Source of the DNA: Mytilus edulis
Taxonomy: Eukaryota
Direction: 5' to 3'
Length of the DNA: 64,000 nt
Assembly (NCBI RefSeq): GCF_963676685.1
Contig: NC_092353.1
Location: 45,880,001-45,944,000, forward strand
In this document: positions 1 to 64,000 of the stretch, in pieces
Numbering within the stretch: the stretch's first letter is position 1
How the letters are laid out: each line of letters opens with the position of its first letter
The notes under the pieces: generated by a model
What the model was told of the DNA's origin: nothing
Databases searched by the model: none
Seen by the model: only the letters and a program-made list of their open reading frames with translations
Made by a program: the position numbers and the translations under genes

Positions 1-765
1 CAGAAGGTACCAAAAACATTCCTTCAGATCAGAGAGCACCTATAACATTCCTTCAGATCAGAGGGTATCAAAAACATTCCTTCAGAAGGTACCAAAAACA
101 TTCCTTCAGATCAGAGGGCACCCATAACATTCCTTTAGATCAGAGGGTATCAAAAACATTCCTTCAGATCAGAAGGTACCAAAACCATTCCTTCAGATCA
201 GAGGGCACCAAAAACATTCCTTCAGATCAGAGGTTATCAAAAACATTCCTTCAGATCAGAAGGTACTAAAAACATTCCTTCAGATCAGAGGTTACCAAAA
301 ACATTCCTTCAGATCAGAAGTTACCAAAACCATTCCTTCAGATCAGAGGGCACCTATAACATTCCTTCAGATCAGATGATATCAAAAACATTCCTTCAGA
401 AGGTACCAAAAACATTCCTTCAGATCAGAGAGCACCTATAACATTCCTTCAGATCAGAGGGTATCAAAAACATTCCTTCAGAAGGTACCAAAAACATTCC
501 TTCAGATCAGAGGGCACCTATAACATTCCTTCAGATCAGATGATATCAAAAACATTCCTTCAGAAGGTACCAAAAACATTCCTTCAGATCAGAGGGCACC
601 CATAACATTCCTTCAGATCAGAGGGTATCAAAAACATTCCTTTAGATCAGAAGGTACCAAAACCATTCCTTCAGATCAGAGGGCACCAAAAACATTCTCT
701 CAAATCAGAGAGTACCAAAATCTTTCCATCAAATCAGAGGGTAAGAAAAACTTTCCATATCAGGT
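1..765. repeat. Minisatellite, 29-bp unit (AAAACATTCCTTCAGATCAGAGGGTATCA) with 24-bp deletion variants; truncated by window start
   Basis: CATTCC recurs at 215, 244, 273, 302 and onward; the array decays after ~700. Confidence 0.95.
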
Positions 766-1074
766 AAATAATAATTCAGAAATAAGAAGGATTTTTCTGA
801 AAAATTCATTCATTGTTTTTTCTTTGTTCCCATTTAGATTTGTTTAATTCATTGAGGAAATTTTTAATTTTCATGGATATTTAATTTCGTGGTTTTGCCA
901 TTTCAAAGTCTGCATAAATCTTTATATAATATTTGTAATTTGTTGGACATTAAAATTTTTGTTCCAAGGTAACCTTGAAATCTAGGAAAATTAGTATCCA
1001 AGGAATAATACTGAATCCACAACACTAGATCTTTGTCTGTGTTTCCATTTATAGCCCTTGCAATACAACAGATT

Positions 1075-1242
1075 CAGAGGCGGATCCAGCCATTTCAAAA
1101 AGGTGGGGGGGGGGGGGGGGGGGGGGTCCCAACCCAGAGTAAAGGGCATGTTCCAACTATATGCTCTCATTCAAATGCATTGATCGTCCCAAAAAAAAGG
1201 GGTTCTAACCCCTGGAAACCCCCCTCTCTGGATCCGTCACTG
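1075..1242. mobile_element. CAG-terminal G-tract MITE (hAT-like)
   Basis: Terminal inverted repeats (TIRs) CAGAGGCGGATCCAG / CTGGATCCGTCACTG; flanks AGATT/TGATT. Inverted sister copy at 24957-25143. Confidence 0.85.
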
Positions 1243-2064
1243 TGATTTAGTTCTCATGTAAAGCACATTGAAATATTGGTTACTTATTGCATTAGCATTC
1301 CTGAGAATCTGTAATATGATTTGTTTTATTTTGTTAGTCTTTCGTGTTTTGTAATAATATGGCTTGCAATAAAATCTTTAAAATGGTCAAAACCTGGACA
1401 CTTAAAGTTAGCCCCAGCTATTTCAAACTTCAGATTGCAGACAGATAACAGATGAAAGCGAGTGAGATTTTGACCAGAAAGCAAGTTTATCCATTAAAAT
1501 AATCCAAGCTGGCATATATGGTCACTAAAATGTGTAAATCACAGATTACAGTCCTACATAATGTTTATAATAGCTGTATAGAATAATCTGATGATAACTA
1601 AAAGCTTAGTATAAAAAGAGGGCAGTAGGAGGGGGTGTTATCCTGAAATTCAAGCAAATTAAACCCTGAATCTTATTAATTCCTGAGTTCTGTGTAAATG
1701 GAAATTCCAAATACCCTGCACAAATATTAAAAGGCCCAATCCCGATGTACCAAAAGAGGTTTGTCTACCTCTTGTGTATAACTGCTAGGTGATTTATTAT
1801 AACAGGTGCAATCAACTGCAATTACTGAATATTTATAAATAAAATATGCTAAGAATAATGTTAGTTGCCCTGAAATGTCACACAGAGGTGACAACACAGC
1901 CTTAAACATCAGTCATTTACCAAGGAAAAACACATTTTTCTATCATTTCTAATTTACAAGCTCCTCTTTTATCACCCTATCCCTATATGATGCACAGAAT
2001 ATTTAATGTAACTGTGTTAATCAAAACTCTGAAATAAGTTTTCATTGTTAATCTTCATTTAAAA

Positions 2065-2280
2065 ATCCAACTTCTGAATAAATTTTCAATCATTTTTTTA
2101 TCCCACAATTTTTCATTATTCATTTCTACAAGAATTCACTATACAAAAGATTGATAATCTACAAGCCTTTAGAAATCTAACTTCTGAATAAATTTTAACT
2201 ATTTTTTTGTTTCAGAATTTTTCATTCTCCATTCCTACAAGAATTCACTACACAGATATTGATGATCTGCAAGCCTATAC
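2065..2280. repeat. Tandem duplication, ~110 bp x2
   Basis: AACTTCTGAATAAATTTT...CTACAAGAATTCACTA...CAAGCCT occurs twice. Confidence 0.8.
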
Positions 2281-3285
2281 AACAAAGATGACTATTTAAG
2301 CTTGCAGCACATGCAATCAATTGTTGTACCACAGACACAGGATGTATTATAGTGACTTTAGACAAAGATTTGATAGATTCTGTCAATGATACAACCATTT
2401 CTTTCTATCATTACAGATTGATTGATTCAAATTTTGCATTCATTCAATACAAATAAATGGCCTTTGGGTCTTTTCAAGCTAGTTTTTCTTTTTTCTCACC
2501 TTATTTTCATTTCATTTTAATTAGAATCGCTTTATTGTAAACAATGATTTATCACTATATGAAAGTTTATAAAAATTACAATCTTCATAACATAGCTGGC
2601 TTCATACAATATCTTATTATACCAAATCATGAAATTCAATATTATTTCAAACTGTTTAACATTTTTACTGTTTGTCTAACAAGTGGCAAAGTGAGCACTT
2701 CATTTTGATTTGAATTGTAAGATAAAACTTTCAATTTTTAAAAATAAAATATTTTTTGAAAATCAGTCTTTTACTTTTGATAAATATAAAATTACAACAA
2801 CTCCCCTTCTCACAATATGTGTTCCTATATTTCAGGAGGTCTATCAGACAAGCCAGAAGAACTAGTAAACATTTTTATTGAGGATAAACTATGCTGTTAA
2901 TTCCACAATGAAGAAATATTAGAATATACACAAAATATCTTTAATCTTTCCGGTTCAGTTAATGAAATACATGTATCATGTAAAAAAAGAAATCTTTTAT
3001 GAACATAATGTCTCCAACTTCAAGTCCCATCTTTTCAAATAGATCATATTTCTTTCTGTTCAGATTTACAGAAATAAAGATGTTCAAAATAGAAAATATT
3101 TGATGTCATAACAATAAAATAATTGCTGTATAAAGTCAAAAAGGTCAAGGGTCACATAATCCCAAATAGGGAATTAAGTCTTCATTGTTCTTAATCCCAT
3201 ATTACAATGCAAATTTCTATATAAAACTTGTCTTACTTATATATTTTGTTTCTTTATTTTTCAAATTAAACTTTAATAAAATTTA

Positions 3286-3545
3286 GGGGGGGCCTCGGTG
3301 GCCGAGTGCTCTAAGAAGTTACTACTGTAATCACTAGGCAGTCAACACTGAGGTTGTGAGTTCAACCTCAACCCATGAAGGTGCACTTGACTCCAATCCT
3401 AATTGACTAGGATTGTCAGTTTTCTTATCGAAAGTTGGTGGTTTTCTCTGGGAACTCCAGCTTCCTCCACAAATTTAAATGGCTGCAACAAAATAGCCCA
3501 AAAGCAGTGCTATTAAAAATGGCGTTAAAAACACATAAAACAAAA
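3286..3545 (+). mobile_element. tRNA-derived SINE with V-domain-like core
   Basis: GGGGGCCTCGGTGGCCGAGTG (A box), GTGAGTTCAACC (B box-like), core GGTGGTTTTCTCTGGGAACTCCAGCTTCCTCCAC, tail GGCGTTAAAAACAC followed by A-rich sequence. Confidence 0.85.
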
Positions 3546-3756
3546 TAAATCATAAAATTTAAAGCAAATTCAGAAATAAAGGAAGCATTGGTACATTTCA
3601 ATGTCTTAGGATTGAATTCATAAGATATGTTTTGTCCTAACCAGTGTCCAATGTCATGTGTGAAAATTAAAAACTTGATTCTCAAAATATAAAACACAGG
3701 CATTCATGACATTTTCATTATTATTGACATTTTGTATCGGTCTTTAAATTAAAATG

Positions 3757-4224
3757 CAGGTGTAATACCACCAAATCATGGTACCTCACATCCGGTTGTA
3801 TACGAAAGTAGGTCTAGAAAAATATTCCCTTGAATTTGACTGTTGCAGGTAATTAATCCTACATTTTATTGCAGTAAAAACATTTCTGTGTCATAAACAT
3901 ATGTCTTGGGTAATTCAAAACACCATTATTTTTTATTTGGGATTTCTATAGAAAATTTTGTAATCTTGAGGTTACATGGTAACTAAACCTTGTACACAGA
4001 TAAATTAAGGGGAAGAATTTGATTGGTTAACTTCCAATGATGGTTATTTTCTTATATGCAATGAAATGTTATGTGAAATTTTTTCTATATTACTGGACAG
4101 GATACAACTTTACTCATGCCAAGTATTTCTTAAATTGAAACAAAGATAAATTCTGCACATTTTTTTTAAAAGTGCAAATTTAACAAAGACTAATAGGGGA
4201 AAATCAATGGTGGTATTACACCTG
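3757..4224. mobile_element. Non-autonomous DNA transposon with 17-bp TIR (hAT-like)
   Basis: Perfect TIR CAGGTGTAATACCACCA / TGGTGGTATTACACCTG; flanks AAATG/AAATA. Confidence 0.85.
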
Positions 4225-4368
4225 AAATAAACAATATGATTCTAGAAAAATATAATTATGTACAATGCCAAATGATAATGATAACAAGCTGAAAATCACA
4301 GCATATACATGCAACCTATCCTGTGCTTTTAAAAGCAAAGGGATTGAACAAGTTATAGTACTCAGCCC

Positions 4369-4618
4369 TTTACAGCTGATTTCCTACTGCTTGCAAAGTA
4401 AAATTTTGGTTGGCTTGCTTGCTTTGTTTGCATAATTGTTTATACAAGCTTTGTAAATAAGACTGACATCTTTAAACAATATACATAGGCATAGTTTAAC
4501 CTGTATATATTATATTTGAATTTGATAGAGTGTTATCCTAATATGATTGTACAATATACAAACAAAGCAAACAAGCTAACCAAGTTTTGCTCTACATGCA
4601 TTAGGAAATTAGCTGTAA
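4369..4618. mobile_element. MITE with long imperfect TIRs; second copy ~54700-54930
   Basis: TTACAGCTGATTTCCTA...TTGGTTGGCTTGCTTGCTTTGTTTG versus CAAACAAAGCAAACAAGCTAACCAA...TAGGAAATTAGCTGTAA. Confidence 0.8.
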
Positions 4619-4653
4619 CAAAAAAGTATATTTAAATTGTTCAATAAACAATT

Positions 4654-7457
4654 AACTAGAGGCTCTAAAGAGCCTGTGTCGCTCACCTTGGTCTATGTGA
4701 ATATTAAACAAAGGAAGCAGATGGATTCATGACAAAATTGTGTTTTGGTGATGGTGATGTGTTTGTACATCTTACTTTACTGAACATTCTTGCTACTTAC
4801 AATTATCTCTATCTATAATGAACTTGGCCCAGTAGTTTCAGTGGAAAATGAAAATTGTTAAAAATTGACTATAAAGGACAATAACTCCTTAAGGGTCAAT
4901 TGACCATTTCCGTCATGTTGACTTATTTGTAAATCTTACTTTGCTTAACATTATTGATGTTTACAGTTTATCTCTATCTATAATAATATTCAAGATAATA
5001 ACCAAAAACAGCAAAATTTCCTTAAAATTACCAATTCAGGGGCAGCAACCCAACAACCAGTTGTCAGATTCATCTGAAAATTTCAGGGCAGATAGATCTT
5101 GACCTGATAAACAATTTTACCCCATGTCAGATTTGCTCTAAAGGCTGCGGTTTCAGAGTTTTAAGCCAAAATCTACATTTCACCCCTATGTTCTATTTTT
5201 AGCAATGGCGGCCGTCTTGGTTGGTTAGCCAGGTCACGGGACACAATTTTTAAACTAGATACCCCAATGATGATTGAGGCTAAGTTTGGTTTAATTTGGC
5301 CCAGTAGTTTCAGAGGAGAAGATTTTTGTAAAAGATGACTAAGATTTACGAAAAATGGTTAAAAATTGACTATAAAGGGCAATAACTCCTAAAGAAATCA
5401 ACAGACCATTTTGGTCTTGTTGACTTGTTTGTAGATCTTACTTTGCTGAACATTTTTGCTGTTTACAGTTTATCTCTATCTATAATAATATTCAAGATAA
5501 TAACCAAAAACAGCAAAATGTCCTTAAAATTACCAATTCAGGGGCAGCAACCTATCAACGGGTTGTCCAATTCATCTCAAAATTTCAGGGCAGATAGATC
5601 TTGACCTGATAAACAATTTTACCCGATGTCAGATTTGCTCTGAATGCTTTGGTTTTTGAGTGATAAGCCAAAAACTGCATTTTACCCCTATGTTCTATTT
5701 TTAGCCATGGCGGCCATCTTGGTTGGTTGACCAGGTCACCGGACACAATATTTTAACTAGATACCCCAATGATGATTGTGGTCAAGTTTGGTTTAATTTG
5801 GCCAAGAAGTTTCAGAGGAGAAGATTTTTGTAAAAGATGACTAAGATTTACGTAAAATGGTTAAAAATTGACTATAAAGGGCAATAACTCCTAAAGGGGT
5901 CAACAGACCATTTTGGTCATGTTGACTTATTTGTAGATCTTACTTTACTGAACATTTTTGCTGTGTACAGTTTATCTCTATCTATGATAATATTCAAGAT
6001 AATAACCAAAAACAGCAAAATTTCCTTAAAATTACCAATTCAGGGGCAGCAACCCAACAACCAGTTGTCAGATTCATCTGAAAATTTCAGGGCAGATAGA
6101 TCTTGACCTGATAAACAATTTTACCCCATGTCAGATTTGCTCTAAAGGCTGCGGTTTCAGAGTTTTAAGCCAAAATCTACATTTCACCCCTATGTTCTAT
6201 TTTTAGCAATGGCGGTCATCTTGGTTGGTTAGCCAGGTCACGGGACACATTTTTTAAACTAGATACCCCAATGATGATTGAGGCTAAGTTTGGTTTAATT
6301 TGGCCCAGTAGTTTCAGAGGAGAAGATTTTTGTAAAAGATAACTAAGATTTACGAAAAATGGTTAAAAATTGACTATAAAGGGCAATAACTCTTAAAGAA
6401 ATCAACAGACTATTTTGGTCTTGTTGACTTGTTTGTAGATCTTACTTTGCTGAACATTTTTTCTGTTTACAGTTTATCTCTATCTATAATAATATTCAAG
6501 ATAATAACCAAAAACAGCAAAATGTCCTTAAAATTACCAATTCAGGGGCAGCAACCTATCAACGGGTTGTCCAATTCATCTCAAAATTTCAGGGCAGATA
6601 GATCTTGACCTGATAAACAATTTTACCCGATGTCAGATTTGCTCTGAATGCTTTGGTTTTTGAGTGATAAGCCAAAAACTGCATTTTACCCCTATGTTCT
6701 ATTTTTAGCCATGGCGGCCATCTTGTTTGGTTGACCAGGTCACCGGACACAATTTTTTAACTAGATACCCCAATGATGATTGTGGTCAAGTTTGGTTTAA
6801 TTTGGCCAAGTAGTTTCAGAGGAGAAGATTTTTGTAAAAGATGACTAAGATTTACGTAAAATGGTTAAAAATTGACTATAAAGGGCAATTACTCCTAAAG
6901 GGGTCAACAGACCATTTTGGTCATGTTGACTTATTTGTAGATCTTACTTTACTGAACATTTTTGCTGTGTACAGTTTATCTCTATCTATGATAATATTCA
7001 AGATAATAACCAAAAACAGCAAAATTTCCTTAAAGTTACCAATTCAGGGGCAGCAACCTATCAACGGGTTGTCCAATTCATCTCAAAATTTCAGGGCAGA
7101 TAGATCTTGACCTGATAAACAATTTTACCCGATGTCAGATTTGCTCTGAATGCTTTGGTTTTTGAGTTATAAGCCAAAAACTGCATTTTACCCCTATGTT
7201 CTATTTTTAGCCATGGCGGCCATCTTGGTTGGTTGGCCAGGTCACCGGACACAATTTTTAAACTAGATACCCTAATAATGATTGTGGCCAAGTTTGGTAA
7301 AAATTGGCCCAGTAGTTTCAGAGGAGAAGATTTTTGTAAAAGTTAACGACGGACGACGACGACGACGGACGACGGACGACGGACGCCGGACGCCGGACGC
7401 CGGACGCCAAGTGATGAGAAAAGCTCACTTGGCCCTTTGGGCCAGGTGAGCTAAAAA
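4654..7457 (-). mobile_element. Helentron-associated non-autonomous element (HINE/DINE-1/pearl type) with ~5 x 502-bp central tandem repeats
   Basis: Minus strand: TTTTTAGCTCACCTGGCCC-AAA-GGGCCAAGTGAGC (subTIR plus inverted repeat), (GTCC/GTC)n microsatellite, core units (ATTGACT at 4864, 5365, 5867, 6369, 6871), 3' subTIR GGTGAGC and hairpin AGGCTCT-TT-AGAGCCT-CTAGTT. Confidence 0.92.
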
Positions 7458-7639
7458 TGCCAAATGTGTTCACAATTATTAAAAAAATTTGAGTTGGAAT
7501 TTTTAAATATTCATAAAATATCAACCTTGTGAATAACAAGTGCAAGCACTTTTGTATAGACCGAGTACTCAATAACTTGTTGTAAACCCTTGAGAAAGTG
7601 GTGCACTACACTAGGAGTTATTATTTATAATTCATATAC

Positions 7640-7696
7640 CTCTCTGTAATTTCGGACACCTGCTTCACGGAATGTAGGTTTGCATCGTAGATTCTT
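7640..7696 (-). CDS. DGKZ: DGK zeta/iota-like exon, end of C1a and linker (KNLRCKPTFREAGVRNYRE)
   Basis: ttttcttatttcag acceptor, GAG|gtatat donor, 57 nt. Matches DGKzeta INFRCKPSFRESGSRNVRE. The next (C1b, HHWVH) exon was not found in 1-7639 and probably lies left of the window. Confidence 0.94.
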
Positions 7697-8817
7697 CTGA
7701 AATAAGAAAAATACATTAACTACATTAATAGAGGTTACATTAGGTTATCTTTTACCTAAAATTATGCTACTAAGTATCATAGTGCATTAATGAATATAAT
7801 ACATGCATTTTAAGTTTCTACATTATGACTATGTTAATATAGTCATGCACACATTCAAGAGGCCTTTTCTATTGAGGTTCTTATTTTAGTAAAAGCTCTT
7901 AAAGGTATCCTTCACATTGAACTTTCTGTACTTAACCAACAACCTTGAACTTTAAAGCATGACTCCCTGACCATCTCCTTCCCTAAATCAGGACACTGAC
8001 AGGCTAGACAAAAATGGAAGCTTTCAATTTCAAGAAATTTATATCCATCATTTAGGTGTACTTTTCAAATTCTCAAAACCATACAAAGAATTTTAGATCA
8101 ATTCTTGTTTACAGTTTCGCTAGATGTTATTTTCGAATCAATTTCAACTCCATTTCAATGTTAAGTATTCAAAAACACTGAACTGTCTGGAAATTTTAAA
8201 GCAATAATCCATTTATGCAGAATGGAAGAAATTTACAATTAAAACTTGTGTTAAAGCCTTCAGACTAATTCTAATTATACTGTATCAGCATCTTTCCCCA
8301 GCATCTTATTCCTTGGTTGAGAAAAACAGCAATTTTAGAAATATCTATTTGATTTTTTCCTACTTTTTTAGAAATCGATTTCCACAAAAAAAAACTTCTA
8401 AAAAGGAAATAAATTCTATATAAACAGCTGCCAAACTTCTCATGTTATTCATTGTTAAGACCAATGAAGACATGGAATTACCATGGACTTCTCTGCGATG
8501 CTGAAATCATGTGACAGTTAGTTTCCTTTTAATTTCAAAATAATTTCATGTTCCTAGGGTCAATTTCTGTCTTTAAATTAAACTTAAAATGAATTCAGTC
8601 AAGGATAATAATTAAGTTTAAGTAGAATAATACCCAGCATGCAAAGTAATGTGGGTTGACATCAGGCCATCTACATCTTAAATCTAATTTTACTACAATA
8701 ACAGGGAACTATTCTATAGTAATTAGTTCATTCGGCATACTAAGATGGTTTTGTTCCACCACAACACGACAATATCTGTTTCAAAAAGCCATTCTTGGAA
8801 ATATAAATCAAAACATA

Positions 8818-10770
8818 AACCAGATGCTCCGCAGGGCGTAGCTTTATACGACCGCAGAGGTTGAACCCTGAACGGTTGGGGCAAGTATGGACACAACATT
8901 CAAGCTGGATTCAGCTCTAAATTTGGATTGTGATTAAATAGTTGACACAGCATAGGTTTCTGACACAGAATGAATGTGTTCTAATGAACTTAAAATTTTT
9001 GTTTTCTCTTAGAGCAATTCACTATGCTGTTGAATATTAATCCTCTCAAAAAAATGTTTGAAGAAATTTTCTTTTTTATTTATGAAATTTCAAATGAGAA
9101 AAATTGAACCCATTTTTTTTAATCACATCCCCCTTTCCCTTATTCCAAAACTAATCTCAATTAAAATTTCTAATGGAGTTTGCAACAATAACTACTCATT
9201 TAAATACATCATAAAATATTAAGATGTAAAAAAACTGCTTGTTATCACTGAATGGTAAAGATTATTTTAATTTATCAGTTGGTAGTAAAAAGTGAATATA
9301 CATTGTATATTGTTGATTCTGGACAAAGAAAGATAACTCCAATTAAAAAAAAATCTTGCTATTGCACAATATTTTGCAATTAGATATTTCTTGCTTACTA
9401 TTCTGGACAAAGAAAGATAACTCTAATTAAAAAAAAATTTGATATTTCACAATATTGTGCAATTAGATATTTCTTGCCATTGCGCAATACTGTGCAATTG
9501 AAAAGACTTGCTATTTGCAATACTTAATATAATAATTTTAGATCCTGATTTGGACCAACTTGAAAACTGGGCCCATAATAAAAAATCTAAGTACATTTTT
9601 GGATTCAGCATATCAAAGAACCCCAAGATTTCAATTTTTGTTAAAATCAGACTAAGTTTAATTTTGGACCCTTTGGACTTTAGTGTAGACCAATTTGAAA
9701 ACAGGACCAAAAATGAAGAATCTACATACACAGTTAGATTTGGTATATCAAAGAACCCCATTTATTCAATTTTTGATGAAATCAAACAAAGTTTAATTTT
9801 GGACCCCGATTTGGACCAACTTGAAAACTGGGCCAATAATCAAGAATCTAAGTACATTTTTAGATTCAGCATATCAAAGAACCTAACTGATTCATTTTTT
9901 GTCAAAATCAAACTAAGTTTAATTTTGGACCCTTTGGACCTTAATGTAGACCAATTTGAAATCGGGACCAAAAGTTAAGAATCTACATAAACAGTCATGA
10001 CAGTTAGATTCGGCATATCAAAGAACCCCAATTATTCAATTTTGATGAAATCAAACAAAGTTTAATTTTGGACCCTTTGGGCCCCTTATTATGTTGGGAC
10101 CAAAACTCCTAAAATCAATACCAACCTTCCTTTTATGGTCATAAACCTTGTGTTTAAATTTCATAGATTTCTATTTACTTATACTAACGTTATGGTGCGA
10201 AAACCAAGAAAAATGCTTATTTGGGTCCCTTTTTGGCCCCTAATTCCTAAACTGTTGGGACCTCAACTCCCAAAATCAATACCAACCTTCCTTTTGTAGT
10301 CATTAACATTGTGTTTAAATTTCATTGATTTCTATTTACTTAAACATAAGTTATTGTGGGAAAACCAAGAATAATGCTTATTTGGGCCCTTTTTTGGCCC
10401 CTAATTCCTAAACTGTTTGAACCAAAACTCCCAAAATCAATCCCAACCTTTCTTTTGTGGTCATAAACTTTGTGTCAAAATTTCATAGATTTCTATTAAC
10501 TTAAACTAAAGTTATAGTGCAAAAACCAAGAAAATGCTTATTTGGGCCCTTTTTGGCCCCTAATTCCTAAAATGTTGGGACCAAAACTCCCAAAATCAAT
10601 CCCAACCTTCCTTTTGTGGTCATAAACCTTGTGTTAAAATTTCATAGATTTCTATTCAGTTTTACTAAAGTTAGAGTGCGAAAACTAAAAGTATTCGGAC
10701 GCAGACGACGACGCCAACGTGATAGCAATATACGACGAAAAAATTTTCAAATTTTGCGGTCGTATAAAAA
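8818..10770 (-). mobile_element. Second HINE-type element with composite internal repeats
   Basis: subTIRs TATACGACCGCA / TGCGGTCGTATA, (GTC)n tract near 10700, ~160-bp x4 repeats (10075-10690), ~270-bp repeats (9530-10075), 3' hairpin-like GCTACGCCCTGCGGAGC. Confidence 0.9.
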
Positions 10771-10926
10771 ACATTAAAGATGAAATAAGGTCATGAGTGT
10801 GAATTTAGCTAACAGCTAGCTAGACTGAATTTAGGCCTTGTATGCAGCTCTGACTGAAACTGTAAACACAACTTTTGCCTTCCTGTGAGCTCAAACTGAT
10901 TATGACTTTAAATTCCAACATTGAAC

Positions 10927-11052
10927 CACAGGGGCTTGTTTAATGGGTCAGACAAGTTTTTACTGTCAATGGCGGTCGCTTGGTGTTTTATATAGGATAG
11001 TGGCCGCCATTGACAGTAAAACATTGTCTGATCCACTAAACAAGCCCCTGTG
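10927..11052. mobile_element. 126-bp fold-back element (~50-bp arms)
   Basis: CACAGGGGCTTGTTTA...TTTTACTGTCAATGGCGG / CCGCCATTGACAGTAAAA...TAAACAAGCCCCTGTG. Confidence 0.8.
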
Positions 11053-11752
11053 AATGAACTTTAGTCTTATATATATATATAGCTCTGACTGAATTTTAAC
11101 TAGCTAGCCTTGGATTGAGATAGATGTCTAAAACTCAATTTCATTCAATCTAAATACAGCTGTTGTAATTTCATACAGCAGTTCTAATTAAATTTTTAGG
11201 TGCCCAGGAGTCATATACAATTATAGGAAAGTGTGACATAAAAACAAATGTTCTGTGATCTAGTGGTGTTCACTGATTTACCCCCTTTCAAAATTTAAAT
11301 TTATGGCAAACAAAATTGATGATTAATCGTTGCTCTTTAATGCCACTTTTAGCATTCTTTGCTTCATAGCGGCCCTTAGTTTATATCAGTGTTGGTGTAT
11401 GAGTGCCTGCAGTGTGAATGTTTGTTTAGAATTTTTTTATCTGAGTATTCTATCTTTTCCGAACTAAAAAAAAAATCCTTTAAAATTAGAGGTTTTTAAA
11501 AAAATCTCTGAGTTATTCTCTGCGCTTTATTTTGGGAAATCCAAACTTTTTATTCTACGATTTATTTAAAATTCCACATTCTTCTTCGAAAAATAATTTG
11601 TAGTTGTTAGAAAATTTCGGAACTCAGAAGTCAGAAAAAAGGTCGGAGTTGTCCAAATACACCTAATTGACCTCCCAAAAGCTCTCAGCGTAGTCCAAAT
11701 ACTCCAAACTCAGAGGCCAGAAAATTATTAATTTAAGTCAATACAGATTGAA

Positions 11753-12375
11753 GTGAAACCCACAACCTCAGTGTTGACAGACCAGTGATAACAGGAGTGA
11801 AACCCACAACCTCAGTGTTGACAGACCAGTGATAACAGTAGTCAAACCCACAACCTCAGTGTTGACAGATCTAGACCAGTGATAACAGGAGTGAAACCCA
11901 CAACCTCATTGTTGACAGACCAGTGATAACTGGAGTGAAACCCACAACCTCAGTGTTGACAGACCAGTGATAACAGTAGTCAAACCCACAACCTCAGTGT
12001 TGACAGACCAGTGATAACAGGAGTCAAACCCACAACCTCAGTGTTGACAGACCAGTGATAACAGGAGTCAAACCCACAACCTCAGTGTTGACAGACCAGT
12101 GATAACAGGAGTCAAACCCACAACCTCAGTGTTGACAGACCAGTGATAACAGGAGTCAAACCCACAACCTCAGTGTTGACAGACCAGTGATAACAGGAGT
12201 CAAACCCACAACCTCAGTGTTGACAGACCAGTGATAACAGGAGTCAAACCCACAACCTCAGTGTTGACAGACCAGTGATAACAGGAGTCAAACCAACAAC
12301 CTCAGTGTAGACAGACCAGTAATAACAGGAGTCAAACCCACAACCTCAGTGTTGAAAGACCAGTGATAACAGTAG
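11753..12375 (-). repeat. 44-bp minisatellite (~14 copies) amplified from a SINE head
   Basis: Unit GTCAAACCCACAACCTCAGTGTTGACAGACCAGTGATAACAGGA; its reverse complement aligns to SINE bases ~3322-3366. Confidence 0.93.
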
Positions 12376-13204
12376 TGCTAACTGTCACTTAGACCACTCT
12401 AAATTGCCTGTGACTGAGGGAGGAATTAGTTATTCTAGGTTGCACTGCAAATTCGTAGGGATTGTGGGCGACATACAGACTTTGAATATTTCCTGCTTCA
12501 CTTGACTAAAACTTACTATTTACAAATATATACTTTTACTATGTACCCCCGGTACTCTTTTTTAATGGCCTTTCATAATTTTAAAATCATTTGCACTTTT
12601 ATAATCATAAAGAACACAGTTATCATTTCGACCTAACAATTACGACTTATAATTACAGATAAACTTTGCACAGCCTGTTATCAATACATTGAAAAATATA
12701 TAAAAAAAATCATTTTTCAGAGCTTATCTAATGATCAAATATTATAAAAAGAATGACACCATTATACTTTTCCCATCGATAAAATATGTAGGAGTTTCAA
12801 AGGCTTAAAGAGGAAATGAACATAAAAAACCGTTGGAAGAATCTAACTACTCAACTAATACACTGTAATGACCAACTATTGATAAATTGTCAATCGTTAA
12901 ACAGCCATCTGTGGCCTTGGACTGACTTAATTCTGATACCCTCTTATTGTTTCTGATCACGTTAAAATACTCAGGTGATTACCAAATTCCATGTCTTGGA
13001 AATGTTTACTAACAAATCGTTAATTGATATCAGATAATTCAGTGGAATTGACAATTGTTGTTGCTGTCCTTCTTATTTGTTGTTATTTTGATATGATTAA
13101 AAGATACAGTGAAACCTGTTTAAACTGAACCTCTTCAGGACTTAAGGTTTTCAGTATATGAAATATAAAGAAGTTTGTCGGTAACATAGCTGGATACTGT
13201 TATA

Positions 13205-13580
13205 AATATGAGAATGGAAATGGGGAATGTGTCAAAGAGACAACAACCCGACCATAGAGCAGACAACAACGGAAGGCCACCAATGGGTCTTCAATGCAGC
13301 GAGAAAATCCCACACCCAGAGGCGTCCTTCAGCTGGCCCCTAAACAAACATGTATACTAGTTCAGTGATAATTGATGTCAAAACTAAACTCTGAATTATA
13401 CACAAGAAACTAAAATTAAAAATCATACAAGACTTAAACAAAGGCCAGAGGCTTCTGACTTGGGACAGGCGCAAAACTGTGGCAGGGTTAAACATTTTTT
13501 TGAGATCTCAACCCTCCCCATACCTCTAGCCAATGTAGAAAAAACAAACGCACAACAATACCCACAGTAAAAAATCAGTT
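13205..13580 (+). mobile_element. Interspersed repeat family B (unclassified); inverted copy 46285-46640, partial copy 14915-15050
   Basis: GAGAATGGAAATGGGGAATGTGTCAAAGAGACAAC...CCTGACTTGGGACAGG...CTCTAGCCAATGTAGAAAA is shared between copies. Confidence 0.85.
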
Positions 13581-15547
13581 TACAATGTTCTTGCCCTATT
13601 TTCTGGCAGAACAATCCCCAGGATACTGACCCTGATAATTTCATCCCTCACCGACTTGCACCAAATTAAACTAGTAACAATCCACAAGACTAATAATCAT
13701 TTCCTCTAGCCATCAGTTTATAATTATCAACCTACAAGACTTCCTTTTAAGTGTTGACAAACTCACGACACACAGCTAACGTTCTTAGGGATTGGAATGT
13801 TATCACCTTGATCATAAGATGTAATGTTTTTAATGAATAATTGTTTAATCAATTAATACTCTACAAGGTAGTAACTATGATCTGCAATATTTCCAATTTA
13901 GCCCTGATTCACACAGGGTAATAGTTCTATATTAGCAAACCAAGATTGCAATCAGGCAGTTTATTATTTCAAGCGATTATTTTGTGTTTCCCACCTGCGA
14001 TTCCCCGACCTGATAAGAATCGTGATTTGAACATGCGTAGGTGTCTAGTAAAAGTTACACAATCATGTGTTTAAAGGCTGAATGGATATATCTTACATTT
14101 AAGCAGGAAGAATGAATCCTCTGGGTGGCTTATCGGGACCAGTTTTCTAAACAGCTTAGTAAAATTTAATTACTTTCATCATTAATTAATAATGGAATAA
14201 AGTACGTCAAGCATAACTAAGATAATATTGTCCTAGAATTAAGCACCTATAATTACAACAAAGTCAAAAGTTGAACTAAAATACTTTAACACAAGAAGAA
14301 GAAGCATGGGTTTTATTTAAAATACTTGGTGACTTATTTTACATGTAAGATTTTTTGTGAAAAGGGCAGCTACAGGCCTTTGTTTCATAAATCGTTCATA
14401 AAACTTAGGTGAATTACTAAGACGAAGCCATCTTGGATATGTTAAATTTCCACACATAAAGACAAAAAGGAGAAAATGCCATCAATTCATAGTTTATACA
14501 GAATATTCAAAAATCTCAAGACTTTTTTTTTCTGTAGATTAAAAAAGACAAATAATTAAGTCAAAGAATTTGTACTTTTGTCATGAAACAAAGCAAAATC
14601 ATTTCAACTTCAAATTTGTGAACTCAATCACTTCAAAGTGCAAATATATCGTTTCAATATCGTATAGAATATCCAAGATGGGACGGGTTGAAATATGGAT
14701 GCTTTACTGATCACAAATTTTATGTTGCAAGTCTTCAGATAGAATTTTAACTACAAGTATCAAATACATCCTATATTATCAGTGATACATGAAAATGAGG
14801 TCAAAGTCAGATGAGCTCTGCCAGACAGACATATAACCTTAAAACCATTCCATACACAAATTCCAAACCTTGTTGACATATTGCTTAAAGTGTTCAGAAA
14901 AACACATTTTAGTTAAGGGGCCACCTGAAGTTGACTCTAGGTGCGAGATTTTCTCTTTGTATTGAGGTCCCATTGGTGGCCTTTAGCTGTTGACTTTTTA
15001 CTCTATGGTCGGGTTGTTGTCTCTTCAACACATTCCCCATTTTCATTCCCTATATTATTGATAACTGCTTCCTCATTTTGTCCTTTTTCTGATGTTAAGG
15101 TACTTAAAACATGTGTAAAAGATTTGGTCTGTAATTATTTTTTTTTACAAAATCCACTAATCTTTGATGGGGTGGGGGTAGGGTATAATCATTTCTGCTG
15201 ACAAGGGGTGCTTTAAGTACATCGTCAAAACAATTCCTAAACAATGTATACATTTAAGAGTCAATAAGTAATATAAACTGTAACTGGAAGGTCAGTAATA
15301 TTAGATCTCCATGCAACATGATACCATGGTTATATATGAAATGTTACCAAATAGATGCAAAATGTTTTATAGAATATACATTTAGAAATTATGGTTTAGT
15401 GTATAAGAATGTAAATCAATCATTATTTGAGACCATGTGACATCTGCATAATGTTCTCTTGTTAAAAGTCCATTCCACTTGACAATGCCAGTCGTAGAAT
15501 TATACAATTATAGACACATCTGACAAAAGAACGAACTTAAACAAAAT

Positions 15548-15772
15548 GAGGGCCCTCATAGGGTTTTTGATTATGTGATTACTTGGCCGTTTTTTTAATG
15601 ATTATTTGATTATTAAGCCAAATATTTCATGATTATTTGATTACCTAGGACTGTATTTTTAGTTTATGATTATTTGATTACTAAAGATAAGCAAATATTT
15701 AATGATTATGTGATTATATTGGCCAAAAAATGGTGATTATGTGATTACTAGGACCCCCCCATGAGGGGCCTC
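15548..15772. mobile_element. GAG...CTC MITE with 6-bp TSD CAAAAT and internal GATTA repeats
   Basis: CAAAAT|GAGGGCCCTCAT ... ATGAGGGGCCTC|CAAAAT. Confidence 0.9.
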
Positions 15773-16097
15773 CAAAATGCTAAATACGTAATGTTACCAT
15801 TTGTCATTGTAAATGAAAAGTTTAAATGTTAACATAGATTTCTGTTTCAAGGCCTAAATAGAAAAAGAAATGGTTAACATAAAAGGCTTAGAAATCATGG
15901 AAATGTTCAGAAACAGTTTTCATACTTGTTACTGAAGATAAGAGAAATTGTGAATTGTATTTACCACCAAAGTATGTAAACTAGTTTCCTCCTGTAATGA
16001 ATATAAAACAATGACACAATGAAGTCTCATATTACAACGGAAAAGCTTTAAGATGCTGAAGTCATAACAGACTTTATTCCCCAAGCTAAATGTTATA

Positions 16098-16306
16098 CTG
16101 TGGATTTATTTATTTTCGTGGGTATCAATTTTCGTGGATTGAGGAAAACTTTCATTTTCATGGATATTAGATTTCGTGGTTTTGCCAATCTCTGCATACA
16201 AAGCCTACAGAAAATTTGTAATTCGTTGAACATTTGAATTGGTGGTTCACCTGTACCCACGAAACCCATGAAAATTGGTATCCAACGAATAATGATGAAT
16301 CCTCAA
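16098..16306. mobile_element. TA-flanked MITE (Tc1/mariner-like); other copies ~835-1022, 47465-47645, 59977-60185, 63844-64000
   Basis: TA|CTGTGGATTYATT...TTTCGTGG...AATGAATCC(A)CAG|TA architecture recurs five times. Confidence 0.85.
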
Positions 16307-17994
16307 TATTGGAATGTGAGTGTACTGTCAATTTCATGTCTTTCCTTGAGCTGCTGAGGTCACTATTTCAAGTTTCAAGCTTCTAAATGTTTGAAAAGGT
16401 TGAGAGATTATGATCATAGCTGCCATAAAAAAAAAAAGTGTAATATCATCTAAGCTACCAGTCTATAAACCCATCATAAATATTAGGCTTAAAACTTTGT
16501 ACATAAGAAGCATGTTTCATTTACAAGGGACTCATCAATGTCAGCCTCTCATGATCAACAAATTTAAATGCCAAATTAAGTAGGAGGCGTTGAAGACCCA
16601 AAATTCAGAAAGGCATTACTATGAATTTCAGCAATCATCACCAATGACTAATTCATTGTTTTGCTTAGAAGTTCTAACGGAAATTTCCGTCACTGTAACT
16701 AAAATTGGAACTCATTTCATGAGAATTTTAACATTCCATAAAATTGCATTCTGGGTAATACCAAACCATAAACAATGATATATTACAGTAAACATTACTA
16801 TAGCATCATTTAAATGTGCTATTACAAGAATGCATGGGCTATATATCATTTATTCAATAACTCATCCCCAAGCAATGAGATTATATAAGCCTGACCTTAA
16901 GTTCATTGATGTTTTTCCTTCATATTATTCCCATCAAGGTCACAGTGAAAGAAATTATTCATTCTAGAAGGAAGTTCCAGCGGCTTCTGACAAAATTAAA
17001 GTCTTAATGATCAAATATATACTATATATATAAACCTGTAACAAAACCGATGTTTTCTGGGAAAAACATCTAATTTAATACAGAGTCTTTCTAATACATA
17101 TAAACAAGATGCTAACGAAGGGAAGATACTTTAATTTAAAAATAATAGCAGTGATTTTACTTCCTTATATGATTTAAATTGCATTTTCAGAAGCAATATA
17201 TTGCAGCTCTACTTTCTTCATTTATAAATTTGCAGTATATATCTCAGATACTGCCAAAAGCAGGCCAACACAGTCATGCTTCAGTGATTTCCTAAATAAT
17301 CAACCAATTATTTTTTCCCATTTGAATACTTTGTACTCTGAATAAAAACAAAAGACACAAAAATGGACAGAAATTTGTATCACTTTTACTGCCATGATTC
17401 TGTTAAGCTTGGTCAGGGTATAAAATTTATGAAATCAAACATCATAATGTTAATAGGATATGAATTTCACTTCAAAGAGTTCAGCATCTGTTGTTCTTTC
17501 TCATATGATAACATTAAAGCACTCTTACTTCATTAAGTCAGGTTCTGTAAGGTTTCAGGCTATATTTCAGACAATTACTGGGAGATTGCAGACAATCTAA
17601 ATTCAATATTTTTAATTACAACTGAAATTTCTGAGATGTTAACATTTCCTTAAAGTTCAAACAAAGGTCATATTATTCACAATTATAATATGTCTGTTCT
17701 TTAGGTATCAGGAACATAACTGACCAAATGATTTTACAAACCTTGCAGAACTTGTCTAGTCCCATTCCAGTGGCTGACACAGAATTTTTCATAAGTGGGG
17801 AGGGAGGGAGGCACTGACTATTACAAGAGGAGGTCCACACAGTCATGCTTCAGTCATTCAACCAATAATTTTTTCCACAAAAGAAGGGGCCTAGACACCC
17901 CCTGCCCCCTTAAATCTGTCTGCTTTCATAATCCAAGGATTGAAACTCATCTTTACAGTTTTATTACTCAGGGATATAATAAAGTTTTGTACAC

Positions 17995-18179
17995 CAATTC
18001 AGCTTTTCAGAATCTAAAGGCCTATGGGTAATCTCATTGTTTGTACACCAAAATGAAAATAACGATATGTCATTGGTTGAATTTCCATTGTATATCACGT
18101 TGTAAACCAATCACAATGTTTTGGTGTACGCTTTTGGAAATATTACACAGAATGCATTAGATTCTAAAACAGCGAATTG
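17995..18179. mobile_element. CAATT-terminal MITE; copies 50167-50351 and partial 21975-22135
   Basis: TIR CAATT(A/C)GCCGTTTCAGAATCT / AGATTCTGAAACGGCGAATTG; shared core GTACACCAAAATGAAAATAAC...GTCATTGG. Confidence 0.85.
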
Positions 18180-18333
18180 AGATAAAGCAGGTGAACCTAA
18201 AGTTACTCCAATGGTCCCTATCAACTTTGTTGAAGCAAACATAACATCATCTCTACTCTTACTGTTTTACAATTTGCAAATTACAGATAGTCTATTGTAG
18301 TGCAATAGAAAACATTTTTTTTTTACTGATAGT

Positions 18334-18529
18334 GGGTCTCATTGGGGTCTAAGTGTGACAAGGGATTGCCAATTTTTCGTAAGCGTGACATGTGAAAGTC
18401 AAATTTTTGAGCCTTGAAAATGGGAAATAAAGTCTAGCGTGACAAGGAAAATGACAAAAAAAAAGAGAATTGCTTATGTACATAGTGTAAGAGGGATCCG
18501 GTATCAGAACCCCCCAATGAGACCCCCCA
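18334..18529. mobile_element. MITE with GGGTCTCATTGGGG TIR and GATAGT TSD
   Basis: GATAGT|GGGTCTCATTGGGG ... CCCCCCAATGAGACCCCCCA|GATAGT. Confidence 0.8.
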
Positions 18530-19346
18530 GATAGTATTTAATATTTTAACAAGCATACAAAAAGGATGCTCATCTTAAAAAAATATCTAAACAACACACA
18601 AAAATAAACTATAATTCAACTGCTATTTAAAATTTCCGTAAGAATGTAACTATGATTGAAATAACCATTTTCTTCATAATCAATGTAAAAAACTATTTTG
18701 ATCATGAAATGCAAACAAAAATATTGTACTATTAAAACCCGATTATACAAAACCTTTCACTTTAAAAATGTAAATATATATAACTCGGTGTCCTATTAAA
18801 AAGGGGATAAATCAAATTCATTATTTGCTTTAAATCTTTTTACAAAATTAAGCACTTTTTCATTGTCACTAATCTCCAATGGTTAACCAACTCAGCAAGT
18901 CCTCTAGTTACGACCTGTGTAATTTTTCCCAGTAAAATCCCAACGGAATCATTATTGACATGGCTGAAGCTAAAATTCAATATATATTTCACTTCTATCT
19001 ATCCAAGGTATTATATCTAATCTTTATAAAATAATTGACTCGGGAGTATTAAAGTCTAAATATAGATTCAATCTAGGACATCTCCTCTGTGGTTCTTGGA
19101 CAATGAAATTTATTGTCGCTACAATATCAAATTACTCAAATCCAGCTAAAAAATGTATTGTTACATAAGGCGAGAAGCTAATGTACACAGGGTTAATGTG
19201 CGAGGCACTGAGCCTAACTTAATTTTCCAACCACTGGTTGCGCTGACAACACTTTACAAAGATGATTTCACGGAGATAATGATAATTAGTGGGTTTTCTC
19301 AATGAATATATAGAACACTGTCAAATTATGTCTATTTTATTGACAA

Positions 19347-19520
19347 TTTTCTGGTTGACCTAAATTGTGAGGGGAAAATTCTGATTGACCTTAAATGTGG
19401 TGGAAAAATTCTGGTTGACCTAAATTGTGAGGGAAAAATTCTGATTGACCTTAAATGTGGTGGAAAAATTCTGGTTGACCTAAATTGTGAGGACAAATTC
19501 TGGTTGACGTTATTTGTGGT
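19347..19520. repeat. 30-bp minisatellite, ~6 copies, alternating A/B units (60-bp period)
   Basis: TTGAC at 19355, 19385, 19415, 19445, 19475, 19504. Confidence 0.9.
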
Positions 19521-21184
19521 CGAGAAAAGTAATGAAGTAAATAATTCATATTGGTCATGCGGTTGATATTTTATGATATCAATATTGTGACGAAAATCAT
19601 ATAATCAAAATGGATTGAATTCATATGTTTTTTATTATGATAGAAACAATAGTTATTCAATGTTTCACCATCAAATGAGGAGATGACTTATTTTAGAAGA
19701 TTAAGCTACCAACAATCAATCAATCAATCAATTAGTAATTTCAGGTCAAATTTATCAAGGTCTGGTCAAACAAAATAACATTAGTGATAAGTTTGGTCAA
19801 AGCTTTTAAGGGTCTGTCAACTTATTTAATGTCACAATACCATGGTATGCAATTTTATAAAGAGCTGGGCATAGTGATGCAGACAGATTAAAGGACCAAT
19901 AGAGTTAATTATGAATTTCTAAAATCAGTTTTATTATTATTTGTAACATTGGCCTCAATAGTTGAGTTATATATGTAGGTAGTATACTTTTTCATATATA
20001 AATCTACGCTTCCCAATGCTATTCACAGTAAAGGGTTTATTAGAAAGTCAGTCCTTTGAAAAACTAAAAAAGAGCAGTACGTGACCCTTGGCTCTCAAAA
20101 TTAATCAACCAGTAGTGGGCACTTTTTTGGTTATAATATATTAAGGATCTTGTGTTGCCGCCAAGGTTTCCCAAAATTTATATTGTCAAAAAAATACAAA
20201 AAAATTGTATTTTGACAATGTTTTAAAAAAAAATGTGCGGACTTTAGAGCATATAATGTCCTCTTATGTAGCAATTTGTTTTTCCAAACATCAAGGCTTT
20301 TGAAATAGATCCATTTAAGAACTAAATGATTGCCTTTCTGATCTTTTATGATAAAGAAGAAATTCAAGGCCATATTTGGCTATAACAGAACTATTTCCTT
20401 AACTACAATTTTTCAAAACTCAAAGCTATTTAGATCTTGCATTATGATATAGACATTTTTCTATGAATGGAGGCAACTGACCTTTAAATGGTCTATACTA
20501 TTTTATAGACTTGTTAGATTTCTCTTTGATTGACTATTTACATTCATAGAAAGACTGAATATCCTTTTGACGACCATCATAAATTATTTTCAGTAAACCA
20601 AACCTTTGGCCTTTTTCAAAAATCCCCTAAATACATTGAAGTAGTTCTGGCAAAAACAACTTCAAACCAAAGCAAATACGCCCTACAACTCTTAGTTACA
20701 GAGAAAAGACCCAAAGCTGTCTCCAAATACCAAACACAGAGAAAATAACATCCATTTTCCCTGGAAATAATCATCGTATCAGCAGTGACAGTAATCTGAC
20801 AGATAGGATGACCTTTCTTCACTGATTTCTCAAGAGTCCACGTCATGTCTGAAGAAAGTACAATAACAACGCACCAATGATATTTGAATACATTGATTTT
20901 CTTATTTACAGAGACAAAATGTACTGGGAAAAATTTGGGAGAAAAAACACCTGAACAAATCAGGTGATCTATCTTTTAAAAAAGAACATTGGCAAACAGG
21001 AAAAGGAAAATATTCAGGTTTTTATTTGTTCATATGACATATACCGGTACTGGTTAGAACATGAATTGAAGAACTTTGTGAATTTATATGGGCTTGAGAG
21101 TTACGATAACAATCAGATATTTCAAAGATATTGTTGATTTCAAGAATTTGTATCCTGAAGAAAGTTATGTATAATGTTGGCAAA

Positions 21185-21410
21185 GAAAAAGAGGGGCAAA
21201 AGATTTCAGAGGGAAATTCAAACTCATAGATTGAAAATAAACTGACAACATCATGGCTAAAAAAGAAAAAGACAGACAGACAAATAATAGTTCACATGCC
21301 ACAACATAGAAAACTAATCAACACGAACCCCACCAAAAACTGGGGGTGATCTCATGTACTCTGGAAGGGTAAGCAGATCCTACTCCACATGTAGCACCTG
21401 TTGTGTTGAC
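21185..21410 (+). mobile_element. Interspersed repeat family C (unclassified); relic at ~58680-58820
   Basis: AGAGGGAAATTCAAACTCATAGATTGAAAATAAACTGACAAC...GGAAGGGTAAGCAGATCC; the head also terminates the 131-bp array at 41130-41172. Confidence 0.7.
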
Positions 21411-21525
21411 CCCTAAATACATCATCATATTTAGATACAAATGAGAAACACCATCATCCATAGTTAGCATACCTCTTCACTGAGGCATTCTTACCTAGCG
21501 TACCTCTTCACTGAGGCTTTCTTAC

Positions 21526-21600
21526 CTTTTCTAAAACAGCTATACAGCCCTGATGAGCAACTATTTTACATGCAACACATTTCTTTCTTTGACCCGTTTT
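21526..21600 (-). CDS. DGKZ: DGK zeta/iota-like exon, C1a core (KTGQRKKCVACKIVAHQGCIAVLEK)
   Basis: ttttaatttcag acceptor, AAG|gtaaga donor, 75 nt. CxxC-x4-HxxC matches DGKzeta RRKCAACKIVVHTPCIEQLEK. Confidence 0.96.
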
Positions 21601-22269
21601 CTGAAATTAAAACAAATGAAATATCTTGTATTAAAGCATAATTTTGATAACAATTCAGCAGTTTAAAGCTGCATCATTTTGAATTTGTTCAGTCAGTTGT
21701 CTCATTCACAGTTATAACACACCACCTTATCTTATACCAACCCACCACATACTTTAAGATTATGTGTCTGTTGGTAGTAAAGAGCCAGGCAATGAATGTA
21801 AGCTATTGGTGGTCTTTTGTTGCTAATTATTAATTTTTTTTTATTGTTTTGGTAGAAATCAAGTATTTTGTTTTGTTTCACATTTTTTATATCTAAAGGA
21901 ATTAAAGCTTAATTCCTGGACGGAACTTTGTTTGCCATATAGTTACCTATAGTTCCCTTTTCACAATATAAAGGACTATGGGTAATCTCATTGTTCGTAC
22001 ACCAAAATGAAAATAACATTACGTCATTGGCTCAATTTCCATTGTTTAGAACGTTTTAAACCAATTACAATGTTTTAGTGTACACTTTTAAAAATATTAC
22101 CCAGAATGCATTAGATACTGAAAAATGATGAATTGCTCATGACAATCCTTGTCCTTTGGTGTTTTAAAAGTCATCAATTGGTAATCTTACTAAATCTCCT
22201 TATTTCAAATAAGAGGAAAAGTGATTGTAGGATTTCATTTCTGTGGGCCAGGATGAACAGGAAGATATT

Positions 22270-22410
22270 TAATTTTTGATTTGTTTGTGTTTTATCACAA
22301 CTTATGGGCTATTTTGTGGCGGCCAGTTTTTATTAGTTGAGGAAGCCGTAGTCCCTGGAGAAAACCACTGACCTACATAGGAAAACTGACAATCCTAGTC
22401 CAGTTTACTC
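22270..22410 (-). mobile_element. V-domain-like SINE fragment; others at ~51450-51620, ~59505-59610, ~11325-11410
   Basis: GTGGCGGCCAGTTTTTATT...GAGGAAGCCG...GGAGAAAACCAC...GAAAACTGACAATCCTAGTC is the reverse complement of the 3286-3545 SINE body. Confidence 0.8.
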
Positions 22411-24269
22411 ACATGCGCGGGGCAGGGGACGTATCAAGAAAAAAAAACACAAAGCAATTAATATGTGATGAGTAAATCATAGAACTAATGACTTAACAGC
22501 AGAAACTGTGATTTACGAGAGCAAATTAAAAGATTAAGGAAGTAACAAGTTTCAAAGCTTCTTCAAAAATGTGTGAAAAAATTAATGAATTTCTACACCA
22601 TCAAATTAATGAGTTTCACATTTAAAACAAAAACATAAATTCATCATGAACTAAAATCAATAAAGTCCAAGTCTTACAATTTGCTTAATCAATTTGGTGC
22701 ACCTTGGGATTTTTCTCTGTCAAAAGAGTGAATAATCATGTACAGTAAAGAATGCTTCGAATTTCAATTTAAGGTAAACAGTCCTTATAAAGAATGTGAC
22801 CTAGACAAAACTCCTACATGAAAACCTGGAAATCCATCTAGGAAGACTTATAAGCTCACAAAATTGATCATAATTTCATGTTGGTTTTTTTTCTTCCCAT
22901 AATAATGCTCCAGAGACAAAGTAATGACTTATACAGTAATTGCTTTGCATGTACGACGATATAAAACTGTATAATAAAATGTTCATCCATGACTGGTAAC
23001 CAGCACAGATAAAAAAAAACTCTCTCTGTGAGGTTATAAGGGACAGGTAAGTGTAAAAGGGACATAACTTATAATATCAAAATAAGAGGATGTGTGAAAC
23101 AACTTTCCACCAGGGAAAAAATGAAATAGATTTTTTATAATTTTAGGTAACATATTTTGATGGTAAATAAAAATAACAAAATGTGATTTGATTGCAAAAC
23201 TATCCACTAGAGGTCTATAACTTATAAACATCATGGTGTTTATATATGGAATCAGCCACTGATTCAGCCACTGATTCAGCTGCTCATAAAGTCCAGCAAA
23301 TTGTATCTTGTTAGAATGTCTGTTCACTAATGAATTAGATCTTTGAATATTGTGTTTATTGGTATAAATATTGATTTGTTGTCAGTAAATATTGAAATCT
23401 ATCTAATTAATTTTGTAATATAAATTATTACATATGCACCTTCATAGTTCTATAATCTGGCAACGCCTGTATCTTGGCATTGCACAAGGTCATGTTTTTT
23501 TACTGTTTATATTGTCTTTACACTAAATCCATTGTCTGAGGATGTGTAGACTGATCAATGCTTTAGTCTAAGATGCATGATTTCCTTTATTAGCTGTTCT
23601 TGGCTTTGACCTGTGGTTTTAGTTTGTTGCTGTATATCTTATTTGTTTTCCATTAGATTTTCTCATTTGAATTGTATTACATTTGTCATTGTATGGCCTT
23701 TTATAGATGACTATGAGGTATGGGATTTGCTCAATGTTGAAGGCAGTACAATGAGCTATAAATGTTATTGTTAAGGTCATAAATGTTACTGTTAAAGTGG
23801 ATGACATTTGGTCACTGGTGGAGAGTTATAAGTCTCATTGGCAATCATACAAAAAATAAGACACTTGTTTGTAAAACTGTGTGGTGGTTTTTTTTTCTTC
23901 TCATTATCAGATTATAGCAAAATTCAACTCTTCCATCTTAAATTGGAATTTGACAGTTGTTATCCATTTGTTTGATGTGTTTGAACTTTTAATTTTGCCA
24001 TTTGATTCCGGACTTTCCATTTTCATTTTCATCCAACAATTAACGAAAAAAGTTAAAAGAACGTTAAATCTTTCATAAGAACAAAGTAACTTCAATATGA
24101 CCAAGGGTAAATCCAAAATAAAATAACTGCCAAAAAATTATCAGAGATCTGAATTTCGAAGGCATTTCATAAATAGACTCCTGACAAAACCATGTAATGA
24201 TACTGGCTTGCCAATTTATTTTTTAAATACATCCAAGGAACTGTAAGTTCTATTAACAATATAGCCTAC

Positions 24270-24353
24270 CATACAATCAGGCTCCATTGCATAGCAATAG
24301 TCCCCAGAGGCATTGGTCTCCACCCACATATGTTCACTGTTAATGGCTTGCTC
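24270..24353 (-). CDS. DGKZ: DGK zeta/iota-like exon, start of C1a domain (EQAINSEHMWVETNASGDYCYAMEPDCM)
   Basis: tttttccatttcag acceptor, ATG|gtaggc donor, 84 nt. Matches DGKzeta [21 protein letters not shown]. Confidence 0.96.
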
Positions 24354-24956
24354 CTGAAATGGAAAAAAAATATCTTAAAATAATCAGACAAGCATGATCA
24401 AAATTTGATGCCTAAAAGTTATATATATGATGATGGATGAATGCTTAATTTTACACAGGTTATTTTTCAACAATTGTCTAGATATCTGTTTTTGCTGTCA
24501 TCTTCTGATCTGAGAATTAATTGATTGTGTCCTATTTCCCTATTAGGAATTTTTTACCGAGTCTAAGAATTGAATGGAAGGTGGTGCTTACATAGCAGGA
24601 TATGCTTACTATTACAATGCACCCAGCCCCTTATGAGGGGTAGGACCTTTTTCGGGATGCCAGGATCAGGTTTTTTTAAGCTTGGGATTTCAGGATTGAT
24701 CCTTTCGGGATCTGGGAACTCCTTTTTCAAATTTTGGGATGTTGGGATTAAAGTGCTTCATGCAGTTCCCACAGGTTTTTTCTCTTTGATGGTATATTTT
24801 TATTATTTACCAGTGTTTTTACCTCTTGTTTGCAGTTTGTTATATTTTCTTATCTCTGTCATTTTCTTGGTAGAGTTGGTAATGTATATAGTGTTATGGT
24901 AGATTTGTTTGTGTTCAACATTACTTGCAGAACTTTTGCTGTATTTGGTAGCGATC

Positions 24957-25143
24957 CAGTGGCGGATCCAGGGGGGGGGGGGGGGGGGGGTTCCGGGGGG
25001 GGGGGGGGGGACCCCCCTTTTTTTTGCCGCTCAATGTATTTGAATGGGAAAATATAGTTGGAACCCCCTTTTGTCCTGGGTTGGGAACCCCCCCCCCCCC
25101 CCCCTCCCCCCCCCCCTTTTTAAAATGGCTGGATCCGCCCCTG
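24957..25143. mobile_element. CAG-terminal G/C-tract MITE (sister of 1075-1242, inverted)
   Basis: CGATC|CAGTGGCGGATCCAG ... CTGGATCCGCCCCTG|CGGTC. Confidence 0.88.
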
Positions 25144-25369
25144 CGGTCAGTTTTTTTTAAACTACAAAGTTTTATATAATAGTAAGGAGGGATGACATGA
25201 TTGCTAATGAGACAACTGTCCACCAGAGGTCAAAGGATGAGAATGTTTTGGCCAGTACTGTTGTCATTTTACTAGCTGCATTCAGTCATTTTTCATCCTT
25301 TTTTAAAATGCTGTATTTGTGTTTTGGTGACAAGTTATTTGTTCACTATAATCTTGCCATGGTTTATAA

Positions 25370-25605
25370 ATAAGTGTTTCTTATTTCTTGTTTGTTAAAT
25401 ATAGATTAGATTAGACCGTTGGTTTTCCCTTATGAATGGTTTTACAATAGTCCTTTTTGGGGGCCTTTATAGCTTGCTGTTTGGTGTGAGCCAAGGCTTC
25501 ATGTTGAAGACCGTACTTTGACATATAATGGTTTACATTTACAAATTGTGACTTGGATGGAGCCTCAGTTGTCTCATTGGCACTCATACCACATCTTCTT
25601 ATATC
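25370..25605 (-). mobile_element. Interspersed repeat family A copy, starting ~12 nt from the donor of the 25618-25723 exon
   Basis: Reverse complement of GATATAAGAAGATGTGGTATGAGTGCCAATGAGACAAC...; another minus-strand copy at ~23625-23850. Confidence 0.85.
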
Positions 25606-25617
25606 TTAATGACTTAC

Positions 25618-25723
25618 CGACCAATCCACGGTGGATCGTAGCTCTCGTTTTCTGTATCCATGTTCTGCATGGCTAGGATGTAAGAGATTGGCATGGTTCT
25701 GTGTATTCTTTGATATGGCTTTT
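25618..25723 (-). CDS. DGKZ: DGK zeta/iota-like shared exon (KAISKNTQNHANLLHPSHAEHGYRKRELRSTVDWS)
   Basis: ttttcttttccag acceptor, TCG|gtaagt donor, 106 nt (phase 2 to 0). KAI...RSTVDWS matches DGKzeta KAITKS...IRSTVDWS. Confidence 0.95.
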
Positions 25724-27500
25724 CTGGAAAAGAAAACTAAAATTACAATCTTATGATAAACAAATCTGAATGACAGGCACTTGGAGAATTGGATCCTCTT
25801 TATACAGAAAAGGAGGGATCCAGACAAGACCATGTAAACTGAACATAATATATAAACTTATACAATTTTATGATTATTTTGTCTTAATTATGGGTTCTTA
25901 AATTGGTTCCAATTAAGACTAGTCCTAGTTGCAACATGACAGGAGATGTTTTCCTGCTACTCATCACATGACGAGGCAATTACTGGAAAGATGTTGCCTT
26001 AAAAAAAGCATATATCCCATGCATTAAATAGGATGTCATGGTCTTTCTTCAGTTTATGTTATCTTTTTTTTTAGCAACCACAGCATTGCAAGGCTTAGTA
26101 ATGCATGTTTCTCCATCTTGCTGTCAGTAAATGAGGCTGAACTTACAACCTGTTTTGTACAAATTTACTTATTTTATATGTTGAACTCAATTCAGGGTAT
26201 CCATAATCCTGGGTATATATTTTTTTTCTCAGCTGAGTCGTTAATTACCACAATTTTTTCCCTACTGTGTCTTTCTTCAATTGGTATTTTTCAAAAAAAG
26301 TGTAGAATTTGTACTTGTTTTGAGTCAAAAAAAAACTTGGCATAAATAAAGTTTTATCATTTCCGGTTAAAGATATGATACAGTGATAATTTTACACATT
26401 ACGTTTCATAGCATTTAAGAGAACATATATAACTTTTCCAGAAAAACAGCATAATTTAGTAATATATAACCAAGAAAGAAAAATATTTACAAAAGTTAAT
26501 TAATGCTGTCAACAGAAATGACATAACTTAATTACATTGGACTCTGCCAGTTTTCAAGGCTAGACAAAAAATATCGGTCAAAGCTTATTAATTTTCAATC
26601 AACTCGATCAAAACAGTTTTTGTATCTCACCAAAATTATAAGGCAATATATTTATTTCTATAAAAGTTTTGACTACGTATATATTTCCGTAACAAAACAT
26701 GCCTAGATGACAATTCTTAATAAATTGAATTAGCCGGTAATAAACAATTTGTATTTGAGAACAATTCAACGTATCTAAAATCTTCCTTTATTCATAATAT
26801 GTATACGTCATTTCTTTTCAAATATAACCCATTAGGCTTTTCAAAAACAAACTAATTAAAATTATCCATTCAAAGGAACCATTTTAAAGCCGTAATTCCA
26901 TCCAGAAACATTAATCCTGATCACTGTTGGCTAAAGGTATAATCCACGATTTCATTATGTGTGTCACATTTTACATCAGCGAGTTATTCTTGGTCCATAA
27001 TTTCCTATTTATATCAGCGTTTTATTGCAATAAATAGATTATAGCTATTTATGGTATCAATTATCTCTATATTTAGTAGACATCTAAGTTCTTAGAAAAT
27101 ACGCTGCAATCAGATCTCCACTTGACATACGGAGAAATGTTTAAATTAAGAAAATGACGAGCCATAAAAATATTAATACCGCACAGCTTCACTTCAGATA
27201 CATAAACATATACTATCTAAATAAATCCCTTTATAGACAAATTTTGTATACATTACTTCTTTGAAATAGAAATAGATATTGCTTTACTAAACATTTGCGT
27301 CACTAATGGATTATATGGGCAGTTTTATTGGGCTAATTAATAGTTGAAAGTTTTAAATGAATTTCACACAAATATAGAATAATCTGGGACTATCTTTAAT
27401 TCTGGGAGAAATATATCCCTAAGCTGTATAAACACCAACTTAAATCCTGAATATAAGAAAATTTCGAACTTTTGTTAATATGCATCAGGTTGTCAATTAA

Positions 27501-30037
27501 GGTAGCACAATACAAAGATTTCATAACTCCAACTCCCAAGTTTTAAAATGCTGTAACTTTCTTAATAATGCTTGAAAATTTATAAAAGTGGTAGTTTTGG
27601 ATAGCTAACAGATCACTCTTTCAAATAAATGCAATGTTAGTATTATGCAACAATTATGTAACCAATTATAATGTTAACTGTGTCTAAAATATTTTTCACC
27701 AAATTTCCACTTTCAAATGAAATTAGCTTCTGCATAGGTATCCCTAGAGGGATGATTTTATTATATGTTATTCCTATGGCCATTATCTACAAAAGGGTGT
27801 CTCAGATTTCAGATAGAATGAATAGAACAAATTTTACACCTAATTGAACATTGTCTTCTTTTATGTGGTTAGGATGTCTACACTAATTAGAGATTTATGA
27901 GAGAATGGAACACCATAGAGACAATCTGACCCCGGCGAGAAGAAATTCATGACTTCATGAACTATCATGAATGGTTCGTGAATGTTCATGAATGGTACAT
28001 GAAAATTCATAAATAATTCATAAATGAAGGTTCATGAATCTAATTCATGAACTGTTCATTAAAAGTATTTTATGAATGTTCATGAAGTTTTGATGAATCA
28101 CTAGCTGCTCATAAAAATTCATGAAATGTTCATTAAAAGTAATGTTCATGAAGTTTTGATGAATCACTAGCTGCTCATAAAAATTCATGAAATGTTCATT
28201 AAAAGTATTTATGAATATTTATAACTTACATCACACGTATAAATGAGTATCATAGGTACCGTTTCGACCATTCAGAGTAGAACATTTTACATAATTATTC
28301 GTGAAATATCATAAATGTATGGTGTTTTTATTTTTTTATTCCTGCAAAATAAAAAAATAAAATAAGATGAAATAGAAGTTGTAGCTGTATTTTAAGATAG
28401 ATATTATATACAAAACTAAAATTTTAAAAGGAAAACGTATATTTTAATGAAAGTGAAATACATTTTCAAAACATTTTCAAACACCCATATTAAGGGGAAG
28501 TAACTCTTGTGATTTTAAATTTCTACAAACCGGCAAACCCCTCAAATCGGCTGTTTCCGTAGTCCAACGGTCGACCGATTTTGAGAAGTTCACTGAAATA
28601 CCATAACAGGGACGAATCAACTTCGGGCCGATATTATATGGGACGAGATTGACACCTTGACTTAAACGCACTTGCAAATATGACGTCATATGATTACGCT
28701 GGATAACAAAAATGGAGAATCCAAACGCAGATGTTTTCAGATAAGTATTTGATTTAACATATAATGATTATGAAATACAATTTGTTGAGGCAATATAAAA
28801 CATTTAGGATTTTAATCTGAGCAAAACATCAGAAAGTTTAGGCAGACAATAAATTAATGAAGAATGATAAATTGATATATTGTTGTCACATTCATAACAG
28901 ACATATCGTAATCTGACATGTAAATGGTACATGGGTATATATGATAATCTGATATGTAGAAATTAAATTGTGTGAATAATATTCATCGTAAATTAAATTG
29001 GTGAAACGTTAATAATAATTTAAGTCGCCAGTTTCATCTTCAAGGGATAAAGAGGGGGGGGGGTACTAAATTTGAGTTTAACTTAAACTTCCAATGCAAT
29101 TTAAGATGCATAATGCTGTTTCTATTGAATGTATTGCTTCATACAATCATTACCTCTTGAACAATTGATTCTTTGTGGATATTTTTGTACTTTTAGGGGA
29201 TTAAATATGAGCTGCCAGCAATGATATGAAACAGATTTTATGCAGACTCCATTTTAATACCTTTATTCAGCAATTATTGTTGGAAATACAGAGACAGCAA
29301 GTTTTGAATTACAGAAAGGAAGAGAAGTTTATGTATCACACATAATTTTTATATTAGTTAATCAGTTTGTGGATTTACCAGTGATAATTCCAGTGGAATC
29401 TACTGGAACAATTCATGAACAAGAAAGGTTCATGAACATTTAAGTGTTCATGAACTTCAATGTTCATGAACAATTTATGAACAAAGTTCATGAACAATTC
29501 ATGAACAAGAAAGGGTTCATGATCATTGTTGTTCATGAACATTTAAATGCTCATGAACCTTTCTTGTTCATGAATTGTTCATGAACATTAAAGTTCATGA
29601 ACATTACTGTCGATTTTCAGTTCATGAATTGCTCATCAAATGTTCATGAAAATATGATGAACTGTTCATGAAATCTGTTCATGAACAGTTCATGAAATGT
29701 TCATGCATATTCATGAATTATTCATTATCATCTCACAGGGGGAGACACCCTTTTGAAGCCCATGATGTGTTGATTAAGATTCCGTTAAAATTTTCTGTAT
29801 AGTTAAAGAGATGATAGAGCTAAATTCATTCAAGTGAACGTACCCAGATTTTGCCACTAATTACATAATAAATGATTACATAATGATTGCATAATAAAAA
29901 TATTGCAACCATTTAAAAGAGTAATCTTTTATCTATCTATATATACCTCTTTTATTATTTTCTATGCATACATAAGAAAGTTACAGCATTTTAAAGGTTA
30001 GTGATTGGAAGTAAAAAAATCTTTGTATTGTGCTACC
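27501..30037. mobile_element. Kolobok-like non-autonomous DNA transposon (TTAA TSD, GG..CC ends, long imperfect TIRs)
   Basis: TTAA|GGTAGCACAATACAAAGATTT...TTTAAAATGCTGTAACTTTC versus GAAAGTTACAGCATTTTAAA...AAATCTTTGTATTGTGCTACC|TTAA. Confidence 0.88.
27930..29741. mobile_element. CACTA/EnSpm(CMC)-like non-autonomous element nested in the Kolobok-like element
   Basis: GA|CCCCGGCGAGA ... TCTCACAGGGG|GA (2-bp TSD); dense subterminal TTCATGAA arrays at both ends (27945-28220, 29410-29725). Confidence 0.82.
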
Positions 30038-30850
30038 TTAAAACTTGTTGTTCCTCATTTAAAAGAAATTGTAAAAAACAGAAAGATGCCAGGAACACAA
30101 AAGGCTTATTTTCACAACTTTGAAATATTTATATTTTAGAAATAACAAGAACGATTGATACATACAAAAAACTAAAAGTGCAGAATTCACTGCAGATTGT
30201 GATTTATTTGATATTAAACAGTCAAACATTAAAAATAACTCTGACTTCCAAATTATAAACAAACATTGCTACAAGTTATAAAAATAACTTGATAATGAGG
30301 ATAAATTTCTGCTTCAATCCACTTGATAGAAATCACAACATTTTTTTCTCATTCGTTATAGGTGAGTTAAACACCTACACAATAATAAAAAAGATGCTAC
30401 ACTTCAAATCTGCCAAAACCAATACCTCATCTTTGTAATTCAAATAACAGTTTGATGAGGATAAGTATTTATTCATACTAAGTATTTCACACAGAGTATA
30501 TAATAATTTAACAGAGACAAGCGTAGGTCAAAAGTTTTGACACCCGCCAAAACTTAATGTGGTGAACTGAAAGCAAAAGTTACATTTTTCCAGTCTAAGT
30601 TTTCAAGGTACTTAATTTTCTTTTACATATTTGTGAATAAGATGAAAAGAGTCCAACCTTTTTTCTGTTATTAACTTTAATACATAAGTTTTCTTTAATA
30701 TTGACACCTTGACAATTCACTAATCAAGATCCATAAGGAGGGCGATTATGAAAAATCTACCTAGTCTTACCACACCCTTTGTCCAAATGTCTATTCCAAA
30801 CCAGGAACCTTGCCATAGTCTTTGGTAATACAGTCACACATGGGAATAGT

Positions 30851-31049
30851 GAAGGGGGTAGGACCTTTTTCGGGACATCATAATTGGGTGTCTTTAAGCT
30901 CAGGATTTTGGGATTGATCCTTTCAGGATCTAGGAATTCGTTTTTCGAATTTTGGGATGTCAGGATTTAAATTTCTATGAATTCGGGAACTCAGGATTTC
31001 ATTTTTTTAAGCCCGGGATTTTGGGATCAGGACCCCTCCAACCACCCTC
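30851..31049. mobile_element. GAG...CTC-type MITE with 6-bp TSD AATAGT; truncated sister copy at 24634-24750
   Basis: AATAGT|GAAGGGGGTAGG ... CCAACCACCCTC|AATAGT; internal (TCGGGA)-like repeats. Confidence 0.88.
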
Positions 31050-32904
31050 AATAGTCAGTCACACTGGGGACCAGAGAAAACATAACCTTATATACGGTGA
31101 CCTTTAAAATGAGGAACAAATTGCATAAGTATATTTACAATGGGACAACGATAAGGGAGATCTGACAAGAAAAGTTTTGGGTTAATGGAGAAGACTAGTT
31201 TATCGTAGGTTTGACTGTACCATAAGGATTTTTGGTCATTTGGAGAATTTGGTAAGATGGCAGAACTTTGACTGTAGATAGATATCAGATGATGTGGTAT
31301 GAGTGCTAATGAGACAACTCTCCATTTAAGTCACAATTAGTAAAAGTAAACCATTATAGATTAAAGTATATGCAGTCTTTACAAAAAACAAGAAACACTT
31401 ATGAACCACATCAACAAACGACTAGAACCACTGAACATCAGGTTCCTGACTAAAATAGTACCAGGTAAAAACACATGCAGCGGGTTTAAACGTTTTGTCC
31501 ATATTACATTTATTCACAACTATTTCAGACTATCTGGTGAGGATGATATGGTTTTTGAATAATCGAACAAAGAATTGTTCCAAAAATATGAGCACAAATG
31601 AAAATACAGAATGAACATATATGCAGGCCATCACATGACCCTGTAATTAACACTTGATTTTAATGCAAATTAAAAAATTATCTCAAAAATTTATCTATGA
31701 ACCATAATAGCTGTAATAACTAGAACCATGTAGCTTAAATGTTTCATTACCTCTACAGAAACCGATTGAAAGGGATAACATGTTTAATGTCCCGTTAAAA
31801 CGTCCTATAATGTCCGATAATATTGATAAAGGTCAATAAAAAAGACTTGGATGAATACAGCCAATTGCAAAAAAACAAAATGGAAGAATAACTTCATTCC
31901 CAGAAGATAAAATTATCCTGTAAATCCTTAATCATTTATTAACAAATTCTGTTTCCATTTCTTATAATACAATCTAGATAGAGTCAATTCAAGTTCACGC
32001 TTTGTATTGTCACAAAATAAATTGTTTTGAACCTCAGTGATGGACGGCTCTCTTGGGACTATTGAAAGGACTGATTACAACTGTTATTATTTTCAGCATG
32101 ATATGAACACTGAAGAGAGAGAAAATAGTGTCAGTAAGTTTAACTGCACTGAATGCTGATTAATTCTTTTCTTTTGTCCAATATCAAATGATCTGCATGG
32201 TCAAAATTAAAAGTCGAAACAATCATTCAATCAACCTCTATGATAGTTATATATATATACATTTTTCATAGATTTAATATATATGGCTACTCAGGGACTT
32301 ATGACTGATCAGCTTTAGGTTGAAATCATCTATTGCTTCGTCAAAAATAAATAGAAACTTAAAAGGCTATGAGTATTTCTAAAGGTCATATAGATAGATA
32401 CATGTACCATATCAGTTCAAATTTATCAATGTAATAACAATTGCTGATTTATTGTTGGTTTTTTAATGTCAAGGGTCAAATATTTCATCTGAAAAGTCCT
32501 ATTTTACTATACTTATTACCATTTGTAAACGAGACTATACAGACAGATTTAAAGTAACAACAATGTATGCTCACTTTGTGTATCATAGAACCAAGAAAAA
32601 GACGTGTTATTGACTCAATCAGCTGAGACGTCAAGTAATGCAATTTCTGCTGAAAATCTTCTCAAGTGCACTTGAACCTAATAGACATGAAATCCATTTC
32701 AGTATCCAATACATGTTTTCAAATTTATATCAAATCTTTTAAAACTAATATATAATTACAACATCATCCAATAAATGTCTTATATAATTGGATTCAATGT
32801 CTGGTAAATCTTAATTCATATTGAAATTTAAATTCATTAAGAAATTTGAAAACTTTCCATCCAATTTTTCAGTAATACAGAGTCATACATTTAAATCAGT
32901 CATA

Positions 32905-33440
32905 GTGTGGATTATAAAGACTATCTTTCTATTTTGATGAGATAATCCTGCAATGTGGATTATGAAGTGCTAGATTATCAGCCATATTGTGGATTATAAG
33001 GACTATATTAACTTTCTATTTGGATGAGATAATCCTGCAATGTGGATTATGAAGTGCTACATTATCAGCCATATTGTGGATTATAAGGACTATATTAACT
33101 TTCTATTTGGATGAGATAATCCTGCAATGTGGATTATGAAGTGCTACATTATCAGCCATATTGTGGATTATAAGGACTATATTAACTTTCTATTTGGATG
33201 AGATAATCCTGCAATGTGGATTATGAAGCGCTAGATTATCAGCCATATTGTGGATTATAAGGACTATATTAACTTTCTATTTTGATGAGAAAATCCTGCA
33301 ATGTGGATTACGAAGCTCTAGATTATCATGCAGCCATATTGTGGATTATAAAGACTAACATTCTATTTCGATGTGATAATACTGCAATGTGGATTATGAA
33401 TTGCTAGATTATCAGCAATATTGTATTATAAAGACTAACC
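32905..33440. repeat. 87-bp minisatellite, ~6 copies, with two TGTGGATTAT sub-repeats per unit
   Basis: GATAATCCTG at 32941, 33028, 33115, 33202. Confidence 0.93.
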
Positions 33441-34719
33441 AAATTAAATTTTTAAAGAACTTATTGTGTCAAAAACGGGATTTTTTACCATGAGGAGCCA
33501 CATCGCAAAAGGAAACTCGGGGTTTGCTAATTTACGGATAAATGAATCACACTTCGTACCCCGAAAATTTAACCACATATGTAAAAATGTCTCAGCTTCG
33601 AAACAAGCCATCATACATATACAAGTTTATGATATTGGCTGAGCAACAGAAGAAAACGTTACCATTACCGCCTATGTAGAAACAATTAATGTGCATATTG
33701 CCCCACATGCACCAACATGACACACAAATCACAATGAAATATCACTTCCCATGTACTGATGGACACAAAATGGTTTTCTTATAATAAATAACTCAAATAT
33801 ACTTGATGCATTTAATAAACATGACAAAAATGCTTTATAGGAATATCTGAGACATTTTTTTCCAATATACTCTGCTCACAGCAATTCATAAATCTGACAA
33901 TCAAATCTGGATTATGTCATGGCACTGTGTAATTTAAGTACCAGAACAAAAGACCTAAAGATGAGCCTGACCTTTCTTTTTTAATTACAATAACTAATCA
34001 ATTTTTATTAGTCATCCATGATGGTGGTCCTAACATACTGATAATCTTGATCCAAATATTAATATGCCTTTCACAAGTCAGGCGAATATAAAAAAGATGT
34101 GGTATGATTGCCAATGAGGCAACTCTCCACAATAGACCAAAATGACACAGAAATTAACAATTATAGGTCACCGTATGGCCTTCAACAATGAGCAAAGCCC
34201 ATACCACATTATAAGTCAGCTATAAAAGGCTCTGAAATGAGAATGTAAAACAATTCTAAACTAACGGCCTTATTTAAATCAAAAATAATGTATCTTTGTA
34301 TTTTTTTTGGTATTGATGAAATTTGGTAGTATCTATTTTATTTTTATTATGCAGACCCAGAAGCTGATTTCTATTTCTTCAATGTTATCGCTATAATAAT
34401 GTGCTCTGAATTTTCTGATTCTAAGGTAGTGTTACTCATTTCAAATTATAGCATAATGTGTCATAGAAAGTGAATGCTCCTACTCAAGGTGTGAAATTTT
34501 CCAACCTAAAATTCAAACTCTGTCTGGGTGTTTTGGTTCTTATAGTGTTGTGTATGACTTTCATAAAAATTTGGAAAAGACAAACTTAAGTTAAAGTGAA
34601 GAAACAAAAATATTTGTAATTTTCTAAGTAAAAAGGGGCATAACTCTTAAACTGTAAGTGAATTACTGTCCAATTATTTTACTCTTTGAGCTTTGGTTCT
34701 AATAGCATTGTCTTCAAGT

Positions 34720-35282
34720 TAAGCCCTATGCTAGCCCTTATACCTAACTTTAAACAAGCCCTATGCTAGCCCTTATACCTATAGCTAACCTTACACATAC
34801 CCTATGCTAGCCCTTATACCTTACATTACACAAACCCTATGGTAGCTCTTATATCTAACCTTACATGAGCCCTGTGCTAGGCCTAATACCTAACTTTACA
34901 CAAGCCCTATGCTAGCCCTTAAACCTAAACTTACACAAGCCCTATGCTAGCCCTTAAACCTAACTTTACACAAGCCCTATGCTAGCACGTATACCTAACT
35001 TTACACAAGCCCTATGCCAGCCCATATACCGGTACCTTACTTTACACAAGCCCTATGTTAGTCCTTAAATCAACCTTAAACAACGGGGAGGCCCTATGGT
35101 AGCCCTTATACCTAACTTTACACAAGCCCTATGCCAGCCCTTATACCTAACTTTACACAAGCCCTATGCCAGCCCTTATATCTAACCTTACACAAGCCCT
35201 ATGCCAGCCCTTATACCTAACCTTACACAAGCCCTATGCTAGGCCTTATACCTTACTTTACACAAGCACCATGCTAGCCCTT
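34720..35282. repeat. 35-bp minisatellite, ~15 copies (AAGCCCTATGCTAGCCCTTATACCTAACTTTACAC)
   Basis: Directly visible tandem array. Confidence 0.93.
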
Positions 35283-37379
35283 TGACCAAATACAAACTGT
35301 AATTGAAACTGAAGCCTTTCCATTTATTCATCTATCCCCTTATACTGATGTGTTACTTTAAATTTGGTAGTAGAGTATTTGCTTTTAATGCTTTAACAGT
35401 TTACATGTGTTGTACTTTTGCATGGATTAGTTGAGTAAGTACAGCATGTGTGTAACCCTGATTAATTCTGTAACATGCTGATTATCATTAGACATGTACA
35501 TATCGGTGCTATCTTTAGACTTAATGTTTTCTGTAAATAATCTGGAGAAGATGGAATGTTAATCTATTAGTTATCTTCTTCAGTATCACATGCTTGTGAT
35601 TAACATCAATACATGTATAATAATAAACAGACTTTTACATCCATAACACTATGTATAAAAAAAATTGTTGGACACACTGCTTGAGTATCAATGATCCAAG
35701 TTCTATAAATTGGAAAGCATATTTACTGGAGGACTAATATTTCAAAGATGATCGAGGAAATAATCATTTCAGACAGATATGTATAATGAATTCCCATTCA
35801 TATAATCAGACAACTGTAAATTATTAAGCCATGATCCAGCTATATATCTCAAAATCATAATTCCTGCAGCCAACTAATAACTGTGACTTGATTGTAAGCA
35901 TTGCTGTCCTGTAATGCATGTAAACATTACAATTCATTCAAAGTTCTAACCAAATTGCAATTTGTTTCATGAAATTTATTGATTCAAATGGTGCAGACAT
36001 TGTTCCTGGGGTTGGACGATCAATGCATTTGAAAGGGGACATATGGTTGAAAAAAAACACTTTTAAAATGGCTGGATCGATCTGCCCCTGTAGAAGGTTT
36101 CAATATAATTGTGGCATATTTGTAACAACACAGATCGGTCTCTGTTAAATTCCATGGATTTAAACTAAAACACTTCCAGAACATTTGATATCGTCTTTCT
36201 TAAAACTTTGGATGTCCAACACATATTTGCACCATTTCAACCCAAATTTCAAATATATGTTTTGTCAATATTTCCAATTAGCAAAGTTTATCATATTTCA
36301 TGTGTTTAAGTAATTTATTATTCTCATTTTTATCACCATCTTATTTTTGAATCTTTCAACCAGTATTGAGTGACGCTTTCATCAAAATCTATTACTTATT
36401 TATTTCTATATTTATCTATTTCCATAAAATAATGATTAAAATTCATAAATTTATGAATAATTGAAGGATTTTTCATGTTTTCTGGTTGTAAAATTGGGTC
36501 TAAAAACATTAAAGTGTTAGAAATTGATCATGACATCTTTTCAAACACAAACATAAGGAGTGTTGGTACTGATATCTAAAGTAATAATCAATACTAGAGT
36601 ATAGATAATCTACCTTTTTAAAACTGCAAAGCAAAAAAAATTGAAATTACCTGTTTTAAAAAATCAATACAAATCTATCATTTTTGCTTACAGCATCTTT
36701 AAGAAGAAAAGGAAGTATTTACCAGCATATACTTTAGTATATATATATTGAAATATGGTCACCAGCAACAAAACTGATGCTTACAAGGGTCATAATAATG
36801 ACAGCAGAATTTTTTGTTTTTTGTTCTTATGCATAGTATTCATTGTCAATAATATCATGCAATTCTTTTTCTTCAATATTTTACAAAACTATTTCCTTCA
36901 TTTTGTTGGGCTTTTACATTCTAGTAGTACTTTTTACCCCAGTAAGACTTTGAATATATAACAAAGACATCTCATTTTATCTTTTCAATTCTGAAGAAAG
37001 TAATTCCTAGCATTTTTTTTTTTATATACTATTGTGAAGCAGTACATCATCTTGTAACAATGGCATTCTATGATGTTTTAAATCTCTAGATACCTTTATT
37101 CTAATATATATAACAATATATAGTTAATATAAACTATTTAGTTGAATAAAAAACACTACTGGAAGATTGCCGAACACACCTGACACAATGTTAATACCAA
37201 GTCTACCTCCTATAAAGAAAACCAGTCTAGTTGTAAACCAATGCTGCTGAGACCAAATTAGATCTGGGTTATTTTGAAATGTTCTGAAATACTTGTCTGT
37301 CAGCAAAATATAAATATAACAAAATGTATACCAATCTAAAACAAGATACATATTGTAGACTTTTACTCACTAATTATAT

Positions 37380-37556
37380 GAGGGGGGATAGGAGGGGTCT
37401 TGATCCCGAAATCCTGGACTTGAAAAAACGAAATCCCGAGGTCCCGAATTTAAATAAAGCAAATCCCGACATCCCAAAATCTGAAAAAAAGGATTCCCAG
37501 ATCCCGAGCTTAAAAACACCCGATCCCGGAGTCCCGATAAAGGTTTTATCCCCCTC
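37380..37556. mobile_element. GAG...CTC MITE with 6-bp TSD TTATAT (inverted relative of 30851-31049)
   Basis: TTATAT|GAGGGGGGATA ... TATCCCCCTC|TTATAT; internal TCCCGA repeats. Confidence 0.9.
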
Positions 37557-38687
37557 TTATATCCCTGTTCACAGTAGGTCAAATGAAGAGTGTGTCTGTG
37601 AATGTAACCTATATTTCATACGGACATAACAATAACAAAAAAAATATTAAAACAATTAAAAACATGTCAAAAGTAGATATAAGAAGATGTGGTACGAGTG
37701 GCAAAAGAAACAACTCTCCATCCAAGTCACAATTTGTCACAAAAAGTAAGCCATTATAGGTAAAGGTAGGGTCTTCAACACCGAGCCATAATGGGTCATC
37801 ATCCGAACAGCAAGCTATCAAGGGCCCACAAAATTACTAGTGTAAAACCATTCAAACAGGAAAACCAACAATCTATCTATATAAAAAATGACAAACGAGA
37901 AACATTCAGAATGATCCACATCAACAAAAGACAACTACTGAAGATCAGATTCCTGACTTAGGACAGGTGCAAACATTAATGCAGCCAGTTTAAAAGGTTC
38001 ATTTATATGGCAAAACCTGAAGGTTCAATTGTACTTTATCTTTAGTTATTTCCTACTTCTTGTACTGGGTTTCTTCATTGTGCTCAATCTTTGACATGCA
38101 TCATTAATACAAATTATTTGATTGCAATGACTTCAGGATCGAATTGTCTTCTTAATTCTTAGCTAGCCCACACATTTATTTTGTCTTCTCAGCTATTGCG
38201 TATTTTCCTGTTTTTTGTTGTAATCTATAACATTTGACATTTTCTAGAACAGAAAACCTTGCATCAAATTTAACAGTAAATGATGACATGTGTACAAAAG
38301 TATATTCGTAAAGACATGTCACACTAAACCAGAATATAAGAATCCTTACAAGTGCCACACTGACTGAGATTAGAGGCTTACAAAGCCTTGTACTTTAACT
38401 TTACATTCTTACCAATGTTAAAAATCAATTTTCAAAGGGTTTTTGAACCACACAGTCAGTTGTAAGCTTTTTAATTATTATGGATGTTGATGTAATGAAC
38501 TTAACCAATAAGTATTTTCTAACTACAGTAGATTCAAATAAAAAAAAAATTCAATACATATTGCAACATTAAGTGAAAACTGCAGTAAATAGTAAAACAC
38601 ATTTTAATTGAAAATCTTGTCAAAAACTAGTTTTGATAATAATGAACAAATGTATGTATGTAACCCAAAAGAACTTTTCAGCTTATT

Positions 38688-38990
38688 TAAGGAATGACTG
38701 TAATATTTTTTCTGTCTATGAAGAAATAACATAAAAAATGTGGTGCACACTGAATAACGCGCGTAGCGGGTTATTTACAGTGTGCACCACATTTTTTATG
38801 TTATTTCGAATAGACAGAAAAAATATTACAGTCATTTCTTATAATTTAATTCTAAATTCCATTTTAAACCGTAGAAAACCATGAAAAAACGTTGATGACG
38901 TCACGGTCACATGACTAAGTTATGTCTATGGGCTCATAACAAAATAACATCAGCCAATCAGGAGACGCGTTACATCCAAAATTAAATTAT
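38688..38990. mobile_element. Fold-back element with ~154-bp near-perfect palindrome (possibly Crypton-type non-autonomous)
   Basis: TAAGGAATGACTGTAATATTTTTTCTGTCTAT...GTGGTGCACACTG-AATAAC-GCGCGTAGCGG-GTTATT-TACAGTGTGCACCAC...ATAGACAGAAAAAATATTACAGTCATTTCTTA, followed by a CpG-rich tail. Confidence 0.75.
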
Positions 38991-39311
38991 AAATGAATTG
39001 AAATAAAAAATATTTTTTGGCTTAAAATTAAACAGTGTAGTTCTCAAGAGACAGGTTCCTAAAATGTACCATAATATAGTGTGTGTCCATTAATGACCAC
39101 TCAGACCTCCAAAAACAATCTTTTTCAAATTGCAATGATTATCAGCAAATAATCAAAGTGAAAACTGTACAACAGACCCCTTGGAATAGCATTTTTTCTT
39201 AAGGCATCAATATTGATTCTCGCCAAAATAAATGTTTTATTTTCACTAATATTAATTGGAACATAAATCAGAAATGAGGTAATACCAAAACTTCAAATTT
39301 CTGAAATATAG

Positions 39312-41172
39312 GTCAACTGAAATAGCTTATATAGTCAAATACATTACCAACTTAAAACTATTCTACAATAGTGTAAACACACAGAGTATTAAAGAGAAGC
39401 AACATATACCTGAATGGGATATTGCAACTCATAAGTCGAAAATAGTCAACTGAAATAGCTTATATAGTCAAATACAACCAACTTAAAACTATTCTACAAT
39501 AGTGTAAACACACAGAGTATTAAAGAGAAGCAACATATACCTGAATGGGATATTGCAACTCATAAGTCGAAAATAGTCAACTGAAATAGCTTATATAGTC
39601 AAATACAACCAACTTAAAACTATTCTACAATAGTGTAAACACAGAGTGTATTATAGAGAAGAAACATATACCTGAAGGGGATATTCCAACTTATAAGTCG
39701 AAAATAGTCAACTGAAATAGCTTATATAGTCAAATACAACCAACTTAAAACTATTCTACAATAGTGTAAACACACAGAGTATTAAAGAGAAGCAACATAT
39801 ACCTGAAGGGGATATTGCAACTCATAAGTCGAAAATAGTCAACTGAAATAGCTTATATAGTCAAATACAACCAACTTAAAACTATTCTACAATAGTGTAA
39901 ACACAGAGTGTATTATAGAGAAGAAACATATACCTGAAGGGGATATTCCAACTTATAAGTCGAAAATAGTCAACTGAAATAGCTTATATAGTCAAATACA
40001 ACCAACTTAAAACTATTCTACAATAGTGTAAACACACAGAGTATTAAAGAGAAGCAACATATACCTGAAGGGGATATTGCAACTCATAAGTTGAAAATAG
40101 TCAACTGAAATAGCTTATATAGTCAAATACAACCAACTTAAAACTATTCTACAATAGTGTAAACACAGAGTGTATTATAGAGAAGCAACAATATACCTGA
40201 ATGGGATATTGCAACTCATAAGTTGAAAATAGTCAACTGAAATAGCTTATATAGTCAAATACAACCAACTTAAAACTATTCTACAATAGTGTAAACACAC
40301 AGAGTATTAAAGAGAAGCAATATATACCTGAAGGGGATATTCCAACTTATAAGTCGAAAATAGTCAACTGAAATAGCTTATAAGGCTTATATAGTCAAAT
40401 ACAACCAACTTAAAACTATTCTACAATAGTGTAAACACACAGAGTATTAAAGAGAAGCAATATATACCTGAAGGGGATATTCCAACTTATAAGTCGAAAA
40501 TAGTCAACTGAAATAGCTTATATAGTCAAATACAACCAACTTAAAACTATTCTACAATAGTGTAAACACAGAGTGTATTATAGAGAAGCAACAATATACC
40601 TGAATGGGATATTGCAACTCATAAGTTGAAAATAGTCAACTGAAATAGCTTATATAGTCAAATACAACCAACTTAAAACTATTCTACAATAGTGTAAACA
40701 CACAGAGTATTAAAGAGAAGCAATATATACCTGAAGGGGATATTCCAACTTATAAGTCGAAAATAGTCAACTGAAATAGCTTATATAGTCAAATACAACC
40801 AACTTAAAACTATTCTACAATAGTGTAAACACACAGAGTATTAAAGAGAAGCAATATATACCTGAAGGGGATATTCCAACTTATAAGTCGAAAATAGTCA
40901 ACTGAAATAGCTTATATAGTCAAATACCTAACCAACTTAAAACTATTCTACAATAGTGTAAACACACAGAGTATTAAAGAGAAGCAACATATACCTGAAG
41001 GGGATATTCCAACTTATAAGACGAAAATAGTCAACTGAAATAGCTTATATAGTCAAATACAACCAACTTAAAACTATTCTACAATAGTGTAAACACACAG
41101 AGTATTAAAGAGAAGCAACAATATACCTGAAGGGGATATTCCAACTCAGAAGTCGAAAATAAACTGACAACA
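39312..41172. repeat. 131-bp satellite-like array, ~14 copies
   Basis: GTCAACTG at 39312, 39445, 39576, 39707 and onward; very high identity between units. Confidence 0.97.
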
Positions 41173-41949
41173 CCAAATAGACTAACTTTGATGGTTAACA
41201 CTGGTCAGATATTAAAATAATTTCTTGTACAAATAAAGACCACAAGAAACTGGTGTAAATATGAATAACATTATTATTAAGGACCCGAAATGCTAGCCTG
41301 ATTGCCTGGTTTGGTTTAATATTGCAAATTTTTCAATGGGATCTGACATATCTCCAGAGCATCATTGAATTACGATTTGGTCAGGCAAAATAAAATAATA
41401 TTCATTTGCTTTAACCAGATGTCCTGCACAAATTTCCTAAAAGCTTATTTTAAATCCACACAATGCGCAGAAAATCTAAATAAATGATTTTTTTCCTTAC
41501 TAGACCTATTACTTTTAGTGTTTTAACTTAGGGAATGGATACCAAGGGACTTGTTGCATTCTTCTTCCTGATAGGGACACCTCAATTATTTATCAACAGT
41601 AATTTACCGATCTTTTCCTGACCAGAATTCTCACGATAACTTGTTTCTTAGCAAGAAAAAAAATAAATTATTAATCCCTTTTCTTCTTCCTTATCTAGGT
41701 TAATCATGCACCAGTCTAAGAAAACTTACACACTGTAATATTAGAATAAATTGTCCTACTTTTTTTCCTAAAATAGATACTTTTTGGTATTCTTACTTGA
41801 ATGTGTTTTTCTATATTTTAGCTGAAGGTGTTATATGGTATTCTTGCTGAAGGTAATAAGACAATATTGTTTTACTTGATATTAATAGGAGGCAGTCATC
41901 TTGGATTGGTGGTTCTTTTCATAAGTTACTTATAAAGGATTTTAATGTA

Positions 41950-42744
41950 CCGTATTCGGCCGTGTATAGTACGCAGTTATGTATAGTCCGCACCCCCTTT
42001 TCATCCCCTTAAAATCGAGAAAAAAAAAACAGTCTAGTTCACTGTTAAAATCCACTGGAAGTAATCTATTTTTCATGTTTTTTATAAAAATAATAAATTT
42101 TGTTTTATTTATTTCATGAAAAATAATGAAATGGTAGAGCTTTTCATCAGGTAATTAATATTTGATAATTTTATAAAAGTAATTATTAATCAAAATATCC
42201 CTTTTAAAATCAACATTTGTCTAAGTATGTCCAAGCTGATATATAATATAACAGAAATAATTTGAATATTATGGAACAAAAGAAAAAAGAGATCAAACAT
42301 TTATCTAAATTAATTAGCAGTAATCAAAATTTTTAAACTATTTAATCTTATATAATCTTTTCATTGATCATGTTGTTATATTGCCTGGGGATTATAATAT
42401 TTAACATCTGTCAAAACTTGACATCATTATTTAATTGCTACACACCCATACTTAATCCTTAATTACCCCTCTTGATTACCTATACAGGATGTCACACCTT
42501 TACTTTGACTAATCAATTTTGAAGAGAAAAGTTTAAAAAGAATAAGAATTAATTGAAATAAATATAATTAACGTCTCCAATATACATTATTAGTGCAGAA
42601 AAAAACGAAATTAAAAAAAAAAAAAAATTTTTTTTTTTTTTTTATAAATTTCGAAAACCGTCTATAGGTGTGTATAGTCCGCACCCCTTGTACAAACTAC
42701 AGATTGAAGGAAAAAAAGTGCGGACTATACATGCCCAAATACGG
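41950..42744. mobile_element. pogo/Tc1-mariner-like non-autonomous element (795 bp, TA TSD)
   Basis: TA|CCGTATTCGGCCGTGTATAGTACGCA ... TGCGGACTATACATGCCCAAATACGG|TA; internal repeats of TGTATAGTCCGCACCCC. Confidence 0.9.
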
Positions 42745-43444
42745 TATGCAATCATTTTAACTAAGAAGAACCTGCATAATTTAAAATATTTAATCGTCTA
42801 CCTTTAAATATTTTTAGGAACTGTGCAACAAATAGTTACACTTAAATATGAATCAAAAACTAGTGATTTGGACAAGGGAGATAATTTTATCATATACATA
42901 AGTATTGAAACATCATGGCCCTTAAGGGAAAAGTTTCATAATTTATTAAAATTCAATCATAAATCCATTTCATAATATAGGTATTCATGTCTCATGGGTT
43001 TTCATACTATTAAGAATGCATTGTGACATCAATATTTCCTTTGAAAAAGCATGCATAGTACGAATTCATATGGCGTACATTTCAAGCATAATGATCTGAC
43101 CATATATAAAATTTATTTCAATTTATTTCCTTTCATTACTTGTACACTAAATAAACTATGGGTTGAGTTCAATATCGTTCATGCAGTTGAACCTCCACCC
43201 CTTTTATCCTGGGTCAGAAATCCCCCTGTTAAACCCTTGTAAACCATCAACAGTTTTTATAAAGGTTTCTAAAACAGAAACTTTACTGTCAAGTCGACAG
43301 TTTTGATAGATATAATTACAACCTGAATACTTTAGAGCATTGAAAAAAAATTGAAACTAACAGGAAAGGATTCATAAACTGATAATGGAGTAAATGAAGC
43401 AAACTTCAGAATCTATGTTTTAAGAGTAAGCTGACAAAACTTAC

Positions 43445-44445
43445 GCATGACCAGGAGAAGTCTGAATTGCTTTGTAACGAGATTCCTCTTCAGTCGGCAG
43501 ATTAACATCGACAGAACTTGATCGGATTTGCTTTGAACTGTCTGAATCTTCATCAAAGGAAGCTTGTCTTTTGACCATTGGCCGAGTCGTATTTGACACA
43601 TTGTCTGAAGTTGAGCCTTTACATAAACATCCATCGAAGGACGTCGATCGTTGTTGTTTGATCACGGGTACTTGTAAAGTGAGCGCATTTGTATAATCTC
43701 CTTCGGTTGAATTATCTATACTTGAATCATTTCCTGTTGGATTTAATTCTATATAGTCATCATCCGCGAAATATAAATTTTCCGATTTTGAAAATGTATT
43801 TTCATTTGAGCAAATTTCTGTTTTTGCATTCTGTCCATTTGTCTTTGTTTGTTCACTAATATATTCGCTATTTTCAGTTTCTTCTGTATCAGTTTCCGAT
43901 TCATATGAGCTATCTGAAAAATCTTCATCTGATGAGCTAAAACTTCCACTTGAGGAAAACAAATTTTCGTCAGCTTCGTTTCCAAGGTAAAATTTACTAT
44001 GTGTATGTTTTTCGATCTCTTCTAAACTGTCTTTATAAGCTTGTTCAACATATACACAGTGTACACATAATTTTGGAATTTCTATTGAAGGTCTATGTTT
44101 TTGATATCTACTTAATTTAAAGCTTTTCCTCCTCCTTTCTTTAATTCCAGGATCGGAAAGATTCTCATCGGACGATGTACTCCATGAGCGATCTCCACCT
44201 GCGTTACATGAATCGAAAGATTGACAGCGCCGCCCTGGTCTAGGAACAGCTAAACAGTCCTTCTCTTTATGTAAGCTAGCCGAATCAAAACTTGAGGATC
44301 GCCCCCTCTGTTCGAGTCCAGGAACCTCTAAACATTTTATATCCTTCGGTTCATCAATAGATGTGGTCCTTTTTTGTCTTGGTAAACAAATTTTTGGAAC
44401 TTCTAAGGATGGAGATCCTGAACGTGCTCGTTTAAAGATGTTCAT
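43445..44445 (-). CDS. DGKZ: Type IV diacylglycerol kinase, long alternative first coding exon (~334 aa Ser/acid-rich N-terminal extension, rdgA-like)
   Basis: Only long ORF in the window (track 43441-44463). First ATG at 44445 (MNIFKRARS...). The apparent stop lies inside a perfect donor CATGC|gtaagt. The phase-2 end joins the 25723 exon in frame (SPGHA-KAISK). SLEVPK, RSxSFD and RSSSVDV.LPT motifs resemble the long N-terminus of insect rdgA-type DGKs as I recall it. Confidence 0.85.
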
Positions 44446-46284
44446 AATTCGATAATCAAACAAATATAAATTTATGAAATTTTACCTCCATAATTGTTGA
44501 CCACTGTGTATATCTAAAATCCATGACTGCTTCAATGACTATCAACTGTCACACTGTTTTGTTACTGTGTCTCATGTTTTCAATATATCCTTGATATTTT
44601 TATAGTTGGTTTTACAGAATCAATATTGTGTCAGCTATTACCGCACTGTAATTAGTTCATTCTCATTTAAGGCAATTAGATCACAGAATTATCTTTGGGT
44701 GAAAAAAAAATATTTTCTGACTTATTTCCAATTTCCTTTGTAAAACTGCTACGCTAATTTCAGTCTAGTGCATTTAAACCAGTTAAACTACTAAATAACA
44801 TTTCAGAATTACAATCTGCCGAGATGAACGTCCAAGTACAAATGTACATTTCCCCATTGTCAATGATACAATTATTTCCAGAATGAAAGAAAACGGTGTA
44901 AAAAATGACTGCAAACTTCCGATCCGTGTATCAATCTTAGAATCAATAACCTATAGTAAACACTGTCAATAGTAAAGGTACCGTACGTAGCTCACATTGA
45001 CGTCTACTTCTATGAAATAAGCGATAATTACCCTATTGTTTCTCAATTCATAATCCAATACAACCTTACGATACTGTTTTTTTATAAAAGTAAAAAAAAT
45101 AACATGCAACAGTCATTGACCTAAGTTTATGTCAACGATCAGTCTCATCAACAAGTCAATTTAATTCTTAAAGCTGTTTATACTAATCTTTCATGCAGAC
45201 AAGTCCTCAAAGACATAATGTAAACAGAATTAATAAATTCCAAGGTACCGTTGATTTTTAGAATCCTGTTTACCTCTACAGGTGCATTCCACTGAGTAAA
45301 TAAAAAATAAATATCACGTTGTCAACAAAAACATTTTCAATATTTATATCCATATAAGTTCAACAAAGTACTTTCTCACAAAACATCAGCTTCAAACTTA
45401 AAGGTCTCAAAACATCAATAGTCATTAAAAAATAAAATTCTAAAATCATCTGATATTTACATCTATAATTAATAACACATGTTGTACATTTCTCCCGATA
45501 ATTTTTGATTTCACCATCATATTTTCCATCTATATATCAGAAGAGAATTTTTCAAATCCATCAACAGTAATGATTTTCTTAATTAATCCAGGGGGTTATA
45601 ATTTCCTGCTAAACTCTGTTATAAATTCCTTGATCAGCTGATCTTCATACAGCTTAAGATCACAACCACAAACTGTAACACTCAGTCGTCTGTTTCCTAT
45701 ATTTTTCCAAGTTTATTATGAAAACAGAAGAATTGTCGAAACAATAAGACTTCGTAGGCAGATAATGATTTACATTACATACGCAACATCTTGGATGCAA
45801 TTTCATCTTAGTAAATATAGATGATCTATTAGTGAAATACCTATATTGTTAATCCAAAGTTATTAGTCCACATAATGAAGAAATTTCTCTAACATGTATA
45901 TTTTTCTGACCTGGGAAAATTAGATCCAGTTATATCATGGGCTGTACATGTGATATATATTGGTATGAACAATAAACAACAGTTACTATTTGTTTAAAAT
46001 GCAAGAGCAGATAATTAAATAAAAACTCAATTTTGGGGGGTTGCTCAGACTTTAAAGGGGTAACCTTAAAAAATGCAGTGTTGAAATTATAATTGCTAAG
46101 GTGTTTTTAAGGTACTAAATTATTTGATTTTACTTAATGTCCATTGGCAAATATTTCATGAACATTCATTTATAGCAATATACCCAGGTTCTCTATCAAT
46201 TCAGAATTCAATACTGAATTGAATCATAATTGCAATTTTTGGCACATGATAATAATGTACAATAAATTAACATATTTTCTTTAT

Positions 46285-46640
46285 ATGTTCGTTTACTTTT
46301 CTACATTGGCTAGAGGTATAGGGGGAGGGTTGAGATCTCACAAACATGTTTAACCCCGCCGCATTTTTGCACCTGTCCTAAGTCAGGAGCCTCTGGCCTT
46401 TGTTATATATATAGTCTTGTATTATTTTAATTTTAGTTTCTTGTGTACAATTTGGAAATTAGTATGGCGTTCATTATCACTGAACTAGTATATATTTGTT
46501 TAGGGGCCAGTTGAAGGACGCCTCCGGGTGCGGGAATTTCTCGCTACATTGAAGACCTGTTGGTGACCTTCTGCTGTTGTTTTTTTCTATGGTCGGTTGT
46601 TGTCTCTTTGGTACATTCCCCATTTCCATTCTCAATTTTA
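46285..46640 (-). mobile_element. Interspersed repeat family B, inverted copy
   Basis: Reverse complement of 13205-13580. Confidence 0.85.
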
Positions 46641-47707
46641 GCTTGTATAATATAACATTCATGAATAATTGAAAGTAAAGAAGGATGTTTAAACTGAAGA
46701 GATTTTTCACTTGCTCCATTTTTCTCAGGGATGAAAAAAATGTGCATTAATTTCTAAATCATGGTAAATCTAAAGTTAAATCATCTAAAGTTCAGCTGTT
46801 TTACCTGGGTAATTTCAAAGCCAACAGCTAACAATTTTTCAAATAGCTTAATTCTCTTGTAATTAAGATAAATGGACAACTGTTAATGTACAAGCTGAGA
46901 TGGATCGCCTCTGTTGTAAATAAATCTTCACTCTTGAACTTAAAAAAAAACTGTTTTCCTCTAAATATTAATTTACAATTTTGTAATTATCTTACTTTCA
47001 TGGGGTAGATACCAATCAGTTCAAATATGATCCTTAAAATGTGCTTTATCTGCAGACTGCTTAAATCCTAAAAATCACTTTATCCTAGCAATATATGCAA
47101 TGTAAACAAAACACTGTTGTTTTAAATCAAATTTCATCAAAAATGCAGAAAATTGTTTATAGAGATCTTACTATACTACAATTCTCAATCTAAACAAACA
47201 GTCACTATTTTAAAGTGTTACTTTTATGCTTAAAAGCTTGTTATAAGTTCAACTTCAAGAGAACAGGTCAATACCATTTACTTGAAGAGGAACTTAATTA
47301 CCTTTCTACTTTCTTCGCCGTGGCATTCTGGATCAAGACAATATAGTATTTTTCAACATTTTTTTCTTGGTTTTTTTTCTTCTCTCTAGTGTAAAGATAT
47401 TGGAATTTTTCATAATTTATCATAAAATTTTAACCATTTCTCAACAGCACTGCTCAAAACCCAGTTACTTTGGATTCAGTTCTTTTTGAGGGACACTAGT
47501 TTTTGTAGATTGAGTTTGCTTAAGTCTAAATACATTAACTTAAAAAAATATATATTAAACTATCAAACATTGAAATTTGTGTTGATGCCTTCATCAAAAA
47601 ATTCCATGAAATACTGGTATCCTACTATTAATAATGAATCGACACCACTAGAAATCTAAAAGCACCAAACTGGGCTTAGTAATTGTGAAAAGGGTTACAG
47701 CTCAATA

Positions 47708-48140
47708 GATATAGGAAGATGTGGTGTGAGTGCCAATGAGACAACTCCATCCAAAATAACAATTTATAAAAGTAAACCATTATAGGTCAATGTACGGCCT
47801 TCAACAAGGCGCCTTGGCTCATACCGAACAACATGCTATAAAGGACCCCGAAATTACTAGTGTAAAACCATTCAAACGGGAAAACTAAGGGTCTAATCTA
47901 TATAAAAAACGAGAAACGAGAAACACATATAAATTAAAAAACAAACGACAACTACTGTACATCAGATTCCTGACTTAGGACAGGTGCAAACATTTGCAGC
48001 GGGATTAAACGTTTTAATGGTACCAAACCTTCTCCCTTTTTCCGAAACAATAGCATAACATCACAACATAGAAAAACACACAATAAAATATCAATTGGAA
48101 GGCTTAACTCTATCAAAAAACGTAAACTAACACACTATGA
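47708..48140 (+). mobile_element. Interspersed repeat family A, longest copy (others ~31285-31495, 34093-34285, 37676-37995, 49622-49790, 53965-54262)
   Basis: AGATGTGGTRTGAKTGCCAATGAGACAACT...GGCCTTCAACA...GCTATAAA.GG.CCC...CCTGACTTAGGACAGG is shared among copies. Confidence 0.88.
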
Positions 48141-48624
48141 ACGAATACAATATTTGTTTACATAAAAAAAGCAAAAAGATAAAATTTCTCTCCTAGCCGC
48201 GATAGAATCCCCCCCCCCCCCCCCCCCACAAACTGTATTTATGTATAGCTTTAAATAAAAGGAGATGAAGCTATACAATTATACATTTTCAATGAGACAG
48301 CAACCCAGAGACATCAAATACCATTTACGACATCTATTCATTTTTTCCCTTAATTAGTGATATATAAATTGGATTCTAGGTTTACTCCCACATTGCCATC
48401 AAAATAGTGATTTTATAGACCTCAGGTCAGACGTGTTGCTGCTTCTTTAAACCACATTATCTAAACAATTTAAATAAAGAACGATATCAATCATGTAGAA
48501 TATCAGAACGCTCAACATAAAGTCTTCAAAAATGTGTCAGCTCAGAAACAATTTCGAGAAATTTCATTTTGAATTCTGAAAATTTTTAAACCTGGAGAAA
48601 AAAAATTGTATTTATATTGAATAT

Positions 48625-48830
48625 CAAGCAGTAAAATAACAAAAATACTGAAATCTGTGGAAAATTCTAAATGAAAAGTCCATAAGCCAATGGCAAAATT
48701 AAAAGTTCAAACAGTTAACATATCAAACAAATAGATAACAACTGTCATATCACTGACTTGGTACAGGCTTTTATGTAGAAAACAGTGGATTAAACCTGGT
48801 TTTATATCTAGCTAAACCTCTCACTTCAAG
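48625..48830 (+). mobile_element. Interspersed repeat family D; inverted fragment at ~23955-24030
   Basis: AATGGCAAAATTAAAAGTTCAAAC...TCAAACAAAT.GATAACAACTGTCA occurs at both sites. Confidence 0.7.
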
Positions 48831-51800
48831 GTCTTTTTTATGTGGCCGTAAACAAATCAGCTTAACTTTCAAAGTTTCCTTTTTCAGTTTGAAGCTTAGG
48901 CAATAATTTGTTACTAGTGTGTTTCCGCCAGTGAATTATATTTCCAAAATTTCAACCCTTTCCATAGATTGTTATTAAAATTTCCTACTCCAATCAAACA
49001 CTTTTTCCATTAAAGATCATTAAACCCTGATTAAAACAAACATGAAGGACTGACTCAGTCAATCAGCAGTGTCACTTTCATTAAAGAAATTCCATAAATA
49101 ATCTTTCTATTTTTTTCATGTTTTAATTTAACTAAAAGCTTTTTCCCCCGCTATTAGAAACAGCAAATATAAAATACTTGACAAGATCATTCTCGCTGTA
49201 ATGCTACAAGCTTAACAGAAATCCTCTTATATGTATAAGCATGTTTGCTTTTGTAGATTGTACTTATTTTCCTATAAAATCATCACTTTTGATTGTTTTT
49301 TATTTTGCCATGTTCCCAAACCACTCGATATATAACAAGACATTTATATGCCTGTAGAAGCAGGAAGTAGAATTAGAGGCTTACTATTAACACTAAGTAG
49401 AACACCACATACATCATCTTACTTTGGTTTTCAACACGATGAAAATAGAGAGAATCCTATTATACATCAAGTTATATATATGAACAATAAAATCATCTTT
49501 CACAATCTCATACTAATGAAAGCTTGAAAAATCACGTTTTACTGGCAGATCTAGAGGAAGGGGATTTTTCAAGCAGTCAATTTTTAGTCCATTAAAAATG
49601 ACTTAAACATATCAATGTAAAAAAAGAAGATATGATATGATTGCCAATGAGACAACTCTCCACAAGAGACCAAATGACACAGAAATTAACAACTATAGGT
49701 CCCTGTATGGCCTTCAACAATGAGCAAAGTCCATACTGTATAGTCAGCTATAAAAGGCCCCAGAATGACAAATGTAAAACAATTCAAAGGAGGATGGATC
49801 ACCTTGGAATGGAGGGGAATAACACACTTTTGGGATATGGGATATAGCGATGTTTAAAAAAATGAGGGATCTTGAAAAGAAAAGAAAAGATTTTTTTAAA
49901 AAGCAGGTGATGGGAAATGAGCACCCTGTATCCCCCTAATAGAGTTGTATCCCCCATTAGTAGCAAACCATGGTGAAAAAAGTCTTATGATGCTGATGAA
50001 ATCTAAAAGCCAACAATAATCCTTAAAATTACCTGGCATCTATGACCTGAATCTGAGTCAAGAAGGAAATTTGGTCAAATTCTCAAAAGATATTCATGTT
50101 TATTAAAGGAGATGTGTCTAAGGTATGATGTCAAGACTCTTTTTAACAAAATCTAATCATCATGAACAATTAGCCGTTTCAGAATCTGAAGAATCATTGG
50201 TAATTTCATTGTTCGTACCCCAAAATGAAAATAACGCCACGTCATTGGTTAAATTTCCATTGTTTATGACATTTTTAACCAATCAGGACGTTGTGGTGTA
50301 CACTTTTAAAAATATTACCCAGGATGCATTAGATTCTGAAACGGCGAATTGGAATGAATGTATGTATGTGGCTCAAACATTAAAATATCAAACAAACATA
50401 AGCCAAGCCCTTGCAATTGGAAATGTAAATTAAGACTAGTTAATTTCAAAAGAGAGGTGTTTGCAAGGGAGATAATTCATCAATAAACTAGCCTCAGAGA
50501 TAAATATGCCACATTATACACGGTATAATCTCTTTGAAAAATGAAAAGACCTTTCTTTGAAATCATCTTTTTTACAGAAATGTAGAACAAAACTGACATA
50601 TTAATTCTCAGACTTCAAACATTCTGACTTGCGTGCCATTTTGTAATAGTGCATGAGGAAATAATTAAAAGACCTTTCACAAAGACTTATGGATTAATAA
50701 GCATAATTTGAAGGCATCCTCTCAAAAATGACATATTGTCCTTCCACCCACATTCAAATATCATGCTGTAACTCGACACAAATACTACTCAGCGTAAAGC
50801 TGCGTAAATCCTTCTTTGTTTTCCATATAATTAATTATAGTATTACTATGTGTTAGCTTCACTGAAGAAATTACCATAAAACATGTATTATTTCATTTTC
50901 AATACTATAATAAATTTATCAAAAATTTGCATTAATGGATCGAACGAAAATCTTTTCTCATAATGTATATTTCGTTCTTTGATGTTGAAGTTTCTGTCAA
51001 CATTAAAAGGGATCATTGTTAAGTGAAATGAATACCAATTGTTATTCTTACATTAGATGTTAATTTCAATATCCATCATAATGCACATGTAAAATAATAT
51101 CCCAAGAATTATACTCATTAGTATTTTGTTTTTGTTTTGGTTTTATTGTATAGAACTGAGTATAACCAAACTTAAAACTTTTACATATTCAATAGCCTGC
51201 ACTTTTACACCATATAAGAGTACATGTGACTGATGTTAACAAGATTACATCATTTTTATCCTCCTACTGATATATTGATATAATAAAATAATTTTAGGAG
51301 AAACTTATGTTGAAACAAGAGAGTCTCCGATTTCACTGTAAATGTTATAATCTGTACTGTGTCTTAATAAAATTGACAAAGGAAATGGGGGATTTGTCAG
51401 AATACCAACATAAGAGCAGAAAACAGGCAAAGGCCACCAACCACAGCAAGTGGTGGTCAGTTTTTATTGGTGAAGAAGGCTGGATTGCTAAGAGAGAACC
51501 ATGACCTTTTGAAGAAAAACTGACAATCCTAGGCCATAAAGATTAGAGTTGAACACACCTGCTATGATTGGATTTCACCCTCAGACCTGAGTAATAAAGT
51601 AGTTCAACTACTTAGACCTCTGAGACTGTCCCCCTTTATAGTTCTCTGAGATTGAATAAGACAATCATTTGTTTATTACATTGCTTTTAACAGCATTTCT
51701 CTTAAAAGTTATAAACACATCCATTCCACAACACTTGGATCTTTAATACAAGAAAAACTGCATACATTATATTTGTGGGATGAAATAAAGATGTTTCTCC

Positions 51801-52019
51801 TATATACAACATCATCTGAAAATTTTAATATAGATAATTAAGATATTACATTCCAAACATTTACCACACGATTCATTTTCATGTTTATTAAGATCCACTA
51901 AAGGATTGTTCTGTCAATCATGATTATCACTAACAACAAACATCTACCACACGATTTATCTTCATGTTAATCAAGATCCACTCATTAGGATTGTTCTATC
52001 AATCATGATTATCACTAAC

Positions 52020-53250
52020 AACTCTTCTACATGTATAGATCATTAAAGAATTAATCACCAACTTTTCTTATAAGGGGAAATAACACAGTATGTTTTCTTC
52101 TACATATATAGATCATTAAAGCATTAATCACCAACTTTTGTTATAAGGCTAGATAACACAGTATGTTTATAAAGTAAACTCTTCTACATGTATACCGGTA
52201 GATCATTAAAGAATTAAACACCAACTTTTCTTATAAGGGGAGATAACACAGTATGTTTATAAAGTAAACTCTTCTACATTTTTTGACCATTAAAGCATTA
52301 ATCACCAACTTTTGTTTAAAGGGGAGATAACACAGTATGTTTATAAAGTAAACTCTTCTACATGTATAGCGCTAGATCATTAAAGCATTAATAACCAACT
52401 TTTGTTATAAGGGGAGATAACACAGTATGTTTATAAAGTAAACTCTTCTACATATATAGACCATTAAAGCATTAATCACGAACTTTTGTTATAAGGGGAG
52501 ATAACACAGTATGTTTATAAAGTCAACTCTTCTACATGTATACCGGTAGATCATTAAAGCATTAATCACCAACTTTTGTTATAAGGGGAGATAACACAGA
52601 ATGTTTATAAAGTAAACTCTTTTACATATATAGACCATTAAAGCATTAATCACCAACTTTTGTTTAAAGGGGAGATAACACAGTATGTTTATATAGTAAA
52701 CTCTTCTACATGTATAGCGGTAGATCATTAAAGCATTAATCACCAACTTTTGTTTAAAGGGGAGATAACACAGTAAGTCTATAAAGTAAACTCTTCTACA
52801 TGTATAGATTATTAAAGCATTAATCACCAACCTTTGTTATAAGGGGAGATAACACAGTATGTTTATAAAGTCAACTCTTCTACATGTATAGATCATTAAT
52901 GCATTAATCACCAACCTTTGTTATAAGCGGAGATAACACAGTATGTTTATAAAGTCAACTCTTCTACATGTATAGATCATTAAAGCATTAATCACCAACC
53001 TTTGTTATAAGGGGAGATAACACAGTATGTTTATAAAGTCAACTCATCTACATGTATAGATCATTAATGCATTAATCACCAACCTTAGTTATAAGGGGAG
53101 ATAACACAGTATGTTTATAAAGTCAACTCTTCTACATGTATAGATCATTAACGCATTAATCACCAACCTTTGTTATAAGGGGAGATAACACAGTATGTTT
53201 TTAAAGACAACTCTTCTACATGTATAGATCATTAAAGCATTAATCAATAA
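52020..53250. repeat. 84-bp minisatellite, ~14 copies (preceded by an ~85-bp duplication at 51860-52025)
   Basis: AACTC at 52873, 52957, 53041, 53125, 53209; the unit contains AAGGGGAGATAAC. Confidence 0.95.
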
Positions 53251-53534
53251 TCATAGAAATATTACTCTGTTATAAGGGGAGATAATACAGATTATTTATA
53301 AAGACAAATATGAAGAATAAAGGCAACATAAATACTCAGACAATAATATAATTTGAAACAACAGGAAACAACAATATAAGCTTACATTTTGTAGACAGCA
53401 TCAACTGCCAGAGAAGAAAAATTTAAGTACTGTTACTTAAAAAGGGAGAGATATTTAAGGGGTAAATTGTAGATAAAATTAATGGAGATTTTGAGAGTCA
53501 CTCCTGGATATAAAGGTCATCCTTAGACAGGACC

Positions 53535-53945
53535 AGAGAAGACAAGAATGTGTCCATAGTACATCCCCATTCACACTATCATATTCTATGTTCATTAGAC
53601 AATGAAATTGATAAAATAATCTAATTTGGCATTTATAGTAGAAAGATCTTATCATAGGGAACATGTGTACTAAGTATCTAGTTGATTGGACTTCAACTTC
53701 ATTAACAACTAGCTTGACCAAAAAATTTAACCAAAAACTTTAACCTGAAACTCACACTATCATTTCTTATGATCAGCAGTCCGTTAAATTGGGGTCAAAA
53801 ATCTAATTTGGCATTTAAATTAGAAAGATCATATCATAGGGAACATGTGTAGTAAGTTTAAAGTTGATTGGACTTTAACTTCATAAAAACTACCTTGACC
53901 AAAAACTCTAACCTGAAGCGGACATACAGATGGACGAAGAGACAA
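53535..53945 (-). mobile_element. Degenerate HINE-type element with two ~180-bp core repeats, cut by a family A copy
   Basis: CACACTATCAT...CTAATTTGGCATTTA...ATAGGGAACATGTGT...GTTGATTGGACTT occurs twice, followed by a GGACATACAGATGGACG microsatellite relic. Confidence 0.7.
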
Positions 53946-56900
53946 ACCCCCAAAAAAAAAACCAGCTATAGGTCACTATACAGCCTTCAACAATGAGCAA
54001 AGTCCATACCTCATAGTCAGCTATCAAAGGCCCAAAATCACAAATATACAACAATTCAAACGAGAAAACTAACGGCCTTGTAATGTACAATATAATGGGC
54101 AAAAAACAAATATGTAACACAGCAACAAACAACAACCACTAAATTGCAGGTGCCTGACTAGCAACAGGCACTAAGTACAGAATGTGGTGGGTTTAAACAT
54201 GTAAGCGGGATCCAAACCCTCCCCCTAACCTGGGACAGTGGTGTAACAGTTAACAACATAAGTATTGTACGTTATCAAAATGGACCAGAATCACAGATCC
54301 TATGCATGTAACTACAATAACAAATTACTGGTAAAATGCTCATCTCTCAACACTACAAGTAATACATAGATAACAAAACTAAGAAAAGGATGAAAAATTC
54401 TGGAAATATCATTAATAGTATGTAAGTGCTAAATAAAGAAGATCATATCTGTCAATGGTTTTTACACCTACACTAAACCCAATAGCTTGAAAATTATGGC
54501 AAAGGGCCATGACAACATCTTGAAAGTTTCCCTCTAAAGGCTAAATTGTACCATTATACCATTCTGCTTATCTTATTATTCTTTTGCTCAAAAACCATGT
54601 ATTACTGAAAGACAAGCCAAAATGTAACCTTTGATCTGTATGCAGCAAATTTACTTCCAAAATAAAATTTTCCAAGGGCATATATTCAAAGTACATATTA
54701 GAGCTATTTTCCTAATGCATGTAGATTAAAGGTTTGGTAAGCTTGCTTGCTTTGTTTTTAAAAATGTTGTTCAAGCATCTAATAACATTATACAAGATGA
54801 ATCCCTGCCTTTTTATTGATGGGTAATGTCAATCTTAATTACAGTGCTGCAGCCTGCAGCAAACATTTATACAAACAAAGCAAACAAGCCAACCAATCCT
54901 TAAAACTACATGCATTAGGAAAATATCTTTAAATGTTAAAACCCAGTCTTCGCCATCACAACTTAGTCAAAACTGTGAGCTGATCAGTATAATTATGTAC
55001 CTGGTATTAGATGACATGATTGGCAGGGTTTCTATAACAATTAAACAACAATAACTTCTCCCCTAATTACTAATTGTTTTAGTAGGATATGACCCATTGA
55101 AGATGATGGTAGGCATTTGCTAACAATTATTCAAACAATTGTAAGGTGAATCAGATATCCAATAAAAAATTGTGTTACAGAATATTTCATGCCAAGATTT
55201 CGGTGTCAACTCATAAGTGCAAGAAGATATACACCAATGAAATAGCAAGCAAAGCATATATAGATAGTTAATAGAAGTCTAAGGGGATGTTGAACTCTAT
55301 ATATTGAATAGACAACTGAAACCTTGACTAATCATATTTTCCCCCCAATTGTTGTAATACATGAATTGTCTTTTAACAAGCACTGTAACCATTAAAGCAA
55401 TAACGAAATGTAAACTAAAATAATACAAATATAACAAAGTGTTAATCATCGCCTAATATCCATATGCTGGTAGTACAAATACTTATATATATTGCTATAT
55501 AAATCTCTGAGCAACTAATGGTTCCTCTTAAAGTGTGAACAACCATTTCCCCATTTCATGAATGAAATACACATTTCGAGAAACAAATCAAATTAGCATT
55601 TATTCAATAACAAGGTAATGGACATTTATAATACACCAGTGTTAACAGTTTGTATTCATAACATCCAGATATTACAGCAATTTCACATCAGCAACATTAC
55701 AAAAAACAATAACCCTTGCTAATTCTTATCTACAGTACAGTCTAGTGTTGTTAGTTGCTGTCTCCAATAATTAGGCCATTGAAGTTTTCTTGTTTAAATT
55801 GTTTCATATTTTACATGCCCAGCCTTTTGTCAGGATCAGTACCCTTGGTGAGCAAAAATGCTCTTTACATGAAGAGAAGGCGAACTGGATTGAAACCCTA
55901 TATATAAGCTGAAGCAAAGACAAGGTTCTAAATCATTCAACTGATTTATCAAAGCATGTAGCATCCCATTTAACACTTACACAATGATATCACTACAGGA
56001 GATATCAAAGCAGTTCATAGCCATTGCAGATACCATTTTGGCCTTCAGCATTTGAGTTTACAAAGATGTAAATGTATATAAGCAATTTCAGTTATACACA
56101 TAAACAATATAATAAGATATTTATTCAGAAAAAAATAGTAAACCTGTTGTTTGGATCAAACCTTAGTAATTCAGATAGCAGAAGAGAAAAAAACACCTTG
56201 ATGGAGGTACTGTACTTAAAGGAACCTTTAGTGACACAGATTTGACAACACAGTTGCACTAAATGTGTAATAAGAACTCATTGGGATATCATGCAAATAT
56301 ATTCTAAACCTAAGATTATACCAGATAATTGCTTTTTGTTTATAGTATCTTATTCCGAGTCCCATGTGTCCATTGAAATGTCACGATGTATATAAAAAGG
56401 TTAAATAAGTGTTTTTATTTTCCATTTCTATGATTTTACTCGAAACATTTAACTAATGCCAACAACCTCTTATAAAACATAAAGTTGTTGATTTGGATGA
56501 TAACTTGAATCATATTTCTAAACGATTTTTTCTCAATGAGTTTTCTGAACTTTTATGGAGTACATTATTGATGAAAACAAAACAAATGGATATGCTAACC
56601 TCTAAAGAATAATAATGCAAAGTTTTATTTTATTATGACTATTCTGTAATAAGCAACTTTTGTATCTGAACAACCATGGTACAAAAATATGGGGAACAAT
56701 CAGATGCATTTTAGCCAAACATTTGATATTGTAGCTAACTTTTTCAAGGTTTTTTTTGTCTGTTGTTAACAAGTGCAATATCATTTTAACATGTTCAGAA
56801 CCTTTCATATTGTTAATGAAGGTCAAGGTCATCAAATCTTCGCATCATTGCTTTTGACCCTTCACGTTTATAATAAAATGACAATAGATCTTAACCTTAA

Positions 56901-58322
56901 TGTAAATCTTAGCAGTTTAAGTGTAAAATAAAAGTGGTGAAATTAATCCACTTCATTTGTATATGGATCTTTAATGTCAGTCCGTCAGAAATGGACCTTA
57001 ATGCAAAACTTACTATTCCTGCATAAAATAAAGGTCAAGGTCACATGATTTAATAGTGGATATCTGTCATTTCATGATACATCAACTATCACAGACCATT
57101 AATGGTACTCTATAATTTGTAGTTACATAATAACTGTGACAGATAAACAGATAAAATGTCATCTCCCCTAAAACTCTTTCTACAGCAAGGGGATTACAAA
57201 ATTGTGAGTGGTTCAATTCAACAAACAGAAATGACTGTTACTTTTACCAGTAATAATTTCTTAATAACGAATTATTTGAATCTGGAATTATTTTAAATTC
57301 TGGAAATTTATAAAAATGTTTGTTGAAAACTAACCTAACTTGAAAGAGGGTCTAAGCCATACATTGCATCAGGCTTTGGTTAATTTTAAATTCTTTGATT
57401 TTTCAATTTGAACTTACAACCCCCTTTACATTATGCATGCATGGTTTAATAACCCTTCTAAATTGGGTTAGCTTTCATCAGTTAATTTTTCCAGAATTGA
57501 AAATTATTCCAGTTTGAATAATTCCAAATACCTTTGGCAAGAATTGTCAACCTAAATCATGGATTTTTGTTTATATAGAAAGATTGACAAATACCAACCT
57601 ATATAACCTAGAGAAACCTACTCGATCACTTTTCTTATAATTTAATTCCAATTATCATTTAACCTTGTAGAAAAAGTTCATCACAAATGTGAAAAGCCAC
57701 ATCTTGCCTGAAGAGGTACTAAAATATCCTCAAAAAACATATATAAAATTCTACTACGACTTTACCAAAACTTGTTATTTATCAAAAAAGCCAATTAAGT
57801 TCCAGCACAATAAAGCTAGTAATTGCTTTGCCACAGGGAATTACTTTCTAACACTTTTAAGCAAAGGTTAATCATTTCACTGCTGAAACACTTTGTGAAA
57901 TCAAATGTTTGTTAACTTTGCAGATAGGCAGATTTTTATGTACACAGAAACCCAAAGGCTATCTGTCAACAGCTTTTGTCAACTTGGAACATAAAAACGC
58001 AATTATAATCCCATTTTCTGGGGAAAAAAATTGCATATCTAATATAGATTTCCAAGTTTTAGCATAATAGATTGCTGTTCACTTTGTTGTATCTGAATAT
58101 GTAATGGAGGCAGTGATAACTGGTCTGAAACTTAATTTCTTACACAACATAATACAATATGTAAGTCCAATAACCAAGAACTTGAACATCTTGGGGAAAA
58201 TTTATTCCAAACTGGTTATGAGAGATTTAGTCTAAGATATATGTACACCCAGCTCCCTCATTATTGTAAAAAAAAATTAACATAACCATAGTCCATGTAC
58301 CCAAATCTTAAGTTGTAACCAG

Positions 58323-58510
58323 ATTCTTTATGGTTGCTTAAAAAATAACCAACCTAACTATATTCTTTATGGTTGCTTAAAAAATAACCAACCTAACTAT
58401 ATTCTTTATGGTTGCTTAAAAAATAACCAACCTAACTATATTCTTTATGGTTGCTTAAAAAATAACCAACCTAACTATATTCTTTATGGTTGCTTAAAAA
58501 ATAACCTAAC
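58323..58510. repeat. 39-bp minisatellite, ~4.8 identical copies
   Basis: ATTCTTTATGGTTGC at 58323, 58362, 58401, 58440, 58479. Confidence 0.95.
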
Positions 58511-61500
58511 TACACCCATAAACCAAATACTAAGTTGAAATGAGGTCTCCCATTGCTGCTTCAAAAATAACCCATATCCCTTTACTTTCAAACTTCACTC
58601 TTATACGAAAACTGTATAAACTACTGTTGTTCAGATAACCCTGAAAATCCAGTCAACTCTGCAGTCTGGAACAAATATAAAAGAGGAAGATGCCTGAATG
58701 GGACATTCAAAGCTCATAGGTCAAGATTAACTGACTATGGCAAAAAACAGAATACCACAACAAGACAACTATACAAAACACTTCAAAGAAAACAACAACA
58801 ACCCCATAAAATTTGGGTTTATGATCAAATGATGAAAACATAATTCTTTATAACATAAAGATGTAAGTCCATGTAACCCTGGATTTAGGTGCCTTAAATC
58901 AATTATACTTAGTTAACTATTACCCAATTATAATTCATTAAAGAAATTCATCTAACCCTGAAAGTTTTCAAACAACATTTGAGCAAAAACACATGTTACA
59001 CGAAACTGTAAATATATTCTCATCAAAATAGATTTCAGGTAATTAAGGCTACGAAATTGAAGCCTGAAATCCATTTTTATCATTTTACAATCAATCAATA
59101 CAACAAGATTTGAGAAATAAGCTAAAATTATCTCCCCTTTTTATTATTGGATGACACTAATGTTTCAAACAAGTCTAGGAGTGGATATGAACAATATATT
59201 TAATCTGAACGAAATCCAATCAAAGTCTAATGAAATATCTAAGGTAGGTTGATTTTATTTCATTGTTGTTATGAAAGGTTACGTTTTATATTGGTAAGCA
59301 TAGCAATTTTGTATTTTCCTAGAAAATGCTACGAAAAAGATAGCGAAAAGTAAAGTGTTTCTGAGAAAAACATTAATAACAAGGTCCTTAATGTTGTAAA
59401 CATCTTCTTGAAGAATTGTCAATAAATATAGCATGGTAAAAATATAATAAATCAAAATAAAACCTTGGGGAAAAGAAAGCTTCCTAGCATTTTTTTTATT
59501 TGATTTTGATTTTTGGTGTTTTAACGCCACATTTATAAAGCACCACATTTAGGCTATTTCCTGGCAGCCAGATTTTATTAGTGGACCAGAAAGCCAGAAT
59601 GCCTGGAGTTCAAGCATTTTTAAACATGCTTAAGCAATGTTTGTCATAGAATTATCAAAAGACAAATAAATATTTTAAGCTAAAGAAATGTTTAACATGA
59701 ATAAGCGCTTGTGTTCTTGTTAAATAAAATGTATAAATAAGCAAAGGTTACTTGTGATGTTATTTTGACTGAGCTATTCAATTATATATAATTATCTATC
59801 TTTACAATGTCAAGAGTTTGTCTACCATGTGTAAACCATATGCCTTTGGATTTTTCTTCGTCTAAACAATGTCTGGATTCAAAGCATCTCTAAGAACATA
59901 GTTCAAGGAGGAAAAATCAGCTGACAAACTGAACTTAATGTTGGAAGAAATGTATTGTTCTTTAAATTGACATATACTATTGATTCATTTATTTTCTTGG
60001 GCTTTAATTTTTGTGGATTAAGGAAAACTTGCTTTTTCGTGGGTTTTTGATTTTGTGATTTTGCCAAACTGTATATACCAAACCTATTGAACATTTGTAA
60101 TTTGTTAAACATTTGAATTCGTGGTTTACATGCACCCACAAAACCCACAAAAATTGGTATCCCATGAATATTAATGAATCCACAGTATTACTTATACTTT
60201 ATTGTTTTGTTGGATTGCTGTCTTATTGAAAATATTTTCAATAACTGCCACAATCTTCTTAATATTCATTTTCAAGATCCACATTAGCTACGTATACATG
60301 GCCCAGGAGCAATTTTTAATGAATTCTAAACATATACAGTATATGCAATGCCTAGAATCAACAATAATGTTTTCGTAGAAAATACCTCAGGTTTATTTAA
60401 ATGTCTGGAACATGATCTGAGAAATTAAGTCGATATTACTTCTAACACTGTTTATATTTCAGCGAATTCTTTTGAAATCTGATTTATTATTCTTTTGCCA
60501 GTAATGTAACACTGTCTAGTTTTTTAACAGGGTATATAAATATGTCTAGTTAAAATATGTTTTCCATGAATTCTCCTTGACCTATTCAAAAAAGCAATCT
60601 TAAAAGATAAATTATGGGTGTCCACAGAAAAAATCAAGGGAAAAAAACAGTCATCATACAGTTATATTTTCAAGTATATAAAGTTATAAATGTTTTCAAG
60701 ATTTTTAAGGTTTTGAATCAAAGGCAGACTGATTTCCAAATCTCATAATTCCATGATGATTAGTTCAAAACAATGTAAAAAAACATCAGCTAAATAGGAA
60801 ATCACATGAACTCCAAAAGGAGCGATACTTATTCAGAGTTGACGATTATTTGAAACAATTATTTAACATGTGTATACAGAAAATTACAACATACGCTGGC
60901 AAACATAGTATGATTTTAATTTTGTAAAGGTGACAATCACTGAAATATTACTACATTTATATAAGCATTGTTAAAGGATTGCAATCTGACATGGAAAATT
61001 ATGCATTGCTTTACTTTTGTTGCTTTTGTAATCATGGGTTGCTTTTGTGCTTATAAATAACTCAAACCGTAAAGTTATATAACTTTATCATTTGTTTCGT
61101 AACAAAAAAAAAATACTTATTATAATTGATTATGCCAATTATGGATTACAAAATGTTTTACAGATCTCTATCACTTATTTGGTGATTGTTCCGCTACCGA
61201 GATTAGAAAATCCATTTCTATTACAATATCAGACAAAAGATACATTTCTTTGCAAGCAGTAATATATGGTATATAATCCATGAAAAGCATTATGTTTCTC
61301 AATGAAGATTGATTTAGTATCAATAAATACACAAATCTACATATTAAGTACATCCAGTCTGCAATGTGTTATCTCTTCTAGATTTGGGTTAATTGCATTT
61401 TTTTCATTTTTGGGTCATGATATATTTGTTTTCTATTTTCGTTGAAATAAGACAATTTTTTTTTTCTGTTTTAGGAATGTGTGAATATCCAAAAATTCTC

Positions 61501-63113
61501 AGGTCCCTAATCCAGTATATAGTAAATATGAATAGATGATTTTTAAAACAATCAATTCTTGTCATTAGAAAAAAAAAACATAAAAACAATAACCTATTCA
61601 AAGAGAGATAACTCTGTTGTCCCTAATTAATAGTCAGCAATTCTATATATTGGAATTATAACAATAGCCTTTTGTAATAGAAAGTCATTATAAACTTCCT
61701 ACACAAACCTTTTAATAGATCTACTTCATGCATGCTAACAATGTATTCTGTAATGTAATTGTACACTGGTACATGTACTTTAACGTTTTCCCCCATTATA
61801 GAGACTTGAGATATATTGAAAAAAATAATGGTCCAATGTTACAACATCATGATGTTACAAGAGTACAGTGACTGATTTTCACTAAACATTTCCCATAGAG
61901 AGAAGTATTGCTAATTTGAGTTGCTTTTTAAAAAAAGTCAATTTTCAATTTTTTCAGTCTTGTTCGTTTTACTTTAGCATTGGGATATCTTTTGAGGATA
62001 AGCAGCAGTACCAATCAGATTGAAATTATAAATTTCCCCAATCTTTGGTTCTTAGTAACCCTGACAGGTATTGAACCCCAACCTTTCTGCACTCCAGGGG
62101 TTTTCCATTAGAAAATTAAGTACAAAACTCTTCTAAAATATATTTATGGTGCATTTAAATAAATCATTTAATCTAAAAGTAGATTACTCAAATCATTCTC
62201 AAGTTATTTTATGACATGTTAAATATTTTTTAATAACAAATCTGTACAAAATTATCTGATTTTACCTACTGTTAGTACTGAAAGGTCATTGAAAGTTATT
62301 GACTTATGTTGAAACAGAATTTTAATTACCTTAATTCAGGAAGCAATTAAGGATAAAAAAAACTCAGCTTCCGACTTTAATTTCTTAGCTGATTCACTAA
62401 ATATGACAGACTAAGCATAAGGATAAAGAAAATCTTAAACAAAAATGTTGTTGTTGTTGAAATATTCGGTTTATTTACTATACATGCTTTAAGGTATTAG
62501 GTGGACTACCAGCATGTCAAAATTTTTGTAACTCTATGCATTTAAACTTGTTCCCCCATATTAAATTCCCCATATCACTTCAGAAAATGGACTCAAAAAT
62601 GTCCATGAAATCATTAAGAAACAGATTCTACCACTGTATCCTGTTCATTTGTTACTTAATTAGGGTAGTCATATTTTCAAAAGTACAAAAGATCTTTGAA
62701 TTTCCATGGCTGAATAATGGCTCTTCTAAATTTTCCTCCATTGTCTAGAACGCTATCCACAAACTATACATGTATCAATGAATAATAGCAATTTAGTGAC
62801 TTCAGAATTATTTCTAGGGTAACCTAGGTACACAGTACCTCTGGCGGTACCTCTGTGAGTAGAGAAAATTTCTCCAAAGTGACCCTTTGTGTCCACCATA
62901 TAAACGAAGTGCTGATCTTTTTTTTTCTCTGATGTCACCCTTTTTATAATTGACTCAATAATAACAAAACATTAACAATCCAAAAAGTCATTCTTTTTTG
63001 TCAAGTTTTTCTATGCAAGTCTATGCATCAGTGGTTTCTTATGAAAATGTTACAAACACTGACGCATAGGTCAAGGTTTCAACATTTGACAGGGTCAAGG
63101 TCTCGTCTCTTAC

Positions 63114-63151
63114 CTTTTAATGGCATAGGATCTTCTCATTCCTTTACTCAT
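63114..63151 (-). CDS. DGKZ: Type IV diacylglycerol kinase, short alternative first coding exon (exon 63114-63189; CDS MSKGMRRSYAIK+AG)
   Basis: Minus strand: T-rich acceptor ...ttttatatttttcag, AAAATGA start context with upstream in-frame TGA stops, donor AAAAG|gtaaga. The phase-2 end joins the A at the start of the 25723 exon to give ...IKR-KAISK, as in DGKzeta R|KAITK. Confidence 0.7.
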
Positions 63152-63183
63152 TTTATATTGTTTTGTTCAACGCCTACATGTTC

Positions 63184-63230
63184 ACTTACCTGAAAAATAT
63201 AAAATAACATAAAAATTGATAAAAACATCT
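63184..63230 (-). promoter_or_regulatory. Candidate recursive splice site (3' splice site immediately followed by 5' splice site: ttttcag|GTAAGT)
   Basis: Minus-strand sequence tgtttttatcaatttttatgttattttatatttttcag GTAAGT: an AG-free T-rich tract, CAG, then a perfect U1 match. Confidence 0.6.
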
Positions 63231-64000
63231 AATTACACATGGTTCCTAGAATCTTTGGAGCAGATGTTAAAGATAAGACATAATACCTCAATTGTATGTT
63301 TCTAAGAATTTTTGGATTATATGCAAACAGAAATGACACCATATAATTGATGTACATGATGCATACCTGTAATTGACAGTTTTTAGGTAATTTTTTTCTC
63401 ACCTACTTTTTTTTTAAAATCCCATTGTTATTGATTTAATTTGGGTTTTTCCTAAAAAAAAATAAAATTAAACAGTAATTTAACTTCCATCTGACCTCAC
63501 ACTTAAACTGTAGCAAAAATAAAGCAGTTATAATAATTTCAGTTTAATATGATATACAGTTAATACTGTATTGTTCTAAATCAATGATGTCTTCTTACAT
63601 ATATAAGATCATTGCATAGACATCATTGTCATGGCAAATTTTTTAAATGTTCATTATATTTTGACCTGATTTATAATCAATTAAATTAAGTCACCTAATG
63701 TTTGGGGAAACCAACAATATTCAACAATATTCTATTTATAGCGTCAGCATCATCTGAAAAAGTCATTTTGTTTGAGATTATGAGAACAATGAATTCTTTC
63801 GATGTTACACCAATTTCTTGATTGATTCCGATATACATGTATACTATGGATTCATTATTATTCGTTGGATACTAATTATTTAGGATTTTGTGGGTATAGG
63901 TTAACCACGAAATTTAATGTTCAACAAATGACAAATTTTCTACAGGCTTTGTTGTATGAAGACTTCGTCAAAACCACGAAATTAAATGTCCACGAACATG

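Follow-up and report, generated by a model that had tools for sequence, protein, structure and literature searches.

Conserved tandem units of LxVP motifs and phosphosites in an alternative N-terminus of a Mytilus type IV DGK

In Mytilus edulis, one alternatively used exon encodes a 333-residue tail with which the long isoform of a type IV diacylglycerol kinase (DGK) begins. In this tail, LxVP motifs of the kind used for docking to calcineurin are followed, at tightly kept distances, by serine phosphosites of the R-x-x-S type, and the motifs are conserved among homologues. We put the chance slightly above even that the tail is a multivalent array of calcineurin docking sites and phosphosites, the latter likely written by CaMKII or PKA; calcineurin binding alone, judged from sequence, is graded somewhat higher than this whole mechanism. 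The gene and its long isoform are annotated already. What is new is the occurrence of known motifs in an undescribed, ancient tandem layout on a known enzyme. The window, by which we mean the whole stretch of DNA analysed, comprises 64,000 nucleotides (contig NC_092353.1, positions 45,880,001 to 45,944,000), and plain coordinates below refer to it.

The exon and its gene

The exon lies on the minus strand, with an ATG at 44445, a GTAAG donor at 43444 and a single open frame between them, and is present in one copy in the genome. It encodes the 333-residue N-terminus of the long isoform that is present in the RefSeq models: the first 333 residues of three M. edulis models are identical to its translation, and the N-terminus of an annotated DGK zeta-like isoform from Mytilus trossulus is 99% identical. 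The RefSeq Mytilus DGK zeta-like long isoforms are XP_071134960.1 and XP_063403309.1. The parts of the gene considered here are listed below; further exons lie beyond the low end of the window and were mapped in the next 20 kb.

44446..44862 (-), likely 5' leader; contigs of runs X1 and X3 continue unspliced to ~44860
43445..44445 (-), long alternative upstream exon of the gene for DGK zeta/iota/rdgA, coding part; 333 codons plus 2 nt, phase 2
25618..25723 (-), first shared exon, whose acceptor is common to at least three upstream exons
24270..24353 (-), shared exon, start of the first C1 region
21526..21600 (-), shared exon within the first C1 region
7640..7696 (-), shared exon, end of the first C1 region

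The full protein that starts with the 333 residues (P0071) contains C1, catalytic, accessory, DGKI and ankyrin domains according to Pfam, which detected no EF hand in it. The first-pass annotation had called the enzyme a type IV DGK without EF hands, and this domain set, with its C-terminal ankyrin repeats, bears that out. The type IV DGKs comprise zeta, iota and insect rdgA, and homologous N-termini occur in insect records of eye-specific DGK; a human long isoform, DGK zeta2, exists (PMC7555651). The tail itself matched no family in Pfam and no entry in PDB sequence searches, and the ESM Atlas gave no family, its best scores of 0.84 and 0.85 being under the lead level of 0.9.

Splicing and alternative use

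Evidence for splicing was taken from contigs of four public runs, none of which is recorded as RNA; the spliced contigs show them to be RNA-like. In run X1, an 804-nt contig spans 43445-44218 and continues with 30 nt of 25694-25723, breaking exactly at the predicted donor (43445) and acceptor (25723). Such a junction contig comes from one run of the four, and its 30-nt short side is one letter under the 31-letter bridging criterion; in the other three runs, parts of the long exon are covered and no junction contig is listed. The same join of 43445 to 25723 is made in the RefSeq models, and the same fusion of exon and DGK occurs in annotated molluscan and nemertean proteins; a profile search for longer fused forms returned at least 11 molluscan DGKs and one nemertean DGK among 7,977 candidates. 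The proposed splice to 25723 is thus borne out by the X1 contig and by the RefSeq models.

The acceptor at 25723 is also used by two other upstream exons, in four of four and two of four runs. These lie outside the window, upstream of the long exon by ~55 kb (G000:C10:45979757) and ~24 kb (45948481), and match annotated N-termini of 33 residues. Because they join the same acceptor, the long exon is alternative, as had been claimed. It was also claimed to be a first exon selected by promoter choice; that it is a first exon with its own promoter is likely, and only likely, because contigs cannot show a transcript start. Contig depths in X1, at 5.2 where the long exon is joined and 21.4 for another of the upstream exons, cannot rank the isoforms.

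Some observations on the starts of these transcripts may be added. Nine upstream ATGs stand in the likely leader (44446-44870, minus strand) and could restrict how much of the long isoform is translated. The two short upstream exons (L001:1595-1498 (-) and L002:1595-1499 (-)) encode 33-residue N-termini and reach the shared exon in the same phase; one N-terminus of the pair has a Cys-Cys pair that could be acylated, and the L001 exon is itself preceded by acceptor-like sequence. Presumably, one of them resembles the end of the human DGK iota first exon and the one with the Cys-Cys pair that of DGK zeta1. If so, a layout with multiple first exons predates the protostomes.

Motif units along the tail

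The motif strings listed in the first-pass annotation were all recovered on the minus strand where it had placed them, with distances from the Leu to the Ser (L-to-S) of 15, 13, 11 and 12 in its four modules. The protein has four modules of LxVP followed by RxxS; in 20,000 shuffles of its sequence the average was 0.002, and none gave more than one. In the order of the protein, the elements of the tail are as follows.

44353..44406 (-), slot 0, LEVP..RTTSID, aa 14-31; L14 not conserved
44284..44331 (-), module 1, LEVP..RSSSFD, aa 39-54; L-to-S 13
44212..44253 (-), module 2, LAVP..RCQSFD, aa 65-78; L-to-S 11
44074..44121 (-), module 3, aa 109-124, in Mytilus without an intact docking half; contains RPSIEIP
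43999..44085 (-), IEIP-KLCVHC and predicted helix, aa 121-149; C127, H129 and C130 invariant
43696..43998 (-), acidic Ser-rich linker, aa 150-250; weakly conserved, predicted disordered
43633..43677 (-), module 4, LQVP..RSTSFD, aa 257-271; L, V, P, R, S and D each in 50/50
43552..43584 (-), RPMVKRQASFD, aa 288-298; fits the CaMKII high-affinity consensus in full
43465..43545 (-), module 5 with the conserved block at the end, aa 301-327; RSSSVD..LPT....Y.A

A phmmer search gave 57 homologues of the tail; the alignment set comprised 69 sequences, from which 10 fragments were dropped and 51 sequences were kept at <70% identity. The named homologues come from bivalves, gastropods, a cephalopod, annelids (Capitella, Owenia, Lamellibrachia), a nemertean and three insects (Stomoxys, Anopheles and Callosobruchus), the insect ones being labelled eye-specific DGK. 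Most others are unnamed, and no vertebrate-named homologue was present among the records whose names were checked. Over the 51 homologues, the 43 positions claimed as motifs have a mean identity to Mytilus of 0.75, compared with 0.23 at other positions and 0.11 in the linker at aa 136-250, which upholds the earlier expectation that conservation is confined to the motifs, insect rdgA-type N-termini included. The homologues were collected by similarity to the exon, so that the set favours motif-bearing sequences; collection of this kind would not by itself yield free x positions and fixed spacing.

Five units make up the ancestral layout. Three of them (L39, L65 and L257) are intact in Mytilus; in the units before S120 and before S311 its docking half has decayed, which counts against the calcineurin reading. 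Conservation at module 1 is L 45/50, V 44/50, P 48/50, R 49/50 and S and D 50/50, and at module 2 it is L 47/50, V 45/50, P 48/50, S 43/50 and D 46/50. For the decayed module 3, homologues retain L109 in 35/50, P112 in 43/50 and the RxxS at S120 in 48/50; at module 5, whose LxVP half has also decayed in Mytilus, P304 is found in 40/50, and the end block that follows (RSSSVD..LPT....Y.A) is kept at 88-98% at R, S, D, L, P, T, Y and A. The L-to-S distance of module 4 is 11-13 in all 51 sequences and 11-12 in 50 of them, and that of module 5 is 10 in 19 of 27. Slot 0 had been listed first among the LxVP modules and does not belong with the conserved ones, its leading position being Leu in 4/50 and Phe in 19/50; it resembles a duplicate of the [LF]EIP[KR]LC motif that precedes the CxHC. 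A further linker motif, I-T-[LFV]-T-[LV], occurs in some insects and annelids and not in Mytilus.

Fit to calcineurin LxVP docking

The x position of LxVP makes no contact with calcineurin (PMC5156906). Modules 1, 2 and 4 keep L, V and P at 88-100%, and in module 4 these three are present in 51/51 while x is spread over at least six residues; retention of L, V and P with a variable x is as expected if x makes no contact. LxVP occurs 192 times in the 51 homologues (4.5 in shuffled sequences), at least once in every one of them, and LxVP followed by RxxS occurs 172 times (0.4 when shuffled). An RxxS-hydrophobic-D/E site stands within 30 residues of 170 of the 192 motifs. In these 170 units, L-to-S is 10 in 27, 11 in 56, 12 in 58, 13 in 17 and at least 14 in 12, that is, 10-13 in 158. 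Nine full-length proteins have 0-2 LxVP motifs in the ~900-1000 residues of their shared part, against 3-6 in the ~300 residues of the exon. AlphaFold2 predicts the modules to be without secondary structure, at low pLDDT. Genes for calcineurin A and B are both found in the Mytilus genome.

LxVP-phosphosite layouts similar to those of PKA RII and TAK1 are also familiar from DRP1 and TRESK. In RII, an LxVP lies N-terminal to R-x-x-S in a disordered region with an L-to-S of 13 (PMC3582496); in TAK1 the distance is 17, and the LxVP and a basic phosphosite bind jointly (PMC13022171). RII and TAK1 have one unit each, whereas the DGK tail has 3-5 (in 45/51 sequences), with mostly shorter spacers and a fixed Asp at +2. 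In calcimembrin (C16orf74), a composite LxVPxIxIT has an L-to-T of 11 and a spacer of seven residues after the Pro (PMC12612047). The claim that LxVP followed by RxxS matches the layout of known calcineurin substrates holds to the extent that an L-to-S of 10-13 overlaps the 13 of RII and the 11 of calcimembrin. Modelling has placed the minimum distance from LxVP to phosphosite at 9-15 residues, with six or fewer unlikely (PMC3582496). Counted after the Pro, the spacer is at least nine residues in 29 of the 170 units (two of four in Mytilus), 7-8, much as in calcimembrin, in 114, and six in 27. The majority of spacers therefore fall below the modelled minimum, a point against calcineurin.

Agreement with the extended consensus [NQDESRTH][YTDFILV]LxVP (PMC5156906) is poor. 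None of the four Mytilus motifs fits it, nor do more than 44 of the 192 in the homologues (0.23, with 0.19 expected), although 35/51 sequences have at least one that does; the expected residues are over-represented at position -1 (0.59 against 0.35) and polar ones at -2 are not (0.44 against 0.54). Since the extended expression misses 16 of 25 validated peptides (10.1101/632547), this weakens the case for calcineurin and does not refute it. A bare Lx[VLI]P is frequent, with 13,014 human matches, and most such matches do not bind (10.1101/632547).

Phosphosites

The phosphosites of the tail have a hydrophobic residue at +1 and Asp at +2. Acidic residues just after a phosphosite are generally negative for calcineurin, which speaks against the calcineurin reading. 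The mode I consensus of 14-3-3 proteins is R-S-x-pS-x-P. A 14-3-3 mode I reading, part of the original proposal, fails on these residues: +2 is Asp, and RSxSxP is found three times in comparison with 279 occurrences of RxxS-hydrophobic-D/E. Both the hydrophobic +1 and the Asp at +2 are favoured by CaMKII (PMC9336311), and as a matter of sequence preference the +2 Asp fits CaMKII rather than 14-3-3. Against this, a Ser near the acceptor is disfavoured by CaMKII (PMC9336311), and RSxS is the usual form in the tail.

The site at aa 288-298 (RPMVKRQASFD) combines Arg at -8, a hydrophobic residue at -5, Arg at -3, Gln at -2, a hydrophobic residue at +1 and Asp at +2. It matches the pattern R/K-x-x-hydrophobic-x-R-Q-x-S/T/A-hydrophobic-D/E of the CaMKII partners GluN2B, Tiam1 and dEAG (PMC9336311). 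Its shuffle probability, P = 0.0014, applies to a motif chosen after being seen. The full consensus with Gln at -2 occurs in 18/51 homologues, against 0.11 when shuffled. It stands at differing positions in bivalves, annelids and insects, and its acceptor is often Ala in insects and annelids, as in Tiam1.

The PxIxIT question and the CxHC helix

The first-pass annotation had taken RPSIEIP for a PxIxIT-like second docking motif. This assignment was rejected: P119 is found in 2/50 homologues and I121 in 1/50, the terminal Pro is excluded by the expression P[^PG][ILVF][^PG][ILVF][^PG] (10.1101/632547), and the string is the phosphosite half of the decayed third unit, which reads RRxS[L]EIP in homologues. 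A strict PxIxIT occurs in none of the 51 sequences. Overlapping RPSIEIP is P124-K-L-C-V-H, which fits two published expressions (PMC5156906, 10.1101/632547) and has the form P[KR][LIVF]C[IVLM]H in 42/51 sequences; it is possibly a better PxIxIT candidate. The overlapping layout L-[ED]-I-P-[KR]-L-C-[IV]-H resembles that of the composite motif of calcimembrin (PMC12612047), from which it differs in ending in His, in having invariant cysteines, in running into a predicted helix and in belonging to an enzyme rather than a microprotein.

The candidate also overlaps the invariant C127, H129 and C130 and the start of that helix (128-149), the only element of the tail that AlphaFold2 folds confidently. 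Because these residues are invariant and the helix is confident from residue 128, a role of the CxHC in metal binding or acylation is as plausible as a PxIxIT role.

A proposed mechanism and its alternatives

We suggest that the tail, which is predicted to be disordered, most likely makes the phosphorylation state of the long isoform Ca2+-dependent. Each LxVP would bind the pocket between the two calcineurin subunits (CNA/CNB), which is open only in the active enzyme, and is paired with a Ser that a basophilic kinase, likely CaMKII or else PKA, would phosphorylate and that Ca2+/calmodulin-activated calcineurin would dephosphorylate. The Arg at -3 and the Ser would reach the calcineurin active site as in RII, TAK1 and calcimembrin. 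The R-x-x-hydrophobic-x-R-Q-x-S/A motif would hold CaMKII, which would write the sites with hydrophobic +1 and Asp +2. Location or activity of the DGK would then follow from how the tail is phosphorylated, so that the Ca2+ arm of PLC signalling would feed back on DAG removal in cells that express the long isoform. No link between a DGK and calcineurin docking was found in the non-subscription literature that was searched, and DGKs are absent from the main text and two supplements of PMC5156906 and from the main text of 10.1101/632547. Nor was any function for the exon-encoded tail found described.

A wider version of this scheme, which we regard as tentative and rather doubtful, is that calcineurin units, a CaMKII anchor and a composite PxIxIT together form an ancient Ca2+-decoding module of protostomes, in which DAG removal after PLC activation depends on how CaMKII and calcineurin balance each other. 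When fly RDGA is lost or mislocalized, TRP channels are deregulated and photoreceptors die (PMC6559011), and by homology with the insect records and by analogy with reviewed work on fly rdgA (PMC6559011), the tail may be linked to vision. Were the decoding module real, it would supply the missing Ca2+ feedback on fly RDGA at the contact between ER and plasma membrane.

Alternatively, LxVP-x(6-9)-S-hydrophobic-D may be a two-part ligand of some other partner, a kinase docking surface or a phospho-reader, its likeness to calcineurin motifs being incidental. We think this unlikely, while granting that several features would suit it. The spacing is tighter and shorter than the calcineurin model has it, as at modules 4 and 5. 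The +2 Asp is invariant (D54 and D271, 50/50), and calcineurin is not known to need it; nor is there a known calcineurin need for the hydrophobic residue that lies 5-6 residues past the Ser (L58, 45/50). The poor match to the extended consensus points the same way. However, LxVP had no partner besides calcineurin in the literature examined, the sites do not fit 14-3-3 mode I, and calcimembrin works at an L-to-T of 11 (PMC12612047). Still less probable, in our estimate, is that the tail is a scaffold or competitive buffer for calcineurin in the manner of AKAP5, RCAN or calcimembrin, with the DGK bringing calcineurin and CaMKII to a membrane site for the benefit of neighbours and its own activity little changed. 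This would explain why there are several LxVP copies though calcineurin has one pocket; short spacers may allow binding without turnover, the possible composite of LxIP and PxLx[IV]H (42/51) recalls calcimembrin, and the CaMKII motif has Ala pseudosubstrate versions in insects and annelids, which recall Tiam1. On the other side, a Ser of its own at fixed spacing from each LxVP suits a substrate, and the PxIxIT candidate overlaps the invariant CxHC and the start of the predicted helix.

We give very little weight to a last possibility, that the motifs form an arm for autoinhibition or targeting, regulated by phosphorylation, which folds back on the C1, catalytic or ankyrin domains of the same enzyme and is anchored by the CxHC helix through bound metal or S-acylation. 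The invariance of C127, H129 and C130, the confident helix at 128-149 and the conserved end block adjoining the C1 domain would all be accommodated, but the motifs match known motifs for outside partners, and the tail is unordered in a full-length AlphaFold2 prediction (a cephalopod long isoform) whose mean pLDDT of 48 is too poor to count.

The calcineurin array remains our preferred reading. Type IV DGKs are without EF hands, and the conserved array offers specific residues and two candidate partners for Ca2+ sensing. Its fixed spacing from molluscs to annelids and insects makes the question of Ca2+ sensing testable with peptides and with point mutants in Drosophila, and a tail in which 3-5 LxVP-phosphosite units with short spacers follow one another would probe both the modelled minimum distance and the role of multivalency.

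Other features of the locus and genome

Elsewhere in the gene, the exon that carries the end of the second C1 domain (L009:55-1865 (-)) has its 3' end and donor repeated ~20 times in an 80-bp tandem array in the following intron, and these copies may serve as alternative donors or as decoys. In the C-terminal disordered region between the catalytic and ankyrin domains (P0002, P0010, P0012, P0089, P0090), L-V-F-x-F..P-V-T-P-P and E-N-L-L-x-P are conserved; the nemertean counterpart of the former reads LxVP and then PxLxF, recalling the composite motif of calcimembrin. A frame of >900 codons resembling a LINE-type reverse transcriptase (L008:7151-9901 (-)) lies beside or inside the calcineurin B gene. 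Intronic minisatellites at 39303-41161, 34721-35282, 32895-33437, 52096-53246, 11752-12376 and 1-756 have periods, in that order, of 131, 35, 87, 84, 44 and 29/82 bp, and are ordinary bivalve repeats.

What the first reader, a model, noticed from the sequence alone, without database searches (positions are those of the whole stretch)
63114..63230. Start-codon-bearing recursive-splicing exon that may act as an N-terminus switch for a DGK
Seen: on the minus strand a strong AG-free pyrimidine tract and CAG are followed immediately by a perfect donor GTAAGT. A second strong donor (AAG|gtaaga) lies 76 nt later. The exon between them contains in-frame stops, a minimal ATG-TAG uORF, then AAAATG-SKGMRRSYAIK in the right phase for the 25723 exon, 37.4 kb away. 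Established: AG|GT juxtaposition followed by a cryptic exon is the signature of recursive splicing in Drosophila and vertebrate long introns, where the upstream exon's last bases decide which donor wins. Inference: transcripts from an upstream exon beyond the window either use this site as a zero-length stepping stone, keeping an upstream N-terminus, or include the exon and restart translation with a 13-aa basic N-terminus. I am not aware of this having been described in a mollusc.
Basis: partly seen in the sequence, partly recalled or inferred. Interest (0 to 1): 0.85.

Follow-up and report, generated by a model that had tools for sequence, protein, structure and literature searches.

The report
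Mussel DGK exon starting with GTAAGT
A small exon in the blue mussel's diacylglycerol kinase zeta-like gene is real, spliced and already annotated, and it is built like the "recursive splicing" exons of flies and vertebrates, but no data here show the recursive step.

Summary
On the minus strand, an AG-free T-rich tract and CAG abut GTAAGT at 63189. AAG|gtaaga follows 76 nt later. All three frames of the exon carry stops. ATG-TAG and then AAAATG-SKGMRRSYAIK read in phase into exon 25723.

The exon is real. An RNA contig is spliced at both of its ends. NCBI isoform X48 of Mytilus edulis "diacylglycerol kinase zeta-like" (XP_071135002.1) starts MSKGMRRSYAIKRKAISK.

The conserved MAEC...KKQTSY exon lies 36.6 kb upstream and ends in CAG. 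The site therefore sits at 49% of a 74,030-nt intron and would regenerate a perfect CAG|GTAAGT. A second coding 5' exon (MDET...) lies 5.3 kb upstream.

Joining either exon to the 76-nt exon gives AG|G TAA, an immediate stop. MSKG would then be a second reading frame unless a non-coding exon precedes it.

Not shown: use of the regenerated donor, meaning lariats, sawtooth coverage or junction counts. The motif is not enriched in the window, the intron or the genome (32 hits against 37 control).

Verdict: an annotated alternative exon with recursive-splicing-exon architecture, a probable new member of a known kind. I put recursion at about 0.5.

The parts
63193..63228 (-). AG-free, T-rich polypyrimidine tract in front of the acceptor (26/36 pyrimidines; T at -4 to -8)
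63184..63192 (-). cag|GTAAGT: a 3' splice site abutting a consensus 5' splice site; G of GT = 63189
   Evidence: It is the only AG|GTRAGT on the sense strand of the whole 74,030-nt intron.
63114..63189 (-). 76-nt alternative cassette exon (RS-exon architecture) with stops in all three frames
   Evidence: the X14 RNA contig covers L004 614-692 with 0 mismatches and has unaligned 27 nt and 28 nt flanks. X21 stranded depth is confined to this bin; it is the start exon of RefSeq isoform X48.
63186..63188 (-). TAA that closes the reading frame coming from either upstream coding exon (..TAC AG|G TAA after MAEC, ..TTT AG|G TAA after MDET)
   Evidence: read directly from the sequence
63174..63179 (-). 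minimal ATG-TAG start-stop uORF
63114..63151 (-). AAAATG start and coding part MSKGMRRSYAIK plus AG (phase 2)
   Evidence: the first 13 aa of P0015 map to 63151-63113 at 100% identity.
63108..63113 (-). downstream donor AAG|gtaaga (8/9 match to MAG|GTRAGT)
   Evidence: It is used in the X14 contig.
43432..44445 (-). Long alternative first coding exon (MNIFKRARSGSPS..., about 338 aa) lying inside the intron downstream of the 76-nt exon
25618..25723 (-). Common exon (R)KAISKNTQNH...RSTVDWS, to which all alternative 5' exons join

Best explanation
The 76-nt stretch is a genuine, already annotated alternative 5' cassette exon of the Mytilus edulis type IV (zeta/iota-like) diacylglycerol kinase gene. 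It has the architecture of an expressed recursive-splicing (RS) exon.

Shown:
- It is spliced at cag|63189 and at 63114|gtaaga.
- RefSeq isoform X48 begins at its AUG.
- It lies 36,564 nt into the 74,030-nt intron between the conserved MAEC...KKQTSY exon (which ends CAG) and exon 25723. It also lies 5,289 nt downstream of a second coding 5' exon (MDET..., which ends TAG).
- Other annotated isoforms join those exons directly to 25723.

Inferred mechanism: the exon is defined by its acceptor and by the donor at 63114. It is spliced to the upstream exon, which regenerates CAG|GTAAGT (9/9 consensus) or TAG|GTAAGT. The regenerated donor and the downstream donor then compete. Use of the regenerated donor removes the exon and leaves the upstream N-terminus intact. 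Use of the downstream donor includes it, which closes the upstream ORF at AG|G TAA and offers the MSKG AUG after a start-stop uORF.

My odds: exon real and annotated about 0.97. Recursive step actually used about 0.5. Inclusion yields a working 13-aa N-terminal isoform about 0.4, against mainly unproductive or down-regulating inclusion about 0.6.
For: - Sequence anatomy.
- RNA: the X14 contig of 134 nt aligns at L004 614-692 with 0 mismatches and runs on unlike on both sides. X21, a stranded library, has depth 18.6 only in the exon's bin, 0 in the neighbouring bins, the sense of a minus-strand RNA, and no mismatch rows. The X1 contig starts exactly at the exon's first base and runs 82 nt into the downstream intron. 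That matches an intermediate in which the upstream intron is removed first.
- Annotation: P0015 = XP_071135002.1, isoform X48, starts MSKGMRRSYAIKRKAISK. It is identical to X46 except for the N-terminal exon.
- Upstream exons were located.
- It is the only AG|GTRAGT in the 74-kb intron, at 49.4% of its length. The composite is expected 0.0025 times per intron.
- It fits published RS features: TT at -5/-6 occurs in 196 of 197 fly ratchet points (10.1101/006163). A second donor lies within 100 nt (PMC6224609). The Ubx 73-kb intron has alternatively included RS microexons (PMC8605326).
Against: - No lariat, sawtooth or junction-count evidence exists for use of the donor at 63189. The single reads call listed no loose ends for the exon, because repeats swamped the table.
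- The motif is not enriched in the window, the intron or the genome, at 32 hits against 37 control. Only about one other independent genomic copy of the 14-mer has a nearby strong donor. A selected class of ratchet points is therefore not evident in this genome, and a few exons starting GTAAGT are expected by chance genome-wide.
- The exon is included even though the upstream exon in the X14 contig ends CAG, so the perfect regenerated donor does not always win.
- In mammals most annotated RS-exons are simply included, because the exon junction complex (EJC) blocks the regenerated donor (PMC6224609).
- X24 showed no reads on the exon.
Confidence: 0.55

Rival explanations
1. It is an ordinary alternative cassette exon in the 5' region. 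The exon happens to begin with GTAAGT, that sequence is never used as a donor (for example because the exon junction complex masks it), and exon-skipped mRNAs arise by direct splicing of the MAEC or MDET donors to 25723.
For: No enrichment of the motif at any scale. A handful of exons starting with GTAAGT is expected by chance in a genome with several hundred thousand exons (my estimate). The exon is included after a CAG-ending exon. Annotated RS-exons in deuterostomes are mostly constitutively included (PMC6224609).
Against: A 9/9 consensus donor regenerated at an exon junction is used efficiently wherever it has been tested in flies and in human minigenes (PMC8605326, PMC6224609). The mid-intron position in a 74-kb intron, the TT at -5/-6 and the frame-breaking, stop-laden content are those of cryptic RS-exons rather than of coding cassettes. 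The X1 contig suggests the upstream intron is removed first.
Confidence: 0.35
2. It is a poison or translational-control exon rather than an N-terminus switch. Inclusion after the coding MAEC or MDET exon truncates their ORFs to 34 codons and makes the mRNA a target for nonsense-mediated decay or a poorly translated message. The MSKG ORF in RefSeq is only the longest ORF picked by the annotation pipeline. This rival concerns function and is compatible with either splicing route.
For: The frame reads AG|G TAA after both known coding 5' exons. There are stops in all three frames and the length is 76 nt, not a multiple of 3. The MAEC AUG has a strong context, gaaaaATGG. RS-exons of vertebrates typically carry premature stops (PMC5126111). 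No MSKG-type N-terminus was found in other bivalve annotations among the cluster representatives.
Against: The upstream partner in X48 is unknown and could be a non-coding exon 1, since the MAEC exon itself has an acceptor. AAAATG has A at -3. An annelid model (Ridgeia, P0002) has a 13-aa basic N-terminus of the same length and phase, ending ..AIRR|KAISK, against ..AIKR|KAISK here.
Confidence: 0.3
3. It is the start of a longer exon or an alternative terminal exon. Transcripts splice into 63189 and then read on into the downstream intron, through retained intron or intronic polyadenylation.
For: The X1 contig runs from 63189 through the donor to 63032. Many small RNA-like runs hold 0.5-0.79 of the sampled words of 63064-63239, more than the exon alone would give.
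Against: The X14 contig and X21 reads stop at the donor, and X21 has zero depth in the 200 nt downstream. RefSeq joins 63114 to 25723. The X1 contig has a depth of only 4.6 and equally fits a splicing intermediate.
Confidence: 0.05
4. It is a chance motif in an intron and not an exon.
For: Motif counts are at chance level.
Against: A spliced RNA contig, stranded reads and a RefSeq isoform.
Confidence: 0.02

Closest known systems
Drosophila Ultrabithorax microexons mI/mII (Hatton et al. 1998, as described in PMC8605326 and 10.1101/006163)
   Same: Short exons that begin with a consensus donor, lie inside a roughly 73-kb intron, are spliced to the upstream exon, and are then either kept or removed through the regenerated donor. 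Both included and skipped mRNAs exist.
   Different: The Ubx microexons are 51 nt, frame-preserving and coding. The mussel exon is 76 nt, breaks every frame and brings its own AUG. Recursion was shown experimentally for Ubx and is not shown here.
[quoted passage not shown] 2015, as summarised in PMC5126111 and PMC6224609)
   Same: YAG|GT site in a long first intron, a second donor shortly downstream, an exon body with premature stops, and inclusion versus removal decided by donor competition.
   Different: The vertebrate cases are mostly cryptic and absent from mRNA. This exon is annotated, carries a usable AUG, and is included even after a CAG-ending exon.
Annotated RS-exons repressed by the exon junction complex (Blazquez et al. 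2018, PMC6224609)
   Same: An annotated exon whose junction with the preceding exon regenerates a strong 5' splice site.
   Different: Those are mainly constitutive coding exons of deuterostomes, and EJC dependence was shown by knockdown. Nothing is known about the EJC here, and this exon is skipped in most annotated isoforms.
[quoted passage not shown]
   Same: One site serves either as a stop-bearing alternative exon or as a zero-length stepping stone.
   Different: A different gene and phylum. I know this comparison only from its title in a reference list.
Alternative N-termini of mammalian DGK zeta and iota from alternative 5' exons
   Same: Type IV DGKs vary their N-terminus by choice of 5' exon in front of the conserved RKAI(S/T)K exon. 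The mussel gene has at least four such exons (MAEC, MDET, MSKG, MNIF).
   Different: No recursive-splicing architecture has been reported for those, to my knowledge.

Membership tests
Recursive splice site / RS-exon | [quoted passage not shown] | tested here: met
   ttttatatttttcag|GTAAGT at 63192-63184, with an AG-free tract of 36 nt.
Recursive splice site / RS-exon | TT at -5/-6 of the acceptor (196 of 197 fly ratchet points, 10.1101/006163) | tested here: met
   Positions -4 to -8 are all T.
Recursive splice site / RS-exon | Lies in a long intron (fly range 11-133 kb) | tested here: met
   The intron from the MAEC exon to 25723 is 74,030 nt and the site is at 36,564 nt. The intron from the MDET exon is 42,755 nt (the MDET lengths were one base short and are corrected by hand).
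Recursive splice site / RS-exon | A second 5' splice site within 100 nt that defines the RS-exon | tested here: met
   AAG|gtaaga lies 76 nt downstream.
Recursive splice site / RS-exon | An upstream exon is spliced to the site | tested here: met
   The X14 RNA contig aligns to L004 614-692 and then runs on unlike for 27 nt. The 3 extra aligned bases (cag) fit an upstream exon ending CAG, as the MAEC exon does. The identity of the upstream exon was not seen.
Recursive splice site / RS-exon | The regenerated 5' splice site is used (lariat starting at the site, sawtooth read density, re-splicing intermediate consumed) | not testable with these tools
   The only reads call is spent. The runs read showed no reads in the unique intron sequence flanking the exon.
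Recursive splice site / RS-exon | SA|SD motif more conserved than its flanks in related species | tested here: inconclusive
   Sampled 31-mers of 63064-63239 are held by runs under five organism labels, but these can only be near-identical relatives.
Recursive splice site / RS-exon (as a genome-wide class, as in Drosophila) | Motif over-represented, with many sites showing the full architecture | tested here: not met
   TTTTTCAGGTAAGT has 32 hits against 37 for the control. Of the 31 other hits, only L013 and one duplicated pair have a strong donor within 200 nt.
Type IV diacylglycerol kinase (zeta/iota) | C1 domains, DAGK catalytic and accessory domains, ankyrin repeats, C-terminal ETAV | tested here: met
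   P0015 carries precomputed Pfam PF00130, PF00781, PF00609 and PF12796/PF00023. Its C-terminus is ...DQETAV. The conserved RKAISK...RSTVDWS exon is in the window.

The most novel reading that the evidence does not exclude
This would be the first recursive-splicing exon documented in a lophotrochozoan, with a twist not described in flies or vertebrates. The RS decision in the middle of a 74-kb intron would choose between the bilaterian-conserved MAEC...KKQTSY N-terminus (exon removed through the regenerated CAG|GTAAGT) and a 13-aa basic N-terminus (exon kept). In the second case the upstream ORF is closed at the junction-spanning AGG-TAA and translation restarts after a start-stop uORF. The choice of splice donor would thus be read out as a choice of translation start in a signalling kinase.
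Probability: 0.2. Interest if true: 0.6.

Novelty: new member of a known kind. Interest (0 to 1): 0.35.

Why it matters
Recursive splicing has been shown only in Drosophila and vertebrates. I found no paper in the searchable library that links it with molluscs, mussels or oysters. A verified case in a bivalve would extend the mechanism to the third great bilaterian branch.

The case would also be naturally tractable. It is a single site at the midpoint of a 74-kb intron, with both outcomes visible as annotated isoforms that differ only in the N-terminus of a DGK.

If recursion is not used, the locus is still a clean example of how a stop-laden 5' cassette exon can replace a conserved N-terminus or silence the message. 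As it stands, the exon is already in RefSeq. Only the mechanism would be new.

Tried and rejected
- Reads. I laid four runs on window 62501-68500 to see loose ends at 63114 and 63189 and any upstream exon within 5.3 kb. The loose-end and joint tables were filled by high-copy repeats (L004 1201-1600, 1801-2400, 5201-5400), and the rows for the exon were not printed. Only binned depth and two contig rows could be used. The letters of the upstream partner were not seen. X24 had no reads on the exon.
With P0015 residues 1-60 it found no second MSKG-type N-terminus. The 15 listed members of the 100-member Mytilus cluster showed MNIF, MAEC, MDET and one MKYP N-terminus but no MSKG.
- The first Markov simulation timed out and was rewritten.
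- Rejected reading: the X21 depth comes from the 43-nt, 93% similar copy of the T-tract on C1. That copy's three mismatches would have appeared in the other-letters table, and none is listed for that bin.
- Rejected reading: the exon is a first exon with its own promoter. The X14 contig diverges from the genome 3 nt upstream of 63189.
The join was checked exon by exon against the RefSeq protein.

Full report
**1. The observation.**
On the minus strand the window reads ...agatgtttttatcaatttttatgttattttatatttttcag|GTAAGTGAACATGTAGGCGTTGAACAAAACAATATAAAATGAGTAAAGGAATGAGAAGATCCTATGCCATTAAAAG|gtaagagacg. The G of the first GT is 63189 and the last base before the second donor is 63114, so the interval is 76 nt. 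The 36 nt before the CAG contain no AG and are 26/36 pyrimidine. All three frames are closed inside the exon. ATG-TAG lies at 63179-63174 and AAAATG at 63155-63149. The ORF MSKGMRRSYAIK plus AG continues in phase into exon 25723-25618, which reads KAISKNTQNHANLLHPSHAEHGYRKRELRSTVDWS.

**2. Chance.**
The bare motif is not unusual.
- CAGGTAAGT occurs twice in the window against 0.49 expected, and 12 of 100 shuffles reach two.
- AG|GTRAGT occurs once on the sense strand of the whole intron, against 1.8-2.4 in Markov simulations.
- The 14-mer TTTTTCAGGTAAGT occurs 32 times in the 1.37-Gb genome, against 37 for the backwards control.

The composite is rare. It requires the motif, at least 14 of 20 pyrimidines, no AG in the tract, and a second AG|GTRAG donor 25-160 nt downstream. 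That is expected 0.0025 times per intron. Among the 31 other genomic copies of the 14-mer, only one independent site (L013) and one duplicated pair (L017/L018) have such a donor within 200 nt. The exon region is single-copy apart from a 43-nt, 93% match of the T-tract on another chromosome.

**3. What it is.**
The window is G000:C10:45880001-45944000. The contig length of 84,842,022 equals that of the NCBI Mytilus edulis record carrying 'diacylglycerol kinase zeta-like' isoforms. Searching the 35-aa common exon against protein representatives, and then a full-length hit against the 90% clusters, returned P0015. P0015 is XP_071135002.1, isoform X48, 934 aa, and begins MSKGMRRSYAIKRKAISKNTQNH. 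Its first 13 residues map to 63151-63113 at 100% identity. X48 equals X46 in the remaining 921 residues and ends ...QETAV. Its Pfam content (C1, DAGK catalytic and accessory domains, ankyrin) is that of type IV DGKs. So the exon is already annotated as the start-codon exon of one of at least 48 isoforms. The join was verified exon by exon.

**4. RNA evidence.**
I laid four runs on L004, which is window 62501-68500; the exon is L004 614-689.
- In X14, an RNA library kept as contigs, a 134-nt contig aligns at 614-692 with no mismatch. Its first 27 and last 28 letters lie on nothing in the stretch. It is therefore spliced at the donor 63114 and at the acceptor. The three extra aligned bases (cag) mean the upstream exon ends CAG.
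- In X21, raw stranded reads give a mean depth of 18.6 in bin 601-800, all with the first mate on +. The neighbouring bins have depth 0 and no mismatch rows are listed. That is a sharply bounded exon on a minus-strand RNA.
- In X1, a 158-nt contig starts exactly at the exon's first base and runs through the donor 82 nt into the intron, at depth 4.6. This fits an RNA whose upstream intron is gone while the downstream intron remains.
- X24 had no reads on the exon.
- The loose-end and joint rows for the exon were not printed, because repeats filled the tables. I could therefore neither read the upstream letters nor count junctions.
- In the run search, thirteen small, probably-RNA runs held 0.5-0.79 of the sampled words of 63064-63239. 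That is more than the exon alone would give (about 0.31) and less than DNA-sized runs (0.93-1.0). It is compatible with the X1-type partly spliced form.

**5. The surroundings.**
Searching X46 (P0016) against the genome placed its first 34 residues at C10:45979750-45979851. The sequence there shows an internal exon at window coordinates 99938-99754:

ttttcttttcag|GATTAAAAG...gaaaaATGGCGGAATGC...AAACAGACATCTTACAG|gtaatttt

It encodes MAECASIPSDSDNEEDLLDKLSNFSIKKQTSY. This N-terminus...RKQTSY|RKAISK, recurs in gastropods, cephalopods, echinoderms and hemichordates. The MAEC-to-25723 intron is 74,030 nt, and the cag|GTAAGT sits 36,564 nt into it, at 49.4%.

Further 5' coding exons are:
- MDET... 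at 68576-68479, which ends TTTTAG|gtaacg, looks like a first exon, and lies 5,289 nt upstream of the site;
- the long MNIF... exon at 44445-43432, inside the downstream segment.

Donor strengths against MAG|GTRAGT are as follows. The first four are; the two MDET values are corrected by hand.

| Donor | Sequence | Match |
|---|---|---|
| MAEC native | CAG\|GTAATT | 8/9, lacking +5G |
| Regenerated with MAEC | CAG\|GTAAGT | 9/9 |
| Exon's own (63114) | AAG\|GTAAGA | 8/9 |
| MDET native | TAG\|GTAACG | 6/9 |
| Regenerated with MDET | TAG\|GTAAGT | 8/9 |

**6. Consequence for the reading frame.**
After either coding 5' exon the junction reads ..TAC AG|G TAA or ..TTT AG|G TAA, that is arginine and then a stop. 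Inclusion therefore truncates the upstream ORF to 34 codons. The MSKG AUG follows 34 nt later, after the ATG-TAG. The 'switch' thus needs reinitiation, unless X48 starts from a non-coding exon 1. One must exist, because the MAEC exon has an acceptor, but I could not locate it.

Weak hints favour coding. There is an A at -3 of the AUG. An annelid model (Ridgeia piscesae KAK2182209.1, P0002) has a 13-aa N-terminus, MLRTLVRTKAIRR|KAISK, that resembles MSKGMRRSYAIKR|KAISK in length, phase and the ..AI[KR]R ending. Two of the five identities (M1 and the AG|A arginine) are forced, so this is only a lead. No second MSKG-type N-terminus appeared among bivalve cluster representatives or the listed cluster members.

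**7. Mechanism.**
The anatomy is that of an expressed RS-exon, as defined in the literature.
- It has tandem acceptor and donor, with a short exon and a second donor (PMC8605326).
- TT at -5/-6 occurs in 196 of 197 fly ratchet points. Host introns there range from 11 to 133 kb, and the Ubx 73-kb intron has alternatively included microexons that begin with a donor (10.1101/006163).
- A second donor lies within 100 nt (PMC6224609).
- Inclusion brings premature stops, the 'binary switch' (PMC5126111).

On these grounds I take the most likely route to be as follows. The exon is defined, then spliced to the upstream exon. Competition follows between the regenerated donor at 63189, which removes the exon and preserves the upstream N-terminus, and the donor at 63114, which includes it. 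Steps one and two are supported by RNA. The competition step is inference.

Three points argue for caution. The motif class is not enriched in this genome. The exon is included even after a CAG-ending exon. In mammals the exon junction complex usually silences such regenerated donors (PMC6224609). I put recursion at about 0.5.

**8. Comparison and novelty.**
The closest parallels are Ubx mI/mII, vertebrate RS-exons and EJC-repressed annotated RS-exons. This exon differs in breaking every frame while bringing its own AUG. Searches for 'recursive splicing' together with mollusc, mussel or oyster returned nothing relevant. The exon itself is already annotated. If recursion is confirmed it would be a new member of a known kind in a new phylum, with an unusual coupling to start-codon choice.

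**9. Limits.**
The single reads call and the single run search are spent. No DNA of other molluscs could be reached. Earlier scan notes on 'recursive' sites in this genome concern splice-junction minisatellites and do not bear on this locus.

Noticed in passing
L004 5203-5416 (window coordinates 67703-67916, outside the window): A repeat of about 154-158 nt with very high, strongly strand-biased RNA depth in X21 (878 against 24). Hundreds of reads 'go back 154' with CATA between the sides, meaning tandem or circular junctions not present in the reference. It looks like an expressed satellite- or MITE-like element.
   Followed up: no
window 63701-64900 (L004 1201-2400); also window 63830-64000: High-copy interspersed repeats, with more than 40 copies at 84-87% identity for the 170-nt piece. 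They are covered on both strands by RNA reads and contigs from all four runs, and they swamped the loose-end tables.
   Followed up: partly
window coordinates 68576-68479 (L004/L005, outside the window): Alternative first coding exon MDETVIDIYTLSQDPLDISPPRRSCCMPFGCF of isoforms X23/X28/X41, with a cysteine-rich end (CC..C) that looks like a palmitoylation motif. A relative in Logan assemblies reads MDIAYITVPEESPPKQSCIPFCCF.
   Followed up: partly
window 43432-44445 (-): A coding exon of about 338 aa for the long MNIFKRARSGSPS... N-terminus (isoforms X3-X16; conserved in oysters, scallop, Octopus and Patella as M.IF(K/R)KSRS.SPSFE(I/V)PK(L/I)C). It lies inside the intron downstream of the 76-nt exon.
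   Followed up: partly
P0040 (Mactra antiquata), P0049 (Dreissena polymorpha X7): Heterodont bivalve isoforms start MGKAISKNA..., so a 5' exon contributes only ATG plus two bases. MGxxxS fits the N-myristoylation consensus (my own knowledge, untested).
   Followed up: no
L013 = G000:C2:84008347-84008960, site at C2:84008647-84008660 (-): This is the only other independent genomic copy of TTTTTCAGGTAAGT with a strong AG|GTRAG donor close by (46 nt downstream) and a 31-nt AG-free tract. It is a second candidate RS-exon. It also begins GTAAGTGAA.
   Followed up: no
window 11736-12377 (-): A tandem array with a 44-nt period that stays open in all three frames, with repeated translation GCGFDSCYHWSVNTEVVGLTPVITGLSTLRLWV. 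It lies inside a DGK intron.
   Followed up: no
window 4990-7450 and 27-588: Large tandem duplications of about 500-1000 nt, with repeated ORF pieces such as PFYVNLSHLLQKSSPLKLLGQIKPNL.., and an 82-nt tandem repeat (SEGMFLVPSEGMFLI..), both in DGK introns.
   Followed up: no
window coordinates ~74438-74329 (L005, outside the window): The region matches the odd N-terminus MKYPQYNSLKLNIYYKVSLW.. of M. galloprovincialis isoform X12 at only 75-82% identity and in two frames. It is probably a species-specific or spurious 5' exon.
   Followed up: no
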